This document shows, in pieces, positions 1 through 64,000 of a DNA stretch of 64,000 nucleotides. The notes below the pieces were generated by a model that did not search any database, had not been told where the DNA came from, and saw only the letters and a program-made list of their open reading frames with translations. This stretch comes from a virus, in IMG/VR virus record IMGVR_UViG_3300008450_000013, positions 22,811 through 86,810 of that record; one strand, given 5' to 3'. The position numbers and the translations under genes are program-made. How positions within the stretch are numbered: position 1 is the stretch's first letter; the number at the start of each line of letters is the position of its first letter.

Positions 1-527
1 CTGGTAAGGATATCTCTTTTGAATCGTAATACTTGTGTAGGATATCTCAAACCATTGTCTTTGTACTCGAAAACCTTTTTCTCTGAAGAATCAGACAATC
101 CACCTATTTTCCCATTCTTGACTTTATTTGTTCTTGGAATACCATCATATACTACCATTTGCGGATTATATACACATTGTTTGTCATAGAATACAGAAAT
201 TGTCTCCACGGTTTTTCCCGCCCGTTTCTTAACTTGATGTATGTTTGTAAGACGTTCTTTCTCCCATATCCAGTCGTACTTATACAACTTTAAGTTACTT
301 GTGCGCAGTATGCTAGAGAACGGTTCTTGCCCAAACAACACAATAGCTCCGTTAGGTTTGATAACACGTTTCAATTGCTCCCACATAGGTTCTAATGGAA
401 TTATAGAATCCCAGTGGCACTGAGTCGTCCCAAAAGGAGGGTCTGTAAGCACTAAATCAATGCTTCCGTCAGGAATACCCTTCATTACTTCTAAACAATC
501 CCCATTATATAATTCTATTTTACTCAT
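1..527 (-). CDS. DNA methyltransferase, N6-adenine/N4-cytosine beta class (3' end runs off the window)
   Basis: Not in the ORF track. Read manually from ATG at 527: MSKIELYNGDCLEVMKGIPDGSIDLVLTDPPFGTTQCHWD...; GDC and DPPF catalytic motifs. Confidence 0.92.
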   Translation of the reverse strand, partial: MSKIELYNGDCLEVMKGIPDGSIDLVLTDPPFGTTQCHWDSIIPLEPMWEQLKRVIKPNGAIVLFGQEPFSSILRTSNLKLYKYDWIWEKERLTNIHQVKKRAGKTVETISVFYDKQCVYNPQMVVYDGIPRTNKVKNGKIGGLSDSSEKKVFEYKDNGLRYPTQVLRFKRDILT

Positions 528-757
528 TAGTAGTCACTCCATTCAAGTTTTAACAAATACTTATTGCCACCAGCCTTCTTATACGTCACCCAAATCTCTT
601 CATTTAGTAACAAACTAATAACATCATCTAAAGTAAATGGTTGCGTACAGGAAACAGTACGAATAATTGTGTTGTGGAACAAATTCTTAGCCATAGCCAC
701 TTCATGCAGCAAATTGCTTACAATAATCTCAGATTCCGATTTCAATTTATTCTCCAC
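527..757 (-). CDS. hypothetical protein
   Basis: Stop overlaps the methyltransferase ATG (TAATG coupling). Confidence 0.7.
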   Translation of the reverse strand: MENKLKSESEIIVSNLLHEVAMAKNLFHNTIIRTVSCTQPFTLDDVISLLLNEEIWVTYKKAGGNKYLLKLEWSDY

Positions 758-941
758 AAGGTTGAATGTCTACAAACTTCTTACCAGTTGCTGCACCTGT
801 GAACTCTGTATATGCAATATTACCGTCATCTTTAAGAGTTACACTGTACTCGTCATTCAAGCCAAGTTCGGCTTCTCCAAATCCATCTGCAATAAGCTTA
901 TCACACAGTCGCTTTAAGTCATTTATTGTTGCGTATTTCAT
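747..941 (-). CDS. hypothetical protein
   Basis: AAGGAGG RBS, tightly packed in operon. Confidence 0.7.
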   Translation of the reverse strand: MKYATINDLKRLCDKLIADGFGEAELGLNDEYSVTLKDDGNIAYTEFTGAATGKKFVDIQPCGE

Positions 942-1102
942 TCAACACCTCCTTCCACAACAGCGAGCACACGAGTTGCATTAACAGCCTCCTTGATACG
1001 CTCAATCTCCATGTCAATATCTTCAATAGCCTCTGGAGAGTCATCTAGCAATTTGCCTAGTGACCCATCAGGTTTTCGATAGTAGTAATGTACGACAGTC
1101 AT
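938..1102 (-). CDS. hypothetical protein, 54 aa (MTVVHYYYRKPDG...)
   Basis: Manual translation; ATGA overlaps at both ends. Confidence 0.65.
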   Translation of the reverse strand: MTVVHYYYRKPDGSLGKLLDDSPEAIEDIDMEIERIKEAVNATRVLAVVEGGVE

Positions 1103-1296
1103 TGTTTCTTTCCTTTCAAAATAATTATTTCTTTAAAATAAGCCAGCCAAGCTAGATTAAGAATTGGAATGAGGCATGTTACAACAAATAATAACAACCA
1201 ACCTAATTTCAAATCAATCCCTTTTTCATACTCCTCTTTAATAATCAAAATTAATGTTATTAAACTGGACAATAAGTACAAGACAATCCAAATCAT
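1099..1296 (-). CDS. small two-TM membrane protein
   Basis: Two hydrophobic segments; AAGGAGGAGG RBS. Confidence 0.7.
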   Translation of the reverse strand: MIWIVLYLLSSLITLILIIKEEYEKGIDLKLGWLLLFVVTCLIPILNLAWLAYFKEIIILKGKKQ

Positions 1297-1335
1297 ACCT
1301 CCTCCTTTTAATTGTTTGTCACAGCGACAGGCATC

Positions 1336-1364
1336 ACTCTACACAACAGAATTGTCCTTGTCAA
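1336..1364 (-). promoter_or_regulatory. sigma70-type promoter
   Basis: TTGACA-17-TAGAGT on the minus strand. Confidence 0.65.
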
Positions 1365-1376
1365 CAGGTTTCTCCA

Positions 1377-1412
1377 TAAAATAAAAGCCCACTACAGTTA
1401 AGTAGTAGGCTT
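1377..1412 (-). terminator. intrinsic terminator after the clpP-like gene
   Basis: 11-bp stem with one G-U pair, followed by a U-rich tail on the minus strand. Confidence 0.65.
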
Positions 1413-1417
1413 CTAGG

Positions 1418-2272
1418 TTATTTCTTTCTACTGTCTACAACAGCTCTCACAGCGGCTTGTGCTTCTGTTGCTGTGATGCTATCAGGGGGTTTTGCAGGAC
1501 TCTTAACCTTACGTGTTGACTTCTCCAAGAACATCAACTCTTCTTCTGGTGTAATAAACCCTTCATCTATGGATTTAAAGCCCTCAGAAGGCTTTGTATC
1601 TGTTTTGGCTACCTTACTATCAACTTTCTTAGAACGTGGCTTCTTGGCTGGTTTTAGTGCCTTCAGAGCAGCTTTCTCAAGCTTCTCCACTTGCTGCTGC
1701 ATCCACTTGTTACGTTGCTCGTGTCGTTCACACCACTGTTCACTATCTAACAACAAGTCCTTACCATTCAGCATATCTTCAATTTCTTTTTCAGACATGA
1801 ATCCTGCATAAGTGTTACGTAACAACTTCTCCATACGTGCAATGTGGAAAGAAGCACTTTGACGCATCTCATTCAAGTTGCCAGAATCTCCGATGCTTCC
1901 ACAATGTATCAGAGCTGTGAAATCCTCACTGAGTTCAAAGGAGGGTGCATCTAGCAAGAGGATAGTTGCAGCAGAAGCATTGAATCCAGTAGCAATGAAG
2001 TGAACTTGTCCCTTTGTCTTCCGTAGAGCATGCAGGATTGTGTCAGTAGTGCTAAGGCAACCTCCACCTGATTGTAAATTGACTACCATTTCATCATCTT
2101 GCTCCATCATGCCTAAAGCGTCAATCATGTCGGAGAATTGTGAAGGAGACTCGATATAATCATAGATGTCTACAGTGAAACGTCCACATTTACTTGGAGA
2201 ATAGCTAACAGGAACTTTGTTATCTTCAAAGAATGGGTTCTTAGCTGATTGTTTGTTGAATTTTTCTTTCAT
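1418..2272 (-). CDS. clpP: ClpP-like serine protease with a Lys-rich C-terminal extension
   Basis: VNLQSGGG, NASAAT (catalytic Ser) and LIHC (His) motifs of the ClpP family. Confidence 0.85.
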   Translation of the reverse strand: MKEKFNKQSAKNPFFEDNKVPVSYSPSKCGRFTVDIYDYIESPSQFSDMIDALGMMEQDDEMVVNLQSGGGCLSTTDTILHALRKTKGQVHFIATGFNASAATILLLDAPSFELSEDFTALIHCGSIGDSGNLNEMRQSASFHIARMEKLLRNTYAGFMSEKEIEDMLNGKDLLLDSEQWCERHEQRNKWMQQQVEKLEKAALKALKPAKKPRSKKVDSKVAKTDTKPSEGFKSIDEGFITPEEELMFLEKSTRKVKSPAKPPDSITATEAQAAVRAVVDSRKK

Positions 2273-2281
2273 GTGTTCTCC

Positions 2282-3055
2282 TTATTTAGTATTGTAGTAC
2301 ATTTTAACAAACGCACGAGTAAGACCTGAACGCATCACATCGTCTGGTGTAAATGTAACAACACCAAATTTATTCTCAATAGCGTCTAAATCTTCATCTT
2401 TCATATAATCAGGTTCGTCTGCCAATGTGTTCTCAATGAGCTGAACAGTTTGCTCCAATCCAGACACACCACGTAAGTCGTGCTGCTTCTCGTCTCCTGT
2501 TAGAATAAGTGTTGAATTTTTACCAAGACGTGTAAGCACCATTTCCATGTCATCTCTTGTAAAGTTCTGAGATTCTTCTACAATGACAACACAATCTTCA
2601 AACGAATATCCCCTGAGATATTCTACAGCTTTCATCTCTACTTTTTTCTTTTCCAAACAATAGCTCAAGAATCCACTACCCATGAAGTTCTCTAAGTGAG
2701 TGATTGTCTGAATGAAGTATGGCATAAGCTTCTCTTCTTCAGTTCCTTTCAACAACCCAATAGTTTTACCAGTTGGTACAGCAGGACGTAACAGCCAAAT
2801 TTTCTCAGTCTTCTTCTCTTTAAGTTGAGCTGCAGCCCACCAAGCAGCAATCATTGATTTCCCCGTACCTGCCGAGCCTCGTAAAACTACCACACTCTTA
2901 CCAGCTCTGAGCATTCTTACAGCTATGTTTTGATTATCATTTGCAGGAGTGAATTTAGGAATAACTTGAGAGTCTATTGTTTCCTGAACTATGAACTTCT
3001 CTTTTACAGGTGGTTTCTCTGTTTGTTTTGCACGTTTGCCAATATTTCTTGCCAT
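2282..3055 (-). CDS. phoH: PhoH-like ATPase
   Basis: GSAGTGKS, RPAV, LRGYSF, EESQN, TRLG and GDEKQHD motifs. Confidence 0.93.
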   Translation of the reverse strand: MARNIGKRAKQTEKPPVKEKFIVQETIDSQVIPKFTPANDNQNIAVRMLRAGKSVVVLRGSAGTGKSMIAAWWAAAQLKEKKTEKIWLLRPAVPTGKTIGLLKGTEEEKLMPYFIQTITHLENFMGSGFLSYCLEKKKVEMKAVEYLRGYSFEDCVVIVEESQNFTRDDMEMVLTRLGKNSTLILTGDEKQHDLRGVSGLEQTVQLIENTLADEPDYMKDEDLDAIENKFGVVTFTPDDVMRSGLTRAFVKMYYNTK

Positions 3056-3130
3056 GAAGGTATATCTCCCTACATTAAAGTTAAACTGCCAAGCACTTGA
3101 TACATACTTGGCTTGTGCTGCAAAATACTA

Positions 3131-3406
3131 CTAATTAAAATTCTTCAATATTTGCTTCTCTAACAACTTCTCAATTGTCGTACCAGATTCAATTGCCAAA
3201 GCTGTGAAAGCTTTGTGCACATCCTTTGGGATTCGCACAGTGACTGGAAACAATGTTTCAGGTTGATTTACCTGCACACCACTACCAATCAAATTGAAGT
3301 TCTCTGCAAACACTGTGTAGTTGTCTGCTTTGGTGCGGATTGTATCGCCTGTGTGTGGATTGAAATCTGTTCTACTTTTACCGAAATTTCCACTATTCGT
3401 TGTCAC
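3131..3406 (-). CDS. hypothetical protein with possible C-terminal ribbon-helix-helix
   Basis: VTVRIPKDVHKAFTALAIESGTTIEKLL resembles RHH DNA-binding domains. Confidence 0.5.
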   Translation of the reverse strand: MTTNSGNFGKSRTDFNPHTGDTIRTKADNYTVFAENFNLIGSGVQVNQPETLFPVTVRIPKDVHKAFTALAIESGTTIEKLLEKQILKNFN

Positions 3407-3578
3407 TAAAATGCCCTCCTTCTGAATTTACTCTGCCATTTTCAATCTTTAAGACGAGATTTCCATCTTCATCTGTCCATTCTACTAATATGCCACCTTG
3501 TTTACATGACTCTAACACATCATACAAATCAGCTTCTAGTAATTGTTTATTTTTCTTGCCCATTTGGTTTACGTCCAC
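3393..3578 (-). CDS. hypothetical protein
   Basis: Overlaps both neighbours in the operon; start uncertain. Confidence 0.55.
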   Translation of the reverse strand: MDVNQMGKKNKQLLEADLYDVLESCKQGGILVEWTDEDGNLVLKIENGRVNSEGGHFSDNE

Positions 3579-3819
3579 GAGGTTTTGGTTCTGTTGGAGC
3601 CTTTGGATCTTCTTGTTCTTCTGTTTCGTCTGCTACAGGTACTTCATCCCCACCTCCCCATTTTTCAAGCGTTACAACATATTGTGTGCCTTGGTAGGGC
3701 GCTCGTGTAGGGTTTGTAGAAGGTGTGAAGCCTTCTTTGTAGAATTTGAACAGGTCATCTACGAACGTGATGATTGAAGGTGTTACGATTTCTACTGTGT
3801 CGATTAAAGTTTTTGCCAT
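3547..3819 (-). CDS. hypothetical protein with basic C-terminal tail (KPRGRKP)
   Basis: AAAGGAAA RBS. Confidence 0.7.
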   Translation of the reverse strand: MAKTLIDTVEIVTPSIITFVDDLFKFYKEGFTPSTNPTRAPYQGTQYVVTLEKWGGGDEVPVADETEEQEDPKAPTEPKPRGRKPNGQEK

Positions 3820-3834
3820 TTTGTTTCCTTTCTG

Positions 3835-3915
3835 TTAATTATCTAAGTCTTCTTCAAGCATATGCTCTACAAAGTCGTTTACGTCTAGCCATTCTAATTC
3901 TGCGTATTCTTCCAA
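3835..3915 (-). CDS. 26-aa acidic peptide MEEYAELEWLDVNDFVEHMLEEDLDN
   Basis: TTG start with AGGAG RBS, first ORF after a promoter; manual translation. Confidence 0.5.
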   Translation of the reverse strand: MEEYAELEWLDVNDFVEHMLEEDLDN

Positions 3916-3944
3916 TTTATTCTCCTAATGTGTTCAGAAATTTA

Positions 3945-4016
3945 AGTCTAACATTTAAACTTAAAAATTGCAAGTGTTATTTGCCACTTGACTTTATCAT
4001 AATATTGTGGTAGGAT
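3945..4016. promoter_or_regulatory. divergent sigma70-type promoter pair at the strand switch
   Basis: Minus: TTGCAA(3973-3968)-17-TAGACT. Plus: TTGACT(3988)-17-TAGGAT. Confidence 0.7.
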
Positions 4017-4072
4017 AGATTGCAATTGCAAAAAGCCTCATGCAAGAGGTACTTTATATAAAGGGTAGTAAA

Positions 4073-4333
4073 ATGGCAAATACAAGAAATGACGTAACAA
4101 TACCAGCTAAAACTTGGACGAATTTATATTTAGCTTCAGGTATCACTGTTGGTACAGCAGTTTCAGTAATTAATAAAGGTATTAACGCAGCGTATATAAG
4201 CGTTGAAGCTACAACTCCAGCAGCCCCTACAGGGATGCCTAAAGGAGTTCCAAGTATCAATGGCGGTGTGACACAGACAGCACACTTGCCAACATACTCT
4301 GCTAAAACTGAGTTTGTGTATTTAGGTTTGTAA
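4073..4333 (+). CDS. hypothetical protein, probably virion-associated
   Basis: T/G/A-rich beta-type sequence; AAGGG RBS before ATG 4073; has its own promoter and terminator. Confidence 0.6.
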   Translation: MANTRNDVTIPAKTWTNLYLASGITVGTAVSVINKGINAAYISVEATTPAAPTGMPKGVPSINGGVTQTAHLPTYSAKTEFVYLGL

Positions 4334-4343
4334 TATTGTAATT

Positions 4344-4377
4344 ATACCAAGGACTAACCTCCTTGGTATTTCTTTTT
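4344..4377 (+). terminator. intrinsic terminator
   Basis: ATACCAAGGA/TCCTTGGTAT 10-bp stem followed by TTCTTTTT. Confidence 0.85.
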
Positions 4378-4387
4378 GTACAAGGGC

Positions 4388-4416
4388 TTGACAAAGCACC
4401 TGAAGTGTTATACAAT
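4388..4416 (+). promoter_or_regulatory. sigma70-type promoter of the terminase operon
   Basis: TTGACA-17-TACAAT. Confidence 0.8.
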
Positions 4417-4448
4417 GAGCGTATCAGAACAATAATAGCAGGAGATGT

Positions 4449-4829
4449 ATGAGTGGAGACGTAGATAATTCAGTAGGGGAGATAGTAAGGACAGGTGTTC
4501 AGAGTAAGAAGAACTCTATTACTATTCTGAAGAGGGCTTTGAACAAGCATACTAAAGCTGCTATTGATTTAATGGCAACTATTATGAACGACCCTACAGA
4601 GAGTAAGAAGACTCGTATGTTGGCAGCTCAAGAGATTCTAAAGTTGCACATGGAGTCTATTAAAGTTGAGTCTACTGAGAAGGCTAGGAACAAGGAATTT
4701 GCTGCGAAGCATCATGAGTTGCTTGTAAGTATTCAGCGTAATGGTGGGGTTATTGTTGATGATAGTGATAGCGAAGATGATGACGAGCAACCCCTGCTTA
4801 TGTTCGATCAGATAGCAGAAGTTGAATAA
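4449..4829 (+). CDS. putative terminase small subunit
   Basis: Helical 126-aa protein with acidic tail, last ORF upstream of terL (synteny only). Confidence 0.55.
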   Translation: MSGDVDNSVGEIVRTGVQSKKNSITILKRALNKHTKAAIDLMATIMNDPTESKKTRMLAAQEILKLHMESIKVESTEKARNKEFAAKHHELLVSIQRNGGVIVDDSDSEDDDEQPLLMFDQIAEVE

Positions 4830-4832
4830 AGA

Positions 4833-5056
4833 ATAAGGGAAGGGATCAGCCAACCCCGACAGGATTGAGGAGTTCCTTATAAACCTCGCTTAGATTGTAA
4901 ATACAACAGCTCTCCACTGATTTCTCCTTGGCACGTTCCTCCTCCTCGTGCTTTCTCCTGTCAGTGTCTGAGAGCTGTTCTGTTTGCAATTTTCACAACA
5001 GTGTTTCGTCCCATATCTGGTTAGTAGATTCAGCTCTTATCGTGGAACACTGTTGT
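4833..5056 (+). ncRNA. putative structured ncRNA with three anti-Shine-Dalgarno loops
   Basis: Stems 4833-40/4873-80, 4894-4903/4981-90, 4905-14/4970-79, 4915-20/4961-66, 4931-35/4947-51, 4995-5007/5044-56. Non-Watson-Crick pairs are G-U on the plus strand; loops are CUCCU-rich. Confidence 0.7.
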
Positions 5057-5141
5057 AGTTTCGTGGAGAGGGTAGCATTATGGCTACTAAGGTTCTGGCA
5101 GGTAGTTTAGTGGCGTGGAACTAAGAATTTAAAGGAGTATT

Positions 5142-5240
5142 ATGGTTAAAAAAGATCGAGTAAAGTTTCAACCTTGCTCAGAGAAACAAAAGCTAATTTT
5201 GATGGATAACACCACGGACGTTATCCTGATAGGCGGTGGT
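5142..5240 (+). CDS. terL: terminase large subunit, exon 1 (33 aa, MVKKDRVKFQPCSEKQ...VILIGGG)
   Basis: AAAGGAG RBS; Q motif and first half of Walker A; frame stops shortly after unless spliced. Confidence 0.88.
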
Positions 5241-5474
5241 GAACTTGCGCCTCCGCATTAAAAACAACTTCTTAAACGGTGAAACTCTCTAGTAGACAAT
5301 ACCGTGCCAAGCCCCTGAAGGGTGCAGTGCGTAACGACCAATCCGAAAGGATGTAGGGCTAAGTAGCTCGAAACAGAAGTCCTCGAAAGAGTGAAGATAT
5401 GGTCTGGTCTTTATGGTGACATAAAGCAGCTTAAAAAGCGGAAGTAGATTAACGAACTACTTTGAACACAAACA
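5241..5474 (+). mobile_element. group I intron (IA-like, 234 nt, no homing endonuclease ORF)
   Basis: P1 GCGGUGGU/GCCUCCGC with U-G at the splice site; P3 ACUUCU/AGAAGU; P4 ACGGU/ACCGU; P7 GACCA/UGGUC; P7.1, P7.2, P8; J8/7 GAAGAUA; P9 with GUGA loop. Removal restores IGGG|AGGGKS. Confidence 0.92.
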
Positions 5475-6896
5475 GCAGGAGGAGGCAAATCGAGGATTTG
5501 CCTTACAAAGAATTTAGATGGTATTAAAGATGGAAAGTTCCGTTGCGTTATTCTGAGACGTTTTGAGCCAGAGCTTAAAAAACAAGGTGGCTTGATTGAT
5601 GAATCCAAGAATATCTACCCACACTTTACAAAAATACCTTACAAAAGTCAACAAAAATTATGGGAATTTCCATCTGGAGCCACAATCGGGTTTTCAGCAA
5701 TATCTTGTGACGATGATTTAGGGAGCTGGCAGGGTAGCCAACTAACGAGGGCTTTGATAGACGAGGCGGCTGATAAGTGGACTGAAAAACAAGTTTTGTT
5801 CTTACAATCTCGTTTGCGTACAGTTGGCTCTGATATTCACCCGCAACTGATTATGTCTTGCAACCCAGACCCTAACAGTTTCTTATTTGAGTGGGTTAAG
5901 TTCTGTCTTGATGAAGACACAGGAGTACCAAAAGAAGGTACTGAGTATCTTATCAGATGGTTCTGTGTAGAAGATAACAAAGCTAAATGGGCTGATAGTC
6001 CAGAAGAGTGCTATGAATTATATGGTGCTCCCAAGAATCTAATTTATGCTCATGGAATGACAGAAGAACAGATGAACGCATTCTCTAAAGAAGAGAAGAT
6101 GCGGTTGTTCATGCCTAAGTCATTCAGGTTCATTCCAACTGGTGTTTTTGACAACCCATATCTACTCCCACCAAAGAATACAAGTTACTTAGCATCTCTC
6201 CTTTCCCAACCTTATGTAAATCAGTTAAAATTTTTACATGGAAGTTGGACAGCACGAGAACTTGGGAGTTCTTACTTCGACAGAAAGTGGGTTCAAATCG
6301 TTGACCAACCTCCCGTAAATGCAACAGCTAGGATACGTTCTTGGGACTTCGCTTCAGAAGAAAAGACAAAAACTAACAACCCCGATTGGACAGCAGGTGT
6401 AAAAATGTCTAGGGATAGGTACGGTATTTACTATATCGAGGATGTTGTCAGAGTGCAGATGCGGATTGACGGTGTTTTAAAAACCGTCATTGAGACTGCT
6501 AAAGCTGACGGTGTAGGCGAATGTGAAGTCTGCATTCCAGTTGACCCTGCAGCAGCGGGTAAGAGTAGTGCTCACTTCTTTCAGAAGGTATTAGCAGAAA
6601 ATGGCATTCCTTGTAAGAAAGCTCAGTCCTCTGGACACAGTAGCAAGCTCACAAGATTTAAACCGTTTTGTGCATTAGCTGAGAGTGGTAGTGTTCGTGT
6701 GGTTCGAGGGGATTGGAACGATGCATTTTTTGCAGAGCTTGAAGCATTCTCTGGTGACAAAGCAATTGAGAGAACTCAGAAGAACGACCAAGTTGATGCT
6801 TGCTCAGATAGTTTTAACAATTTAGCAAGACAATTACAGCTACCTGTATTCTCAGTACCGTCCCTAACAAAAGCCTCTCCTGTCCCAACAATATAG
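5475..6896 (+). CDS. terL: terminase large subunit, exon 2 (spliced product about 506 aa)
   Basis: AGGGKS, LIDEAA Walker B, SCNP, RSWDFA and NDQVDA nuclease motifs. Confidence 0.93.
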   Translation, partial: AGGGKSRICLTKNLDGIKDGKFRCVILRRFEPELKKQGGLIDESKNIYPHFTKIPYKSQQKLWEFPSGATIGFSAISCDDDLGSWQGSQLTRALIDEAADKWTEKQVLFLQSRLRTVGSDIHPQLIMSCNPDPNSFLFEWVKFCLDEDTGVPKEGTEYLIRWFCVEDNKAKWADSPEECYELYGAPKNLIYAHGMTEEQMNAFSKEEKMRLFMPKSFRFIPTGVFDNPYLLPPKNTSYLASLLSQPYVNQLKFLHGSWTARELGSSYFDRKWVQIVDQPPVNATARIRSWDFASEEKTKTNNPDWTAGVKMSRDRYGIYYIEDVVRVQMRIDGVLKTVIETAKADGVGECEVCIPVDPAAAGKSSAHFFQKVLAENGIPCKKAQSSGHSSKLTRFKPFCALAESGSVRVVRGDWNDAFFAELEAFSGDKAIERTQKNDQVDACSDSFNNLARQLQLPVFSVPSLTKASPVPTI

Positions 6897-6935
6897 TCGT
6901 AATTATAACATAGAGATGTCTCAGTTAAAAACTAC

Positions 6936-6964
6936 TTGACTTTGACATAACAATATGTTATAAT
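6936..6964 (+). promoter_or_regulatory. promoter for portal and head genes
   Basis: TTGACT-17-TATAAT with extended TG. Confidence 0.8.
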
Positions 6965-7005
6965 TATACGAAATTAAATAATAAGCATTACAAGGAGCAA
7001 TAAAT

Positions 7006-8520
7006 ATGCCAGAAGCGACCTCGCCTGATGGCGTTGCAACAGCTCTACAGCCTGACAGTGGGACAACTATACCACGTATCAAATTAGGAAGTCAAGGGTT
7101 TGGAGTATTAAAAACCTCTAACGGACGCATCTACGAAGAAGCTAACGCAGCCTTTAGGATGCCAGCTCGTATCAAAGTTGTGGACGAAATGAGGCTCTCA
7201 CCTCCAGTCAGCATCGCCATGAACGCACTTAAAATGCTCATGAATCGTTCAGAGATGTACGTAGAGCCTTTTGATGACACTCCTAAGCACAGAGAACGTG
7301 CAAAGTTCTTACACTCTTGTTTGCATGACATGGAAGAAACATTTCAGCAAACAATGCAGAATACGTTCCCTGTTCTTGAGTATGGCTTCCACGTATCTGA
7401 AAAAGTATACCGCAGACGCTTGAAAGTAAACGGTAGTAAATACAATGACGGACTCGTAGGGCTTAAATGTCTTGCAACTCGCCCTCAAGCTTCCATTGAA
7501 AAGTGGAACTTCTCAGAAGATGGTAGAGATCTTGTCAGTGTATCACAGTCTATTGCAAACCTCGAAAACAGTTACAGATTCAAAAACCTCACAGATGAAA
7601 ATGGCTTAATTGTCATACCTCGTGAGAAGTTTGTACTCTTCAATGTTGACCCTACAAATGGTAATCCTGAAGGTAACAGCATTCTCAAAGCAGCATATTT
7701 AGCTTACAAGCAATTGACATTGCTCACAGATAATATGATGACAGGTGTTGCCAAAGATACACAGGGACTTCCTGTTATTGGTATTCCTCCTCAGTATATG
7801 TCTGCAGACGCTAGTGACGATCAAAAAGCTGTCTATCAGATGTTCATGAAGATTGTTGATGATTTAGCAAGTGGTACTCAGCGTGGTATTGTTATGCCAA
7901 AGTCTTATGACATGGATTCCAAGGGTGAAATGTTCACTGTGGAATTGTTAGAGTCTAAAGGTGGTAAGGCTTACAACGTGTTAGAGATTATCAAGACACT
8001 TCAAGCTAACATTCTTTCTGTGCTTTCGTGTGATGCTGTCAAGATGGGTAGTGATACTTCTGGGAGTTTGTCACTTGAGGACGGGGACACGAACCTCTTG
8101 GCGATGGCTGTTAGTTATCGGTTGATGGAGATTGCTAACGCTTTAAACAAGGATTTAGTGCAGCAGTTATGGTCACTCAACGGATGGGACTTGTCAGAAA
8201 TGCCTCAGATTAAATTCAAGGATGTTTCTAATGTATCTCAGGAAACTTTCAGTAAGTTTATACAACGAGTGGCTTCAACAGGTTTGTTAGAACTTGATCG
8301 TGGTGTCATGAACCGTGTACGAGAAGTCGGTGGATTTGATTTACTTCCACATGATCTTCCAATTCAAGAAGATATGTTATCAACAACTATGGCTGGAAAA
8401 GCTTCTAGCGCATCCGAGGGTATGGAAGTTGGGGTTGGTAATACTGTTGAGGGTGGGACGTCTAAAGGTGGCGGTAAGAAGACTGACAATTCTGCGAAAA
8501 ATAACGATAATAAGGGGTGA
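7006..8520 (+). CDS. portal protein
   Basis: 504 aa after terL; LEYGFHVSEKVY, IPREKF and NPEGNSIL motifs. Confidence 0.88.
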   Translation: MPEATSPDGVATALQPDSGTTIPRIKLGSQGFGVLKTSNGRIYEEANAAFRMPARIKVVDEMRLSPPVSIAMNALKMLMNRSEMYVEPFDDTPKHRERAKFLHSCLHDMEETFQQTMQNTFPVLEYGFHVSEKVYRRRLKVNGSKYNDGLVGLKCLATRPQASIEKWNFSEDGRDLVSVSQSIANLENSYRFKNLTDENGLIVIPREKFVLFNVDPTNGNPEGNSILKAAYLAYKQLTLLTDNMMTGVAKDTQGLPVIGIPPQYMSADASDDQKAVYQMFMKIVDDLASGTQRGIVMPKSYDMDSKGEMFTVELLESKGGKAYNVLEIIKTLQANILSVLSCDAVKMGSDTSGSLSLEDGDTNLLAMAVSYRLMEIANALNKDLVQQLWSLNGWDLSEMPQIKFKDVSNVSQETFSKFIQRVASTGLLELDRGVMNRVREVGGFDLLPHDLPIQEDMLSTTMAGKASSASEGMEVGVGNTVEGGTSKGGGKKTDNSAKNNDNKG

Positions 8521-9323
8521 TGATATTGGCAATTTTATATTGGATACATTTACCTGAGCACACTGATATTACTTCAAGTGGGTATGTTGGGATAACAGTC
8601 AAAACCCTATCTCACCGTTGGTCTAGTCATAAAACTGCAACTAAAACTGCGTCTAAACAACATTTACCTATTGTACGTGCAATAAATAAGTACGGACATG
8701 AAAATTTGCTTGTAGAACCTCTTTTAGAAGGCTCTGAAGAATATGTAGCTTTAATAGAAAACAAACTCCGACCCTCTTGTGGTATTGGTTGGAATTGTGC
8801 CATAGGTGGTCAAGCTACAGGAGTGGGGAGAAAACATTCACCTGAAAGTATCGCCAAACGAGTTGCTAAGGTGAGAGGTACAAAACGTTCTGAAGAGACT
8901 AAATTGAAACAATCCCTCGCTTCCAAAGGTAAACCTAAATCTCCTGAACATAGACAAAAATGCGCGATTGCTAATCTAGGTAAGATTAGATCACAAGAAG
9001 CTAAAGACACTCAAAGAGATAAGATGTTAGGCAAGAAGAAGATAACTGAGGAAGGTAGACTAAAGTTATCAGAGTACCACAAAAATCTAAAACCTTGGAA
9101 AAGGTCAAGGGCTAAATTCTCTTTGTGGTCTGGTGCAGCTACTCTGTTTGATTTGTTCTGTAAAGGGAATACATTGACAAATGGATTTGTGCGAACAGTC
9201 TTAAATGACAAGAACATATCTCCTATTACAATTAGGAATATGATTGAATCAGGATGGAACCCAAACGAAGATCAAGAATACCTTTCTTGGTTAGAAGAAA
9301 GAAAGGATAACGATGTCACATGA
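8517..9323 (+). mobile_element. free-standing GIY-YIG homing endonuclease with NUMOD3-like repeats
   Basis: ILYWI...GYVGIT...RWSSH...E...GWN; repeats GRKHSPES, GTKRSEETK, GKPKSPEH, GKIRSQEAK. Confidence 0.85.
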
Positions 9324-10149
9324 ATTAATTCGACTTATGGGGAGTGTAGTTAATACTCCTCACTTAATAACACAAGATAGTTTTGCACCAATCCTTGATT
9401 ACCTAACCTTGCGCAATGCAGGTTTGATTGAGATGAGGGATACTTCTAAGGAAGCTCCTAAGAAACCAGAATATGTTAAAGCAACTTCTGGCAAGACAAT
9501 TGGGGAGATTCAAGTATCTGGTGCTCTGACTTATAAACCTGTTCAAATGATGTGCGCTCCTGATGGGACAAGCTATCAACAGCTTATCACAGACACAGAA
9601 CAGTTAATCTCGCAAGGGGTTAAAACTATATTGTACACGCATTCAAGTGGAGGTGGAGAAGCAGCTCACTGTTTTACTACAGCTAACCGATTACGTGAAC
9701 TGGCAGATGAAAGTGATGTAACTCTTGTTACTTACATTGATGAAATGTCAGCTTCAGCAGCTCTTGCATTAGGAATTATCTCAGACCATGTGGTTATTCA
9801 TCCGAGTGCAAAAACTGGCAGTATTGGGTGCGTTTGCGCAGTCGTAGATCGTAGTAAAGCTTTGGCAGATGCTGGCTTGAAACCAATCTATATCAGCTCA
9901 ACAGCAGGTAAAACTCCTTACCAATCCGATGGGTCGTTCAGTCAAAGCTTCTTAGACAATCTTCAGGCAGAAGTAACAGAACTTGGTAATCAGTTTGCAC
10001 AGCATGTAGAGAAATATACAAGTATCCCAGTTGAAGAGATTCTTGCACTAGATGCTCAAGTATTTAATGCTAAACGTGCCAAAGAAATTGGGCTTGTTAC
10101 AGCCGTGATGAACCATCAAGAATTCGCAGAGTTTCTTGCAAACCTATAA
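9313..10149 (+). CDS. prohead maturation protease, S49 family
   Basis: SSGGGEA, SASAA and TGSIGC motifs. Confidence 0.88.
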   Translation: MSHELIRLMGSVVNTPHLITQDSFAPILDYLTLRNAGLIEMRDTSKEAPKKPEYVKATSGKTIGEIQVSGALTYKPVQMMCAPDGTSYQQLITDTEQLISQGVKTILYTHSSGGGEAAHCFTTANRLRELADESDVTLVTYIDEMSASAALALGIISDHVVIHPSAKTGSIGCVCAVVDRSKALADAGLKPIYISSTAGKTPYQSDGSFSQSFLDNLQAEVTELGNQFAQHVEKYTSIPVEEILALDAQVFNAKRAKEIGLVTAVMNHQEFAEFLANL

Positions 10150-10157
10150 GGACAAAT

Positions 10158-10694
10158 ATGTTAGAGCATTTAAAAAAGTTTCTATCAGGTAACACTGATG
10201 CAACCGCTACGCAAGTAGCAACCCCTGCGCAAGCAGACATTGAAAAGGAAGTCGTTAATATGACTACAGCAACAGAGCAGCCAATCGCGGCTGAAAACAC
10301 ATCCGCAGACTTGGTAGCACAACTTGCTTCCTCTACATCTGCTTTAACAGAGCTGCAAGCATCCTTTGCAGAACTCACTACTAAGTTTGAAGCAGCTCAA
10401 GCAGCTTTGACAGTGGTAGAAAATGAGAAGAAAGAATTGGCAACTAAAGCTGCAGAAGCACGTTTAGTAGCTCGTAAAGAATCCTTGGAAGCAGCAGTAG
10501 GCACAATCAAAGCAGCCGAATTGTTGACTACATTGGAAGTGTTGGATGACACAGCTTTTGCTGCTGTTGTATCAACTATGAAGGTGAATCTTGATGCTGA
10601 AGCAAAGAGTGCAGCTTTCACTGAAGCAGGTGTAACAGCGGAGGCTAAAGAAGTCAAGCCTACACACTTCAAAAACTATATCAAAACTAAATAA
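10158..10694 (+). CDS. capsid scaffolding protein
   Basis: Ala/Glu-rich coiled coil between protease and decoration genes. Confidence 0.7.
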   Translation: MLEHLKKFLSGNTDATATQVATPAQADIEKEVVNMTTATEQPIAAENTSADLVAQLASSTSALTELQASFAELTTKFEAAQAALTVVENEKKELATKAAEARLVARKESLEAAVGTIKAAELLTTLEVLDDTAFAAVVSTMKVNLDAEAKSAAFTEAGVTAEAKEVKPTHFKNYIKTK

Positions 10695-10703
10695 GGATAT
10701 GAA

Positions 10704-11099
10704 ATGACTAAATTAGCAACTCGTAGTAATAAGTTGTCTGGTGTATTGGCTTGGGAATTAGAGCCAGAATCAGGCGTATGCCGTGAAACAGTGACAGTGG
10801 TTGTAGAAGCTGGTTTGGACGTTGGTGCTGTTGTTACATCTAACGGTGCAGGTAAGTATGTTTGGGTAGAGGCTGCTGACGTAGCAACCCTGAATGCTGA
10901 CGTATGTGTTGTATTGACAGCAGATAAGGACATCCCTTCCATGACAGCAGGTGATAACACTATCACAGTATTGAAACGTGGTCATGCAAAGATTGTAGGC
11001 AGCAAGTTGACTTACAAAGATACTTTGACAACTAATCAAAAGAATACTGTCTTGGCTGCATTAAAAGTCAAGAACATTTTAGACACTGTTGCAGTGTAA
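10704..11099 (+). CDS. head decoration protein
   Basis: 131 aa immediately upstream of the major capsid gene (lambda gpD-like position). Confidence 0.75.
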   Translation: MTKLATRSNKLSGVLAWELEPESGVCRETVTVVVEAGLDVGAVVTSNGAGKYVWVEAADVATLNADVCVVLTADKDIPSMTAGDNTITVLKRGHAKIVGSKLTYKDTLTTNQKNTVLAALKVKNILDTVAV

Positions 11100-11121
11100 T
11101 CTTATAAAAGGAAAATAACAA

Positions 11122-12159
11122 ATGAATGTACGTGATTACTACAACAGTTTTAAACAAACTGACTTCGTTGATGGCATTGTCGAAACGCCATTGCAATACG
11201 GCTATATCAACAGCTTGAACTTGTTCAACACAAAAGGCACTAACCAAACAGCTATTGTATTTGATAAAGATGTTAGCACAACTACTTTGTTACCACAAGT
11301 TGCTCGTGGTGATAAATCTTCTACACAAGGTAAAGAACACTCTGTAGATTCTTTCGCATTGCGTACAGCATACTTCAAACATGCTGATCGTTTGACAGTT
11401 GAAGACATCCAAGGCTGGCGCAAAACTGGCACTGCTGAAACTGAAACTTTGGCAAATGCTACTGCTGAGAAGTTGACAGATATGCGCCGTATCTACGATC
11501 AGAACGAAGAGTATATGAAGCTGCAAGCTTTGAAAGGTGTTTTCAAAACTGCTGACGGTGCTGTAATGGCTAATATGTTCACAGAGTTTGGCATCTCTCA
11601 GACTTCAGTTGACCTTGCATTGGGTACTTCAACAACTGACGTTGATGCTAAGTTCCGTCAAATTAAGTCTCTGGTTGCTACAAATGTTAAAAATGGCGGT
11701 GCAATCGGTGGTGTAGAATTCATCGTTGACCCATTGACATTTGACAAGCTCATCTCTCATCCAAACATGAAGACAGCTTACCAATACTATATGAACTCTG
11801 GTCGTCAAGCTTTGCGTGATGATTTGAGCAACTACATGCAGTGGGGTATTATGGATGTGTTTGAACATCGCGGTGTTCGTATCGTTTCTTATGATGCAAC
11901 TTTCAACTTACCAAGTGGCTCTACAGAGAAAGCCTTTGCGGATAATACAGGTTTGGCGTTTGCTTCTGGTGTTCGTGATTTGTTCCGTGGTTATTATGCT
12001 CCAAGTAACAAGTTGTCAGCAGCTAATACAAATGGTCAGCCAGTTTATATGAACACCAAGGTTGACGAGGATGATGAGTATGTAGAATTTACATTAGAGA
12101 CAGCTCCATTGTTCTTCTGCACCAAACCAGCGAGCTTGATTGCATTGACAACAAACTAA
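11122..12159 (+). CDS. major capsid protein (lambda gpE-like family)
   Basis: 345 aa; EDIQGWR, EYMKLQALKG and ETAPLFFCTKP motifs; followed by a terminator. Confidence 0.92.
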   Translation: MNVRDYYNSFKQTDFVDGIVETPLQYGYINSLNLFNTKGTNQTAIVFDKDVSTTTLLPQVARGDKSSTQGKEHSVDSFALRTAYFKHADRLTVEDIQGWRKTGTAETETLANATAEKLTDMRRIYDQNEEYMKLQALKGVFKTADGAVMANMFTEFGISQTSVDLALGTSTTDVDAKFRQIKSLVATNVKNGGAIGGVEFIVDPLTFDKLISHPNMKTAYQYYMNSGRQALRDDLSNYMQWGIMDVFEHRGVRIVSYDATFNLPSGSTEKAFADNTGLAFASGVRDLFRGYYAPSNKLSAANTNGQPVYMNTKVDEDDEYVEFTLETAPLFFCTKPASLIALTTN

Positions 12160-12176
12160 TCATTAGTTTGTTAATA

Positions 12177-12207
12177 AAATACCTTCTCAGGAATGGGAGG
12201 GTATTTC
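12177..12207 (+). terminator. terminator after the major capsid gene
   Basis: AAATACCTTCTCA/TGGGAGGGTATTT hairpin. Confidence 0.7.
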
Positions 12208-12243
12208 AGTTAACAAATTGCACAGCTAATTAAAGGAACCTCC

Positions 12244-12792
12244 ATGCAAGACAACTACGTAGGAAGCTCTGTCTTAATCGACCTAGAGGATAACATAGAA
12301 CGTCCCACAAGAGCTGTATTAACTCAAGGGGGTTGGTTCTTTGCTCAACTTGGTACATACACTATAGGTTCTCCACTCTCTGTCCTCAGTGGTGTTAAAA
12401 CTAAAATACCTTTTCCACCTTCGCAGTTTAGTTACAGCGACAGTAGAAACTTCACTTTAAACTATGACACTGCAACTGATAAGTTTCACCCCCTAGATGT
12501 TGGTGATTGTTTCATTGTTAACCTTCGTTTTAAGATCAAGGTAACTGCACAATCAGGTTACATGGATATTTTGGCAGAGAGTCCTACAGTGGTTTTCAAC
12601 CCTATCCTAGCGAAAACAATTAACTTCAACAAGCAAGCAGGTGAGGAGCAATTTCAAGGTATCACGGAGATGTTGTTTGTGTCTCAGGATGTCGCCATAA
12701 ATGGGTTAGAAATATTTGTAAAACCTAGTGGTACTAACGTGCAGATATACGACTTGAGCTTACTCGTCAGCTCACAATATTCAAGCATATAA
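12244..12792 (+). CDS. hypothetical virion protein (beta-rich)
   Basis: AAAGGAA RBS; position within the head-neck module. Confidence 0.65.
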   Translation: MQDNYVGSSVLIDLEDNIERPTRAVLTQGGWFFAQLGTYTIGSPLSVLSGVKTKIPFPPSQFSYSDSRNFTLNYDTATDKFHPLDVGDCFIVNLRFKIKVTAQSGYMDILAESPTVVFNPILAKTINFNKQAGEEQFQGITEMLFVSQDVAINGLEIFVKPSGTNVQIYDLSLLVSSQYSSI

Positions 12793-12801
12793 AGGAAAAT
12801 T

Positions 12802-13215
12802 ATGGCAGTAATAGACCCAACAAGCACTACTGGAAAATTAAGATTGCGTTGCGGGGACACTTCAGACCTTCCTATTTTATCAGATGAAGTATATGAACAG
12901 ACTTACACTGACAGTGGTAATAGTCTAAATAGAGCATCTGTAACGTGCGCGCAATACATTCTAGCTTTGCTATCGCAGAACACACACCAGAAATTAGTAC
13001 AAATTGAGGTGTGGGGTGGAGAAGCTTTTACGAACTACATGAACTATTTGACTAAAGTAGTTCTCAACCCACAGCTATCACAAACCTGCCCAATTCCTTA
13101 CTCTGCAAGCAATGACCAAGTTCACCCTCTCGTAGAATTTAACAAGGATTGGTACGGAAATTTCCACGCAGGTACGCAGAGTGAACAGCTTGCACAGGAT
13201 AGTGTTACATCATGA
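12802..13215 (+). CDS. head-tail adaptor
   Basis: GKLRLRCGDT...LSDE motif, synteny. Confidence 0.7.
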   Translation: MAVIDPTSTTGKLRLRCGDTSDLPILSDEVYEQTYTDSGNSLNRASVTCAQYILALLSQNTHQKLVQIEVWGGEAFTNYMNYLTKVVLNPQLSQTCPIPYSASNDQVHPLVEFNKDWYGNFHAGTQSEQLAQDSVTS

Positions 13216-13616
13216 GAATAAACCTAAATCAATTTCATGGTGTTGTCAGAGATATGTTAGGTGCATTTCAAGGTGTTGGTGTATTAAATATATACTCTGA
13301 CACTGATGAGTATGTTGACGGTGAAGTTGCGCGTACAAAAACTACGTACCAAGTTGAGCAAGGAATGTTTGAGTTCCCGCAGGCTAATGCTGGTGATAAG
13401 TCAAAATTCGGTACATTGATATTATCTGGCGATAAATATTGCCTAATGCGACCTGTCAACCAAACTAACCCTGCCATTCCAGCCCCTGTAATCAAAGCTA
13501 ACAGAGACACAATAACGATAGATAATGTAGAGTGGAAAATCTTTGCACTAAAGACAGTCAACCCTAGTGGAATAAATGGGAATGATTTCTTGTTTGAATT
13601 TCACTTAAGGAAATAG
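13212..13616 (+). CDS. head closure (stopper) protein
   Basis: GTLILSGDK...DTITIDNVEWKI...VNPSG, synteny. Confidence 0.7.
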   Translation: MRINLNQFHGVVRDMLGAFQGVGVLNIYSDTDEYVDGEVARTKTTYQVEQGMFEFPQANAGDKSKFGTLILSGDKYCLMRPVNQTNPAIPAPVIKANRDTITIDNVEWKIFALKTVNPSGINGNDFLFEFHLRK

Positions 13617-13623
13617 TCAGCTA

Positions 13624-13652
13624 TTGACTTTTAACCACTATCGTAGTATAAT
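13624..13652 (+). promoter_or_regulatory. promoter for tail genes
   Basis: TTGACT-17-TATAAT. Confidence 0.8.
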
Positions 13653-13666
13653 CATAGGACAAACAA

Positions 13667-14164
13667 ATGGGAAGCTTTGCAGATAGCATAAAAGCAAACA
13701 TCAAAGAGCTTCAACAAGAAGTTAATGATAAGATAGTAGATGTGTTTGTTGAGACTTCGCTATCTGTTGTCCACCTGACACCTAGCCCTTCTTGGAAAGG
13801 GCAGACTAGAGGAGCTTCTCCTAGTAGTCCTCAATATACAGACGGTTTATTAGCAAACCAATGGTATCCAGCAGAGAACAAAATCTCTAATGAAGAAACC
13901 TCTGCAGAGTCAGATAACGGTGGTGACAGTATTACACGCATCAACGCAATGAAATCAGCCAAAACCTTTGTCGCTAAAGATGGGTATCTATCTCTCACAA
14001 ACAATGTGCCATATGCTTATCGTGTTGACGCTGTAGGTTATCCAGCAGGTAGAGCAGATGTCATTCAAGGATACGGCGATTGGTCTTGGTGGAATGGCTC
14101 TCATGAGAAACCCTACGCCATGATAGACACAAGCATTGCCAAGATCAAAGCTAAGATAGGCTAA
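13667..14164 (+). CDS. neck/tail completion protein (HK97 gp10-like)
   Basis: GLLANQW and LTNNVPYAYRV motifs. Confidence 0.7.
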   Translation: MGSFADSIKANIKELQQEVNDKIVDVFVETSLSVVHLTPSPSWKGQTRGASPSSPQYTDGLLANQWYPAENKISNEETSAESDNGGDSITRINAMKSAKTFVAKDGYLSLTNNVPYAYRVDAVGYPAGRADVIQGYGDWSWWNGSHEKPYAMIDTSIAKIKAKIG

Positions 14165-14166
14165 AC

Positions 14167-14568
14167 ATGACACAAAGAACAATACGCTTAGAAGTAGAAG
14201 CTAAAGTGAAAGCTTGGGCAGCAGCTCAATCTCCCGCAATACCAATTGCTTACGAGAACGTAGCTTTCACAAAACCTGATGCAACATTCATAGAACTATA
14301 CATCATTCCAGCAACTACTGTCAATCAAACTGTAAGTGCAGCTAGAAAAACTTTAACAGGGTTGATACAGTTTAACATATACACAAAAGAAGGTGTTGGC
14401 ACAAAGAAGTCAGAAGAACTTGCACAAGCTCTCTTAGACCTCTTCCCTGTAGTTCCTAAAACTGGCACTGTCAGTATAGAACAAACAGGTAGTATTATGA
14501 ACACACTTTACGAAGCACAATGGCTCGTAACACCTGTACGTTTCAGATACAGGCAAGAAAATTATTAG
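14167..14568 (+). CDS. tail terminator protein
   Basis: IAYENVAFTKP, GLIQFNIY and PVRFRY motifs. Confidence 0.8.
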   Translation: MTQRTIRLEVEAKVKAWAAAQSPAIPIAYENVAFTKPDATFIELYIIPATTVNQTVSAARKTLTGLIQFNIYTKEGVGTKKSEELAQALLDLFPVVPKTGTVSIEQTGSIMNTLYEAQWLVTPVRFRYRQENY

Positions 14569-14630
14569 CAGCAAAATTTGCCCTCTTGGGCGCTATCAAG
14601 CCGTAAGGCAAATTTAATAAAGGAAATAAA

Positions 14631-14987
14631 ATGGCAGCATTAACACTCACTACACTGCAGAGTGCAACAGGTGTAGCAACAGCTATTGTCAATACAGCGT
14701 CAGCTTCTGACACTATGACATACGTTGCTGGTACTGGTCAACTGGTAGAGATGGACAATACTACAGTTGGTAGTTTGACATTGAATATCAAAGGTACAGC
14801 CCCTTCAGCAGCATACCCAATTACAGGTACTTCTACTACTACAGATTTGTCAGCAGGCTTTAACGTAACTATCGCTGCTGGTGCAAAGAAAATTATCAAC
14901 TTGGATAAGATTAAAGCTTACTTGGTTGGCACAGGTGTTGTCACTCTCTCAGGTGCAGCTACATTAAAAATCACTGTTTACGCTTAA
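14631..14987 (+). CDS. hypothetical structural protein upstream of the tail tube gene
   Basis: T/A/G-rich beta protein with strong A-rich RBS. Confidence 0.65.
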   Translation: MAALTLTTLQSATGVATAIVNTASASDTMTYVAGTGQLVEMDNTTVGSLTLNIKGTAPSAAYPITGTSTTTDLSAGFNVTIAAGAKKIINLDKIKAYLVGTGVVTLSGAATLKITVYA

Positions 14988-15005
14988 TCCTAAAGGAAAA
15001 TAAAA

Positions 15006-15449
15006 ATGGCAATTCATACCGCAGCAGGTACAAAGTTCTCTATCTCAGCAGGCTTACCAGTAACTAATGATGAAGCAGGCTACGCAGCTCTGACATTCAC
15101 AGAAGTTGGTGAAGTTACAAATATTGCAGACTTCGGTGCAAACTCTAACGTCATTAACCACTCTCCTTTGAGTGACCCAATCATTCAGAAATACAAAGGT
15201 AGTGCTGATATGGGTGGTGGTAGTTTGGACTTCGCTACATTGTCTTCTGATGCAGGTCAAATCTTGTTGAAGACAGCAGCAGCTTACAATACTTATGCAG
15301 CTTACTCTGTAAAAGTAGAAGAGTCTGATGGTTCTATCAGTTACTTCAAAGCATTGTTCACATCTTTCGTTAAGAAGATTGGCACAATTGATAACGTAGT
15401 TATGGCTAGTGTCAACATGGCTATCACTTCTAAAGTTATCGACGCTTAA
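15006..15449 (+). CDS. major tail tube protein
   Basis: TAAGTKFSISAG, FTEVGEV, KYKGS and DAGQILL motifs. Confidence 0.85.
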   Translation: MAIHTAAGTKFSISAGLPVTNDEAGYAALTFTEVGEVTNIADFGANSNVINHSPLSDPIIQKYKGSADMGGGSLDFATLSSDAGQILLKTAAAYNTYAAYSVKVEESDGSISYFKALFTSFVKKIGTIDNVVMASVNMAITSKVIDA

Positions 15450-15529
15450 TAAATAGCAACAAGAAGGGGGACACAGATTCCCCTCTTAATAATATAAATT
15501 AAATTCTCTCAAACTATAAAGGAAATAAA

Positions 15530-15934
15530 ATGGCTTTCAAATCTTCAAACTTCAAAGCAAAAACTTCTGCCGTGCCTATCGTTGTATTACATCCTGTCAT
15601 TGGTGAAATGATTGATGAAAAAGGTAATAAAGTTACCCTTCATATCTACGGTAAGGCTTCTAAACAATATCGTGACTACACGGAAGCTCAGACAGATAGC
15701 TTCATTGCAAAACAGCAAGCTAAAGTCAAATCTAAGACCACTGGCAAGCAATTGTTAGCAGATCGTGTTAAGTTCATTGCAGCTATGACAGATAAGATCG
15801 AGCACTACGAAGATGAGAACGGTGGTAAGTACGATAACACAGAAGCTTTAGAGGCATTGTACACAGACCCATCTCATCACTGGTTGTTAGAATTTGCTGA
15901 AACAGCTTTGGAAGATAACGCAAATTTCTTTTAA
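15530..15934 (+). CDS. tail assembly chaperone (gpG-like)
   Basis: Lies between tail tube and tape measure; ends ANFF at a slippery site. Confidence 0.8.
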   Translation: MAFKSSNFKAKTSAVPIVVLHPVIGEMIDEKGNKVTLHIYGKASKQYRDYTEAQTDSFIAKQQAKVKSKTTGKQLLADRVKFIAAMTDKIEHYEDENGGKYDNTEALEALYTDPSHHWLLEFAETALEDNANFF

Positions 15935-16377
15935 CCCTGTCTGACGAGCTTCTACTTTTTGCAAGACAATTAGGATGGTATCACAGCACACCTGAAAAGG
16001 AAACAAAGAGTAGGGCTGCAAAATTATTAGAACAAGATCAAGGACTAGAACTCAGTTTGCCTACATGCACAGCCGAGTTTCTAGTCCTTTTGTTTTATGA
16101 GAGTGGGCTTTGTGGGCAGGGTATGAATGGGGCTACTCCTTTAACGTGGCAAGAGATTCAGTCATGGAATGAAATCGCTGATAAGCGATTGACCCCTTGG
16201 GAAGCAAACATGATACATGAGATGAGTGTAGCTTATGTAGGTGAAGTACACGCTGGCACAGACCCTTTAAAACAACCTCCTGTTGCAGTTGGTGGGGATA
16301 TTACTGAAGTGAAGCGTAAAGCTGTGGCAAGTGCATGGAAACAAATGAAACAAAATGCAAACGAAAAATACAAATAA
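15922..16377 (+). CDS. -1 frameshift extension of the tail assembly chaperone (gpGT-like)
   Basis: Slippery A AAT TTC at 15922-15928; -1 frame open to 16377 (LTLSDELLLFARQLGWYHSTPE...PLTWQEIQSW). Confidence 0.8.
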   Translation, partial: KFLLTLSDELLLFARQLGWYHSTPEKETKSRAAKLLEQDQGLELSLPTCTAEFLVLLFYESGLCGQGMNGATPLTWQEIQSWNEIADKRLTPWEANMIHEMSVAYVGEVHAGTDPLKQPPVAVGGDITEVKRKAVASAWKQMKQNANEKYK

Positions 16378-16393
16378 AGAATAAGGAAGCCTT

Positions 16394-19300
16394 ATGGCAA
16401 TGACACCGAGCCAACTATCAATTATAGTTCAATCTAAAGGTATCAAGGATGCAACTGATGACCTTAATAATTTAGCTAAAGCTGCGTCTTCTGTAGATAA
16501 GGAGACGAAGGCTTTTGTCATTGCTCAACAGAAGCTTTCTGAGTCTAACAGTAAAGTCTCTAAGAGTTCTGAGGCGACAGCAAGAGGTGTGTCAGCTCAA
16601 GAGCTTGCTTTAATTAGAGCACACAATGCTGCCAATAAGATGAACGATGCTATGACAGCAACGGCTGTTAAGCAAAAACTCATGGCTGATAATAAGTTAG
16701 CTGCAGAGTTAGAGCGTCAAGCAGTAGCTTCTGAGAGAGCTGCTAAGGCTGCAGAAGCACACGAACGAGGCATGGTTAAGCAACACATGCAAGCACTGAA
16801 AATGAACGAAGCTTTTGACAAGCATGCTAAAGGTTTGGATGAAGTTACAAGACGTGGCAATGTATATGTCAACACATTGCGCTCAATGGCTACAGCAGCT
16901 TTAGCTTATGTAGGTGTTAATTTCTTTGCTAATATTATCAAACAAGCAGATGCGTGGGGTTTGTTACAAGCTAAGTTAAAACTTGCTGTAGGTAGCATGG
17001 AGCTTGCTAAGAGTGTGCAGAACGACTTGTTTAATATGTCACAAAACCTCAGAGTTCCATTAGAAGACACTGCCAAACTCTTTACACGTATGTCAGTTCC
17101 TTTGCAACGAATGGGGCAGACTGTTGGAGATACTAAGAAAGTTGTAGAAGCCTTTAGTATGGCATTAAAGTTAGGTGGTGCTACAGGACAAGAAGCCTCT
17201 AGTGCTATGTTACAATTGTCTCAATCGTTCAATGCTGGACGTTTGAACGGTGGTGAATTTAACTCTGTAGCAGAAGCAGCTCCAAGCGTATTGAGAGCTA
17301 TTGAGGTTGAGTTGAAACGCGTTGGCAAAGGTGCGGATTTAGCTAAGTATGGATTGAAGGAACTTGCAGCTAAGGGCATTATTTCTGTCGAGATTATGGC
17401 AGAGGCACTTAAACGTGCAGCTCCAAAATGGGAAGAAGAGTTTAAGCAACTCCCACTCACTGTTGATGGCGCTATGACTCGCATCAAGAATGCTTGGCAA
17501 AGAGCTATAGGTGAGATGGGACAAGATACTAAGTTCAATGAGAGATTAGCTAAGTCTCTGAAAACTATTGAGGACATGCTACCTAGCGTGGCTAAAGCAA
17601 TTGCTGGTGCTTTTGTGTTCATGGTAGATAATGGTGAGATTTTATTAAAGACTTTAGCTGGTATTCTTGCTGTAGGAGCAGCATTTAAAGCTTGGGCTGT
17701 TGTCTCTGCAATGTACGCTGCAGGAACGGCTGCTATGGCTTTGTCTGGCGGTTTGGCTGCTGTACGTGCAGCATTACTGGTTATTGGTATTACTCCTGTT
17801 GGATTAGCCATCACAGCATTAGGAGCTATCTTAGCTGGAAGCATCACCCTTCTTGGTAAAAAGAAGCAAGCTTGGGAGAGTGTTAAAGAGGCTTCTGACA
17901 AAGTTAAAAGCAATGACGAACTTATTAAGTCGATGAAGCTGGAAACTTTAGCAATGATGGAGCAGGTTGACGTTGCTAGAAACAAAGCAAGTCTCCCACC
18001 TCTTTACACCAAAGAAATTGAATCCGCAAAGAAAGCGACAGGAGCTACAAGTGCTTACACAGAGGCTTTAAATACAGCAGCTAAGGTGGAGAAGGATATT
18101 CTAACTTGGAAAAAGAGTCAAAAAGGGGGAATTAGTTTAGAAGTTGGTAAAGGTGAATACTACCTACCGAAAGATTTGGTCAAAGCTCGTGAAGATGCAA
18201 AGAGGGCAGTAGAACAAGAGAAAGTAAAGAATGCGGAAGTTGCTGAACAAACTAGGCTCGGCGCTCAAATAAAAGAAGCTGCTAACAAAGAATCTATGAA
18301 CAAACTTGCAGAGCAATATGCTTTGGAAGCGAAGACAGGGAAACAAAGAGCTGAAGCTGTGAAAGCTGCTGCAATTGCAGAGCTGGATGTTCTAGTAAAG
18401 AATGGGTTGAGCAAGCAAGCGGCTTTCGATAGGATGATTAAAATAGAAAGAGATTACCAAGAGGCTCTCGATAAAATCAAGTCACCTAAAGCAGAAAAAG
18501 AAGCTAATAAAAATCTTGAAGACTACAATAAGCGATTAGATGAAATTATTAAGTCCACTGCTATCATAAATCAAGAGATGGCTAACATGAAAACTTTTGG
18601 AGATGCTTGGGAAAAGATGCTCCCAGAAGAAAAGAAGTTGATGGATGTTATTTCAAACTTTGATAAAGTATCTTCTGCAGTTGGAAAAGTCAGGGCGCAA
18701 GCTGAACTCGATGCTGCTATGAAGAAAGCTAACGCAGCGTTAGAAGCGAAATTCCTACAAGATGAGCTGGCAGGTAAACTTAAAGTAATTGATTCAGCAG
18801 AGAAGTCAGCAAAGTCTGCACAAGAAGAGTTAAAATCTGTCGAAGATCAAATAGCTGCTTTTGGTAAAGTTAAGGGAAGTATCCAAGAATCTGAGATGGC
18901 TCGTTTGAACGATCAATTGACAGTTGCTAAAGGTATTGTTGGGCAAGAAGCTCTTGTCAAAGCTCTTGAAGAAGAGATAAAAACAAGAGATAAAATAAAA
19001 GAGAAAACTGGAGAACTCGCGGGGTTAAAAGACGTGTCGAAGTTAGATACTGATGCCAAAAAAGCACTAGCAGATATGTGGGACACTTCAAAAGTTGACA
19101 AGTTTGAAAGTGCCACTTCAAAAGCATTGAAAGGAGCATTGAAAGGATTTGTTGACTTAATAAAAGTGATGGATAAATACAAGGCAGCACAATCCTATAT
19201 TGCGGATAGAACGAAAGATAATGAGAGGACTAACCGAAAAACTGCCGAAGGGGAATTAGAGTACCAAAAGAATAAAGCAGAGATTGCCAGAAAATCTGAT

Positions 19301-22036
19301 GAGTATCAAATAGCTGCTTATGCTTCAATGGCAACTGCTGCAAGAGATTTCTTCAAAGAAGGTACTAAGGGTTATCAAGCAATGGATGCTGTTTCTAAAG
19401 TGTACCACGCAGCTCAAATGGCTCGTAACCTCATGGAAATGACAATGCTTGCTACAAAGGGTGTGATGAATCAAGCAGGTGGAGATGTCTATACAGCAAT
19501 CCCCCGTATGGCAGCTATGGCAGCAATTATGGCTGGTCTTGGTTATGCTACAGGTATGTTTGGCAGTTCTGGTTCAGGTGGCATGAAAGCTGCAGACGTT
19601 CAAAAGACACAAGGAAGTGGAACAGTGTTTGGTGATGCTGAAGCGAAATCTGAAAGCATTTCTAAGACAATTGAATTACTGAAGAAATCTACTGATAGGC
19701 TCTATCCTGTTAACCAAGGAATGTTGAAGAGTTTACAGAGTATTGAATCTAATATGACAGGTTTAGCTAATCTTGTAATTCGATCTGGCGGTATTGCAGA
19801 AGGCAGTAATATGGGTATCAAAGAGAGCAAAACAGCGAGTACATTCGGCAGCGGTATGTTTAGTTTTGCTAACAGTCTTACAGGTGGGTTGTTTGCCTCA
19901 GCAATTGACCCTCTGGGGAAAGCAATACAGAAATTATGGGGCGGTACAGAGAAGAAGATAATTGATTCTGGTTTGCAATTTGGTGGTAGTTTATCTGGCA
20001 TGAAACAAGGACAAGGATTTAATCAATACGCATCTGTAGACACTACCACAAGTAAATACTTTGGATTGAGTAAAGAAACAAATAACGAGATTAAGAAGCA
20101 AAGTCTAGATAAAGCAGTAACAGACCAGTTAGCTTTAGTGTTCACAAACATGCAGAAAACTCTAGAAGAGGCGGGTAAAGCCTTGTACGGGTCTTCCACA
20201 TTTGTTACAGACGCTCTCAAAAACATGGTTGTTGAAGTAACTAACCTATCTTTGAAAGGACTATCTGGAGAAGAAGCAACTCAGGCGATCAACAATGTCA
20301 TCTCTAAAACTTTAGATCAAATGGCAGCTACAGCTTTCAAGAGCTTAGATAGTTTACAGAGTCTAGTTGGCGAGGGATACGCAGAAAAGGTAATACGCAT
20401 AGCCAACTCTTTTGCAACAGCTAATGCTATTCTTGGCAAGTTCAACTTCAAGTTGTTTGAAATGTCTGACGCTGGTATCAAAGCTTCAATGGCATTCACT
20501 GAGTTATTCGGTAGCTTAGAAAACTTACAGAGTGTCACATCAAGTTACTTTGAAAACTTCTACAGAGAAGAAGAACAAGTTAAGATTAAGACAGAAGCTG
20601 TTGCTAAAATCATGAAGAGTTTAGGTAAAGAAATGCCTGCAACTCGTGAAGGATTTAAACTGTTAGTAGATCAAGCTCAAGCTGCTGGAAATCTAGAACT
20701 TGTAGCTAATCTGATGAAAGTTTCTGGAGCCTTCGCAGAAGTTGTACAGTGGGCTGAAAAAGCTGCTGACTCTACAATGAATTATGTTGGTGAAGCTGCT
20801 AATCGTCCTAGCCTTGAGGATGACGTACTGCCAAGTCTGAAAGAAGCTTTAACTAAATCAGCAGAAGTTGCACAGAAGTGGTTAAGTGTCAGCAAGCAAG
20901 CTAGTGATATTCGTGCTCAGATTGGTAATGTGTTAGGAGGTAATGATAACATTAAGATGGAAGCTACGAGACGTGCTGAGAAGCTTTGGAAGATGATGTC
21001 TAGTGATATTACAGTTGAACAGAAGTTAAGTTTAGCTGCAGAATTAAAAGATAATATTATTTCTAAGTATCAAATTGAACGTGAGTCTATCACCAAAATG
21101 ATTGACTTCACAAAGCAATTGAGAACGTATGTAGATGGCTTGAAACTTGGCAGCTTGTCTCCTTTGACAATGACTCAAAAGCTTGCAGAAGCTCGTAGAC
21201 AATATGAAACAACATTGACAAAAGCTCAGGCAGGTGATACAATAGCTCAAGGTGCGTTGACAGGAAGTGCTAACACATACTTAGAACTTGCCAAGACAGC
21301 ATACGCTTCAAGTGATGGCTACCAAGCAATCTTCAACAACATCACATCGTCTCTAGATGCAATGAACATTGACACTCGTTCTGCTGAAGAGAAGCTATTA
21401 GTTGTTAGTGAAGCTCAACGAAACGAGTTGATGAAGCTTGTCACAGAACTCAACACAATTGAGTCTGTTGCGGATAGCTACTACAAGTCTACAGTAGTTA
21501 CAATGAGTAGTCAACTGACGGTTCTTAACAATCTCTACACTCGTATGGGCATCTTTGACGGTATTGCTGTAGATGTGGCAGGACTTCCTGCTGAATTAGC
21601 AGCAGCTCTTGCAGGCACATTTGGACGTTCATCTGGCGAAGATTTTGTCAAAGCAATGTACAGTAAGTTTGCTAACAAAACTGGCACTCAAGTTGATGCA
21701 CAAGGACTTGCATATTGGACTCGTGAGTTTGAATTGTATGGTAGAGATTATGTTCTCAAAGCTTTCCAAGACAGCGTAGAGAAAGTTAATGCTAAAGCAG
21801 CTTCAATGGCTCCACCTCCTGCAGCATCGACTGCAGCTTCTAACGAGTACAAGTTACAAGTAGAAGATTTGAGAAAAGAGATTGCAGCAATGCGTGAAGA
21901 TGCACAAGTACAAACAGTGGCTCTAATGAATACTTTGATTGAAACCAGCAAGTCTAATGCTGCGACAATTGTCGAAGGTACTCAGGAAGGCTTAGATAAA
22001 AATAACCCAAATTGGAATAAGGTGACAATGGAATGA
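16394..22036 (+). CDS. tape measure protein
   Basis: 1880-aa helical protein; QLSQSFNAGRLNGGEFNSVAE tape-measure motif. Confidence 0.93.
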   Translation: MAMTPSQLSIIVQSKGIKDATDDLNNLAKAASSVDKETKAFVIAQQKLSESNSKVSKSSEATARGVSAQELALIRAHNAANKMNDAMTATAVKQKLMADNKLAAELERQAVASERAAKAAEAHERGMVKQHMQALKMNEAFDKHAKGLDEVTRRGNVYVNTLRSMATAALAYVGVNFFANIIKQADAWGLLQAKLKLAVGSMELAKSVQNDLFNMSQNLRVPLEDTAKLFTRMSVPLQRMGQTVGDTKKVVEAFSMALKLGGATGQEASSAMLQLSQSFNAGRLNGGEFNSVAEAAPSVLRAIEVELKRVGKGADLAKYGLKELAAKGIISVEIMAEALKRAAPKWEEEFKQLPLTVDGAMTRIKNAWQRAIGEMGQDTKFNERLAKSLKTIEDMLPSVAKAIAGAFVFMVDNGEILLKTLAGILAVGAAFKAWAVVSAMYAAGTAAMALSGGLAAVRAALLVIGITPVGLAITALGAILAGSITLLGKKKQAWESVKEASDKVKSNDELIKSMKLETLAMMEQVDVARNKASLPPLYTKEIESAKKATGATSAYTEALNTAAKVEKDILTWKKSQKGGISLEVGKGEYYLPKDLVKAREDAKRAVEQEKVKNAEVAEQTRLGAQIKEAANKESMNKLAEQYALEAKTGKQRAEAVKAAAIAELDVLVKNGLSKQAAFDRMIKIERDYQEALDKIKSPKAEKEANKNLEDYNKRLDEIIKSTAIINQEMANMKTFGDAWEKMLPEEKKLMDVISNFDKVSSAVGKVRAQAELDAAMKKANAALEAKFLQDELAGKLKVIDSAEKSAKSAQEELKSVEDQIAAFGKVKGSIQESEMARLNDQLTVAKGIVGQEALVKALEEEIKTRDKIKEKTGELAGLKDVSKLDTDAKKALADMWDTSKVDKFESATSKALKGALKGFVDLIKVMDKYKAAQSYIADRTKDNERTNRKTAEGELEYQKNKAEIARKSDEYQIAAYASMATAARDFFKEGTKGYQAMDAVSKVYHAAQMARNLMEMTMLATKGVMNQAGGDVYTAIPRMAAMAAIMAGLGYATGMFGSSGSGGMKAADVQKTQGSGTVFGDAEAKSESISKTIELLKKSTDRLYPVNQGMLKSLQSIESNMTGLANLVIRSGGIAEGSNMGIKESKTASTFGSGMFSFANSLTGGLFASAIDPLGKAIQKLWGGTEKKIIDSGLQFGGSLSGMKQGQGFNQYASVDTTTSKYFGLSKETNNEIKKQSLDKAVTDQLALVFTNMQKTLEEAGKALYGSSTFVTDALKNMVVEVTNLSLKGLSGEEATQAINNVISKTLDQMAATAFKSLDSLQSLVGEGYAEKVIRIANSFATANAILGKFNFKLFEMSDAGIKASMAFTELFGSLENLQSVTSSYFENFYREEEQVKIKTEAVAKIMKSLGKEMPATREGFKLLVDQAQAAGNLELVANLMKVSGAFAEVVQWAEKAADSTMNYVGEAANRPSLEDDVLPSLKEALTKSAEVAQKWLSVSKQASDIRAQIGNVLGGNDNIKMEATRRAEKLWKMMSSDITVEQKLSLAAELKDNIISKYQIERESITKMIDFTKQLRTYVDGLKLGSLSPLTMTQKLAEARRQYETTLTKAQAGDTIAQGALTGSANTYLELAKTAYASSDGYQAIFNNITSSLDAMNIDTRSAEEKLLVVSEAQRNELMKLVTELNTIESVADSYYKSTVVTMSSQLTVLNNLYTRMGIFDGIAVDVAGLPAELAAALAGTFGRSSGEDFVKAMYSKFANKTGTQVDAQGLAYWTREFELYGRDYVLKAFQDSVEKVNAKAASMAPPPAASTAASNEYKLQVEDLRKEIAAMREDAQVQTVALMNTLIETSKSNAATIVEGTQEGLDKNNPNWNKVTME

Positions 22037-23508
22037 TTTCAGACGCAGAATATACAACATGGCTATCAACACCCTCAGCGATGAGGTGTATTCTGGTTGA
22101 AGCAACAGCTAACGTCAGTGGCGTAGAAACTGTCAGATATATGTCTAACAGGGGCTACGTCACTAGTCCAACTGACAGTCCTGCTAACACTTCTTATCGG
22201 AGTATTATTACAGGGGGTGTTAAGCTCTCTGAGAGTTTATCTCTCAGCTCAGAGCCAACTATTTCTGTAGGTGATGTCACAATCACCAATGCTAATGGAG
22301 AGCTGGATAGTTGGCTTAACGATGTGTGGGATAGCAGAGGTATTTCAATCTACTTCGGTGATATGAAGTGGGCTAGAAGCGATTTCAGACTGATCGTAAA
22401 AGGCATGATATCAGGGATAGGGAGTCAGAGTAGAAATGAACTCACTCTCTTTATCCGTGATAGCTTACAACGTCTGAACACTCCTGTGACGGATACTAAA
22501 CTTGGTGGAAGTACAGTCAATAAAGACAAGCTTCTTCCTTTAGTGTTTGGCGAAGTGCATAATGTCACACCACTCCTGATTGATGCTACATTACACGACT
22601 ACAAAGTTCACAATGGGGCTATCGAAGGATTTATTGAGTTCAGAGATGAAGGAGTGCCTATCTCAGCTACTCCTACTCTTGGCACAGGTGTAGGACGCCT
22701 CACAGCAAGTCCGTTTGGTAATATTACGGCTTCTGTGCAAGGCAGTAAGCCTTCTACCTACTCAAATCAGATTACGGAAATAATTAAGAATCTAGTAAAG
22801 AATTGGGGACAGGTTGATAAGCGTCTCTTAGATGCTGATATTGACACAGCAAATTTTGCAGCATTTGCAGCAGCTAACACAGCTCCTGTGGGAATCTATC
22901 TAGACAGCAAAGCTAATGTGCTGGAAGTGTGTCAGCAATTGGCTAACAGTGTTGGTGCGCAGATTACAATGTCTCGCACAGGATTGTTACGCTTGCTGAG
23001 AATTGATTTTCCTCCAAGTGGAACTCCTAAGCTTATCACAGCTTCTGATATGGTTGAGAGAAGTTTAAAGATTGCAAGTAGAGAGCCTGTTCAGTCTGCT
23101 GTGCAGATTGGTTATTGCAAGAACTACACAATACAAGATAACTTAGCAACTATCATTCCAGACGATCATAAAGCATTATACAGCAGAGAATGGTTGACAG
23201 CTAAAGCTAGTGATAGCACAGTGAATACGAAGTACAAGCTTCAAACAGAACCAACACAGAAGGACACATTGTTACAGGTAGCTTCAGACGCTACAGCAGA
23301 GGCTACAAGGCTTTTAAATGTCGTCAAGGTGCAAAGAACAGTGTATGAGTTTACAGGCTTTGCAAAGAGCTTAGAACTCGTCTTAGGACAAGCTGTTACA
23401 TTGAAGCATAGTCGATTTGGTTTGAGTGCTGGTGTGTTAGGTGTTGTTGTAGGATTAGAGCCTCAGTGGGGGAATGAAGTAAGGGTTAATGTAAAGGTTA
23501 TGATTTAA
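22033..23508 (+). CDS. tail tip / baseplate hub protein
   Basis: Follows the tape measure gene; LPLVFGEVHNVTP motif. Confidence 0.7.
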   Translation: MISDAEYTTWLSTPSAMRCILVEATANVSGVETVRYMSNRGYVTSPTDSPANTSYRSIITGGVKLSESLSLSSEPTISVGDVTITNANGELDSWLNDVWDSRGISIYFGDMKWARSDFRLIVKGMISGIGSQSRNELTLFIRDSLQRLNTPVTDTKLGGSTVNKDKLLPLVFGEVHNVTPLLIDATLHDYKVHNGAIEGFIEFRDEGVPISATPTLGTGVGRLTASPFGNITASVQGSKPSTYSNQITEIIKNLVKNWGQVDKRLLDADIDTANFAAFAAANTAPVGIYLDSKANVLEVCQQLANSVGAQITMSRTGLLRLLRIDFPPSGTPKLITASDMVERSLKIASREPVQSAVQIGYCKNYTIQDNLATIIPDDHKALYSREWLTAKASDSTVNTKYKLQTEPTQKDTLLQVASDATAEATRLLNVVKVQRTVYEFTGFAKSLELVLGQAVTLKHSRFGLSAGVLGVVVGLEPQWGNEVRVNVKVMI

Positions 23509-26186
23509 TGGCAACAATTGTAAATGCGAGAGATGTACTTCTTCAAGCTGCAACACGGCTCATCTCTGACAACATTTTGTCAATTGAAGAAAAACCAAGT
23601 TGGATTACAGCGTATGCCAACATCCTGTCAGAACAAACTTCTGTAGGAGCTGAAGCTACTAAGTGGGGCTTGACAGCACAAAAGACAACTTACGACACAG
23701 CTATCTCAGCACTTACAACTTACCTTGGGACTCTAACAACTCCTGTTGCGTGGAACAACTTGACAAACATCACTGTACTATCCTCTGGTAGTAATGGTGG
23801 CGTTACATTCAGAAGTAAGTTTACTGATGTGTCTACAGCCAAAGCTGCTATTTACGCTGGTGTAACTGCTGTTCCAACGACTAAGAGTATTGTTGTTACA
23901 GCTTCATCTCAGCTATTCCAAATCAGCAAAGCAGGCGTTAATAGTCCTGCAAGTGTGACATTCACAGCACAACGCGAGAATCTCCCAATCAATCCTACTT
24001 GGTCTATCACAAGTGGGACAGGAACTCTCACAAGTGTCTCAGGCGATAGTGCAACTATTACGTTTGCAAACATGACCTCTGACACAGTGACAGTTAGAGC
24101 ATTGGACAGTGCGAGTGGTTTGTCTGATAGTATCACAGTTGTTAAGGTAAGAGAAGGTGTAGATGCTGTTGTAGGTTATCTCACAAATGAAGCACACACT
24201 CTTCCTGCCTCTGACACTGGTGTTGTATCAAGTTATGTAGGAGCTGGTGGAACATTTAAAGTTTACTACGGAGCTGCAGATGTTACAACGTCATGTACAT
24301 TCTCTGTACAAACAAACTCCAGTTCTGTCACAACATCTATTGGAGCATCTACAGGTGTGTATGCTATTACGGCAGGTATTCCGAATGGTACTCCTGTTGT
24401 CACAGTTACTTACAGAGCAACATATACAAGCCCTTTAGGTAATGCATACACAATAGATAAAACTTTCACAGTTGCTAAATCTAATGCCGGAACAAATGGT
24501 ACTAATGGAACGAATGGCACAGATGCATTGTTAATGTCAATGACTGTTAGTAGTCAAGTGTTTCAGATCAGTAAGAGTAATGTTGTAACACCGAGTAGTA
24601 TTATGTTTACAGCTAAACCTAATAATGTTGCAGGAGCAAACTACACTGTCACAAGTGGTACAGCGACTCTTACTTCAGTCTCAGGTAATAATGCTACTCT
24701 GACATATGCCAACCTTACTACAGACACTGCCACAATTCGTGTTGCTGATAATACAAATACATACGCAGACACAATTACTGTAATTAAAGTGAGAGAAGGT
24801 GTTGACAGTTTGTCTGGTATTCTGACAAATGATAGCGTAACAGTTCCTGCGAGTTCTGCGGGGGTTGTGTCAAGTTATTCCAGTGCCACAGGCAGTTTCA
24901 TTGTCTACTATGGCAGTGCTAACGTCACAACATCGTGTACGTTCTCTGTACAATCTAACCCTGACAGCTTGACAACAAGTATTGTTGGGAGTGGGGCTAG
25001 TGCAGGACAGTATAATGTCACAAGTGGCATGAGTAGTGTGACTAATGCTAATGTTACATACAGAGCTACATACACAAATGCTTTTGGTACTGTGTTTACA
25101 GTGGATAAGATATTCTCTTTGTCTAAAAGTAATACAGGGGCTACAGGCAATACAGGAGTTACAGGTGCTCAAGCTCGTATTGCTTATGGCAAATTCAGTA
25201 TAGGATTTGTTCCTTCTGCAAGTCCAAGCAGTCAAACAGTAGTAGGAGATACACTTCCGACAGCAGGGTATTGGGGTACTCAGATTGGTGCTTGGCAAAC
25301 AACACCATTTACTTTAGCTACAAATGAAATGCTATTCCAGACAACCGGATTGTTTGATACAGTATTAAATCAAACAGTTTGGGTAGAACCTTACCAAAGT
25401 AATTTGAAAGTTGGTAATTTGTCAGCTCTCACAGTAAACACAGGGACACTTACAGTAGATACAGCAGGGCATATTAAAGGTGGTCAGACAGCTTACAATA
25501 CGGGTACAGGTTTTTGGCTTGGGTATGACAGTGGAGCTTACAAGTTCTCCCTTGGTAGTTCTACTAACAACATAAAGTGGACTGGTACAGGTTTGTCTAT
25601 TTCTGGGGATATTGACGCTTCTGGTGGAGCTAAATTTGTTTTAACTGCCTCCAATTATGTTCAACTTGTAAGTGGCGCAGGTAGTCCAATACTCGGCATT
25701 TATAAAGGAACCAATAACGCATTTCCAGCTATGCGCGTTTCCGACTCCGCAGCCACCTCTGAAAGTTCGTTAGATATTGCATCTAATACAACAGGAAGTG
25801 GTGCGGCTATTCGTGCAACAATGACAGGGACAGGTTATTGTGGGTTGTTCTCTGGCAGTAAGTTTGGCATTGGCGCATCTACTCCAATAGAATTAAGCGG
25901 CAGCGTAGGGACTTCAGGACAAGTATTAACAAGTGGTGGAAGTGGAGCTACACCGACATGGGGTAAGAAGATGTTCAGTGGTGCTAGTGCTGCAGATGGC
26001 TCTGGTAATCTTACTGTCACTGTTAGTTTTCCTGACACAAGCTATGCACCTGTTGCTACATCTACAAGTGGTGTCTATGTTGTTGTTACAGCTAAGTCAA
26101 CAACGTCTATTACGTTCCAAGCACAAGATAGAGCTACAGGGGCTGGTGTTGCAAGTGCAGGCATTAGCTGGATTGCAATGGGCTGA
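23508..26186 (+). CDS. tail fibre / tail tip protein with tandem duplicated beta domains
   Basis: T/S/G-rich; two similar ~205-aa units separated by a GTN triplet linker. Confidence 0.75.
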   Translation: MATIVNARDVLLQAATRLISDNILSIEEKPSWITAYANILSEQTSVGAEATKWGLTAQKTTYDTAISALTTYLGTLTTPVAWNNLTNITVLSSGSNGGVTFRSKFTDVSTAKAAIYAGVTAVPTTKSIVVTASSQLFQISKAGVNSPASVTFTAQRENLPINPTWSITSGTGTLTSVSGDSATITFANMTSDTVTVRALDSASGLSDSITVVKVREGVDAVVGYLTNEAHTLPASDTGVVSSYVGAGGTFKVYYGAADVTTSCTFSVQTNSSSVTTSIGASTGVYAITAGIPNGTPVVTVTYRATYTSPLGNAYTIDKTFTVAKSNAGTNGTNGTNGTDALLMSMTVSSQVFQISKSNVVTPSSIMFTAKPNNVAGANYTVTSGTATLTSVSGNNATLTYANLTTDTATIRVADNTNTYADTITVIKVREGVDSLSGILTNDSVTVPASSAGVVSSYSSATGSFIVYYGSANVTTSCTFSVQSNPDSLTTSIVGSGASAGQYNVTSGMSSVTNANVTYRATYTNAFGTVFTVDKIFSLSKSNTGATGNTGVTGAQARIAYGKFSIGFVPSASPSSQTVVGDTLPTAGYWGTQIGAWQTTPFTLATNEMLFQTTGLFDTVLNQTVWVEPYQSNLKVGNLSALTVNTGTLTVDTAGHIKGGQTAYNTGTGFWLGYDSGAYKFSLGSSTNNIKWTGTGLSISGDIDASGGAKFVLTASNYVQLVSGAGSPILGIYKGTNNAFPAMRVSDSAATSESSLDIASNTTGSGAAIRATMTGTGYCGLFSGSKFGIGASTPIELSGSVGTSGQVLTSGGSGATPTWGKKMFSGASAADGSGNLTVTVSFPDTSYAPVATSTSGVYVVVTAKSTTSITFQAQDRATGAGVASAGISWIAMG

Positions 26187-26192
26187 TATCCA

Positions 26193-26221
26193 TTGACATT
26201 TCCCTATAAACATGATATAAT
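26193..26221 (+). promoter_or_regulatory. promoter
   Basis: TTGACA-17-TATAAT. Confidence 0.85.
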
Positions 26222-26244
26222 CATACGAAAATAAAAGGAGTATT

Positions 26245-27078
26245 ATGAGCAATAAGTTACGTGTAGTATATAATAATGCTGCTAACAGAGGTACAGTAAC
26301 AGCCTCTAGCACAGCAGGAACTTTAGTTGCAAGTAACTTGTTGACTGACAGTAAAGCTGATACATGGAGAGCAACTGGAACATCTGCAACAATTACAATT
26401 GTATTCACTACAGCAGAAATTGTCAATACAATTGTCACTCCATTTGCTAACTACACCTCTGGAGTTACATTCAGGGTCAAGTATTACACAAATGCAGCAG
26501 ATGCATCCCCTGTATATGATAGTACAGCCATTGCAGCTTGTGCTCCTGTCCCATTAGGTGTGTGGGATTGGGGTAGTGTTCCTCTCGGTGTAAATGCTTA
26601 TAGCTATGGTGGTGCGTCTTATGGAAGACTGTTTACACCAACACACACTGTTAAGAAGATAGAACTCATAATCACTGACACTGGCAATCCAAGTGGGTAT
26701 ATTGAAGCTTCTAGGTTGGTTGTTGGCTCCTATTGGGAACCTAACAATGATGCGGAATTATCCCCACAATGGGTTCCTATAGAAACTTCGACACATACCA
26801 GAAATGATGCTAGTGATCTAGTGACAGACATTGGGACTCTTAATAAGAAGTTACAAATCACTCTCCCTGTCATGGATGCTTCAGACAGGAATGCAATGAT
26901 GAATGTTCTTCGTGGCAATGGAATGTCAAGACCAATCTTCTTGAGTCTATTTCCAGACGACGGTGATAGTACAAAAGAGCAGCACTTTCAAGTGTATGGT
27001 AAGTTATCTCAACAAGCTGGCATCACGCTCCCTAACTGGAATTTATACAACACAACAATAGAAATAGAGGAAGCCTAA
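26245..27078 (+). CDS. tail protein (distal-tail-like, carbohydrate-binding-like N-terminus)
   Basis: NLLTD...TWRA and GYIEASRLVVGSYWEP motifs; tail module. Confidence 0.65.
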   Translation: MSNKLRVVYNNAANRGTVTASSTAGTLVASNLLTDSKADTWRATGTSATITIVFTTAEIVNTIVTPFANYTSGVTFRVKYYTNAADASPVYDSTAIAACAPVPLGVWDWGSVPLGVNAYSYGGASYGRLFTPTHTVKKIELIITDTGNPSGYIEASRLVVGSYWEPNNDAELSPQWVPIETSTHTRNDASDLVTDIGTLNKKLQITLPVMDASDRNAMMNVLRGNGMSRPIFLSLFPDDGDSTKEQHFQVYGKLSQQAGITLPNWNLYNTTIEIEEA

Positions 27079-30000
27079 TGACTATAGCTTATTTTACTCC
27101 AAATGATGTAGACTACGTAGATCATTTTAACTTAATGGTAGATGCAGTCAATGCTGGAGGTGGTAGTAGTGGCACAGTTACTTCAGCTTCAGTTGTCTCT
27201 GCAAATGGTTTAGCAGGTACAGTGGCTAATCCTACAACAACTCCTGCCATCACCCTCACAACAACAGTGAATGGTATGGTAAAGGGCAATGGTACAGCTC
27301 TTAGTGCAGCTACAGCAGGAACAGATTATAGCGCAGGCACAGCAGCTCTTGCAACAGGTATTTTGAAGTCTACCACAACTACAGGTGGATTGACAATTGC
27401 TGTAGCTGGTGACTTTCCAACACTTAATCAAAACACGACAGGCACAGCAGCAATCTCCACAACAGCTACAACTACAAATGATGTAGCTACAGCAACGTCT
27501 GTTTATCCATTATGGTCTAGTGCTACAAGTGGTAATAACGCAGTTAAGACATCTAGCACAAAACTATCATTCGTTCCAAGTACAGGTGTGTTGACAGCAA
27601 CAGAATTTGCTGGTAGCGGGGCTTCTCTCACAAGTATCCCTAACACAGCTTTGACAAACAACTCTGTGACAATTGGTAGTACAAGCATAGCACTAGGTGC
27701 TACAGTTACGACATTCACAGGATTGTCCTCTGTCACATCAACAACATTTGTAGGTGCGCTTACAGGTAATGCTTCAACTGCCACAACAGCAGGTAATGTT
27801 ACAGGTGTAGTAGCTAGTGCTAATGGTGGTACAGGTGTGAATAATGGCGCTAGTACACTAACAATGGCTGGCAATCATGTGCTGTCCGGTGCATTCGTTT
27901 CTACGTTCACGTTCACTGGAACTACAGGAGTTACATTTCCTACAAGTGGTACATTGTTGTCAACAGCAGCAGCCGTAACTGTACCTCAAGGTGGTACTGG
28001 TCTGACATCTTTAACTTCTGGTAGCGTATTAGTTGGTGCTGGCACAAGTAGCCCTACGTTAGTGGCTCCAAGTACATCTGGTAATGTTCTTACAAGTAAT
28101 GGTACTACATGGGTATCTTCTCCCGCAACAGGTGGAGGTAGTGCTATCACTGTAAAGGACGAAGGCTCAACACTCACCAGCGCATTAACAAGTTTAGACT
28201 TCGTAGGCGCTGGTGTATCAGCGTCCAATACAGGTGGTGCTGTCACTGTCACAATCACAGGAGGTGGAGGTTCAGGGGGGACAGTGACTAGTGCTTCTGT
28301 AGTATCTGCTAATGGATTTGCAGGTTCTGTAGCTAATGCAACTACTACACCAGCTATCACATTGTCTACTACAATCTCAGGTATTCTACAAGGGAATGGA
28401 ACAGCTATTTCAGCAGCTACCACTACAGGCAGTGGTGATGTTGCATTAGCTACAAGTCCTACATTAATAACTCCTGTACTCGGTGTGGCTAGTGCAACAA
28501 CATTGAACAAGCTGGCATTCACTCAACCAGCTACAGGAGCTACACTAACAATTGCAGATGGAAAAACTCTAACTGCCAATAACACTGTAACATTTGCAGG
28601 TACAGATGGGTCTACTCTAAACTTTGGTACAGGAGGTACATTAGGTACTGCTGCTTACACAGCTTCTAGTGCTTACGCTGCTGCTGCAGGAGCTGCTACT
28701 ATTGTCACAGTTGGAACCGTTACAACAGGTACATGGAATGCTTCTGTTATTGCGGGACAATATGGTGGTACAGGAGTTAATAATTCTGGCAAGACAATCA
28801 CGTTAGGAGGTAATCATACTAACTCTGGTGCGTTTGCTAGTACGTTTACATTCACTGGTACAACTACTGTAACATTCCCTACAAGCGGTACTCTACTTTC
28901 TACAGCAGCAGCAGTCACAGTAGCGCAAGGTGGTACTGGTCTTGCAACACTGACAGCTAACAATGTGATGCTTGGCAATGGTACAAGTACGCCATTGTTT
29001 GTAGCTCCTAGTACCTCTGGGAATGTATTGACTAGCAATGGCACTACATGGACATCTGCAGCTCCATCAGGAGGCTCTAGTGGCAGTGCTTACATAACAA
29101 GAACATCTAACACAATTCTTGGAACAGGAGATGTTGGTGACTTCATTGATATCACGTCAGGTACGTTTACACAGACATTTACAGCAGCAGCTACACTAGG
29201 AAGCTCTTGGTTTGTGTGGTTACGCAACTCAGGAACAGGGGTTATTACACTTGACCCCAACGCATCTGAAACAATAGACGGTGTGGCTACAACGGTTATG
29301 TACCCTAATGAAGTTAGGAAAGTTCAGTGTACAGGGACTGCTTTTATATCAACAGTGGAAGTTCCATTCTTCTATCGCATTACCTCTTCAGCAACATTTA
29401 TTAAGCCTTCTGGATATTCTGTCATTGAATTAGAAGTTGTTGGAGGTGGAGGTGGTGGGGGTGGGGGACGTGGAGGCTCTGGAACAACAGCTAGAACTGG
29501 TGGAGGTGGTGGGGGTGGAGGTGCTTACGTCAGATACACACTATCAGGGTCAAATTTATCTGCTGGTTTTTGTCAAGTAGGTGCAGGAGGGTCGGGAGGT
29601 ACAACAAGTGGGGGTAATGGGTCAAATGGAGGGAGTTCTTATGCCATTGTTAGTGATTCTTCTTCGGCACACCAATTTCTTGTACAAGCATTTGGAGGAG
29701 GTGGAGGCACAGGTGCAGCAAGTACAGGTGCGGGAGGTGCTGGTGGAGGAGCTACCAGCGGTGCAAGCACGACAACTGCTGGAAATGGAAATCTAGTAGG
29801 ATACGACTCAGGGGCAAGTAGTTCTGCTGGTACTGTCTCTGGTGGCGGGGTTGGAGGAGACGGAGGTTCTACATCTGGATCAGATGGAGGAGTTTCAGCA
29901 TTTACCACTCAAGTAGGTGGCTGTGGAGGTGGTGGAGGTGGGGGTGTCAGTTCAACTGTGGCTGGAACAGGGGGTGTTGGGTTTGGTATTTTTAACTCAA

Positions 30001-30206
30001 CTGGTGCGGCTGCTAACACAGCATCTACAAAGATCAGAGGTGGTGGTGGTGGTGGCTCATCAGTTCTCTCAGGAACTTCAAACGCTGGTGGGGCTGGTTT
30101 CCTAGGTGGAGGCGGCGGAGGCGGCGGCTCTAACTACGCTGGTGCTACAGGAGGTGCTGGAGGTGCTGGTGGTTCTGGTTATATAGCTTTATGGGGAGTC
30201 ATCTAA
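27078..30206 (+). CDS. long tail fibre with internal repeats and a C-terminal glycine-rich domain
   Basis: GGTG repeats, GNVLTSNGTTW twice, poly-Gly C-terminus. Confidence 0.82.
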   Translation: MTIAYFTPNDVDYVDHFNLMVDAVNAGGGSSGTVTSASVVSANGLAGTVANPTTTPAITLTTTVNGMVKGNGTALSAATAGTDYSAGTAALATGILKSTTTTGGLTIAVAGDFPTLNQNTTGTAAISTTATTTNDVATATSVYPLWSSATSGNNAVKTSSTKLSFVPSTGVLTATEFAGSGASLTSIPNTALTNNSVTIGSTSIALGATVTTFTGLSSVTSTTFVGALTGNASTATTAGNVTGVVASANGGTGVNNGASTLTMAGNHVLSGAFVSTFTFTGTTGVTFPTSGTLLSTAAAVTVPQGGTGLTSLTSGSVLVGAGTSSPTLVAPSTSGNVLTSNGTTWVSSPATGGGSAITVKDEGSTLTSALTSLDFVGAGVSASNTGGAVTVTITGGGGSGGTVTSASVVSANGFAGSVANATTTPAITLSTTISGILQGNGTAISAATTTGSGDVALATSPTLITPVLGVASATTLNKLAFTQPATGATLTIADGKTLTANNTVTFAGTDGSTLNFGTGGTLGTAAYTASSAYAAAAGAATIVTVGTVTTGTWNASVIAGQYGGTGVNNSGKTITLGGNHTNSGAFASTFTFTGTTTVTFPTSGTLLSTAAAVTVAQGGTGLATLTANNVMLGNGTSTPLFVAPSTSGNVLTSNGTTWTSAAPSGGSSGSAYITRTSNTILGTGDVGDFIDITSGTFTQTFTAAATLGSSWFVWLRNSGTGVITLDPNASETIDGVATTVMYPNEVRKVQCTGTAFISTVEVPFFYRITSSATFIKPSGYSVIELEVVGGGGGGGGGRGGSGTTARTGGGGGGGGAYVRYTLSGSNLSAGFCQVGAGGSGGTTSGGNGSNGGSSYAIVSDSSSAHQFLVQAFGGGGGTGAASTGAGGAGGGATSGASTTTAGNGNLVGYDSGASSSAGTVSGGGVGGDGGSTSGSDGGVSAFTTQVGGCGGGGGGGVSSTVAGTGGVGFGIFNSTGAAANTASTKIRGGGGGGSSVLSGTSNAGGAGFLGGGGGGGGSNYAGATGGAGGAGGSGYIALWGVI

Positions 30207-30622
30207 TGAGATATGCAGTTATAGAAAATAACACAGTGGTGAATATAGCAATGGCTGATGCTGATTTTGCTACAGCTCAAGGGTGGGTTTTGCTAGAAGG
30301 TGAAAATTCATATGTTGAAATAGGAGTCTCCTACGTTGATGGAATTTTTTCTAACAATACTCCTCCTATTTTAGTGGTTGTGCCAGAATATGTAGCCATG
30401 TGGCAAGCAAGAGACTTTTTAATTGCTAATAATTTGTTGGATGATGTCCTCGCTGTAATAGACTCTATCCAAGACCCTGTAGCAAAGAAACGTGCTCAAA
30501 GTAAATTTGAGTTCTCTAACACAGTGCGAAGAGACGACCCTTTACTAAATTACGTTTGTACAAGTGCAGGGTTTTCTTCCGAGGATGTGGATAACTGGTT
30601 TATAGAGGCTAACCGCGCATGA
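30206..30622 (+). CDS. tail fibre assembly/associated protein
   Basis: MRYAVIENNTVVN...VPEYVAMWQAR...FEFSNTVRRDDP; ATG overlaps the fibre stop. Confidence 0.7.
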   Translation: MRYAVIENNTVVNIAMADADFATAQGWVLLEGENSYVEIGVSYVDGIFSNNTPPILVVVPEYVAMWQARDFLIANNLLDDVLAVIDSIQDPVAKKRAQSKFEFSNTVRRDDPLLNYVCTSAGFSSEDVDNWFIEANRA

Positions 30623-31155
30623 AAATAGCATTTTTCAAAGGTACTAAGTGTGGCATCAATGGTATTTACAACAAAGGTGTTAGGCGGATTGAGGACGGTT
30701 TGTACAGCCATTGCGAATTAATATTTTCCAATGGACTATCAGCGTCTTCATCGTTTATGGATGGCGGTGTAAGATTCAAAGAGATTGAATATGACTTAGA
30801 AAAATGGGACATATTTGAAATTCCTTGGGCTGATGAAAAGAGAGCTTTGGTCTACTTCACGCAACGTATTGGCAGACCTTATAACTTACGTGGTAACATA
30901 CATTTTGTATTTGGATTCATTAGAGGTGACTCTCATGGTGAATTCTGTTCGGAAGCTTGTGCAGGAGCTTTAGGATTGAGAAATCCTTGGCAGGTAGCTC
31001 CTAATGCACTAGCTAATATTGTGATGTTAATTAATGAAAGATTTGAAATGAATAAAAATTTAGTAAACTTAAAAGCAGACCCTGAGCCAACTAACCCAGA
31101 CGAAGGGTTTACAGGTGGAGGCTCGCCTCCTAAGAAGCCTCCGACAAATCCTTAA
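30619..31155 (+). CDS. permuted papain-like (NlpC/P60, YiiX-like) enzyme with Pro-rich C-terminal tail
   Basis: YSHCEL (His) precedes FCSE (Cys); GRPY motif. Confidence 0.75.
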   Translation: MKIAFFKGTKCGINGIYNKGVRRIEDGLYSHCELIFSNGLSASSSFMDGGVRFKEIEYDLEKWDIFEIPWADEKRALVYFTQRIGRPYNLRGNIHFVFGFIRGDSHGEFCSEACAGALGLRNPWQVAPNALANIVMLINERFEMNKNLVNLKADPEPTNPDEGFTGGGSPPKKPPTNP

Positions 31156-31163
31156 GGCTTAAT

Positions 31164-31577
31164 ATGACAGCAGCTATTTTAAATTATCTATGGGTATTAT
31201 ATCCTTGCATAATGATAGCTGCTGTGTACTTAAATAAAGCTAACGCTAATTCTTTGTTACTACTATTTTTTGTAGCTCTTACATTCTACTTCCCTGTCAG
31301 AATGATAGAGAATTATTATTTATGGTACGCAGTAGTTATATGTGCAGAACTTTCAATAATAGTTCTTTCAACTCAAATAAAATGTAATGCTAGTTTACCC
31401 ATACTTAGTATAACTTGCTTACTATTAATGAGTCACATTACATCTCTATTTGCAACAAACACAATCTTGTATAGCATTATTGCTAAGTACTTAGAACACC
31501 TTCAGATGCTCACATTCATAGTTGCATCACCATTACTTATAGAAAAATTGAAGAGGAAATTACGATGCCTAGTGTAG
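31164..31577 (+). CDS. multi-pass membrane protein (4-5 TM)
   Basis: Almost entirely hydrophobic; overlaps the next gene. Confidence 0.7.
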   Translation: MTAAILNYLWVLYPCIMIAAVYLNKANANSLLLLFFVALTFYFPVRMIENYYLWYAVVICAELSIIVLSTQIKCNASLPILSITCLLLMSHITSLFATNTILYSIIAKYLEHLQMLTFIVASPLLIEKLKRKLRCLV

Positions 31578-31927
31578 AAATTTGGTTGTGGGCGCTATCT
31601 GGAATATTTGCTGTAGCAGGAACTCTCATTACAGTGGTGTGGGCGTTACTCCGAGAGGAAGCAAAGGCACAAGCTGAACTTATTAAATCTAAAGCAGATC
31701 AAGTAAGACTGTCAGACGCTGAAACTAGGTGGAAAGAAGACCACAATCGTATGCGAGAAGATAATGAGAAGATGCGGGACAAACTTGAGGAGCGTCACTT
31801 GCGGGAGATAACACAAATGGAAACTCGACTTACTACGAAGATGGAGAGTTTAGAGCGCACTGTATTGAGTTCCAATAACAGCACAAATGAACTGATACGG
31901 GATTTAATAAAGGAGATGGCTAAATGA
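31565..31927 (+). CDS. putative holin (one N-terminal TM plus coiled coil)
   Basis: Topology and position directly upstream of the endolysin. Confidence 0.55.
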   Translation: MPSVEIWLWALSGIFAVAGTLITVVWALLREEAKAQAELIKSKADQVRLSDAETRWKEDHNRMREDNEKMRDKLEERHLREITQMETRLTTKMESLERTVLSSNNSTNELIRDLIKEMAK

Positions 31928-32379
31928 CGCAGTTATCTCCACACTTTACACTAGAGGAACTCGTTGCATCCTCTAAAGCCAAGACACTCAAAATAGATAA
32001 TACACCAACTCTAGAAGTCTTAGAGAACTTAAAGGCTCTTGCATTAGCTCTAGAAATGATTAGAAGCGGCTGTGGCAAGCCTTTAAAGATTTCTAGTGGG
32101 TATAGATCACCTGCCTTAAACAAAGCTGTAGGAGGCTCTAAAACGTCAATGCATACTCAAGGTTTGGCTGCTGACTTTACAGTATCTGGAATGACACCTA
32201 GACAAGTATGTGAGAAGATTGTAGCAGCAGGAATAAAAGTAGACCAACTCATACTCGAAAATATTTCAGCAGAATCCCCAGATGGCGTGTGGGTACATGT
32301 CGGATTGAGTAAAGGTGTTGTGAGAAATCAAGTGCTTACAATGAAAGCTGGTAAGTATTACGTAGGCTTAATTAAATAA
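31924..32379 (+). CDS. endolysin, peptidase M15 family
   Basis: SSGYRS, SMHTQGLAAD and WVHVG zinc-peptidase motifs. Confidence 0.9.
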   Translation: MTQLSPHFTLEELVASSKAKTLKIDNTPTLEVLENLKALALALEMIRSGCGKPLKISSGYRSPALNKAVGGSKTSMHTQGLAADFTVSGMTPRQVCEKIVAAGIKVDQLILENISAESPDGVWVHVGLSKGVVRNQVLTMKAGKYYVGLIK

Positions 32380-32388
32380 GGAAATAAT

Positions 32389-32736
32389 ATGTTACAGAAA
32401 ATCAAAGCAGCATGGGAAGTGTTGCAACTAGGGAAGTCATTAGCCAACCCTCAAAAATGGAAACGGAAACAGATAGAGGTCACAGCTCTTGGTGGCTTGT
32501 TTATCGGTGTAGCTCAATTAGCAAAGATGTTTAATTATGATATCTATCTCGATGAAGATACCGCTACAGCTTTTGCTGCTGCTATTATTGGTGCTGTCAA
32601 CTGGTATTTCACACTCGCAACTTCTACCAAAGTTGGAGTTGGCTCCAAATCAACAGGTGAAGCTCTACCAGAGCTGGCAGAAGCAGACACAATCTCAGTT
32701 CCTGTGGAGATTGTCGACCACAGCATCAACAAATAA
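32389..32736 (+). CDS. two-TM lysis-cassette membrane protein (holin-like)
   Basis: Two hydrophobic segments; follows the endolysin. Confidence 0.6.
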   Translation: MLQKIKAAWEVLQLGKSLANPQKWKRKQIEVTALGGLFIGVAQLAKMFNYDIYLDEDTATAFAAAIIGAVNWYFTLATSTKVGVGSKSTGEALPELAEADTISVPVEIVDHSINK

Positions 32737-32884
32737 GTGTCAATATAAAATAAAACCTCTTGTCTCATACAAGCCTTTTGTAGAGGCTATACAAGAGCAA
32801 GAGGAAATCAATAAAGAAACTGCTTTGAATATTCTGACTAATTCGTTTGAGGGAGTTAGATTCACAATGCATTGCAGATTCTAA
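32552..32884 (+). CDS. overlapping secreted protein, possible outer-membrane lysis component
   Basis: +1 frame inside the previous gene; signal peptide MKIPLQLLLLLLLVLSTGISHS; fills the gap to the terminator; no clear RBS. Confidence 0.5.
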   Translation: MKIPLQLLLLLLLVLSTGISHSQLLPKLELAPNQQVKLYQSWQKQTQSQFLWRLSTTASTNKCQYKIKPLVSYKPFVEAIQEQEEINKETALNILTNSFEGVRFTMHCRF

Positions 32885-32907
32885 TTTGTTTTAGTTGAGA
32901 GACTATT

Positions 32908-32941
32908 GAGAAGATATCCTTCACAGGACTCTTCTCTTTTT
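32908..32941 (+). terminator. terminator ending the late region
   Basis: GAGAAGA..TCCT/AGGA..TCTTCTC hairpin plus T5, between convergent genes. Confidence 0.65.
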
Positions 32942-32950
32942 ATTGCCTAA

Positions 32951-33205
32951 TTATTTACCACTAAAGAAACCAGTAGCTTTCATAATAGATGTAGCTACAG
33001 TAATTGCTTTGTTGAAAGCTGTAGCATAGTTCTCTTGACTAACATCTGTGGCAACAGAAGATACGTCTGACAACATCTCTTGCAGCAACTTCATCTTAGT
33101 AGCTCCTTGACCTGAAGTTGGAATTTGTGCTTCCAATACCTTCATTGCTTCAATGATGACTGGGATGAGTTGTAATACTAACTTTAGAATATTTAAAAAT
33201 GTCAT
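32951..33205 (-). CDS. small amphipathic protein, possibly LL-H holin-like
   Basis: Hydrophobic N-terminus then EAQIPTSGQGATK; AAGGAG RBS. Confidence 0.55.
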   Translation of the reverse strand: MTFLNILKLVLQLIPVIIEAMKVLEAQIPTSGQGATKMKLLQEMLSDVSSVATDVSQENYATAFNKAITVATSIMKATGFFSGK

Positions 33206-33216
33206 TTTGATTCTCC

Positions 33217-33390
33217 TTAATTAATTAAACCTAAAAGTGCTCCGAGAGGAAACACTAACACGCCGACAATTTTAAATGCAAACTTGGCTGTCAGCCCACC
33301 ATCATACATCTGAGTGATTTGGTAGATGTTCATACACCAACCTACAATCACTGTAACCCATAAAACAATCAAGAATAATGCTGTCTTCAT
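33217..33390 (-). CDS. small two-TM membrane protein (57 aa)
   Basis: Manual translation MKTALFLIVLW...VGVLVFPLGALLG; AGGAG RBS. Confidence 0.65.
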   Translation of the reverse strand: MKTALFLIVLWVTVIVGWCMNIYQITQMYDGGLTAKFAFKIVGVLVFPLGALLGLIN

Positions 33391-33398
33391 AGTTTCTC

Positions 33399-33782
33399 CT
33401 AAGATTCAATAATATTATTCAACACTTCAAACTCATCACCAAGAATAATCTTCTCTGCGACTTTCTCAGAAGCTCGTGCTTTAAAGTAAGCTGTCAAAAC
33501 TTTCAACTTATCCTTCTCTTCGTACTCACTACCCTTCGCAGCAGCTTCAATAGCCATCTTAATCTCTTTATCGATGGATTTCTTCTCTTGAATCACTTCA
33601 CCAGCATTCTCAAACTTCTCTAAGTAAGCTTTAGCAGCATCTTGAGCTTCTTTGACAGCAGCCATGAGGTCTAGATAACCTTCATCTGTCGCCTTAAAAT
33701 CTTTTATTAAGTCAGATTTTAAAGCACTCTGACGTAACAGAGTTTGGATTTCTGGATTATATTGTTTAATCTTTTCATTCAT
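33399..33782 (-). CDS. hypothetical helical protein
   Basis: AAGGAG RBS; coiled-coil composition. Confidence 0.75.
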   Translation of the reverse strand: MNEKIKQYNPEIQTLLRQSALKSDLIKDFKATDEGYLDLMAAVKEAQDAAKAYLEKFENAGEVIQEKKSIDKEIKMAIEAAAKGSEYEEKDKLKVLTAYFKARASEKVAEKIILGDEFEVLNNIIES

Positions 33783-33795
33783 TGTTTAGTTCTCC

Positions 33796-33984
33796 TTAGT
33801 TAGCTTCTTCATACATACTTGGTAAATCTTCTGCTGTGGTTTCTTCCCACTCATCCATACCTTCCCAACGTTCACCATAGCCACACCAATTATCCACACC
33901 AGCTCCTTGTAGTGCTGTCAGTTCACGACTGTCTGACAACAAACTTAACAGCTCTTGTTCCTCAACTTTGTAATACTTCGTCAT
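33796..33984 (-). CDS. small acidic hypothetical protein (GVDNW motif)
   Basis: AAGGAG RBS. Confidence 0.7.
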   Translation of the reverse strand: MTKYYKVEEQELLSLLSDSRELTALQGAGVDNWCGYGERWEGMDEWEETTAEDLPSMYEEAN

Positions 33985-34163
33985 TATTTATTCTCCTTAG
34001 TTAATTTATTACACGTTAAACACTTGCTCTCAACAATGATGGTGTTCCTGTCAGGATTCATATTGACTCCTTCGCTATTGTAAATAGGAGGGTAATACGC
34101 ACATGTCATTGTCTGAGCTGTTTGCATTATACGACATTTATATGGTGTTTGACAAGTATTCAT
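33984..34163 (-). CDS. small Cys-containing protein (59 aa)
   Basis: Manual translation MNTCQTPYKC...AYYPPIYN...NPDRN...KCLTCNK; coupled overlaps at both ends. Confidence 0.6.
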   Translation of the reverse strand: MNTCQTPYKCRIMQTAQTMTCAYYPPIYNSEGVNMNPDRNTIIVESKCLTCNKLTKENK

Positions 34164-34360
34164 TTCTTCAAATCTTCAATAACAGACAAGAAATATGGTG
34201 TAGCATCTGCACCATAATCTTCCTCATCTTCAAACAACAAACGATAGGCTTCATTCATAAACTCATCAGGGGCTTCACGATAACGTCTATCCCATTCTGT
34301 GAATGCTGCTTGAATTTCTCCTACTGTTAATGTTACTACTGAGTCTTTTGTAATGGTCAT
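34160..34360 (-). CDS. hypothetical protein
   Basis: AAGGAG RBS. Confidence 0.7.
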   Translation of the reverse strand: MTITKDSVVTLTVGEIQAAFTEWDRRYREAPDEFMNEAYRLLFEDEEDYGADATPYFLSVIEDLKK

Positions 34361-34525
34361 TATTTCTTCTCCTTAAATGTTTCATAACTACGTGTCAAAT
34401 AGACATCATAGGCTTCAATCAAATCCTTCATAACATCCTTCCAAACCCATTTCCATCCAATGTACAGACAATAACCAACTGTACTTACTACAAGCAATCC
34501 CCCTACCAATACTGCAAATACCACC

Positions 34526-34783
34526 TCAAAAAAATTCATCTCTGCCCCCTAAGTTTTGTATTGTGATGTATTCCCAACCTGCTAAACCTGCTTCAATGAT
34601 ATTTGAAGCTTCTGCATCCTCTTCCTGTACACCCTTCCAAATCCAATCAAGTTCTTTAAGTACAATATCTTCGATTGCCTCTTCAGTCATAGAATCTGGC
34701 ACAGCAAACACTTCCTCATTACTGTTGCCTCCAAACTGACCATTCATGTCATACTCACACCACACTTTAATGTATCCCATCAC
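34526..34783 (-). CDS. acidic hypothetical protein
   Basis: AAGGAGG RBS. Confidence 0.7.
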   Translation of the reverse strand: MMGYIKVWCEYDMNGQFGGNSNEEVFAVPDSMTEEAIEDIVLKELDWIWKGVQEEDAEASNIIEAGLAGWEYITIQNLGGRDEFF

Positions 34784-35205
34784 TCATCCTCCTTTTTAAA
34801 TTTACGGTAACAGTTCTTGACGAATACAACAACCCTCTTTACCACTTCCAAACGTTTCAACTCTGACATTGGCATTACAATCTTTGCATGGTCACTACTC
34901 TCAGGAGATATTAGAAAATACTTCCCACAATGGCTCACTTCCGCATGAAACTTGGTGAAATACTTACCGCTACCAATCCTGTTATTCTTACTATGCTTAC
35001 GTCTTTCATTCCACACTTTGAAGCGAAACTTAAACGGGTAGTGAGCTGTATCCTTCGTCTCAAGGATAATAGCTTCAAGAGCATCATACTCTGAATCAAA
35101 CACCTTTGCAATACGTTCTCTTGCAAGCCTGTGAGATTCTTTCCACTTCTCTTTGTTCTCAGGGTTCTGCCAGTATTCGGTGCTACGCTTGTTCATTCTC
35201 ATCAT
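34780..35205 (-). CDS. basic hypothetical protein
   Basis: Packed within the operon. Confidence 0.65.
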   Translation of the reverse strand: MMRMNKRSTEYWQNPENKEKWKESHRLARERIAKVFDSEYDALEAIILETKDTAHYPFKFRFKVWNERRKHSKNNRIGSGKYFTKFHAEVSHCGKYFLISPESSDHAKIVMPMSELKRLEVVKRVVVFVKNCYRKFKKEDE

Positions 35206-35383
35206 CCTCTACAAGCTTTAACCATCCTTCTGATACACCTGTAGCTACAACATCATCTGTGTAGTACCTTGTGAAGCCAAATCCACGCTTGATGATTGTT
35301 GTGGGGAGTCCGTCTATTACAGAGTGATAATACTCAAAGATTTCACCTGTGTCAACAAACATTGCTTTCTGTATTTTCTTCAT
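35183..35383 (-). CDS. hypothetical protein
   Basis: AGGAG RBS. Confidence 0.65.
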   Translation of the reverse strand: MKKIQKAMFVDTGEIFEYYHSVIDGLPTTIIKRGFGFTRYYTDDVVATGVSEGWLKLVEDDENEQA

Positions 35384-35391
35384 AGATTCTC

Positions 35392-35580
35392 CTAGCTCAT
35401 GCGTTTCCAGATTCCTCTGTCCAACAAACTTTCAACTTCTTCAGGGTCGTAGGTAAAACTAGAATTAACAACTCCATTTATAACTGAAGCTATATCCCAA
35501 ACGATAAACTCATCTGTGTGACTATCATAATAAGCTTCACATAAAACACCTTCTGAGTCTGTAAATTTCCATGAGTGCAT
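35392..35580 (-). CDS. hypothetical protein
   Basis: AGGAG RBS; first ORF after a promoter. Confidence 0.65.
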   Translation of the reverse strand: MHSWKFTDSEGVLCEAYYDSHTDEFIVWDIASVINGVVNSSFTYDPEEVESLLDRGIWKRMS

Positions 35581-35600
35581 ATTATTCTCCTAAGTTGATT

Positions 35601-35639
35601 GAAGGCTCTATTATGAACGTAGAGCCTTCCTTTTGTCAA
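35601..35639 (-). promoter_or_regulatory. promoter with -10 inside a 10-bp inverted repeat
   Basis: TTGACA-18-CATAAT; GAAGGCTCTA/TAGAGCCTTC. Confidence 0.65.
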
Positions 35640-35662
35640 GATTTATTCACTACGTTCATGAA

Positions 35663-35884
35663 TTATTTCAACATTTCTTGCAGTCCTTTGAAACCACCTT
35701 GGACATACAATTGAGTGCCTTGGTAGATTTGAGGGAACGAGCGATGACCTTGTGCGACAATGAAATCGAAGGCTTCAAAATCTTCATCACAGTTCTTCAC
35801 GACAAACTCAATACCTTTTGACTTCAATAAGGCTTTAGCACTTTCACATGCAGCACAGTTATTTCTACTATAAACAGTTATCAT
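35663..35884 (-). CDS. glutaredoxin (NrdH-like)
   Basis: CAAC and RSFPQI motifs; downstream of nrdA. Confidence 0.9.
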   Translation of the reverse strand: MITVYSRNNCAACESAKALLKSKGIEFVVKNCDEDFEAFDFIVAQGHRSFPQIYQGTQLYVQGGFKGLQEMLK

Positions 35885-36135
35885 TTATATTTCTCCATAT
35901 CATCTGCTAAAAATCCTAAGTGGTGGTTGTGAGCTGATACTACAGTTTCCATTATATACTCTTTGAACCCATTTAAATCTGTAGTAATTAAAGGGTTGTC
36001 GTGATATTGCGAAGACAAATAACAAGTTAGAATTTCAGCGTTTATGTTTATTAAGTCTATAACGGACATGCCACGGACATTCATGACTTTCTCACTGTTC
36101 TTTAATACCTCTTTGTATTTTTCTGTACTTAACAT
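35881..36135 (-). CDS. hypothetical protein
   Basis: Between nrdA and glutaredoxin; ATGA overlap. Confidence 0.65.
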   Translation of the reverse strand: MLSTEKYKEVLKNSEKVMNVRGMSVIDLININAEILTCYLSSQYHDNPLITTDLNGFKEYIMETVVSAHNHHLGFLADDMEKYK

Positions 36136-36150
36136 TTATTCCCTTTCTAA

Positions 36151-37926
36151 TTATTGACACGATTCACAAGACTCTGGAACTTCAACTGTTTCATTTTCAT
36201 CCAAACCTTCGCGTTTGCCAATCAAGTAATACAAACTCTTAATGTATGGGTCTTTAAAAGCCATTTGATGAATCTTAGAAATATACTCCTCATTGTGTCT
36301 CTTGTCAACAAACAGATTTAAACTAATACCTTGATCTATGCGACGCTGAATCATTGACACTAAGCGAAGAATACTCTCTTGAGGAAGTTCAAATCCAGTT
36401 TTAAACACAGCCTTCTCTTTATCGGTCAACCAACTTACACGTTGAACACTGCCCTTTGCTTTCTCAACATCTGAGATACACTTCTCAATATCTAATCCCT
36501 TACTCTTAATAAGAGCTAACAGTACAGGAGACACACGAGCAACTTCACCCCCTGCTGTAGATTGAGTGTAACTGAAAGCTACGTCTGCAGCAACACCCTC
36601 ACCAATCCCTCCATAAATAGCTGCTGTACTCTTTGTAGGAGCTATACAACGTAAATGGGTATTACGAATACCAAGACCTTCACACCACTCTGGTTCACCT
36701 TCATGTACTGCAAGCATCTTAGAAGCCTTTAGAGTTTCATCTTCAATTGCAGTAAACAGTTCTTTTGCCAATTGATAGGCTTCAACAGACTCGTAAGGTA
36801 ACATCTCTTGTTGGAACAATGTAGACAACCCACCGCAACCCAAACCAATTGGACGACCTTTAATGGCTCCTCGCACAGCTTTCTCAAGTCCACTAATCTT
36901 ACTCGCTTCTTCAATAAAATAAGAGTTCACACAATCTAGTAATACGGTAGCTACAAATACAGCGTCTGTATCTTTCCACAACATGTACTTACTTGCATTC
37001 ATCCAACCGAGAGTGCAGATGTAGGTGTGATCTTCGTCTGAATGTAGCATCACTTCCGTACAAAGCTGAGTGGAAGAAACATTTAAGTTATTCTTCTCGT
37101 ATGCAGCTCCTTTTAGTCGGTTAGCTTTATCGGGGAAGTAGTAATAGCCTTTTCCAACCGTACTCTTCACATGCATAGACTTTGCAAATCGCTTCTGAGC
37201 TTCCTTATTACCATGGTCAAGCTTCTCAATAAACTTATCATTGACCTTCCAACCAACATTCAACTTGTCTGGATTGTAGTAGAGGTAGTCAGCAACCTCG
37301 TGGAAATCTTTATGGTGAATATCCATGTAAGATGCACAAGCCCCTCGTCTCGAACTTCCTTGAGATACGTCTGTAGTTACACTGTCCATCAACTTCATTA
37401 CAGGAAGAACACCTGTAGCTACACCACCACCTTTGAAGTGACTGCCTCGGTGACGAATGTTACTCACATCTACAGCAGTTCCAAACCCTGCTTTAGTGAG
37501 CAATGCTACTTCTCGTGCAGCGGTGTAAAAGCCATCAACACTATCTTCAATCATGATACCACCAGAACAACTCACAGGGAGTCCACGATCTGTTCCAGTA
37601 TTTGCTAATAGCGGAGTAGAGCAAGCAAAGTAACCTTTCCACATGATATCAAAGAACTTCTCTTCCCAATACTGACTTACTTCATTGCGGTTATGAAAAG
37701 CTTCTTTATTGTCATCAACAGGACTAATCATGAATGGTGCATACGCTGCCAATGTTTTTGCAATACGTTTGAACTGTTCTTTAGGATTGGCTGCTTGGTA
37801 CAAATACTTCTTGTAAAACAATTGCACACCTGCTGTAGCCATCCACTCAGGGATTGTTCCGTCAATGTGTCCTTGCTTACGAATGTTTGAATAATCTTCG
37901 TAATTTAGTTCTTTCTTTTTACTCAT
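36151..37926 (-). CDS. nrdA: ribonucleotide reductase class I, alpha subunit
   Basis: STPLLAN, PVSC, SQGSSRRGA, QLCTE, RPIGLG, IAPT, SLYY and C-terminal CESC. Confidence 0.93.
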   Translation of the reverse strand: MSKKKELNYEDYSNIRKQGHIDGTIPEWMATAGVQLFYKKYLYQAANPKEQFKRIAKTLAAYAPFMISPVDDNKEAFHNRNEVSQYWEEKFFDIMWKGYFACSTPLLANTGTDRGLPVSCSGGIMIEDSVDGFYTAAREVALLTKAGFGTAVDVSNIRHRGSHFKGGGVATGVLPVMKLMDSVTTDVSQGSSRRGACASYMDIHHKDFHEVADYLYYNPDKLNVGWKVNDKFIEKLDHGNKEAQKRFAKSMHVKSTVGKGYYYFPDKANRLKGAAYEKNNLNVSSTQLCTEVMLHSDEDHTYICTLGWMNASKYMLWKDTDAVFVATVLLDCVNSYFIEEASKISGLEKAVRGAIKGRPIGLGCGGLSTLFQQEMLPYESVEAYQLAKELFTAIEDETLKASKMLAVHEGEPEWCEGLGIRNTHLRCIAPTKSTAAIYGGIGEGVAADVAFSYTQSTAGGEVARVSPVLLALIKSKGLDIEKCISDVEKAKGSVQRVSWLTDKEKAVFKTGFELPQESILRLVSMIQRRIDQGISLNLFVDKRHNEEYISKIHQMAFKDPYIKSLYYLIGKREGLDENETVEVPESCESCQ

Positions 37927-38918
37927 TGCACTTTCTCCTCAATCTTCCAACCAAACTTATTCTCTGTAAAGCGTGAACTGTACTCTCGTCCGAGGGTGTT
38001 AAAGAAATCATTGGCTACATACCCTTTGATCTTATCTCCAAACCATTTTTCAACAGGGTTCTCAATCTCCGCAATATCAAAGATAGGGTCAATACCGAAG
38101 TTATTTAGGCAGTAGTTCAAACGAGACTTGATAAACACTTTAAACTGTTCTTTCGTGATACCTCGTAAAACACCCTTCTCATGGAACTTCTCAATGATTG
38201 CATCTTCGTGTTCGTATAATCTAACTGCTGCTTCTTGAATCTTAGAGAACAATTCTGCTTTGACTTCCTTACCTAATTTTGATTCTTTCAAGTCCTGATT
38301 GAATAAGTAAGCTCCTGCTTCATGGTGAAGGTTTTCGTCTAACGCAGATTGGTTAATTCCTGCGCCAAAGTTAACTAGTAGATTATGTCCGTTACTATTA
38401 AATGATTTGAACAACGCAAAGCTACTAAATAAAATTGCACCCTCCATCATACTAAATACAGCTAGTGCCAATCTATCATCATCTGAATCAATAAAACTAT
38501 TCAAGTAATCCATGCGGGAACTCAGAATAGGGTCTTCAATGTAACTCTCCCAAAACTCATCTGTATCCAAACCGAGTTGTGTATTCAATGCTTGGTAGAA
38601 CGGACTATGAACTGCCAACTCTACCATGCCAAATGTTGCTGATAAACGCTCTACTTCTGGGCGTGGAAACATATTCATCACTCGATTCATCCAGAACTCG
38701 TTACCAACAAAGCTCTCATACTTAACAAACAATTTAGCTGCAGTTAAGACAGCATGTTTTTCAGCTTCTGTGAGTTCTGTTAAGAATTGGTGCTTATCTT
38801 TTTCTACTTGAATTTCTTTCCAACGCCAGTAAAATTCATTCAGTTGTAAGTCTGCAAACTCTACAAGCTTAGGATATTTAATTGTAAAGCTATTTGTAGG
38901 TTCTCGTAATTTTGTCAT
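37923..38918 (-). CDS. nrdB: ribonucleotide reductase class I, beta subunit
   Basis: ELAVHSPFY, EGAILFSSF, DENLH and DFF motifs. Confidence 0.92.
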   Translation of the reverse strand: MTKLREPTNSFTIKYPKLVEFADLQLNEFYWRWKEIQVEKDKHQFLTELTEAEKHAVLTAAKLFVKYESFVGNEFWMNRVMNMFPRPEVERLSATFGMVELAVHSPFYQALNTQLGLDTDEFWESYIEDPILSSRMDYLNSFIDSDDDRLALAVFSMMEGAILFSSFALFKSFNSNGHNLLVNFGAGINQSALDENLHHEAGAYLFNQDLKESKLGKEVKAELFSKIQEAAVRLYEHEDAIIEKFHEKGVLRGITKEQFKVFIKSRLNYCLNNFGIDPIFDIAEIENPVEKWFGDKIKGYVANDFFNTLGREYSSRFTENKFGWKIEEKVQ

Positions 38919-38936
38919 ATTTCCCTTTCTAATTAT

Positions 38937-38983
38937 TTTCAGAGTCGAACAGATATTCTACCACCCAACTCTGAAATTTGCAA
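38937..38983 (-). promoter_or_regulatory. nrdBA promoter with -10 inside an inverted repeat
   Basis: TTGCAA-17-TAGAAT; TTTCAGAGT/ACTCTGAAA. Confidence 0.65.
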
Positions 38984-39144
38984 CTGTGGTTTGTTAAAGC
39001 ACAAACTGTCATGCACATACAACAATATACCCATCTTGTGTAACATGTAACGTAGCTTCAGGGTGTTCTTCCAACACACTAACTAACGTCTTTATGATGT
39101 TAGCAACCTTCGCACCTGAATTGCAATAGTATATTTGTTTGTGA

Positions 39145-39681
39145 TTATTGTTTTCCATTCACACCCTCCTGCCATTCGTAGAAGCTTTTCACTCCTCCAT
39201 TAGCTCCTGTATAAGTTCCTCGGATGTCGTACACAAGTTTGTTAAGTAGATTGATTTGATCTTCGACTTCCTTATAGTCTGGCTCAAACAAACTGTCATA
39301 TTCCCTATCACTGTCAGCATCCTCTTCTGCATTCTTGCCATAAGCAAAGCTACCCCCTGATAATTTTTGCATTTCTTGATGCAAACTAACATCTTTAGAT
39401 AAATGACAAAGAGTAAGAAGTTCTGGTGTACAAGCTATACTGTCACGGAAAGACTTATCACTTCTCAAGTCTCCACTTAAAACATATCCAACTACGACCT
39501 TACCCAAAATGTTCTTATGCTTCGCTGCAAAATAATGATAGCCACTTGTGACATCAAGACCTACTGTTCTTGCTTGATTCAACACTCGTTCATCGTTTTT
39601 AATTTGAATTAGTTCTACTTCATTCATCTCTTTAAATTCATCTACTTTCAGAATGTCTGATACGCTAAGTGAAAACATCAA
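39145..39681 (-). CDS. hypothetical protein
   Basis: 178-aa ORF coupled to its neighbour. Confidence 0.75.
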   Translation of the reverse strand: MMFSLSVSDILKVDEFKEMNEVELIQIKNDERVLNQARTVGLDVTSGYHYFAAKHKNILGKVVVGYVLSGDLRSDKSFRDSIACTPELLTLCHLSKDVSLHQEMQKLSGGSFAYGKNAEEDADSDREYDSLFEPDYKEVEDQINLLNKLVYDIRGTYTGANGGVKSFYEWQEGVNGKQ

Positions 39682-40262
39682 ACACCTCCAGCTAAGAATC
39701 CTACCACTTCAAATCCTTTGAGATTAACAGGAACAAAGTTGGTTGGTTTGCGAATCTTTCCAGTCTCAATATCTTTGAATACCCAAACTCCAAACCGATC
39801 ATCAGAATGTTTAGTGGTATTTGGTGGTTGGACGTCGTGTTTTACTTTAGCTACTACTCTCCCTTGTTCTGGAGTATGCGATACAGTGTATTCAATTGGT
39901 GGAAACTTCTGTAAGTTATTTTCATTCACCTTCTTCAAAGCGCCTGCCACATCGAAGCCAGCGCATTCAAGCTTCTGCACAAGTCCTGACACTGTTACGA
40001 ACAAGTCACAGGCTGCATCTAACACCTCTACATTTGGGTCGTAGTCATCTAAGTTTTCATCCTCGTAAGCAGTCCATTCACTTCGCGGAGTTAGTCCACG
40101 TTCTACTGCGTCAACACCCTCTACCAACTCTTCATAGATAAAACCCAACTGATTGTCAATGCTCTCTGGAGTTACACTGTCTAAATTTCCAGCTATCGAG
40201 TTAAATAGCTTCACATTCTTGTAAGCTTCTTGAATTGTATCTTCCATTGTATTGTAGCTCAT
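39678..40262 (-). CDS. MazG-like / PRA-PH NTP pyrophosphohydrolase
   Basis: IYEELVE, EVLDAACDL, VNENNLQK and GKIRKP motifs. Confidence 0.82.
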   Translation of the reverse strand: MSYNTMEDTIQEAYKNVKLFNSIAGNLDSVTPESIDNQLGFIYEELVEGVDAVERGLTPRSEWTAYEDENLDDYDPNVEVLDAACDLFVTVSGLVQKLECAGFDVAGALKKVNENNLQKFPPIEYTVSHTPEQGRVVAKVKHDVQPPNTTKHSDDRFGVWVFKDIETGKIRKPTNFVPVNLKGFEVVGFLAGGV

Positions 40263-40263
40263 A

Positions 40264-40776
40264 TTATTCTTCCTTTTCTGTAATTTCTTCTACATTAATC
40301 ACTTGCACATTATCTACGCACCAATTATCACCCTCTTGTTCGACAAATCGCATAAGCGTATCAACAGCTCCAAGTGATGTGTCTTCATAGTGTACGTCTA
40401 TTGTGCAGCTTACTCTAAAAGTTTTATTCATTTGTTTTCTCTCCTCATAAATACTACTGATTATCTCTATCCAACTACCTTGTTTATCATCTACAAGTAC
40501 ACCTGAGAAGTAATCTGTATTATACTCATCCTCAATTTTAAATTGGTATATCTTAGACCCTCTTATAAAATGACTTGGAAATAATTCACTATGGATATTT
40601 ATAAATCCGTTATTTACTCCTCCCATTACTTTTTGGATAGGAGGATACTGTCTTTCATTTTCTCCAACCACAAAATTACTTGTAATCAAATCATATTCTA
40701 AAGTTTTGTACTCATTAATATCTACAGGGTGTTTTTCTGAGAAAGCCGCTGATATATTCATAATTATTTCTCCCAA
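40264..40776 (-). CDS. hypothetical protein (may be two fused small ORFs)
   Basis: Internal AGGAG RBS before MNKTFRV. Confidence 0.55.
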   Translation of the reverse strand: MGEIIMNISAAFSEKHPVDINEYKTLEYDLITSNFVVGENERQYPPIQKVMGGVNNGFINIHSELFPSHFIRGSKIYQFKIEDEYNTDYFSGVLVDDKQGSWIEIISSIYEERKQMNKTFRVSCTIDVHYEDTSLGAVDTLMRFVEQEGDNWCVDNVQVINVEEITEKEE

Positions 40777-40988
40777 CGAATGTCTATTCCAAACTTATTT
40801 GAAAAACTAACAGCATCATGTTCATTGTAAAACTCGCAGATTCTGTTTGCGTTGTCATCATATAAGCACCCAATAAATCTAATCTCATTGTTGTTTGGTA
40901 ATAGTACAACAACAGCTCTTGCGTAAATATTTATCACCATAACACCTCCTTGTCCACCAATGTTGGACGTTATGTTTTGTTGGACAGA

Positions 40989-41792
40989 TTAAAACACACA
41001 TTCACAAGGTTTAGCATCTTCTTCATTCTCTATAGCTTTAAACTCACGTTTAACTCTGGCAAAGAATGTAACACCTTTCTCGTGCTCTGTAGTCTTAAAT
41101 CCCATTTGTTTCATCTTCTCAAAGTCCTGCTCTACTTCATCTAAGTACCAATCTTTGTGAATACTGTATCCTATCACATCTTCAGCTAGTTTAGCCTTCT
41201 CCCAAATATCAGGTCTTGTGCAGTAAACAATATACCAGTGTTGCTTACCAGCTTTCAAACACCCTGTACAATTAGCATGTTTGAAATCTCCGTAAGTGTT
41301 TGGAGGCTCAATTCCGACTTCTCTTGTACTCAATATTGTTCGTTGCCAAAATGCTAGAGGGTAATCAGACTTGTAGCCCATCTCAGATAATATGCCAACT
41401 CTACGCTGAATACGTACTTTCTCTTCTGCATCAAATCCATAGTATAATACTACAGATGATTTATCTTCAAAAGTATCTAACCAAGCATGGAAAGGAGCTG
41501 TCTTTAAACGATTAGTACAAAGTTCTGTGCCTCTACCCACTTTGAAAGCCTTGGCGTCCATAACAACATCAAACTGGTCTTTAAGATTCCATTGAGGGTG
41601 ATTCACATAAGTAATGTCAAGACCTAAGTGGGAGGCAACTTCCCTCTTGAACCGTTTGATGTCTTCCGCTTCAACACTAGGGTGAATGTCATGGTTGACC
41701 AGAATAACATTCTCTTTACCAAACTTACGAACAACTTCTATTGCCACCAAAGCTGAAGAATGCCCTCCAGAATAACATACTATGTGTTTCAT
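40989..41792 (-). CDS. PAPS-reductase-like (PP-loop) protein
   Basis: YSGGHSS PP-loop, CTNRLK, YPL, HANCTGC and C-terminal CEC. Confidence 0.82.
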   Translation of the reverse strand: MKHIVCYSGGHSSALVAIEVVRKFGKENVILVNHDIHPSVEAEDIKRFKREVASHLGLDITYVNHPQWNLKDQFDVVMDAKAFKVGRGTELCTNRLKTAPFHAWLDTFEDKSSVVLYYGFDAEEKVRIQRRVGILSEMGYKSDYPLAFWQRTILSTREVGIEPPNTYGDFKHANCTGCLKAGKQHWYIVYCTRPDIWEKAKLAEDVIGYSIHKDWYLDEVEQDFEKMKQMGFKTTEHEKGVTFFARVKREFKAIENEEDAKPCECVF

Positions 41793-41800
41793 AACACCTC

Positions 41801-42118
41801 CTAAAAACTAAAGTTAAAATTTCCCATGTGCTGTCGCATTTGCTCATGTAATTGCTCTTGAGCGATACAAGCATCATACAGTGTTTGGTGCTGTAAGTCT
41901 AGGCTTTTCAAGTATTCCAACAAATCTGGCTCCCTCTTGTATGCATAAGCTACGCCATAATGATACTGTGTACAACCTACAGAATATCCTTTGTCATCGA
42001 AGAGAGCTGTCTTGTCTGCAAGAACTCCTACGTTCCCTTGTGGAGTTACTGATACCATTCCATTCTCGTAAAGTGTTAGTAGGATGTTTCTGAATAAAGG
42101 GATTGTTATATAGACCAT
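41801..42118 (-). CDS. hypothetical protein
   Basis: AAGGAG RBS. Confidence 0.65.
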   Translation of the reverse strand: MVYITIPLFRNILLTLYENGMVSVTPQGNVGVLADKTALFDDKGYSVGCTQYHYGVAYAYKREPDLLEYLKSLDLQHQTLYDACIAQEQLHEQMRQHMGNFNFSF

Positions 42119-42696
42119 AATTGCTCCTTTCCGTGTCTATCTGTGTAACCAAAACCTTTCGTATTTAGCTCTGCAATCATCTTTTGTCTAAGGATAATCG
42201 AGTTTCTAAATGCAGTCATTACACCGAGTTTCTTTATTGAAAATGCTTTGTTATGCCTGCCTTCTTCATCAAACCAAGTTACCACATAATACCATCTGCC
42301 TGTGCCATATTGACAAAGGGATACTCCTGTAATTCCTGTTGTGTTATTAGATTGCTTAATAATATTTCTCATATTCTCAGATTGTGACACAATTCTGAGG
42401 TTACTTATCCTATTATCATACCTATTACCGTTGATGTGATCCACTTGTTTATTACCCACATTATGCCCAAACATTTCAAGAATTAATCTATGAGCTTGTT
42501 TCTTTTTACCATTTAATCTGACAACATAATATCCATACACATTTAACCCTCCTGCTGGTGTATGTGCCGCAGCAGATACTACACTATACCCAACCCCTGT
42601 CCTTTTATCTACTTTGTGCATTAAGCAACTAGGACTTGTTTCATCGTAGTAGAACATATCCGCTGCTGAACTATTTTTAAGCTCACTTCTATTCAT
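42106..42696 (-). mobile_element. free-standing HNH homing endonuclease with AP2-like C-terminus
   Basis: AHRLI...VDHINGNRYDNRISNLR...N; NTTGITGV. Confidence 0.88.
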
Positions 42697-43586
42697 AACG
42701 GCATAGCCTCCAAGACAGGAACCCCATCAATAATTAAACTAGTTCCAATGATAGGTCGATGTAAGTTAACATTGTTATACGCAAACGCATAGCTTTCATC
42801 ATCAATCAAACAACCAGAATTCATTGCAAAATACAGTCCATTAGGATTAGCCCAATACTTAATCCCAAAGTCCTCGTGAAAGTGTCCACATACAAAGCTC
42901 ATCCCCATAGACTGAGATACTTTCAAAGCATCTTTAGTTTTACCGTGATGAACATATACTTTCTGCCCATCTGGTAAGTCAATCACTAAGTCATTGTGCC
43001 ATTTCCAACCAGCGCCAACTCCTAGCACTTCATTATAGCTACGAATGTATTGACGTGGGATACCATGATGCTTAGACTTTCTCCAAATCATACTGCCATG
43101 ATTCGAGTCGATGATATCCATCACAGGGAACATATCATGTAGAGCTGCAATCACTGGAAGTGCTGCTCTAAGCTCGTCCCCTGCACTCATCAAATCAGGG
43201 TCACTGTCGTGAAATGATAGAGCATGTTTGTCCGTCTCATCACCTAAACAAATTACTCGTGTTGGATTATAACGATCTTTCAGCATCTGCAGGAAGTTTA
43301 ACAAATTAGGATGATGATATGGGATGTGCATGTCAGACAAGAACAAAATACGAGAATTGTCATGTTCTGGCTCTTCAGCATCTTTCACATAAAAATCCAC
43401 TAACGGACTCTGTGGAAACATTTCATCGGCTTTATCTACAGCCATCTCAGAATAATATCGTGAGAAGAAATCTCGCAACGTAGTCCGAGGTACACCAACC
43501 ATTTCTGCAATTTTAGTAGTAGATAGTGTTGGGTGGTTGTTCTTAATTGTAATTGCAAATGCTTGCCATTCTTTATTACTAATCAT
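42693..43586 (-). CDS. calcineurin-like metallophosphoesterase with N-terminal HTH
   Basis: SDMHIP, GDETD, SNH, HHG and GHFH motifs; IAEMVGVPRTTLRD HTH. Confidence 0.88.
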   Translation of the reverse strand: MISNKEWQAFAITIKNNHPTLSTTKIAEMVGVPRTTLRDFFSRYYSEMAVDKADEMFPQSPLVDFYVKDAEEPEHDNSRILFLSDMHIPYHHPNLLNFLQMLKDRYNPTRVICLGDETDKHALSFHDSDPDLMSAGDELRAALPVIAALHDMFPVMDIIDSNHGSMIWRKSKHHGIPRQYIRSYNEVLGVGAGWKWHNDLVIDLPDGQKVYVHHGKTKDALKVSQSMGMSFVCGHFHEDFGIKYWANPNGLYFAMNSGCLIDDESYAFAYNNVNLHRPIIGTSLIIDGVPVLEAMPL

Positions 43587-43725
43587 GTATTCTCCTTTAT
43601 CTTTTGAATCACTAAATACAAACCTTCTGTTGCTGTGGAAAGCCTCTTTGCAATAATTTTAAATTGCTCATACACTTGCTTATCTTCCTCTGTAGCATCC
43701 TCTTTTGTGTAACGCTCTGGAATGT

Positions 43726-43971
43726 TCATACATACTCCTCAAACCAATCTTTAGCAACCCAGACTTCGCAATCATAGTCACTGAGTATAAAATAAGCATA
43801 GACAGATTCTTCTAATACAAAGTAAGCTTTGTTGAAAGTGAGGAAGTCTTTTCCTCCTGTTACTTTACAAATAACTCTACTACTCATCTGCTTTCTCCTC
43901 AATAACCTCAAAACGTCCCTTGTTCCAATAGTTCGTATTGGCATCCACCATATAACTATCTTCACGCTCAT
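43726..43971 (-). CDS. small hypothetical protein (true start probably at MSSRVICK)
   Basis: LTFNKAY...DWFE pattern resembles 53408..53719. Confidence 0.5.
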   Translation of the reverse strand: MSVKIVIWWMPIRTIGTRDVLRLLRRKQMSSRVICKVTGGKDFLTFNKAYFVLEESVYAYFILSDYDCEVWVAKDWFEEYV

Positions 43972-44043
43972 CTAACACCTTATACACCATTCCATCTTTG
44001 AGATAAGGTTCTGCTTGCTCACTGTCTATGCATTTTACGAACA

Positions 44044-44265
44044 TTAGGCTTCTCCTTTCATCTTAAAATCATAAGCAGCTTGTAATGCTAAGATGAGCTT
44101 AGGAATGTCTTCGTAGTAAATCTCACTTAGTTCGGCACCGTTATCGTAAAGCAGATCAACACAGTCTAGCTTTGTGTCTGCACTAACGTACTCTACGTTA
44201 TTATCTCTAGATGTGTAAGCAAACTGCTCAAAAGATTTACCTAAAGTTGTATCAACAAATATCAT
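44044..44265 (-). CDS. hypothetical protein
   Basis: AAGGAG RBS. Confidence 0.65.
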   Translation of the reverse strand: MIFVDTTLGKSFEQFAYTSRDNNVEYVSADTKLDCVDLLYDNGAELSEIYYEDIPKLILALQAAYDFKMKGEA

Positions 44266-44266
44266 A

Positions 44267-44797
44267 TTAACTCACTCCTTTTAAAATTGAACGAACAGCA
44301 GCTTTCCTATTTGCTTCGTTATTGACATTATATTCTTCGTGCCAATCATAGTCAAGGATAAACTGAACAATATCATCTTTATTTTCATTCTTGAAGATAG
44401 CTATCAATTCCTTCTCTAATGTAGCTTCCTCTTCTGTCACACCATGCTTGAACATGTATGTTTTAATATCGTGGCATGTGTGGCAGAGAATGTCAAGTCC
44501 ATCTTTCTCGCAGAACAGCCGTTGCATAAACCCTTGCACATCTTCCCAACAACTCAACACACCACATTCTTCACGATGGTCTACAGCAACTTGTTTCGCA
44601 GAGAACAATCCCTTACATTTAGCACACTCGTAGCACACTTTCTGTCTAGGATTGTCTCCAACGTAAGGTCGTTTAGCTGCTGCTAGGGCTGCATATATGG
44701 GAGGGTGACGTTGTGAAATCTTTCGTAAAGAGCTTCTGAGCCATACAAAGAAGTTTACAGGCTTTTTAGCTTTCTTCATTCCAACCACCTTTCTCAT
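44267..44797 (-). CDS. zinc-binding HNH endonuclease
   Basis: CAKC...VDH...LCHTCH..KT. Confidence 0.8.
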   Translation of the reverse strand: MRKVVGMKKAKKPVNFFVWLRSSLRKISQRHPPIYAALAAAKRPYVGDNPRQKVCYECAKCKGLFSAKQVAVDHREECGVLSCWEDVQGFMQRLFCEKDGLDILCHTCHDIKTYMFKHGVTEEEATLEKELIAIFKNENKDDIVQFILDYDWHEEYNVNNEANRKAAVRSILKGVS

Positions 44798-44953
44798 AAC
44801 TACTCATACAAGCTTTGTCAATAAGCCACAAGCTCTTAGGAACCTCCACAGAAATACCAGCATTCCATTCCTCTTCCATTGCACAGCTCCCCATAGCACG
44901 ACGTTTAGCAGACTCTTCAAATAGCATCCAAGCTGGTAGGCAGTTGTTCCAGC

Positions 44954-45925
44954 TCATTGTTGTTTCCAATCAATTCCTAAGTTGTTTAAGAGCTTCTCTG
45001 TGCTGAACACATCATCTTCTGACCTTAGCATGTGTGCACAACTCGCGTACAAATCCATAATCTCTATCAAGCTCTTAGATTGTTCAATTCCTTGCCAATC
45101 TGTGTACACAATAGGTTCTTTAGGATACCAAGTTTTGTATTGTTTGTAAACAGCTTCTACAGCTTCTTTATCTGTTTTACAGTCTTTCAACAGATTGTAC
45201 ATCGACACAACACCAAACTTCTTTCCAGCTATTTCACATGGTTTAAATGCATCAATCGCATCTCCCAAAACCCACTGAGCATAATAAAAAACTCTACCAT
45301 ATCCATCGAAGTCTTTGTTATCTTTAACCAGCCTAATCTCTCCAAAACCTTTTACAAGAAACGGCTCAGATTGCTTAGTCCAATTATACATCCAGCCAGC
45401 AACACCATTTTGGTCTCCGTCAATTGTGCAAGCAATTGTCTTAATTCCTTGAGCTAACCCTTCCGCACAGCGTTGAGCCAGCTTATCATCAACCTCACGC
45501 CCATTAACAACTTCAGCTTTCTTTTTGAGTTCCAAATAATCCCTACACTCTTTCAACTGCAAGGGTTTGGTACTGCTTCGTCCACTCTTGTACTTTGTCG
45601 GAAGAGGGAGCTTATCACGGAAGTTATCAACACCACTCAAGTATATCTCAACTTCATCTGCTTTACAAGATTTCTTTAAAGCTTCAATAGTAGTGTTTAT
45701 AGCGTGAAATGCATGAGAAATATCTTCTGGTGTTTGTACATCTACAATATCAAACTCTTCAATACTAAAAGAATCTTTTATTTGTTCTTTCAAGCTTGTC
45801 CTGTGTGGACATATAATCTCTTGTCCTGTTGTTTTATGTGTTGCCTTGATACTTCGAGTTTCGTTTGCAGCGGAACACCTGAATGCCAAAATGTCTCCAT
45901 CAATGATTGATATTGTCTTAGTCAT
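44954..45925 (-). CDS. 5'-3' exonuclease (T7 gp6 / FEN-like)
   Basis: IIDGDIL, NFR...YK..R..KP, EVDD, GDAID motifs. Confidence 0.88.
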   Translation of the reverse strand: MTKTISIIDGDILAFRCSAANETRSIKATHKTTGQEIICPHRTSLKEQIKDSFSIEEFDIVDVQTPEDISHAFHAINTTIEALKKSCKADEVEIYLSGVDNFRDKLPLPTKYKSGRSSTKPLQLKECRDYLELKKKAEVVNGREVDDKLAQRCAEGLAQGIKTIACTIDGDQNGVAGWMYNWTKQSEPFLVKGFGEIRLVKDNKDFDGYGRVFYYAQWVLGDAIDAFKPCEIAGKKFGVVSMYNLLKDCKTDKEAVEAVYKQYKTWYPKEPIVYTDWQGIEQSKSLIEIMDLYASCAHMLRSEDDVFSTEKLLNNLGIDWKQQ

Positions 45926-45926
45926 A

Positions 45927-46103
45927 TCAATACCCCTCATTCACTTTGATTGTCATTCCCTCTTCCTCAAGCTGTTCTTTGAAGTCGTTTCTTTTGTACC
46001 AAGGAGTATCTGGAGTGAAATCTTCTTCATGCCCTACGTGGTATTTGTATACGTATTTCCAGTAAGCTTGATATAAGCTCTCAAATTCATCTTCTTTACT
46101 CAT
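45927..46103 (-). CDS. hypothetical protein (58 aa)
   Basis: Manual translation MSKEDEFESLYQAYW...; fills the gap between neighbours. Confidence 0.55.
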   Translation of the reverse strand: MSKEDEFESLYQAYWKYVYKYHVGHEEDFTPDTPWYKRNDFKEQLEEEGMTIKVNEGY

Positions 46104-47097
46104 CCATCATCTCCTTTACGATCTCATAATCTTTATAAAGTGCTGCATCCACCTTGCCGAACAACACTCCATAGTTGTACTCACAATCTCTGAAATAACG
46201 CCCATCAGTATCTTCATATTGCATAATCTTGTAGATGCAATCATAGATTTCCTGATCTTCGTTATTGTCAATTGTGAAGCCTTGTAAGCCTCTTTCCGCA
46301 GAGTCATACCCATCATTCCAATCATTACGATTTGCTTCAAGATAATGAGCCAGATTTAAATATTTATCTTTAGCTAGGATGGCATGAAGAATATCCCACT
46401 TACCTGACATAGCATTATCTGGTGTATATTTAGCACGAAGCAAGGCAAGCTTGTGTACATCCTCTACAGCTTTCTTTTTGCTTGCTTCTTCTCGTTCTAC
46501 TTTCACAATAACATCTTTAGCTTTAGCATACTCTGTTTCTAATAAAACTTTCAGTTGTCTTACTTTATCTTCATGGTTGGAATATTCATTATATGTTGGT
46601 GCTACACGTTGAACATCCTCTATAAATCCAGCTCGTTTACCAATCCATTTCTTTGTCTTAGACCGTGTTGTTTCGTAGTCATAGACTTTGTAATGTTCTG
46701 TCACTCCTATCTTATCCATGATTTGTCTAATCTTGTCATGAATAACTTTATTATGTTTTGAAACAATATCTGATTCATAAAAACGAGCTTTTAAATCTGT
46801 CTCATATTGTGAAATGATATTTGAAATATGCTCTTTACGTTTATCTAATTCTGCAACAGATTTTAGTAACTGAAAACTTTCATGATAAGGTTTGTATTGA
46901 AACCATGATTGACTACTACTTAGAGTAATTTTATCATAAGAACTTTGATAAACAATATAATCGCTCAGTTGCAGCTTCTTATCATTCATCTTGAGTGGCG
47001 TAGGAATATCCTCTTCTAAAAGCTTTGTAAGACGTTCTACTTCAGCTTCTAAGCTATCCACAACTTTAATAATTGTTTCTTTGTTTTTGCTTGTCAT
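46096..47097 (-). CDS. hypothetical protein (333 aa, helical)
   Basis: Long ORF with GGGGAG RBS. Confidence 0.8.
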   Translation of the reverse strand: MTSKNKETIIKVVDSLEAEVERLTKLLEEDIPTPLKMNDKKLQLSDYIVYQSSYDKITLSSSQSWFQYKPYHESFQLLKSVAELDKRKEHISNIISQYETDLKARFYESDIVSKHNKVIHDKIRQIMDKIGVTEHYKVYDYETTRSKTKKWIGKRAGFIEDVQRVAPTYNEYSNHEDKVRQLKVLLETEYAKAKDVIVKVEREEASKKKAVEDVHKLALLRAKYTPDNAMSGKWDILHAILAKDKYLNLAHYLEANRNDWNDGYDSAERGLQGFTIDNNEDQEIYDCIYKIMQYEDTDGRYFRDCEYNYGVLFGKVDAALYKDYEIVKEMMDE

Positions 47098-47289
47098 TTT
47101 CTCCCCTTCCTCATAGCAACCATTTTCAACCTCTGTCGCTTGTTAAGTGTACCACGTTTAATCTCACTGTAAACTTGTCGCAGAATTGGAGAGTTTGCCA
47201 ATAGCTCCGCAGCTTGAGGTTGTTTCGACATCCACAGAGTGAATTTTCGTAGTGTTGTAATGTCTTCCATTTGCTCTCCTTATAAACTA

Positions 47290-47325
47290 AAAGCCCTCAT
47301 ACCTCACAAGGAAGCAGAGGGCTTT
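47290..47325 (-). terminator. terminator after ssb
   Basis: AAAGCCCTC/GAGGGCTTT stem with a U-rich tail on the minus strand. Confidence 0.6.
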
Positions 47326-47336
47326 GTTAAGCTACA

Positions 47337-47993
47337 TTAAAATGGTGCCGTATCAGACTCAATATCATCCTCTACAGGAGCTGCTTTAGCTTTTGGCTTA
47401 GTAGCAACCTTCTCAGGACGTGCTTCAAGAACTTCCTTACGAGGGGCTTCTGTCTTCACTGGCTTAGAGCCAAACTCGTCGCCAGCTTTACCACCACCTG
47501 AAGATTCATATTCCTTGAAGTTATCCTCCTCCATTAACACGTTCTGTAGCCGAGCAAATGTACCGAAGTCATTTGTAGAGATGTAGTAAGATACTTTACC
47601 AAAACTCCCGTTGGCAATCAAACGACTTTGACCAATCTCTGTGCGATTACCTTCAGCATCATCCAAGTACACTTTTGGTCGGAAATTCTCTTCTACAGGA
47701 ACTCCATCATTAGTTGCTTGACGTTTCACTTTGATACCATAAACACTCTTCATACCTGCAAAACGATCTGGCAGAGGAATCTTGTATTTACCCTCAAAGT
47801 CAGATGCTTTAATCTTCTTAGCAGGTTGCTTCTTGAATTGCTCATCCCAAGCATCTGCTGTTTCTTCGTCTACAATAACTTCGATAGACCATTCCTTCTC
47901 TGTGCTTTGATATTTGGTGTCAGGCTGACCCACTTTAGCGTAGACGAATACACCTTCCAAAACACCGTAGTTAGATTTTTGTTTAGTTGCCAT
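47337..47993 (-). CDS. ssb: single-stranded DNA-binding protein (T7 gp2.5-like)
   Basis: YAKV..PD, IANGSFGKV; acidic tail ending DTAPF. Confidence 0.8.
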   Translation of the reverse strand: MATKQKSNYGVLEGVFVYAKVGQPDTKYQSTEKEWSIEVIVDEETADAWDEQFKKQPAKKIKASDFEGKYKIPLPDRFAGMKSVYGIKVKRQATNDGVPVEENFRPKVYLDDAEGNRTEIGQSRLIANGSFGKVSYYISTNDFGTFARLQNVLMEEDNFKEYESSGGGKAGDEFGSKPVKTEAPRKEVLEARPEKVATKPKAKAAPVEDDIESDTAPF

Positions 47994-48100
47994 TGTTTAG
48001 TTTCCTTTATAGAATTTGTTGCTTAGATTTGTGTAGAGCACTTGCCTAAAGACACTACACTGCCTGCACATTAGAATGAATGTGTTACACTGAAAACGTC

Positions 48101-48129
48101 ATTATACACACTTTAAAACTTCTTGTCAA
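48101..48129 (-). promoter_or_regulatory. ssb promoter
   Basis: TTGACA-17-TATAAT. Confidence 0.85.
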
Positions 48130-48316
48130 ACAATTTCAATCTTTTATCTGAAGCCTTGGTAATATACTTCAACACCATCTCATAAGCAGCTTTCATCTCT
48201 TCTGGCTCATCATAAGCATCTAAATGGTTGTAGTCATCGAACAGTCTTGCTCTTACGATCTCGTCTAAGACATCTTCTGGACGATGATCTACTTTCTTAC
48301 TGAATTTTGGCTTCAT
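48113..48316 (-). CDS. hypothetical protein
   Basis: AAAGGAGAAA RBS. Confidence 0.7.
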   Translation of the reverse strand: MKPKFSKKVDHRPEDVLDEIVRARLFDDYNHLDAYDEPEEMKAAYEMVLKYITKASDKRLKLFDKKF

Positions 48317-48515
48317 GTTTCTCCTTTACAATTTTATTCAAGACATCATCTACAGATTGTCCCACAACATCATACTCATTGAATTGAAAGTATATCCTAA
48401 GTGGCATTCCTATGCAAGCATCTTTTTCAAATAAGTCTACGTCTTGAAGGGCGAGATGTGATAAGAGGTAGTTGTACTTTTGTTCTATTGTTGGCATGGT
48501 TTTCACTTCGTTCAT
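48297..48515 (-). CDS. hypothetical protein
   Basis: AAAGGAGAAA RBS. Confidence 0.7.
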   Translation of the reverse strand: MNEVKTMPTIEQKYNYLLSHLALQDVDLFEKDACIGMPLRIYFQFNEYDVVGQSVDDVLNKIVKEKHEAKIQ

Positions 48516-48835
48516 GTTTTCTCCTTTGTAATAAACCTACTATGAATCCACATACCTAACATCGCTCCGCTACCACTACCAAATCCTATCCAAAATACTA
48601 GCCAACCCCATCCATGCTTACTAATCACTGTGATAGTCCAAACTTCCATGACTGCCATCATAAGCGATACAGGCATAATAAGCAAGTAGTGTTTGCCAGA
48701 TACTGATAATTGCTGAAATGCTTTGAGTGCAACAAAACAGAAGCTTGCAAAGAATGCTAGGAAGTACATTAGCTGTGGTTCGTACACATTACTCATAGCT
48801 ATCCTCAAACAACTCCTTGCAATTCTTAATATCAT
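48512..48835 (-). CDS. three-TM membrane protein
   Basis: Hydrophobic; GFGSGSGAMLGM; true start probably MSNVYE. Confidence 0.7.
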   Translation of the reverse strand: MILRIARSCLRIAMSNVYEPQLMYFLAFFASFCFVALKAFQQLSVSGKHYLLIMPVSLMMAVMEVWTITVISKHGWGWLVFWIGFGSGSGAMLGMWIHSRFITKEKT

Positions 48836-49403
48836 AAGAAATTAGAACATGAAACACCTTTTCACTGAGTACATCCTTAAAGTCTCTCGCCATAACTTTT
48901 AAGTAGTTTTCTTTAGCAATTTTGTATGCCTTTCCAGCTTTCTCCACAGTAGAGTGCTGGCTAATATGGACTTTCTTGTTATTTACCTTTAAACGTGCAA
49001 CAAAATTCCCATGTCTATCAATAGATACACCGATAGGCAACTCCTTGTCTATTCTACTGGATGCTAGTAACATGTTAATCTTTCTCGGAACAAAACAACA
49101 ATTGTCCTCTGAATAAAGCTTGCCACAGCCAAGAATGTCTTTATCTAACTGACAATCTTCTAAATCAAACCCTACTTGGTGGTTACACCACTCCGCAAAG
49201 AACTGAAAGTCCAAGAAGTTTTCAGACACTTCACAATCCATGTAGGAGGCGTGTTTATCTCTGTTCCTTGAGTAGCACCGTCTCAACATGTCGTACCATT
49301 TATTGTACTCTTTTGTATTGTGTTGAACACCATCAGAGTCTCTGTAAGTCGCTTTGTATTTTCCTGTGACATAGACTCCCTTTCCAAATATTAACTTTTT
49401 CAT
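48789..49403 (-). mobile_element. free-standing HNH-like endonuclease with AP2 domain
   Basis: YNKWYDMLRRC, LDKDIL...YSEDNCCFVP..IN and LPIGV motifs. Confidence 0.8.
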
Positions 49404-49924
49404 TTATAATCCTCGAACAGATTAACTGGAGGCAAATCATTACCTTCCTTGTAATACTGAGTGCAATGTATCAACATAAATAGATTACATACTACGTGCG
49501 CAATGTGCTTACGTCCAGACTCTGCATCAACCTCTTCACCGTTAATAATTGCCATTGTATGACGTACAGCACAAGCTAAAGGGATGCTCCAATTGAATCC
49601 CTTAGCCCAATTCCAAGCCTTATACTTCTTGGCTCCGTAAGTGAATACATGGGTAGACTCTTCAATATCCTCCAAGCTCAAGCATTCTAATATATTGAAC
49701 AAGTAAGCTGGAGAGTGTGTCTTCTGAAATTCTCCGAGTGTGCTGACGATATTCGTGTACTTCTGCATATCTGTAGTTGTCACTAAGTGAAGATAATCTG
49801 CAAAATCACTCAACAACAACATTGAGTAATCAGGCTTCCCACTGTTATAACGAGCACCAGAGCCTTTCTCGTTGCTGTCAATGTTTCCTACTTGTGTTGG
49901 TGTTACTACTGTTGCCATTGTCAT
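49400..49924 (-). CDS. dATP/dGTP diphosphohydrolase-like protein (DUF5664-type)
   Basis: GARYNSGKP, TYGAKKY..WNWAKG, RH, DAESGRKHIAH..CN. Confidence 0.8.
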   Translation of the reverse strand: MTMATVVTPTQVGNIDSNEKGSGARYNSGKPDYSMLLLSDFADYLHLVTTTDMQKYTNIVSTLGEFQKTHSPAYLFNILECLSLEDIEESTHVFTYGAKKYKAWNWAKGFNWSIPLACAVRHTMAIINGEEVDAESGRKHIAHVVCNLFMLIHCTQYYKEGNDLPPVNLFEDYK

Positions 49925-49987
49925 AATTCCTCCTTCTGTTTGTTAATAAGTGATATTGTAGAGTGTTTTGTTGGTTGTCAAGCAGTT

Positions 49988-52141
49988 TTATTTAATAAGA
50001 AGTTTCTCAACTTCTGCAACATAATAATCGTAGTCAATATCTCCAGCAAAGTCGTTTACATTGTTACAAGTTTTAACTTTCCAAGAAGTGTCAATACCAA
50101 GTCTACGTTCTTCACCACCCTCTTCTAACGGAGGCATGATTTTAACAAGCTTACCACCATCTTTACAAGGGTAATAACGACAGATGTTTTGCTGTAATTC
50201 TTCTCTGCCATCCTCATATACTGATACCAATCGACTAGAACGAGGGACTTTAGTTCGTAGGAAAAAGTCATAAATATTGTCATGATTCTTAATAAACTCT
50301 AATACATCTACTCCATATAACATGTGAGCTTCTGCAGCCATAGGAATGATTAGAGAAGAAGCATTCTTGTTCCATGCTAAATCTTTGTACTCATAAGCCC
50401 CTTTACTCTTTAGCTTTCCGTTGTCGTAAACGCTTAAATAATTATTTACATCCCTGATAAACATTTTAGTATAGGTGACAAACTCAAGTTGCAACTTTAC
50501 TTGTTCTTCCCATTTTTTACAAGCTTGATAATATTCATCTTCTTTATCACGTTTCAGAGCAACTGTAATACCATCTGTGTTAGCACCCACCATAAGAGTA
50601 CCTTCAATATCCAAGACACGTTCGATTAGTAAACACAATGAAAGCTGTCCGTTCAAAGTAATATCCATTGTATATTTAGGGTCGTAGAACACACTGTACT
50701 GATTATTACTATTTCCGTATGTAGCATTTAGAGCTAACTTCAACATTGCATTCTCTGGAGTACTTTTAGCAAAACTCTTACGCTGTTCGTAAACATCTTG
50801 ATAAATCTCACAAAACTTAGAACTCAAGTGATGTGGATGTACGTTATTGCTAATACCAATGTTAGGGTACATTGAACTAACGTCTGCGTCAATCAGTTTA
50901 TATAACTTGGTTTCCTTAACTACTTTATTCTGCAAACTACCATGTAATCCGCCTGTACCAAAGTCTAATCTAAACCCATTAACAACTACATTCAACGTAT
51001 CAGCTTCTCTCCAACATCCATAAAATGACTTTTTAGGCACTCTAACCTTACGAGTTTTCTCTCTACCTTTTGCATCGAAACACTTTTCAAATACATGTTC
51101 GCCTTTATCATTAAACAAATATTCTGTAGCAGCAAGCTCTACCTTCTCAACCCAACCTTTGGGATGTTCTCGCAGGAAAGCATCATACTCTGTTCTAGTC
51201 GGTTCTTGCTTGAACTTCTTCTTCTTAACAACCATCTCAGCGTACTTAGCAACATCTCCAAGATCGTGTTCATCTAAGTCTGAGAACACACCTTTAGTTT
51301 CTGTGATTGTTTGCTTCTCAAGCCATTCCTTAATAGCAATGAACTCTGGACGTTTGAAGTCGTAGTAACTGAACAGACAGTCTTTCACTTTAATACTAGA
51401 TCGTTTTGTCTGTCGTACCTTACGTTTACCTTCAGAATCCTTTGTGTACAACGGAATGCCAGCTTTCTCCAATTCCATCACAAAATAATCACCACCAATC
51501 TTAGCATCGGAATGGTTGATAAAATCACGATTATATTTATGTGTTAGCTTCTCACGAAACTCCACTTGCGGAATACTGTGATTATAGAAATCAAGAGTCA
51601 TCTTCACGTCATGTTCGTTATACTGAATCAATACATCAATTTCATCGTTTGTCAATATCTTACCAACAGGAAATGGAAGGTCTTCAATATTACTTGAACG
51701 CATATTGAATTCAAGCATCTTCAAACTTGTAGCTTTAGCTTTATTATCAAAGTGATGAATCTTGTACAAATCAATCTGCTTAACATAACGATCTTCAGTC
51801 TTTACAGTGTTTGGAAACTGTCCTTTAAAGCTTTCAATTTGTTTCTGTGCCAGATCGTACATCTTCTTAGCAATCGTGTTACCGCCTTTAGGGACTTTGT
51901 TCTTATCTCGTAATTTCAATAATTCGTGAATGATGGGATAGTCAAAACCGAGCGAATTAAACCCCACCATGTAGTCATCTTGCTCATGAAGATAGTCTAA
52001 ACATTTAAAGATTCTGTCAATATCGTTCTTACGACTACTCACCTCAAATGTTTGTTTGAACTTTCCGTCTGCACGAATAATACTAAATGTAAACGCATTC
52101 GGGAAAGTTTCGAGATCCCAGATCCACTTATTTAAACTCAT
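49988..52141 (-). CDS. polB: DNA polymerase, family B
   Basis: Exonuclease WDLE, GFN..GFD, YNEHD; polymerase DVSSMYP, KLALNATYG, NTDG, DVNNY, KG. Confidence 0.92.
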   Translation of the reverse strand: MSLNKWIWDLETFPNAFTFSIIRADGKFKQTFEVSSRKNDIDRIFKCLDYLHEQDDYMVGFNSLGFDYPIIHELLKLRDKNKVPKGGNTIAKKMYDLAQKQIESFKGQFPNTVKTEDRYVKQIDLYKIHHFDNKAKATSLKMLEFNMRSSNIEDLPFPVGKILTNDEIDVLIQYNEHDVKMTLDFYNHSIPQVEFREKLTHKYNRDFINHSDAKIGGDYFVMELEKAGIPLYTKDSEGKRKVRQTKRSSIKVKDCLFSYYDFKRPEFIAIKEWLEKQTITETKGVFSDLDEHDLGDVAKYAEMVVKKKKFKQEPTRTEYDAFLREHPKGWVEKVELAATEYLFNDKGEHVFEKCFDAKGREKTRKVRVPKKSFYGCWREADTLNVVVNGFRLDFGTGGLHGSLQNKVVKETKLYKLIDADVSSMYPNIGISNNVHPHHLSSKFCEIYQDVYEQRKSFAKSTPENAMLKLALNATYGNSNNQYSVFYDPKYTMDITLNGQLSLCLLIERVLDIEGTLMVGANTDGITVALKRDKEDEYYQACKKWEEQVKLQLEFVTYTKMFIRDVNNYLSVYDNGKLKSKGAYEYKDLAWNKNASSLIIPMAAEAHMLYGVDVLEFIKNHDNIYDFFLRTKVPRSSRLVSVYEDGREELQQNICRYYPCKDGGKLVKIMPPLEEGGEERRLGIDTSWKVKTCNNVNDFAGDIDYDYYVAEVEKLLIK

Positions 52142-52150
52142 GTAAACTCC

Positions 52151-52735
52151 TTACTTTTGTTTGTTTCGTACACCTTCTATAAATTTTTCACAAATCAATA
52201 GAATTTCGTCATCGTTCATCTCGCCTCTCATTAAGTTTACTTGCCAAAGAACTATTCTTACATTATCTTTGGTGTAACCTTTAGTAGAATCTATTCTATC
52301 AATACTAGGTGAATACGGATTCTTACTGTACCTATTGTGTGGTGAGAAATCAAAAGAAAATCCGGTAATCTCACAAAACCCTATTTTCAACTTATCTTCT
52401 ATCCAATCACACGTAATATCAAAATTTTCATATTGTTCTGATCTTCTACAAGCACCTTTATATAAAGTTTTAGCCCTTCCTGAAATACTTTTATAAAAAG
52501 AACTACTTCTCTCTTTGGATTCAGCTTTCTTTATGGGGTCTTCTGAACATTTTTTAGCTCTGATTTTTCTTTTAATTTTGTATTCTTCATTATTAGCATA
52601 CATTTTTCTACCATATTCTAATACACATAATTTGCAACTAGGATGTATCCTGTTCGCACCGTTACTCAAAGTGCCGTTTTTATAAAAATAAGATACATCT
52701 TTTTCTATACCACATGTTTTACAAACTTTATTCAC
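52151..52735 (-). mobile_element. free-standing His-Me finger (HNH-like) endonuclease with N-terminal zinc finger
   Basis: CKTC...CKLC; SPSIDRIDSTKGYTKDNVRIV...N. Confidence 0.8.
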
Positions 52736-52753
52736 AACTTACCTCTTCGACAT

Positions 52754-52792
52754 ATAAAGGTAAATTATATCATAAACTTTATGGTTTGTCAA
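52754..52792 (-). promoter_or_regulatory. promoter of the endonuclease-polB unit
   Basis: TTGACA-17-TATAAT; -10 flanked by ATAAAG/CTTTAT. Confidence 0.8.
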
Positions 52793-52857
52793 GTTTCCAA
52801 GTCCCAGACCCACTTTTGATTACTCATCATTCCTCCAATAAAATTACAATACACTGC

Positions 52858-53076
52858 TTACGCAGTGAGCTTACTCTTCAACAATTCTACAAATGGCTCT
52901 AACACTTTGTTAGCAGCTTCTTCCCAAGCTTCCTCAGCACTATAACAAATAGTAGTATCCTGAATCATTTTACCACGAAAATAAAATGTATGGTAATAAT
53001 CCCCATAGGTGTCTGACTCTTCTCCATCATAAGTGAGTCCCAGACATTCTGCAACATCTCTCTTCTCTAGTTTCAT
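52858..53076 (-). CDS. acidic hypothetical protein
   Basis: GGAGG RBS. Confidence 0.65.
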   Translation of the reverse strand: MKLEKRDVAECLGLTYDGEESDTYGDYYHTFYFRGKMIQDTTICYSAEEAWEEAANKVLEPFVELLKSKLTA

Positions 53077-53407
53077 ACGTCCTCCAAATTATCTCTAGAC
53101 CAAATGGCAAAGAACCCTGCAATCAGGAACCACGAAGCTGCACCATAATCATTTACTGCAAGTAGTTGAATGGATAGCGCTAACAACAAGATTCCGATAA
53201 CTAGTAAGAAACTTTTAAATTTCATAAATACCTCCTAAGTTAAAAACTTGTAACCAACTTGCACAGCTTTTGCTTCAGCATAAGAGTTTAGCATAACTTC
53301 TCCTTCTGAGTAAGTGCCATAGCAATTATATTTCACTTTCACAAACCATTTACAATATTTGTATTCTGGCTCTGCTAGAATTTCTACTACATAAGCGTCT
53401 AGTAAGT

Positions 53408-53719
53408 TCATTTGTCATCCCTCATGGCACATAATTCTTGCAACTCATTACCCCATTTATCAGTAGAATATGAAAACACTTCTAGACGCTCCATAATCAC
53501 AGCCATCACAGCATCCTCAAACTCTTCTTGAGAAGAGAATGTAATAGGTTCTGGCAGTTCATAAGGTTCTCCAAATCTATCTCTACTCCACCACTCCAAG
53601 TGCCCTTCATCATCCTGCACCAGATGTCCCACTTTATTAGAATTAATAACCTTGTAGCAGTTACCCTCTGTCAAAGGAACTCCAAAATCACCTTGAATAC
53701 ACTTCACATATTTAGCCAT
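53408..53719 (-). CDS. hypothetical protein (SH3-like N-terminus)
   Basis: VKCI...LTEGNCYKV...DDEG...RF. Confidence 0.65.
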   Translation of the reverse strand: MAKYVKCIQGDFGVPLTEGNCYKVINSNKVGHLVQDDEGHLEWWSRDRFGEPYELPEPITFSSQEEFEDAVMAVIMERLEVFSYSTDKWGNELQELCAMRDDK

Positions 53720-54086
53720 TTTGTCTAGCCTCCTTAATTAACATTTCTAAATAAGCTGCAATGTCTTCATAGGCAACATACTTACCATCTGCAAAAGCTT
53801 CATAATTATTACAGTCACTATCCTCCATACATTGATTAGCAAACTCCAAAGCCTTCTTCAACATTTCCTCTGCACTCTTCTTAGGAGACTTACACATTGG
53901 CATTGGAGGAGCTGGACGTGTTGGACTTGGTAGTACATCATTCACATTCAGATTAAATCCTTGTAGCTTTGGAGGGATGCTGAAAGTAATTCTTCCGATA
54001 TGCCCAATATCCTCCCCACTTACATTCAGGCACCCTTGTTCTGAGTCTCCAATACTTACTAAGCATTTAACTTTAATTGTTTCCAT
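53712..54086 (-). CDS. hypothetical protein
   Basis: AAGGAG RBS. Confidence 0.65.
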   Translation of the reverse strand: METIKVKCLVSIGDSEQGCLNVSGEDIGHIGRITFSIPPKLQGFNLNVNDVLPSPTRPAPPMPMCKSPKKSAEEMLKKALEFANQCMEDSDCNNYEAFADGKYVAYEDIAAYLEMLIKEARQNG

Positions 54087-54384
54087 ATCACTTCTCCTTC
54101 TCTTCTAGTTTCGCCATAATAAGTCCTAGACAAGCAAACACCGCATTAAATGTGGATAGCTGCATGTCTCCTTGATAGCCTCTAATGGCACAAAACAATA
54201 ATGCTACTAACCCAAATGCTTTCCAAAACATATCACTTCTCCTTTTCAGCAAGCCAATCACTATAAAATCCTATGACAGCAAAGTATGTAGCCATTTGTA
54301 TATTATTTACAAAAGCATAATATGCTGCATAGCCTAAGCAAAAGATACAACTAATTTTAAATACGTGGTACATTATACATTCTC

Positions 54385-54954
54385 CTAATTATCTAACAAC
54401 TCTGAAGCCAAACTTTCTAAGCTCTCATAATATTTATATTGAGGAAACTTAGCAAGCACTTTCTGAATGTAATGATGTTCGTTATTGTAAATCGTATTTG
54501 TTTTATAGATAGCTTCAAACTTAACAGAACGTACAAAGTCTTTCTCTAAGACTATCTTACCATTCTTGTACCAAGCTTTACAAATACTTAAAGGGAAATT
54601 GACAATAACACTATCCCACGTTGGTTCACTCATACGTATCAATTGAACTTTAACACCAGCAATTTCAGTTTCGTACACGGCTTTCAAGCAAGGATTCTTT
54701 TTATACCACTCTGGGATATTTTCCCCATCTTTTACAGTTGTTACTTTAAATCCAGCCTTGTTGAGTAGTTTTAGCATAGTTGTTACAGTCGAAGCCTGTG
54801 GGCAATGAAAGAATAAATCAATGTCTGCAGCCTCTTTACCAAAGTACCAATCTCTCGGAGCACCACCTGCAACGATACAATAAGGGTCTATTAAATACAT
54901 CATGTCTAAAACTTCGTCAGCAACTATCTTTTGTGAATCAATTAAATTACTCAT
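54385..54954 (-). CDS. nucleotidyltransferase, CCA-adding / poly(A) polymerase head-domain family
   Basis: VAGGAPRD...DIDLF signature; short, so lacks body/tail domains. Confidence 0.82.
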   Translation of the reverse strand: MSNLIDSQKIVADEVLDMMYLIDPYCIVAGGAPRDWYFGKEAADIDLFFHCPQASTVTTMLKLLNKAGFKVTTVKDGENIPEWYKKNPCLKAVYETEIAGVKVQLIRMSEPTWDSVIVNFPLSICKAWYKNGKIVLEKDFVRSVKFEAIYKTNTIYNNEHHYIQKVLAKFPQYKYYESLESLASELLDN

Positions 54955-54955
54955 T

Positions 54956-55261
54956 TTATTCTCCTCCAAACATTACTTCATGATAGAAATGACTGTAAGC
55001 AATCTCTTGCTTAATACTCTTCTGCAAAATAGCAAGCTGTTTGAGTTGCTTGCGAGTTTTCTGAAGTTCTTTAATGTACATCATCTTTTGAGATGTGAGG
55101 TTGTCAACATATCGCATTGCATAGATATCTCCGGCAAGTGGCTTAATTTGATCGTTGACACTCTCAATGTCAGACAGGTGTTCTTGTACTAAATACTGTA
55201 AATACTTAATACGTTTCTTATTATGAGCTAACTGACTTTGTAGTAAATTAATTGGCAGCAT
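54956..55261 (-). CDS. coiled-coil hypothetical protein
   Basis: AAGGAG RBS. Confidence 0.7.
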   Translation of the reverse strand: MLPINLLQSQLAHNKKRIKYLQYLVQEHLSDIESVNDQIKPLAGDIYAMRYVDNLTSQKMMYIKELQKTRKQLKQLAILQKSIKQEIAYSHFYHEVMFGGE

Positions 55262-55271
55262 TTTGTTCTCC

Positions 55272-55682
55272 TTATTCAGCTAATAAATTCATTTGCTTAG
55301 AATACTTCAAAACACGTTTCATGTCAAGACGTTTCAAGCTTTCATTTAAATTACATTGAGTATCATGCATCTTAACAATCTTTGCAAGAGCATTTCCCTT
55401 CACTTTAGCAATGTAGTCTTCATAGCTTTCTCCAGCTACTTTTGTAATGGCTCGTATAGCATTGACAACATTATCTTCAAACAATCCATGTAACACATCT
55501 AGACTGCAATTTGTATCTTCAAGAATATCATGAAGGATTGCAATGATTGGAAGTCTGTCATCAACGTAACAGCTTACACTGTCTGCTACAGCTAATAGAT
55601 GCACAGTGTAAGGCTCGTTACCATACTTCTGTCCAGAGTGAAATTTTGTTGCTATTGTTAGTGCTAGTTCGTAGTCTGTCAT
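55272..55682 (-). CDS. small alarmone hydrolase (Mesh1/SpoT-type HD domain)
   Basis: H.GQ...EPY..H...V, LHDILEDT and VK..D...N motifs. Confidence 0.88.
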   Translation of the reverse strand: MTDYELALTIATKFHSGQKYGNEPYTVHLLAVADSVSCYVDDRLPIIAILHDILEDTNCSLDVLHGLFEDNVVNAIRAITKVAGESYEDYIAKVKGNALAKIVKMHDTQCNLNESLKRLDMKRVLKYSKQMNLLAE

Positions 55683-55691
55683 GGTGTCTCC

Positions 55692-55883
55692 TTAACCGTT
55701 AATTATAATCTTCAAACCACCAAAACCCACACCATCTGGATTGTTGTCATAATCGTACTTCTGGACAATTTGAGGTGTTATTTCGATGCTTGATGGTGTG
55801 TAGCCAAGTTCACCAATGATTAATTGTTTTAATTGGTTCTCAGAAAGTGTTACAATGTGTGAGCCATGTTTGAGTAAGTTCAT
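55692..55883 (-). CDS. hypothetical protein
   Basis: AAGGAG RBS; first ORF after a promoter. Confidence 0.65.
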   Translation of the reverse strand: MNLLKHGSHIVTLSENQLKQLIIGELGYTPSSIEITPQIVQKYDYDNNPDGVGFGGLKIIING

Positions 55884-55906
55884 TTGTTCTCTCCTTATTT
55901 GTAAGA

Positions 55907-55942
55907 AGCCCCTATTCTAATGAAAGAAATAGAGGCTGTCAA
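55907..55942 (-). promoter_or_regulatory. promoter overlapped by an inverted repeat
   Basis: TTGACA-17-TAGAAT; AGCCTCTATT/AATAGGGGCT. Confidence 0.75.
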
Positions 55943-55948
55943 CATATT

Positions 55949-57604
55949 TTAGAATGTTGTATCAACTTCGTTCAAAATAACTTGCCATGTGTCTTCATCC
56001 ACAGAGAACTCATCACAATCTCCAAGATAACTCCAAGGTCGGTTCTTCAAACAAGTCAGTCGTACAAGCCCACGTTGTCTATCAGGACGTATCTGTGGCT
56101 CCAATCCAATAATGATGAAGGACAATTGCTCTAATGCTGCACTACCACGCATAGATTCTTTTGTAACACGAATCCAGAATGGTTCATCCTCTTTCCCTTT
56201 AGGGGGTTTGTACTCTTGCCCATCTAAACGCTTAATGTGGGATACAGCAATGATACAGACATCATTAGCAGCACAGAAAGCAGCAAGCTCTGTCATCACC
56301 ATGTCTAGCTCTTTACGCTCATTAGCAATGTCACTACCACTAATTACCACTGATAAGTGATCTAACACAATATAAGAGCATCCTTCAACCAAATGCATGT
56401 GTCTTACTTTACTCATAAGCTCTGTGATAGGTAAACTACCGAAGTGACCTAACATAATGAGTTGGTCGTTGTTCACAATACTGTCATAAGCAGCCTGCAC
56501 TTCTTCACGAGACTTACCACAACCTAATGGCTTGTTTTTGAACTTATTGTAATTCACTTTAAGCTTCGCTGCCACCATGCGTTGAAGAGTTTCTTTGTTA
56601 GTTTCTTCAAGATAAATCATACCAACTTTTTCGCCAGCTTCCATGAAGCCTCCAGCAAAGATACTTGTCACTGTACTTTTACCAACTCCACTTGGGCTAG
56701 TCAATAGGACAAGCTCACGCTTGCGGAATCCATGAATCTTTTCCATAAGCTTAGGAAAACAGTTGATATACAAACCTTCTTCACGCTCTTGTACAAGTTC
56801 GTCAAAGCTAATATCTGCAGCATGAACAATCTTCTCAGCACTGAAAGCTCTCTTACCAAACTGCACAAGCTTTGCTAATTCGTCAGACTTGCCAGCTTGT
56901 ACCATATCTGAAGCGTCTTTAAAGTCCCCTCCAGTGGTTGTAGTGAACAACCCAATACCAGAACCTACCAAAGCATTAGCAACAGCTTCACGAGCTTCAT
57001 GCCCCTTCATTATCTTCTTTTCACGTTCTGCAGGAGTACAGTAGTCATCATCAAAGAATATGTTTAAGGCATCATAGGATAATACGAAGTCTTGGTTATG
57101 TAACGTAGCTTCCACAGCGTTAGCAGTGCCTAGTGGAATAGACACAGTTGAAGGCTCCATACCCTCAAACTTAGTACCCTTCACTTGGTCTTTCATACTC
57201 TGGAAACACGAGATTGTATCCCACTCCCCTTCTGTGTATGTGAGCATTGTGCGTTTACGTTGAATGCTTTCTGCCACTTCTTGACCAAATAACTTGTTCT
57301 GAATGCTTACGTTCCCGATTGTGCTCCAGTGGTATTTCTCACTCTTATCTTTAGTAAGGTCTTGCTTCTTATACCCTGTAATCTTCCCTTTTTGGTTAAA
57401 GGAAGGAAAATACACAGCAATAGGAGTTTTACCATCTTCAGGAGAAACAGCCACCTTAACTCCGAATCGTTGCAATGTTTCCTTGCGAATACTACGTTCA
57501 GGGATATCAACAACACCGTAGCTTTCTACATCCTTCAAGCTTTCCTTTGGCTCATATTTTTCACTGCTCATCTCATCTCCTTTGTTTTGTTTCCAATAGC
57601 CCAT
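55949..57604 (-). CDS. DNA primase-helicase (T7 gp4-like TOPRIM plus SF4 helicase)
   Basis: TEGEWD, FFDDD, KDASD; SPSGVGKST, LDHLS, VSH, RGS and KNR motifs; AGGAG RBS at 57604. Confidence 0.92.
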   Translation of the reverse strand: MGYWKQNKGDEMSSEKYEPKESLKDVESYGVVDIPERSIRKETLQRFGVKVAVSPEDGKTPIAVYFPSFNQKGKITGYKKQDLTKDKSEKYHWSTIGNVSIQNKLFGQEVAESIQRKRTMLTYTEGEWDTISCFQSMKDQVKGTKFEGMEPSTVSIPLGTANAVEATLHNQDFVLSYDALNIFFDDDYCTPAEREKKIMKGHEAREAVANALVGSGIGLFTTTTGGDFKDASDMVQAGKSDELAKLVQFGKRAFSAEKIVHAADISFDELVQEREEGLYINCFPKLMEKIHGFRKRELVLLTSPSGVGKSTVTSIFAGGFMEAGEKVGMIYLEETNKETLQRMVAAKLKVNYNKFKNKPLGCGKSREEVQAAYDSIVNNDQLIMLGHFGSLPITELMSKVRHMHLVEGCSYIVLDHLSVVISGSDIANERKELDMVMTELAAFCAANDVCIIAVSHIKRLDGQEYKPPKGKEDEPFWIRVTKESMRGSAALEQLSFIIIGLEPQIRPDRQRGLVRLTCLKNRPWSYLGDCDEFSVDEDTWQVILNEVDTTF

Positions 57605-57615
57605 ACTGTCTCCTG

Positions 57616-57873
57616 TCAATACTCGCAATACATCAAATATTTAATCTCTCGCAACTCTTTCAACTCCCTCTCATCAACTATGAGTTGCCTGAGAATTTGA
57701 TTGTCAACTTTCTGCTGATAACCAAGCTCATTAGCAGACTCTCTAATAAGAACTATCAGTTTTACACTTGTAAAATCTCCACAATTGTGATACTTCTTCC
57801 ACCATATCTTCAGTTCATTTCTACGTTTAGCTGTGCGTGATTGTAGTGCGCTAATTAGTTTTTGTTTGTTCAT
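57616..57873 (-). CDS. hypothetical protein
   Basis: GGAG RBS. Confidence 0.65.
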   Translation of the reverse strand: MNKQKLISALQSRTAKRRNELKIWWKKYHNCGDFTSVKLIVLIRESANELGYQQKVDNQILRQLIVDERELKELREIKYLMYCEY

Positions 57874-57876
57874 GAT

Positions 57877-58095
57877 TTACACTCCAATCTTCTCATAATC
57901 AGCATCCAATTCAGTTTGAATAAACCTGTCATACTCCTCAGTACCAAACTCAAGAACATGATAGTCATCACTCTTCCAGATAGTGTCGTAGTAATCTTCT
58001 CGATACATCCAACTATCATCTGCCCATACGAATATGTCTTCTAGGCTAGTCACTTTACACCTCCGTTCTTCGCACAATGTAATTGATAAACACAA
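57877..58095 (-). CDS. acidic hypothetical protein (start probably GTG near 58053)
   Basis: EDIFVWADDSW...SDDY. Confidence 0.55.
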   Translation of the reverse strand: MCLSITLCEERRCKVTSLEDIFVWADDSWMYREDYYDTIWKSDDYHVLEFGTEEYDRFIQTELDADYEKIGV

Positions 58096-59417
58096 CGAGC
58101 ATAACTGTCAGCTTCTGTCTTGTCAAAACGAACATCCAAGTAGACAGGTAAAAATAGAGAAGCAATCTTGCTATCTCGCTTAGAAATAATATCATTTGCT
58201 TTCACTGTTATGATTTTACCGATATACAAATTTCTATTACCCCACCAATCCTCACGATCCATATCAGAAAAACCTGTACCTAAATCAGATACAAGTAGTC
58301 TGTCACTAGAAGCTACCGTCAAACTACCAAGCATACCTTTTGCTTTACCTGTACCTTCCGTCCAACCAATTACTTCTAAATCCACTTCAAACTCAATTTT
58401 AAGTTTAATGCAATCACGGCTTGTACCATCACGCCAGAGGAAGTCTGTTGTTTTGATGACAGCTCCTTCTTTACCTTCTGCTGTAAATCCTGAATAAACT
58501 TGATAAGCCTCTTCCAAAGAATTAACTTCTTCTGTATGCACAGCACGTATATTTGGGACTGTTTTCAATACATTTTCAAGTAAATTCAATCGTTGATAAT
58601 ACTTACTGGTTGACTTATGTGACTTAAAAGCTTCCGCTGTCAGACAATCCCACGCTGTCATCTCAAAACCAAGATTGTCACCAACTTCACAACCCTTAAG
58701 AACACTGTTAAGCACACCATTACCTGTCTTACGGTCTAAAGGAACACCTAATGTAGCAGCTTCTCCATACACTAATAGTTCTCCAACTACTACAAACCCA
58801 TCAGGAAGCCCTACAGCGAGCTTTTCAGCAAACTCAGTAGGATACTTACTACCTGCCCGTGTAATCGCTTCTGGAGCCTTTCCAGCCTCTTTAACAAGGT
58901 AGCAAAAGCTGCCATCAAGTTTCTCTTGTACGAAGAATGTCTTGAGCTTACTGAAGCGATCTTTCACTTTAGCATCCATCAAGCTACAGCGTTGATATGG
59001 AGGGATGAAATATAAATCAGGAAACACTTTCAAAATCATTGTGTCCCCCACTCCAGCCCCGATTGAGCGTTTGATGAGTAGTTCGATGAGTTCTTGTGAT
59101 TGTGTATCTACATTCTCCAAAGTTTCTTTCAGACATTTTACAGCAAGTGATCCAGTTACTTTTCTTCCCCCTAATTCTGCAATAAACCAGTTAATCAACT
59201 CGGAGCCTAGTGTTCCTATTGGTGTTGATTTATCAATTTTAGGGAGTCTTGTTTGATAGTAACTAATAGAAGGGTCATACAATGCCTTCAAGTAAACCTT
59301 CAACAGCTCATTGTCCTTATTAGCTTCCAAAATAGCTGTTTTAGCATTTGAGCCAGATGCATTCTGCAGCTCTTTAATAATTGTGTATAAATTACTCATT
59401 AACAACCCTCCATCCAA
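58050..59417 (-). CDS. lig: ATP-dependent DNA ligase
   Basis: QEKLDG, VGEL, AWD, EGAVIK, IKLK and SLFLP...RFDK motifs. Confidence 0.93.
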   Translation of the reverse strand: MDGGLLMSNLYTIIKELQNASGSNAKTAILEANKDNELLKVYLKALYDPSISYYQTRLPKIDKSTPIGTLGSELINWFIAELGGRKVTGSLAVKCLKETLENVDTQSQELIELLIKRSIGAGVGDTMILKVFPDLYFIPPYQRCSLMDAKVKDRFSKLKTFFVQEKLDGSFCYLVKEAGKAPEAITRAGSKYPTEFAEKLAVGLPDGFVVVGELLVYGEAATLGVPLDRKTGNGVLNSVLKGCEVGDNLGFEMTAWDCLTAEAFKSHKSTSKYYQRLNLLENVLKTVPNIRAVHTEEVNSLEEAYQVYSGFTAEGKEGAVIKTTDFLWRDGTSRDCIKLKIEFEVDLEVIGWTEGTGKAKGMLGSLTVASSDRLLVSDLGTGFSDMDREDWWGNRNLYIGKIITVKANDIISKRDSKIASLFLPVYLDVRFDKTEADSYARCVYQLHCAKNGGVK

Positions 59418-59560
59418 CTAAATCATTTTGCAAATATGTAGCTCGTGGTAATTCAGAAAAGTAATCCTCTTCCCACACAATACCATCAGAGTCTACCATG
59501 AAATCTCCCTGACACTGCACATTATTCCCTGTCTCTTTATTAAAGAATTCAATCTTCATA

Positions 59561-59872
59561 TTATCCTCTCAATTTAATAACTTCTTCTAACAAATACATA
59601 CAAATGTCAATGCCGCCCTTATCAGGAAACGTATCATACCCTACTTGAGAGTCTACATTAGCAAGTACGGATTTAATATACTCAACATCTTTGTTACTTA
59701 GCTTTCTATTACTGACAATTGTTTTGTAGTCAGCTTTAGGATTATATCCTATATGATGTTCTTTAACAATCTGCTCTAAAGATTTGTGTGTGAATCCTCT
59801 TAATTGCTTGGCTGTGTACATATTCTCTCCTTGTTTAATGTGAAAATTCCCGACAGACCAATAGTAGATCAT
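59561..59872 (-). CDS. hypothetical protein (true start probably MYTAKQ near 59821)
   Basis: AAGGAG RBS before the internal ATG. Confidence 0.6.
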   Translation of the reverse strand: MIYYWSVGNFHIKQGENMYTAKQLRGFTHKSLEQIVKEHHIGYNPKADYKTIVSNRKLSNKDVEYIKSVLANVDSQVGYDTFPDKGGIDICMYLLEEVIKLRG

Positions 59873-59889
59873 GTCGAGGAATGTGTCAA
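59847..59889 (-). promoter_or_regulatory. promoter with -10 inside an inverted repeat
   Basis: TTGACA-17-TACTAT; TTCCTCGACA/TGTCGGGAA. Confidence 0.7.
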
Positions 59890-59973
59890 GCTATTTTAAT
59901 CAGAACTACTGCAACTAGAAGAACTGTCACTAGATGAGCTACTGCTTCACGTTTTTGTCTCGATTTGAATATG

Positions 59974-60699
59974 TTAAACATTTTGTTCTCCTAACAAAGC
60001 TGGTAATGATACAGGGAATAAAGGCTCTACTAAATCTCGAATCATATTAGCAACCTCACGCGACTCCTTCTGAGTATGTCCATCTAAGCGCAGTCGAAGC
60101 ATGTCTGCAAAAGCACTTAACGTACCAGACCAATAGTAGTTCACCACCATATTTTGTGGCAACACCATACGAGCCTGTTCATTACATACTCCAGACTCAA
60201 TAAGGTCATTATACAAATGTAGTGAGTTTACACAGTGCCAATAAATAGCACTCTCAGGTGTTTCTGGCAAATACTCAAAAGAATTTGCAATAGGGTTCTT
60301 ATCTTCATCCAATTGCCAACCAATTGTCAAACGTGTATTTGTCACGAGTTCATCAGAGCTGCCTTGCTTGACATTCTCAGCAGGTTTGCGATAATCTGTT
60401 GGAATATAAAACTCTGGTTCACTGTTAATGTAGCGTCTTGATTCCTCGTTCCAAGGCATGAACTTATGTTTAACTAATTGACGACATACAAAGATAGGAG
60501 CCTTCACTTTTACTGTGATAAACGTATGATGAAATGGTGAAATATGCCCATGCTTGGCTAAGTATCGAATTAGCTTCGCATCTTTCAACTCATCAAACTC
60601 TTTATTGTCACCAGCAAAGCTCACACGAGCTGCACGTACCACAGAACTATCACTCCCCATGTGGTCAATCAAACTTACTTCCATATTACTTTTAATCAT
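59974..60699 (-). CDS. thyX: flavin-dependent thymidylate synthase
   Basis: AARVSF, GHISPF, RQLVKH..NEESRRY, EQARMVLP and HTQKE motifs. Confidence 0.93.
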   Translation of the reverse strand: MIKSNMEVSLIDHMGSDSSVVRAARVSFAGDNKEFDELKDAKLIRYLAKHGHISPFHHTFITVKVKAPIFVCRQLVKHKFMPWNEESRRYINSEPEFYIPTDYRKPAENVKQGSSDELVTNTRLTIGWQLDEDKNPIANSFEYLPETPESAIYWHCVNSLHLYNDLIESGVCNEQARMVLPQNMVVNYYWSGTLSAFADMLRLRLDGHTQKESREVANMIRDLVEPLFPVSLPALLGEQNV

Positions 60700-60707
60700 T
60701 TTCTCTC

Positions 60708-60914
60708 CTAGTCAACCACATAATATTTATCAAACACAAACTCTGCCACCGCATATTTGTACTTAGCTTTAAACTCCTCAGACACTCCATGATATCTAGT
60801 AGCCTTAGCAATCCATCTATCGGCATCTCCCTTACGCCTATAAAACTGAGACACTTGATGCATTGTCACCTCATTTATGACGCAATAGGCTTTTACTTTG
60901 TCAATTTCTTTCAT
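60708..60914 (-). CDS. hypothetical protein
   Basis: TAATG coupling to the upstream gene. Confidence 0.6.
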   Translation of the reverse strand: MKEIDKVKAYCVINEVTMHQVSQFYRRKGDADRWIAKATRYHGVSEEFKAKYKYAVAEFVFDKYYVVD

Positions 60915-61195
60915 TATTCATCTCTATCATGTTCTAAGTCATTCAAGCATTCTTCAAGTGAGATACGAGCAGGCTCTGACTGGTCAATATCAACAGTACC
61001 GTCCTCAAATACATTCGCAACTCGTGTTGTACGAATGGTTACATAGTCCCATTGTTCGTAGTTAATATACAGACCAGTATTTCGTACAAACTTTTCATGA
61101 TCTTTAGCAGCTTTTTCGTTAGAATATGTCTGAAGGACAAGTTCCTCGTTGTCAAACTTGCTATCTGTTAAAACTACCACTGAATATGTTAACAT
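60914..61195 (-). CDS. hypothetical protein
   Basis: AAGGAGAAA RBS. Confidence 0.7.
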   Translation of the reverse strand: MLTYSVVVLTDSKFDNEELVLQTYSNEKAAKDHEKFVRNTGLYINYEQWDYVTIRTTRVANVFEDGTVDIDQSEPARISLEECLNDLEHDRDE

Positions 61196-61204
61196 AATTT
61201 CTCC

Positions 61205-61540
61205 TTAACTAACCCGCACAGTATAAACAACTCCAGCTTCCACATTTGGAAACAGAGCTTTCCAATTATTCTCAGCTTGTACAATACTGTCTACCAAGCC
61301 TTTTAGCTTACGTGGGTACACTTTGAATCCCACCCAATAATAGCCTCCTGAATAGTAATTTAAGCAGTCTACATCAAGGTTAGATGAGTGACTTGACATA
61401 AACTCAGTAATGCCATCTTCTTCAATTTCCTCAGAGTCTTCCTCAGAAATAATACCTTGTTCTTCCAAGAACTCTACAACTTCACTTCTACTGTCAAACT
61501 CTAAACCAATGCCTAAGATTGGTGTGTAATCTACTCCCAT
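61205..61540 (-). CDS. acidic hypothetical protein
   Basis: AAGGAGAAA RBS. Confidence 0.7.
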   Translation of the reverse strand: MGVDYTPILGIGLEFDSRSEVVEFLEEQGIISEEDSEEIEEDGITEFMSSHSSNLDVDCLNYYSGGYYWVGFKVYPRKLKGLVDSIVQAENNWKALFPNVEAGVVYTVRVS

Positions 61541-61541
61541 G

Positions 61542-61958
61542 TTATTTCTCCTTTTCTCTAGAAAATATTAAGTTTCCAACCCGCTTATGCTTATCAGCCC
61601 ACCTGTGTTTGCTCCTAAAGTGATTGAAGTACAAAGCTTCACTTGTTAATACAGGCTTCATGTTATACGCTTTCCAGAACTTTGTCAAGAACTGCTTATC
61701 TTTCACCTTACGAATCCCTGTACGCTTCACATACGGAAACTGTCCGGCTTGAAAAATCGTTTCACTTATCGTTACATTATTCTTTGCAACCCTATTGTTC
61801 ACAACGTCTAAGACAGCCCTAATCGTTTCAACAGACTCCCCACGAGCTTCACGGTAAGTGACGTATTGAAGCATTTGAATGTCTGTTGGACTTTTAATAG
61901 CTGCTACAGAGCTTACAGAAATAATAGAAAGCATTATAGCAGCTATTGTGTGTTTCAT
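61542..61958 (-). CDS. SleB-like cell wall hydrolase with signal peptide
   Basis: YREARGE, VVNNR, QF and GNLIF motifs. Confidence 0.85.
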   Translation of the reverse strand: MKHTIAAIMLSIISVSSVAAIKSPTDIQMLQYVTYREARGESVETIRAVLDVVNNRVAKNNVTISETIFQAGQFPYVKRTGIRKVKDKQFLTKFWKAYNMKPVLTSEALYFNHFRSKHRWADKHKRVGNLIFSREKEK

Positions 61959-62518
61959 GATTCTGTGCCTTTCTGTGCTGATAAATGAAAGTTAGCTGCT
62001 TCGCAAAATGATTCTGCTTCGTGCTGATGGCTAAACTTTGCAACGACTCGCCCTGTATCGTCGCCAACAATTTCGCCATCTGCGTCGATAATCATGCGTT
62101 CGCCAAAGTTCATTTGACTGCTTACCTGTTTGCTAGCTTTTTTAAGTTCATATTCGAGCCGATCAATTTCTTGGCGCAGCTCCGCATTCTCTGCTTGCAG
62201 TTTCATCACTTCGTTCTGTAGTTGTTTGTTTGCACTCACTTGTGCTTCCGAATGAGCAACAACGCGCTTGACCGTTTCCTCTGCTCCGTGCGCTCTTTCA
62301 TTTGCGCCTTCAATTTCACTGCCAATATATTCAAGTCGTTTTGAAAGAACTAGATTCTGAGTTTGCAGTTGTTCGTTTGCACTCACTTGTGCTTCTAGTG
62401 CTGCGGCAGGGTAGAGGGCTTCATAAGAATTAACTTCATGTGGCATGTCATCGGTGAGCAGCCAATATTTTGCATATTTACTAAATCGTCCCCATGCCAC
62501 TGGTTTTATTTCATTCAT
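61955..62518 (-). CDS. hypothetical coiled-coil protein (Ead/Ea22-like mosaic)
   Basis: KPVAW...ALY; duplicated EAQVSAN. Confidence 0.65.
   Translation of the reverse strand: MNEIKPVAWGRFSKYAKYWLLTDDMPHEVNSYEALYPAAALEAQVSANEQLQTQNLVLSKRLEYIGSEIEGANERAHGAEETVKRVVAHSEAQVSANKQLQNEVMKLQAENAELRQEIDRLEYELKKASKQVSSQMNFGERMIIDADGEIVGDDTGRVVAKFSHQHEAESFCEAANFHLSAQKGTES
62228..62395. repeat. 21-bp direct repeat GTTTGCACTCACTTGTGCTTC
   Basis: Copies at 62228-62248 and 62375-62395. Confidence 0.9.
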
Positions 62519-62675
62519 GATCGATCCTTTCTCAATGCAGATAACCCTATGTATTCATTTGATCTTCTATGACGCTTGTACTCTTGATCGAAGAAATGAA
62601 AGAAGTGTAATTTCTTTCCAGCGTACCACCCCTCGCGCTTATTGCGGCTTACTAGATGTCTTGTGTTAGTCATGA

Positions 62676-62921
62676 TTACCACCCACCAGAAACAGCATCT
62701 TTGATGTGGAAATGTTTAATTGTTCTGTCTTGTCTCGGAGTTCCATAATTTTCGTCATGAGACTCACCAGATAAAACAATAATGCTTCCAACTCCCTCAA
62801 AGAAATACATTGCTTCTGGAAATTCTTCTTTTATGTCCACCAATGCTTCGTCCAATTTATCAATTGCACTCTTAATTCTCTTGAGTGCATTTCTTGTTTT
62901 CTGAGTTTGTACTTCAGTCAT
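62676..62921 (-). CDS. hypothetical protein
   Basis: GGGAG RBS; ends GGW. Confidence 0.7.
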   Translation of the reverse strand: MTEVQTQKTRNALKRIKSAIDKLDEALVDIKEEFPEAMYFFEGVGSIIVLSGESHDENYGTPRQDRTIKHFHIKDAVSGGW

Positions 62922-62949
62922 CTTTATTCTCCCTCTTTACTGTTGTCTG

Positions 62950-63297
62950 TCATGGTTCCAAACTCCCAATGTATGCCGCTGCTCGAACAATGGCGCGGCG
63001 GGTTGCTGCGCGTGGGTCTTCATTAAACTTTTCTGAAAATGCTTTACCCATTCGATCAATAGTGCAGTCCATACAGCCTTTAAAATACATAAATTGCCGA
63101 ATGTCGATATGCAGTGAAACTGCAAGCCTAAATGCTTGACCGTCATCGTCTAGCGGTTCCCAACATTCACGACCAGTTTCCTCATCGTCGTAGTAAAAGC
63201 ACTGTGAGCCTTCTCGCCAAGTCAATTCCTTGATTCCATACGCCTTTGCAGAAAGCTCTAACAGTTCTTTGTCTGTCATTGTGCTAGTGTCTGTCAT
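62950..63297 (-). CDS. hypothetical phage protein
   Basis: ELLELSAKA...WEPLDDDGQAFRLAV...ATRRAIVRAAA. Confidence 0.75.
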   Translation of the reverse strand: MTDTSTMTDKELLELSAKAYGIKELTWREGSQCFYYDDEETGRECWEPLDDDGQAFRLAVSLHIDIRQFMYFKGCMDCTIDRMGKAFSEKFNEDPRAATRRAIVRAAAYIGSLEP

Positions 63298-63376
63298 GGT
63301 TGCACCTCAATCAAGGCTTGCATATCAGCGTCACGCTTCATTTTTTCCAAAAGCTGAATAAGTGCATAAGTCTTTT

Positions 63377-64000
63377 TCATTCCGTCACCTCTTTAACTGG
63401 CGGTATTATCGGCTTCCAATTTGCATCATTAGGCTTCCCAAAACTCAGTCCATCATGAAAAACAAGGGACATAACGTATCTTCCTTTTTCGTCACGCGCA
63501 TTAGGATTGTTGAAAAAGCTATCGGGACGACAGGTTTCTCCAAACTCCCGCTTTCCGACCATGCGGTAAAGCATGTCTGACCCATCATCGTGCTTGCCAT
63601 TTTTGTATTCAAGGCTGTCTCCTTTGTACAGAAAATAAAAGCGTTCATTTACTTTTACACCAAGCTCTCCTAAGTCATTTACTACCCACTCAGGATCTTG
63701 CGTCACTGGCTCTTGAGGTTTATCGGTAGCTTTAATAAGTCGTTCAAGCACACGGTCATACAGTCGTTGATTGTTTTCCGAAATGCCGCAATCTGACAAA
63801 ATCAAAGTGGCAAGATCGAACAGGTTTGGGTCGAATACTGGCTCTTGTGCTGGCTGTTGAGCCTTCAAGTAAGTCCAAGCTTGGTATGCCCCATTTGTTT
63901 GCATATCAATATATTCGCCAGCGTCATTTTTCGATGTGTCAAAATTCACGGAATCTACAGATGGGTTCCAACACCAAGTTTCAAAATCTTCCTTCGTTTG
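63377..64000 (-). CDS. hypothetical protein (frame open to the window edge, 5' end may be missing)
   Basis: WVVNDLGELGVK...FLYKG...VGKREFGETC. Confidence 0.7.
   Translation of the reverse strand, partial: QTKEDFETWCWNPSVDSVNFDTSKNDAGEYIDMQTNGAYQAWTYLKAQQPAQEPVFDPNLFDLATLILSDCGISENNQRLYDRVLERLIKATDKPQEPVTQDPEWVVNDLGELGVKVNERFYFLYKGDSLEYKNGKHDDGSDMLYRMVGKREFGETCRPDSFFNNPNARDEKGRYVMSLVFHDGLSFGKPNDANWKPIIPPVKEVTE

Follow-up and report, generated by a model that had tools for sequence, protein, structure and literature searches.

A covarying RNA hairpin with anti-Shine-Dalgarno-like loops upstream of terL in a clade of freshwater phages

The gap that precedes the packaging gene terL in an uncultured freshwater phage encodes an RNA hairpin that is a new structured RNA family, carried by a clade of ~85-90-kb freshwater phages. 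It is also a new version of a known type of small RNA, the type that bears anti-Shine-Dalgarno (anti-SD) loops, and its three CU-rich loops are predicted to be accessible. The stems are constrained in structure and the loops in sequence, a pattern that, judged from the aligned relatives, is the signature of a functional RNA with loops that would contact something. We assign a probability of about 40% to the reading that the hairpin is a processed small RNA acting in trans, the loops of which would mask GGAG Shine-Dalgarno (SD) sites. Even without action in trans, it stands as a well-supported new RNA family, backed by 21 covarying pairs and found in abundant freshwater phages.

The source record is an 86.8-kb IMG/VR virus (G+C 39%) detected in freshwater metagenomes, representing a phage of ~87 kb; the window, the 64,000-nt stretch analysed here, comprises record bases 22811-86810. 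Among INPHARED phages, megablast and blastn searches with the region gave no match, the closest TerL is merely 41% identical and no annotated relative is present. In a collection of bacterial and archaeal genomes neither the upstream ORF nor TerL had a relative, and thus there was no clue to the host. An earlier note on this DNA had placed the hairpin in a terS-terL gap. The terL assignment stands, and the gene has a group I intron (Rfam RF00028, 44.9 bits, E = 7.5e-10, slightly below the gathering score) inside the Walker A motif, where that of a relative, L001, is uninterrupted; the name terS has nothing beyond position in its favour, the 126-aa upstream ORF being without a PHROG or Pfam family match. 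All genes neighbouring the hairpin lie on the plus strand, and promoter 4388, the sequence of which was confirmed together with that of the terL ribosome-binding site (RBS), would direct transcription through the upstream ORF, the hairpin and terL. Among the assembled contigs of four public runs, one from a freshwater metatranscriptome covers 4579-4839, stopping short of the hairpin.

Fold, covariation and membership of the family

Table 1. Features of the hairpin locus and candidate target sites (window coordinates)
Feature	Position	Strand	Details
Terminator-like hairpin	4344-4369		Ahead of promoter 4388
Near-consensus sigma-70 promoter	4388-4416	+	TTGACA-17-TACAAT, 11/12 consensus match
Upstream ORF, 126 aa	4449-4829	+	'terS' label from position alone
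Upstream flank AGGAUUGAGGAGUUCCUUAUAAACCUC	4861-4887	+	Conserved; small GAGG/CCUC hairpin
Conserved RNA hairpin	4893-4991	+	Covariance-model match 4886-4998; CM R1 score 110 bits
Hairpin stems	4893-4903/4981-4991, 4905-4914/4970-4979, 4915-4921/4960-4966, 4930-4935/4947-4952	+	RNAfold
Hairpin irregularities	C-C mismatch 4904/4980; 3-nt bulge 4967-4969	+	RNAfold
Fourth CUCC	4912-4915	+	5' arm at junction with 3' bulge; paired in model; unpaired probability 0-0.26
Internal loop, 5' side, UUCUCCUU	4922-4929	+	Exact complement of AAGGAGAA; UCUCC in 9/9 close members
Apical loop, UUCCUCCUCCU	4936-4946	+	Contains CCUCC, complement of GGAGG
Internal loop, 3' side, UUCUCCU	4953-4959	+	UCUCCU in 8/9 members; L001 has UUUCCU
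terL Shine-Dalgarno AAAGGAG	5131-5137	+	Candidate cis target
terL exon 1	5142-5240	+	terL identity from PHROG 979
Candidate trans target, AAGGAGAAA RBS	48318-48326	-	5' of a minus-strand gene
Further AAGGAGAAA sites	48518-48526, 61198-61206, 61545-61553	-	Directly 5' of minus-strand genes

The earlier note had described four helices and three loops in a gap of 312 nt, which runs from the stop of the upstream ORF (4829) to the terL ATG (5142), and the analysis reproduced each of these (RNAfold of 4894-4990). The plus-strand hairpin 4894-4990 has a minimum free energy of -41.7 kcal/mol and z = -9.62, a stability equalled by none of 200 dinucleotide shuffles, compared with just -30.5 kcal/mol for the minus strand, and folding of the whole gap leaves the hairpin unchanged. 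In keeping with its first description as a candidate new system, no Rfam family matches it. No family reached the gathering score in the full window, the group I intron was the sole match at E <= 1 in 4300-5700, and even at E <= 10 the hairpin drew no match, the three snoRNA-family matches at that level (E 4.2-9.7) falling outside it.

Relatives were gathered by TerL and upstream-ORF searches of IMG/VR and JGI metagenomes, and a covariance model was built from four sequences and then rebuilt from ten. The model recognises nine strong members at 81-116 bits (the window, L001, L002, L003, L036, L037, L039, L040 and L042) and three divergent matches (L020 at 59 bits, L023 and L009 at 27 bits each). 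All matches lie on the plus strand 5' of terL, exactly one per genome, and the upstream ORF is present with the hairpin in 9/9 close members (tblastn identity 69-97% among relatives). With default filters, a model search of five complete genomes of more distant relatives found the hairpin absent. A 17-base pattern scan of IMG/VR (GCTCTCC...GTTGTAGAGC) returned at least 117 stretches; among the 80 loci listed (738 kb) there were no new members, and the model accepted only two, both already known, a measure of its specificity. Single-loop CCUCC hairpins near terL in L008, L015, L016 and L021 have no detectable family sequence (L008 scores 8 bits) and were not counted as members.

The stems covary as the earlier note had anticipated for a folded RNA with constrained CU-rich loops. 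Both sides have changed in 21 of the 31 pairs of the ten-sequence alignment (16 of 31 with four sequences), standard pairing holds in 98.7% of its cells versus 34-50% after a shift of the 3' partners by 1-3 columns, and the observed covariation score was reached by none of 500 shuffles. Whole helices have been swapped, CACUGA/UCAGUG for CGUCAA/UUGACG and GCACG/CGUGC for CCAUG/CAUGG or CCGUG/CACGG. What is a G-U pair in the plus strand becomes an A-C apposition in the minus strand or a DNA cruciform. The per-pair table counts ~39 G-U cells against 4 other non-standard ones, with U-G, C-G and U-A alternating at one position, and it is therefore the plus-strand RNA that has been selected, which bears out the proposal that this is the strand that folds. 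Indeed, the model scores the plus strand at 98-116 bits (L036: 81) and the minus strand at 28-30 bits.

Two other readings of the segment were set aside. ORFs 4928-5110 (plus strand) and 4846-4989 (minus strand) overlap the hairpin, with TTG starts, and relatives carry indels of 1, 2, 3 and 4 nt inside them, which speaks against coding. Purine-rich segments 4867-4876 and 5064-5075, considered as pseudoknot partners of the loops, are missing or non-complementary in several members.

Loops and ribosome-binding sites

Pyrimidines make up 93% of the unpaired interior of the hairpin versus 49% of its stems, and 43 of the 62 paired columns vary. When members are folded with 150-nt flanks on each side (400-nt context for the window), the three CUCC loops have an unpaired probability of ~1.0 in all nine. 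The apical loop keeps CUCC(U) in 9/9 members despite a length range of 7 to 11 nt, its variants being UUCCUCCUCCU, UUCUCCUCCUU, UCCUCCUCCUU, CACUCCU and CCCUCCU. The fourth CUCC, at the stem junction, is identical in 10/10 aligned sequences, and the junction pattern CUCC...GUUG(N)AG recurs in the distant L023 and L009 hairpins. The possibility that CU-rich loops are a general property of these genomes was rejected: across nine genomes, 28 of 514 intergenic hairpins have CU-rich runs versus 29 of 514 with GA-rich runs, in a scan that overlooked the main hairpin in four genomes owing to spurious ORF calls.

The loops match the RBSs of one class of genes. With heuristic gene calls, start choice keyed on the GGA core alone and GGAG counted from -22 to -4 of start codons, GGAG lies 5' of 54-63% of non-structural versus 10-19% of structural genes in the five hairpin genomes (Fisher p 2e-6 to 5e-4), which form one clade with lower GC, such that the link between hairpin and SD contrast is effectively one evolutionary observation. 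In four relatives without the triple-loop hairpin the proportions are 24-40% and 21-28%, not significantly different, and structural genes avoid GGAG in all nine genomes, hairpin-less relatives included. The internal loops UUCUCCUU are exactly complementary to the commonest non-structural site, (A/T)AAGGAGAA, and AAGGAGAA occurs 27 times on the minus strand of the genome and 2 times on the plus strand. Structural genes have mostly AAAGGAA(A/T) sites, and the major head gene (11122) has a site of this structural type, AAAGGAAAA. The best loop-RBS duplex is at or below -9 kcal/mol for 74/124 non-structural versus 4/27 structural genes.

The complementarity of the loops to AAGGAGAAA and AGGAGG sites that the earlier note had drawn attention to is correct at the positions it quoted. 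It extends to the gene classes, the complementary AAGGAGAA and AGGAGG sites being those of non-structural genes and the structural genes using mostly AAAGGAA. In the window AAGGAGAAA has five matches, one of them the loop itself, versus 1.0 expected. On the structural strand, GGAG sites cluster on the upstream ORF, terL and portal, and a GGAG-type site precedes the first ORF 3' of the hairpin in 11/11 loci.

Genomic surroundings and modes of action

The hairpin locus is a small-stable-RNA/tRNA island. In two members a tRNA gene finishes 3-6 nt 5' of the hairpin: L003 has a tRNA at 2147-2221 and the hairpin stem from 2225, and L040 has a tRNA at 3584-3652 and the hairpin match from 3651, the tRNA gene standing in both where the flank 4861-4887 lies in the window. 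In L008 the order is reversed, an analogous hairpin (2845-2922) being followed after 2 nt by a tRNA from 2925, and the same pre-terL position holds one to seven tRNAs in G001, G002, L020, L021 and L036. The abutting tRNA genes suggest that the hairpin may be released as a discrete stable RNA. Its geometry, ~two turns of double-stranded RNA with an internal loop, is compatible with a putative RNase III site, the release route that the earlier note had suggested; the tRNA genes found next to it in relatives point rather to processing of the tRNA type. No tRNA gene occurs in the genome of the window, and the RNA ends there are therefore not predictable. The surroundings are otherwise mosaic: between hairpin and terL the relatives carry unrelated modules (small ORFs, more hairpins and an ORF of 323 aa that matches no Pfam family), and in G008 and G009 terL itself has been swapped for a 32-33%-identical type with the upstream ORF and hairpin retained.

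Action in trans is favoured because tRNA genes adjoin the hairpin, its surroundings vary and its loops match a genome-wide consensus. The hairpin would be transcribed from promoter 4388 together with the packaging genes, trimmed from the precursor, in relatives by the processing enzymes of the adjoining tRNAs, and would accumulate as a stable small RNA. Each loop would pair with GGAG-type SD sites across 7-9 bp, and the AAGGAGAA-loop pairing would comprise more pairs than the canonical 16S tail allows. The sites masked would be those of most non-structural phage genes, of the upstream ORF, terL and portal and presumably of strong-SD host mRNAs. Binding of the 30S subunit to masked mRNAs would be blocked and ribosomes would move to the structural mRNAs, the AAAGGAA-type sites of which would pair poorly with the loops and thus escape. 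The hairpin would in this way be a functional RNA counterpart of the T4 RegB nuclease.

Several points weigh against masking in trans. Host differences could account for the SD contrast, a general anti-SD competitor needs very high abundance, and the phage's own upstream ORF, terL and portal would also be affected. The hairpin is not a clean terminator, and its 3' end is uncertain where flanking tRNAs are lacking, as in the window genome. Near-consensus sigma-70-type promoters serve structural and non-structural modules alike, which leaves no temporal switch evident and gives no support to the late timing that the earlier note had given the hairpin. We regard as possible, though on balance doubtful, the further proposal that it is a translational timer, in which accumulating loops would progressively mask AAGGAGAA sites of non-structural and strong-SD host mRNAs and so favour structural AAAGGAA mRNAs. 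Searches of the phage for encoded partners (RegB, ribosomal S21, Hfq and RNase III) found all of them absent; the lack of a RegB homologue counts in favour of masking by an RNA.

Control of host and phage expression by phages is mostly ascribed to proteins, such as RegB-like nucleases, sigma and anti-sigma factors and ribosomal protein homologues. If the trans reading is true, an RNA that mimics the anti-SD threefold, together with a genome-wide RBS split, would indicate RNA-based mRNA sorting at translation initiation. It would provide a timer without a phage nuclease or a new sigma factor, the RNA equivalent of T4 RegB, and a compact, portable part for SD-class-specific translational control.

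The leading though unlikely competitor is a cis governor of the packaging genes, in which the loops would pair, within the polycistronic mRNA, with nearby GGAG sites (upstream ORF, first downstream ORF and portal), holding down low-copy proteins as capsid and tail genes on the same strand escape through their AAAGGAA sites. This would require no high copy number, and it fits the concentration of structural-strand GGAG on the upstream ORF, terL and portal and the predicted duplex of -10.8 kcal/mol between the right loop and CAGGAGA of the upstream ORF. The GGAG-type sites of the 11 first downstream ORFs also count in its favour, since these ORFs are of ~six unrelated types (two terL types, the 323-aa ORF and small ORFs), but ~60% of non-structural genes have GGAG anyway and 11/11 is just modestly surprising. 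Between the hairpin and the next start codon lie anything from ~10 nt (L020) to ~250 nt, with unrelated modules in the interval, no covariation was seen between the loops and any particular downstream SD, and in several relatives the adjoining tRNA genes imply excision of the hairpin from the flanking transcript. The narrower cis role that the earlier note had offered as its alternative, sequestration of the terL RBS, is weakened by the intervening ORFs and by the replacement of terL at 32% identity; it is the broader version that gains from the GGAG sites downstream.

Phage T7 RNase III sites have a similar long helix with an internal loop, and the hairpin, with ~27 bp of near-continuous helix, an internal loop, stems under structural selection and tRNA surroundings in which precursor processing is expected, could be a processing or stability element alone (an RNase III-type or tRNA-island hairpin, a 3' protection or a leaky terminator for the message of the upstream ORF), in which case the CU-rich loops would not themselves serve in pairing. 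We consider this improbable: it leaves unexplained why three loops that are 93% pyrimidine keep CUCC as 21/31 stem pairs change, and CU-rich and GA-rich unpaired runs are equally rare in intergenic hairpins, at ~5% each. In most members the stem is followed by a short stretch of U, yet the terminator scan, which demands a G+C-rich stem, a 3-8-nt loop and then directly at least 5 U, does not call the hairpin an intrinsic terminator; the basal stem is A/U-rich and followed by UUUU only, and U-richness differs between members.

Quite improbable, in our estimate, is a protein platform or decoy, the pyrimidine loops of which would bind a protein that recognises CU-rich RNA or the 16S 3' tail (CCUCC) and recruit, titrate or distract it. 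Ribosomal protein S1, a factor acting on the 16S 3' end and an anti-SD-targeting nuclease or toxin are candidates, and S1 is already a cofactor of T4 RegB (PMC3014915). The three equally spaced, exposed pyrimidine tracts on a rigid scaffold and the anti-SD core CCUCC in the apical loop would suit such a role; the phage has no match to Hfq, S21, RNase III or RegB, the internal loops read UCUCC and not the CCUCC of 16S, and it would remain unexplained why the loops fit the SD consensus of the phage itself. We give hardly any credence to a selected form other than the plus-strand RNA, be it a DNA cruciform or packaging signal, as pac or cos signals often lie between terS and terL, or a minus-strand RNA exposing GGA as a CsrA-type sponge, with AGGAG / GGAGGAGGA in the loops of the minus-strand fold, since wobbles are tolerated in the plus-strand sense only, the model scores the minus strand three- to four-fold lower, the plus strand carries all the neighbouring genes and no strong minus-strand promoter faces the hairpin.

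Relation to known regulatory RNAs

The feature that defines anti-SD-loop small RNAs, an accessible C/U loop complementary to AAGGAGAA / GGAGG, is present in the predicted fold of the hairpin. In its proposed function it is akin to the cuckoo, RNAIII and c4 RNAs, which pair at ribosome-binding sites, and in its logic to T4 RegB. It is not a member of the cuckoo, RNAIII or c4 RNAs, from which it differs in architecture and motif, and no Rfam model matches it. Cuckoo RNAs (alpha-r14/r15, for example NfeR1, and CcsR1-4 of Rhodobacter) conserve no sequence other than an anti-SD-like C/U motif, CCUCCUCCC, which is present in two to four copies in unpaired loops as the stems drift compensatorily, and repression at the RBS is thought to result (PMC4615179, PMC3927594). 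The phage hairpin likewise combines a repeated unpaired C/U anti-SD motif with drifting stems. However, cuckoo RNAs comprise 2-4 separate hairpins of 24-50 nt with one motif per apical loop and are encoded on bacterial chromosomes, whereas the phage-encoded RNA is a single 97-nt hairpin with two motifs across an internal loop and one in the apical loop. Its core is UCUCCU / CUCCU, unlike CCUCCUCCC, and CCUCCUCC occurs only in some apical loops, others having CACUCCU or CCCUCCU.

In Staphylococcus aureus RNAIII and other small RNAs with C-rich loops, several UCCC hairpin loops make first contact with the SD of several mRNAs, according to a published summary (PMC4615179). RNAIII is a bacterial regulator of 514 nt, with multiple hairpins and specific, extended targets; the loops of the phage hairpin match a generic SD consensus, and no homology was detected between the two. 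The protein RegB of T4 targets GGAG and A-rich sites (GGAGRAYARAA), inactivating many early mRNAs; most middle and all late GGAG transcripts are resistant (PMC3014915). The GGAG bias by gene class in the hairpin phage would follow the same logic, a functional analogy only, as RegB is a protein nuclease working with S1 and the proposed phage RNA would mask and not cut.

The c4 antisense RNA starts as part of a longer transcript, from which a tRNA-processing enzyme produces the mature form. In P1/P7 this phage small RNA blocks translation through loops that pair around the RBS (PMC12197685). It targets one mRNA region (ant/icd) in an immunity circuit, unlike the generic anti-SD loops of the phage hairpin, and the Rfam C4 family had no match in the scans of the window. 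T4 species 1 and 2 RNAs are structured non-tRNA RNAs that lie among tRNA genes in the same precursor and were long without a known function. The hairpin resembles them by description, and although the window genome has no tRNA gene, relatives show the hairpin beside one; if the trans reading holds, masking of SD sites would be a possible function for the non-tRNA stable RNAs of phage tRNA islands.

Shine-Dalgarno type and gene class

Across whole genomes of the phage and its relatives (G000 and G006-G009), the type of Shine-Dalgarno sequence is divided genome-wide by gene class, a division that is seen in the window between 7006-32736 on the plus strand and the minus-strand genes. Most non-structural genes carry AAGGAGAA or AGGAGG, and most structural genes carry AAAGGAA(A/T). 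Four relatives whose genomes are without the triple-loop hairpin, the conserved plus-strand RNA hairpin upstream of terL, do not show this split.

Introns and exchange at terL

The terL gene of the window is interrupted within its Walker A motif (IGGG|AGGGKS) by a group I intron that matches the Rfam family RF00028 with 44.9 bits (E = 7.5e-10), a score that does not reach the gathering score of 50; the shared G also allows the junction to be placed one base further right. In the related contig L001, terL is an uninterrupted gene. Other relatives carry group I introns in terL at sites that differ from that of the window: one lies after ...SQLTR (RF00028, 83 bits in L003), and another, which scores 62 bits in L036, in the Walker A region of the alternative terL type of 32% identity. 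Within this phage group, terL is an intron hot spot.

Some relatives carry an inserted ORF of 323-324 residues, equipped with a promoter-like sequence of its own, in the interval that separates the hairpin from terL; similarity to its 5' end is found in L039 and L042. Pfam gives no match for this ORF; a free-standing homing endonuclease is a possible identity, suggested by its location next to a terL gene rich in introns.

The terL gene itself has been swapped for a 32-33% identical type in G008, G009 (the genomes holding the contigs of L037 and L040) and L036, with the upstream ORF and the hairpin kept, and in L042 an upstream ORF resembling that of the window (97%) occurs together with a hairpin resembling that of L003. 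These combinations place recombination breakpoints on the flanks of the hairpin.

Coordinates of features at terL and in the tRNA islands of relatives
Feature	Location	Remarks
terL exon 1	window 5142-5240	
terL group I intron	window 5241-5474	234 nt; RF00028 match; no ORF inside
terL exon 2	window, from 5475	
terL group I introns, relatives	L002 about 4170-4420; L003 4150-4392; L036 1304-1521	
Inserted ORF	L002 2564-3535; L003 2803-3777	323-324 aa; hairpin-terL interval
Second hairpin	window 4996-5056	CACAACAGUGUUUCG...CGUGGAACACUGUUGU
Purine-rich leader element	window 5064-5125; G001 about 27783; G002 about 49117	GUGGAGAGGG / GAGGUGAGAGGA, then a pair of small stem-loops and a loop rich in G and U (AAGGUUAGUGUGGUG)
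Long hairpins, distant relatives	L009 3150-3215; L008 2845-2922; L021 2762-2827; L015 2629-2696; L016 2835-2920	adjoin tRNA genes
Structured stretch	L020 2669-2785; G001 27416-27530	about 115 nt; immediately 3' of tRNA-Thr

Other structured elements

The second hairpin, for which Rfam gives no match, is nearly invariant in sequence across L001, L002, L036 and L040 and is missing in L003, L037, L039 and L042. The purine-rich leader element lies upstream of the terL Shine-Dalgarno sequence, and its retention even in relatives without the triple-loop hairpin makes it a candidate terL 5'-UTR element.

The long hairpins of the distant relatives each present one apical CCUCC-type loop (CCUCCUCUCC, CCCUCCU, CCCUCCUC, CCCUCCCU), and only that of L009 scores with the covariance model of the triple-loop hairpin (27 bits). 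Homology of the other four is unproven, since they have no detectable sequence in common with the triple-loop hairpin and CCUCC-type loops occur at a background rate of about 5% per hairpin. The structured stretch beside tRNA-Thr, closed by the stem UUGCAGU...ACUGCAA, is near-identical between L020 and G001, two relatives that each have a TerL with about 70% identity to that of the window. This stretch is a candidate for a further stable RNA in the tRNA island.

Follow-up and report, generated by a model that had tools for sequence, protein, structure and literature searches.

The closest precedent for the intron described here is ND5-717 of hexacoral mitochondria, a group I intron that ends in A (omega-A) in place of the conserved terminal G (omega-G), and whose exons are reported to be correctly ligated in vivo (PMC8146996, PMC6545197). 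Its describers proposed that omega-A prevents circularisation (PMC8146996); intron circles arise through attack of the terminal nucleotide on the 5′ splice site (PMC3679873), and ND5-717 is listed in the latter source among the introns that depend on host factors. An earlier note on the present DNA had named coral mitochondria as the home of rare omega-A introns, and this is correct, the corals being hexacorals (PMC8146996). ND5-717 is an organellar intron of giant size, obligatory and inherited vertically, with genes in P8, whereas the intron studied here, for which we favour the same terminal base, is a 234-nt phage intron without an open reading frame (ORF). Unlike ND5-717, it shares its insertion site with close relatives that have omega-G, and its splice sites are ambiguous by one base through its 5′ end.

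The td, nrdB and sunY introns of phage T4 are phage introns of subgroup IA, a subgroup characterized by P7.1 and P7.2 elements between P7 and P3′. Introns are also known in the terminase large-subunit gene (terL) of phages (PMC11878797, PMC3984707). The T4 introns and the published terL introns, those of Bastillevirinae (PMC11878797) and of Klebsiella Drulisvirus phages, are described as self-splicing and reside in conserved phage genes of DNA metabolism or packaging. Our intron has the P7.1/P7.2 architecture in common with these phage subgroup IA and terL introns, and the terL introns of Klebsiella phages are about 70% identical to it over 177 nt; unlike it, they are found elsewhere in terL and adjoin a GIY-YIG endonuclease gene. 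Loss of omega-G is not reported for any of these phage introns. The available portions of PMC11878797 and PMC3984707 hold nothing relevant to a loss of omega-G or of the splice-site wobble in phage terL introns, and a full-text literature search, in which the Greek letter itself is not searchable, brought up no group I intron of a phage or bacterium that lacks omega-G.

Results

An ORF-less group I intron interrupts the Walker A codons of terL

The window, that is, the whole 64,000-nt stretch of DNA that was analysed, belongs to an 86,810-bp virus record that bears direct terminal repeats and stems from a metagenome assembly (IMG/VR). Packaging and head genes of a phage surround an intron-split terL, all parts of which are on the + strand. 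Exon 1 (positions 5142–5240, 33 codons, C-terminal ...DVILIGGG) was defined from its ORF and by tblastn, which in related loci found the same 33-residue peptide immediately preceding the P-loop. Its ATG at 5142 follows a Shine-Dalgarno-like AAAGGAG (5131–5137, read directly from the sequence), and the 39-codon ORF behind this motif (5142–5261) runs MVKK...DVILIGGG and then reaches a stop. Exon 2 (5475–6896, 473 codons) extends from AGGGKS... to the stop as an open frame with Pfam matches to Terminase_6C (E = 9.5e-20) and Terminase_6N (E = 1e-5); the scores are 71.6 bits for PF17289 and 25.8 bits for PF03237. The gene encodes both an ATPase P-loop and a C-terminal RNase H-like nuclease domain and can be identified as terL. 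The P-loop, GGAGGGKS, exists only after splicing, and gene callers place the start of exon 2 at an internal TTG (5592), with the result that the P-loop is lost from the annotation.

The sequence between the exons was confirmed as a 234-nt group I intron without an ORF (5241–5474; rival bounds, shifted by 1 nt, are 5242–5475), which interrupts terL within the Walker A codons, separating the third Gly codon of the P-loop from its Ala codon. The coordinates that the earlier note gives all agree with the sequence. A permissive search with Rfam RF00028 aligned positions 5231–5426 to the full model (1–253) with 44.9 bits (E = 3.8e-10); since this is below the gathering score of 50, the default search comes back empty. 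The alignment sets the conserved splice-site U of the model on U5240, where the earlier note had placed the 5′ site, at a U5240-G5249 wobble. G5426, the 3′ end of the Rfam match, was rejected as a splice site, being merely where P9 ends.

The Rfam alignment defines P1 as a hairpin of 5233–5241 with 5248–5256 that contains the U5240-G5249 wobble, a single U-U mismatch at 5237/5252 and the loop L1 at 5242–5247; G5241-C5248 is the sole pair beyond the splice-site wobble. Within the guide sequence, 5244–5248 can also form P10 with positions 5475–5479 of exon 2. P3 (5267–5272 with 5375–5380) encloses P4 (5276–5281/5300–5305), P5 (5286–5288/5294–5296) and P6 (5306–5314/5320–5328), the last being poorly aligned and 43–50% paired. 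P7 (5336–5340 with 5400–5404, seen also in the MFE fold) carries the guanosine-binding pair G5336-C5404 and encloses P7.1 (5341–5352), P7.2 (5356–5369) and P8 (5382–5391), with P7.1 and P7.2 sitting between P7 and P3′. The J7/9 bases 5407–5408, which register analysis proposes as the P9.0 partner of A5472-C5473, are followed by P9 (5409–5414/5421–5426), P9.1 (5429–5431/5437–5439) and P9.2 (5441–5447/5457–5463), which are 90–100% paired, and by a 3′ tail (5464–5474) whose last base, A5474, is the proposed omega-A. Folding energy by itself is not significant for this intron (z = −0.85).

Every join that restores the P-loop breaks a near-universal rule

In 14 intronless terL relatives, ...GGG|AGGGKS is continuous across the junction and, because these relatives read it unbroken, the spliced mRNA is ...GGU|GCA...; the P-loop of the more distant PaP1 TerL is of equal length. 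Joins were enumerated for all exon-1 ends from 5222 to 5249 and all last intron bases from 5420 to 5491. Although 270 of these are in frame and stop-free, the homologue-like peptide ILIGGGAGGGKS arises only from the joins (5239,5473), (5240,5474) and (5241,5475), and none of the three combines U at −1 with omega = G. The earlier statement that, from the 5′ site at U5240, the in-frame Walker A motif is obtained only at GGU|GCA is borne out by both the enumeration and the intronless relatives. Joins at other U/G pairs were rejected, since no P1 accompanies them and the resulting P-loop has the wrong length. Nine joins from U5240 are in frame, of which eight have A and one has C as omega. The P-loop can be restored only by breaking one near-universal rule, either omega-G or the U-G wobble: with the wobble-defined 5′ site the intron does not terminate in G, a terminal G being obtained only if the 5′ site is G5241, and the 5′ site lies at a U-G wobble only under the omega-A reading. 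Since G5241 and G5475 are both G, the sites are ambiguous by one base.

We favour a canonical first step at U5240 followed by ligation at A5474, which, judged from the sequence, is probably how this intron splices. In this scheme guanosine would attack after U5240, the U of the P1 U-G wobble. In the second step P10, formed by C5248..C5244 with G5475..G5479, and P9.0 would set the 3′ splice site in the place of a terminal G, and the last intron base would thereby be A5474; exon ligation across GGU|GCA would then produce ...IGGG-AGGGKS.... The phosphodiester bonds cut would be those after U5240 and A5474, and ligation would proceed with A in an unchanged G-C guanosine-binding site. The following considerations lead us to this preference. 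A conserved, intact wobble lies one position below G5241; a shifted cut would sever the pair that closes the P1 loop; and G5475, as the first P10 pair, should stay out of the G site. From work on Tetrahymena, the U-G wobble is reported to direct the first splicing step.

An alternative is that both sites are shifted by 1 nt, with a cut after G5241 (paired with C5248), G5475 serving as omega-G and exon 2 beginning at C5476. The rule given up would then be the 5′ U-G wobble instead of omega-G. As the earlier note recognized, bounds of 5242–5475 give the same mRNA, the join (5241,5475) yielding the same peptide. We regard the shift as unlikely: the intact U-G wobble one pair lower is present in all 14 introns examined (see below), the pair to be cut would close the P1 loop, and a G-C pair at this position is not known to us from any natural group I intron.

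A third possibility is leaky splicing, in which the first step would occur at U5240 and the second mostly at G5475, giving a frameshifted dead mRNA, with a minority of events at A5474, so that the intron would act as a brake on terminase. G5475 is the G nearest to the canonical G-binding site, and when U5240 is joined to C5476, with G5475 as omega, the product is QEEANRGFALQRI, which ends at a stop in the 14th codon, after 13 codons; the frameshift predicted for this join was correct. A reduced splicing efficiency has been reported for the omega-A coral intron (PMC6545197). Against leaky splicing, G5475 pairs with C5248 as the first P10 pair and should be kept from the G site. The proposal is purely inferential, and a GGU|CAG joint was absent from the RNA data, although the runs yielded no exon-exon joint whatsoever. 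We consider leaky splicing quite improbable.

Same-site relatives preserve the fold and mostly end in G

From 35 related terL loci from IMG/VR, of which 14 are the intronless ones above, and from IMG/VR pattern scans, we obtained 14 distinct introns at the exact site, after duplicates had been collapsed (L040 = L015, L195 = L031, L057 = L052, L043 = L042, and L004 = the window intron). One more locus, L193, has the same 5′ site, but no 3′ end was located for it. Related introns also lie 3 nt upstream (L006, L024, L020, L063, L022 and L056) and downstream, at 6 nt (L019) and 7 nt (L332).

In the alignment of the 14 same-site introns, 89.3% of the cells of the P1–P10 model are paired and both-sided changes occur in 39 of 66 pairs; none of 500 shuffles reached the result of the model, and slid controls were 38–46% paired. 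P3, P4 and P5 are 100% paired, with five, four and two pairs altered on both sides, respectively, and P7 is also 100% paired. The guanosine-binding pair, which the earlier note had called canonical, is G-C in 14/14 introns. No change that would favour A is seen in it, an observation that runs counter to omega-A; the unchanged pair speaks for the 1-nt shift. The splice-site wobble is kept as U-G at the U5240 position in every intron, and the neighbouring +1/guide pair is A-U in eight, G-C in three and something else in the other three. Pairing between exon GCAGG and the guide at 5244–5248 was likewise found as described, the four P10 pairs 5244–5247 with 5476–5479 being paired in 98.2% of cells.

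A survey of the terminal bases (alignment column 302) found G in 12 of the 14 introns and A in two, the window intron and that of contig G001. The canonical same-site introns (e.g. L201, L044, L060 and L015) share with the window intron the site GGT|GCN, the guide sequence, the core fold and the P9.2 loop, and differ from it in that all 12 finish in G. They are inserted precisely at T|G of the same codons. Under the omega-A reading the window intron stays at this insertion site, whereas the 1-nt shift moves it 1 nt off the site of its 12 canonical relatives. On the other hand, the shift needs a G at intron position +1, and this base is G in both fully sequenced A-type introns, the window intron and G001, versus 1 of the 12 canonical ones.

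A tree groups the window intron with the omega-G intron L201 as its sister (support 0.995); identity between the two is 83% over the full length and 85% within the core. Its last 22 nt (5453–5474), however, are 86% identical to those of G001 and 45–59% identical to those of all others. With a 3′ end like that of G001 and the rest like L201, the window intron is therefore a mosaic. As far as the sequences tell, the A end of the window intron and of G001 may have had one origin rather than two.

The proposed A end recurs in other phages and in an RNA library

Because the record is a metagenome assembly and a single base decides the issue, an assembly or sequencing error, with a G truly at or adjoining 5474, or else a defective phage with a dead gene, had to be considered. 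G001 is an 80-kb contig from an unrelated assembly of a different phage, with a TerL 32–44% identical to that of the window; it has the 5′ site GGU|G... and the same 3′ end, ...A|GCAGG, preceding AGSGKS. A contig from the probable source run (X1, depth 32.7) is identical to the window, and contigs with the same end were recovered from two other runs, X3 and X20, which are described below. The A end is thus not a sequencing error, since it recurs in G001, seems to be kept in X3 and appears at a circle-like joint in an RNA contig; as for a dead gene, exon 2 has an uninterrupted frame of 473 codons that encodes both terminase domains. We consider error or gene death very improbable indeed.

Run X3 gave a 3,387-nt contig that is 90–95% identical across its whole stretch. 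Its intron differs at 5241 (G>A), 5242 (A>G), 5248 (C>T), 5318, 5417, 5442 and 5449 and has 5433 deleted; the changes at 5241 and 5248 together replace the G-C of the +1/guide pair by A-U, which is the form most often seen in canonical relatives. No change at 5474 or 5475 is found among the 40 listed of the 56 differing places in the difference table through which the X3 contig was read. The listed rows are ordered up to 5687, and the number of remaining ones, 16, matches the exon difference rate for 5688–5900; from this ordering and from the kinds of change, the other 16 differences would lie beyond 5687 and X3 would keep A5474/G5475.

As the X3 intron has A at +1, the two models give unlike residues, the omega-A sites Ala and the shifted sites Thr. 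The P-loop Ala is invariant, being found in 67 of 67 homologues with a complete N-terminal P-loop (134 were examined, the other 67 being truncated ORF calls or intein-bearing), and homologues that start within the P-loop have Ala there too. Under the shift, X3 would carry Thr at this invariant position. Taken together, the X3 variant and the invariant Ala are the best single argument available from sequence comparison, and they favour omega-A.

X20, an RNA library from a freshwater metatranscriptome, contains a 158-nt contig with the same tail, in which 5381–5475 is followed by four letters and then by 5245–5304, a back-joint of 231 nt. Such an arrangement would be expected of a full-length circle formed by the intron of a close relative whose L1 has an additional U. 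With just one G, the joint fits A5474-G5241 or G5475-A5242, not G5475-G5241. The contig lends support to natural excision at these ends, and both models predict the same circle junction. The X20 intron, which is known from the RNA contig alone, could begin at A with a true omega-G. A circle-like joint suggests a terminal base acting as a normal omega, in agreement with the 1-nt shift. The block to circularisation proposed by the coral authors and the circle-like back-joint in this contig stand against each other, an observation counter to omega-A. A contig from run X5 and a second one from X20 match the conserved core only (5274–5313); they were set aside as belonging to other introns.

Scans of IMG/VR viral sequences for more A-type ends brought up G001, the canonical L332, L343 and chance matches, and nothing else. 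Among metagenome contigs with an A-type 3′ end, intron features were not found upstream of any of the 119 matches listed. The guide-sequence pattern gave chance matches only in genome contigs, where 15 candidates adjoined GGT and none had a group I core.

P9.0 register and a shared 3′ module

The P9.0 pairing proposed by the earlier note for A5472-C5473 is present as G5407-C5473 and U5408-A5472, both pairs forming in register k=2. The two pairs are GU/AC in the window intron and AU/AU in G001; that is, they covary. The same register is used by the canonical introns L201, which is the nearest relative, L191 and L204. A 2-bp P9.0 can also be drawn for the 1-nt shift (U5405-A5474 and G5406-C5473, k=0), but this register gives two pairs in none of the 12 canonical relatives. 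Because six of these 12 form no 2-bp P9.0 in any register, the register is weakly suggestive evidence. The length of the tail, 6–12 nt past the GAA motif, fails to separate the two models.

The L332 intron (311 nt, 79.3 bits in Rfam) also bears on the shift. Thirty-six nucleotides of its 3′ module, comprising the end of P9.1, P9.2 and the tail CACAAA, are identical to window positions 5437–5472, whereas its guide sequence and core differ from those of the window intron. Its splice sites are canonical, U|...G|CAGG, and split a Ser codon; at its 3′ end, ...CACAAA-G|CAGG, the tail is followed by a true omega-G. G5475 could therefore be omega by homology with this intron.

Discussion

In group I chemistry, omega-G and the U-G wobble count as near-invariant, and in the terL intron described here one of the two must be violated. 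The proposal of the earlier note, that omega-G is the one given up, holds up in part. It is strengthened by the structure, by G001 and by the recurrence in X3 and X20; it is weakened by the fact that the 1-nt shift has identical ligated exons and an identical circle junction and draws support from L332. We continue to prefer ligation at A5474, with the 5′ site at U5240. A likely consequence of such a terminus is that exon ligation would be slower or would depend on a helper.

The violation recurs in nature, and it does so in a small system. Whereas ND5-717 is giant, probably factor-dependent and hard to study, the present intron has 234 nt, no ORF and omega-G relatives, and a variant like that of X3, with A at +1, separates the two models by their mRNA. 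It bears on two questions, the mechanism of exon ligation in the absence of omega-G and whether such ligation limits how much packaging ATPase is made.

In the broader picture, which we are as ready to doubt as to accept, this would be a minimal, ORF-less phage ribozyme that ligates its exons through a terminal A, with the G site unchanged and the 3′ site placed by P10 and P9.0; the omega-A 3′ module would be mobile, moving by recombination or homing into intron cores that differ and into phages that are far apart, and would be represented in the window, X3, X20 and G001. Such a module may persist in these phages by tuning terminase expression or by limiting side reactions.

Intron content of related terL genes

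Intron content varies among the closest relatives of the window. In L006, a contig whose TerL is 97% identical to that of the window, an intron (positions 1230–1445) is located 3 nt upstream of the window's insertion site, and a second group I intron (1767–1995, 81.5 bits) lies ∼270 nt into exon 2. In the related contig L011 (91% identical), the P-loop intron is absent and the second, exon-2 group I intron is present (1767–2009, 83.3 bits). The window lacks this exon-2 intron. As for the gene itself, the ORF listing for the window places the terL start at an internal TTG (position 5592), where the public gene call (the 434-aa cluster member P0131) evidently starts as well; a call from this codon misses exon 1 and the P-loop. 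Directly upstream of terL is a 312-nt non-coding gap (4830–5141).

The annotation of the terL genes of Klebsiella phages PP934444.1 and PQ394119.1 (loci L001 and L002) is split into two or three parts, which surround a GIY-YIG gene. Since the interrupting sequence has ∼70% identity to the core of the window's intron over 177 nt, the interruptions in both phages are unannotated group I introns belonging to the same broad family, at a different terL site.

Intron ends and insertions in the P-loop

L332, a canonical group I intron of 311 nt (2687–2997), splits a Ser codon in the P-loop of another phage, 7 nt downstream of the window's site. A run of 36 bases in its 3′ end is identical to window positions 5437–5472, whereas the guide sequence and core of the two introns differ, suggesting that end modules are exchanged between introns.

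Long forms of P-loop introns were found at the related loci L022 (∼1.3 kb, 5′ site near 193 and exon 2 near 1486) and L193, and probably carry a homing endonuclease gene. No such gene is present within the window's intron, and no free-standing endonuclease was seen adjoining terL in the window. Some homologous terminases (P0060, P0086 and P0121; also P0083, P0089, P0093 and P0117) contain an intein-like insertion immediately past the P-loop Lys (...GGGAGGGK|ALRHG...), with matches to Pfam Hom_end and LAGLIDADG_3 in some of them. Given introns at no fewer than four positions and these intein-like insertions, we conclude that the short run of P-loop codons is a hot spot for introns and inteins alike.
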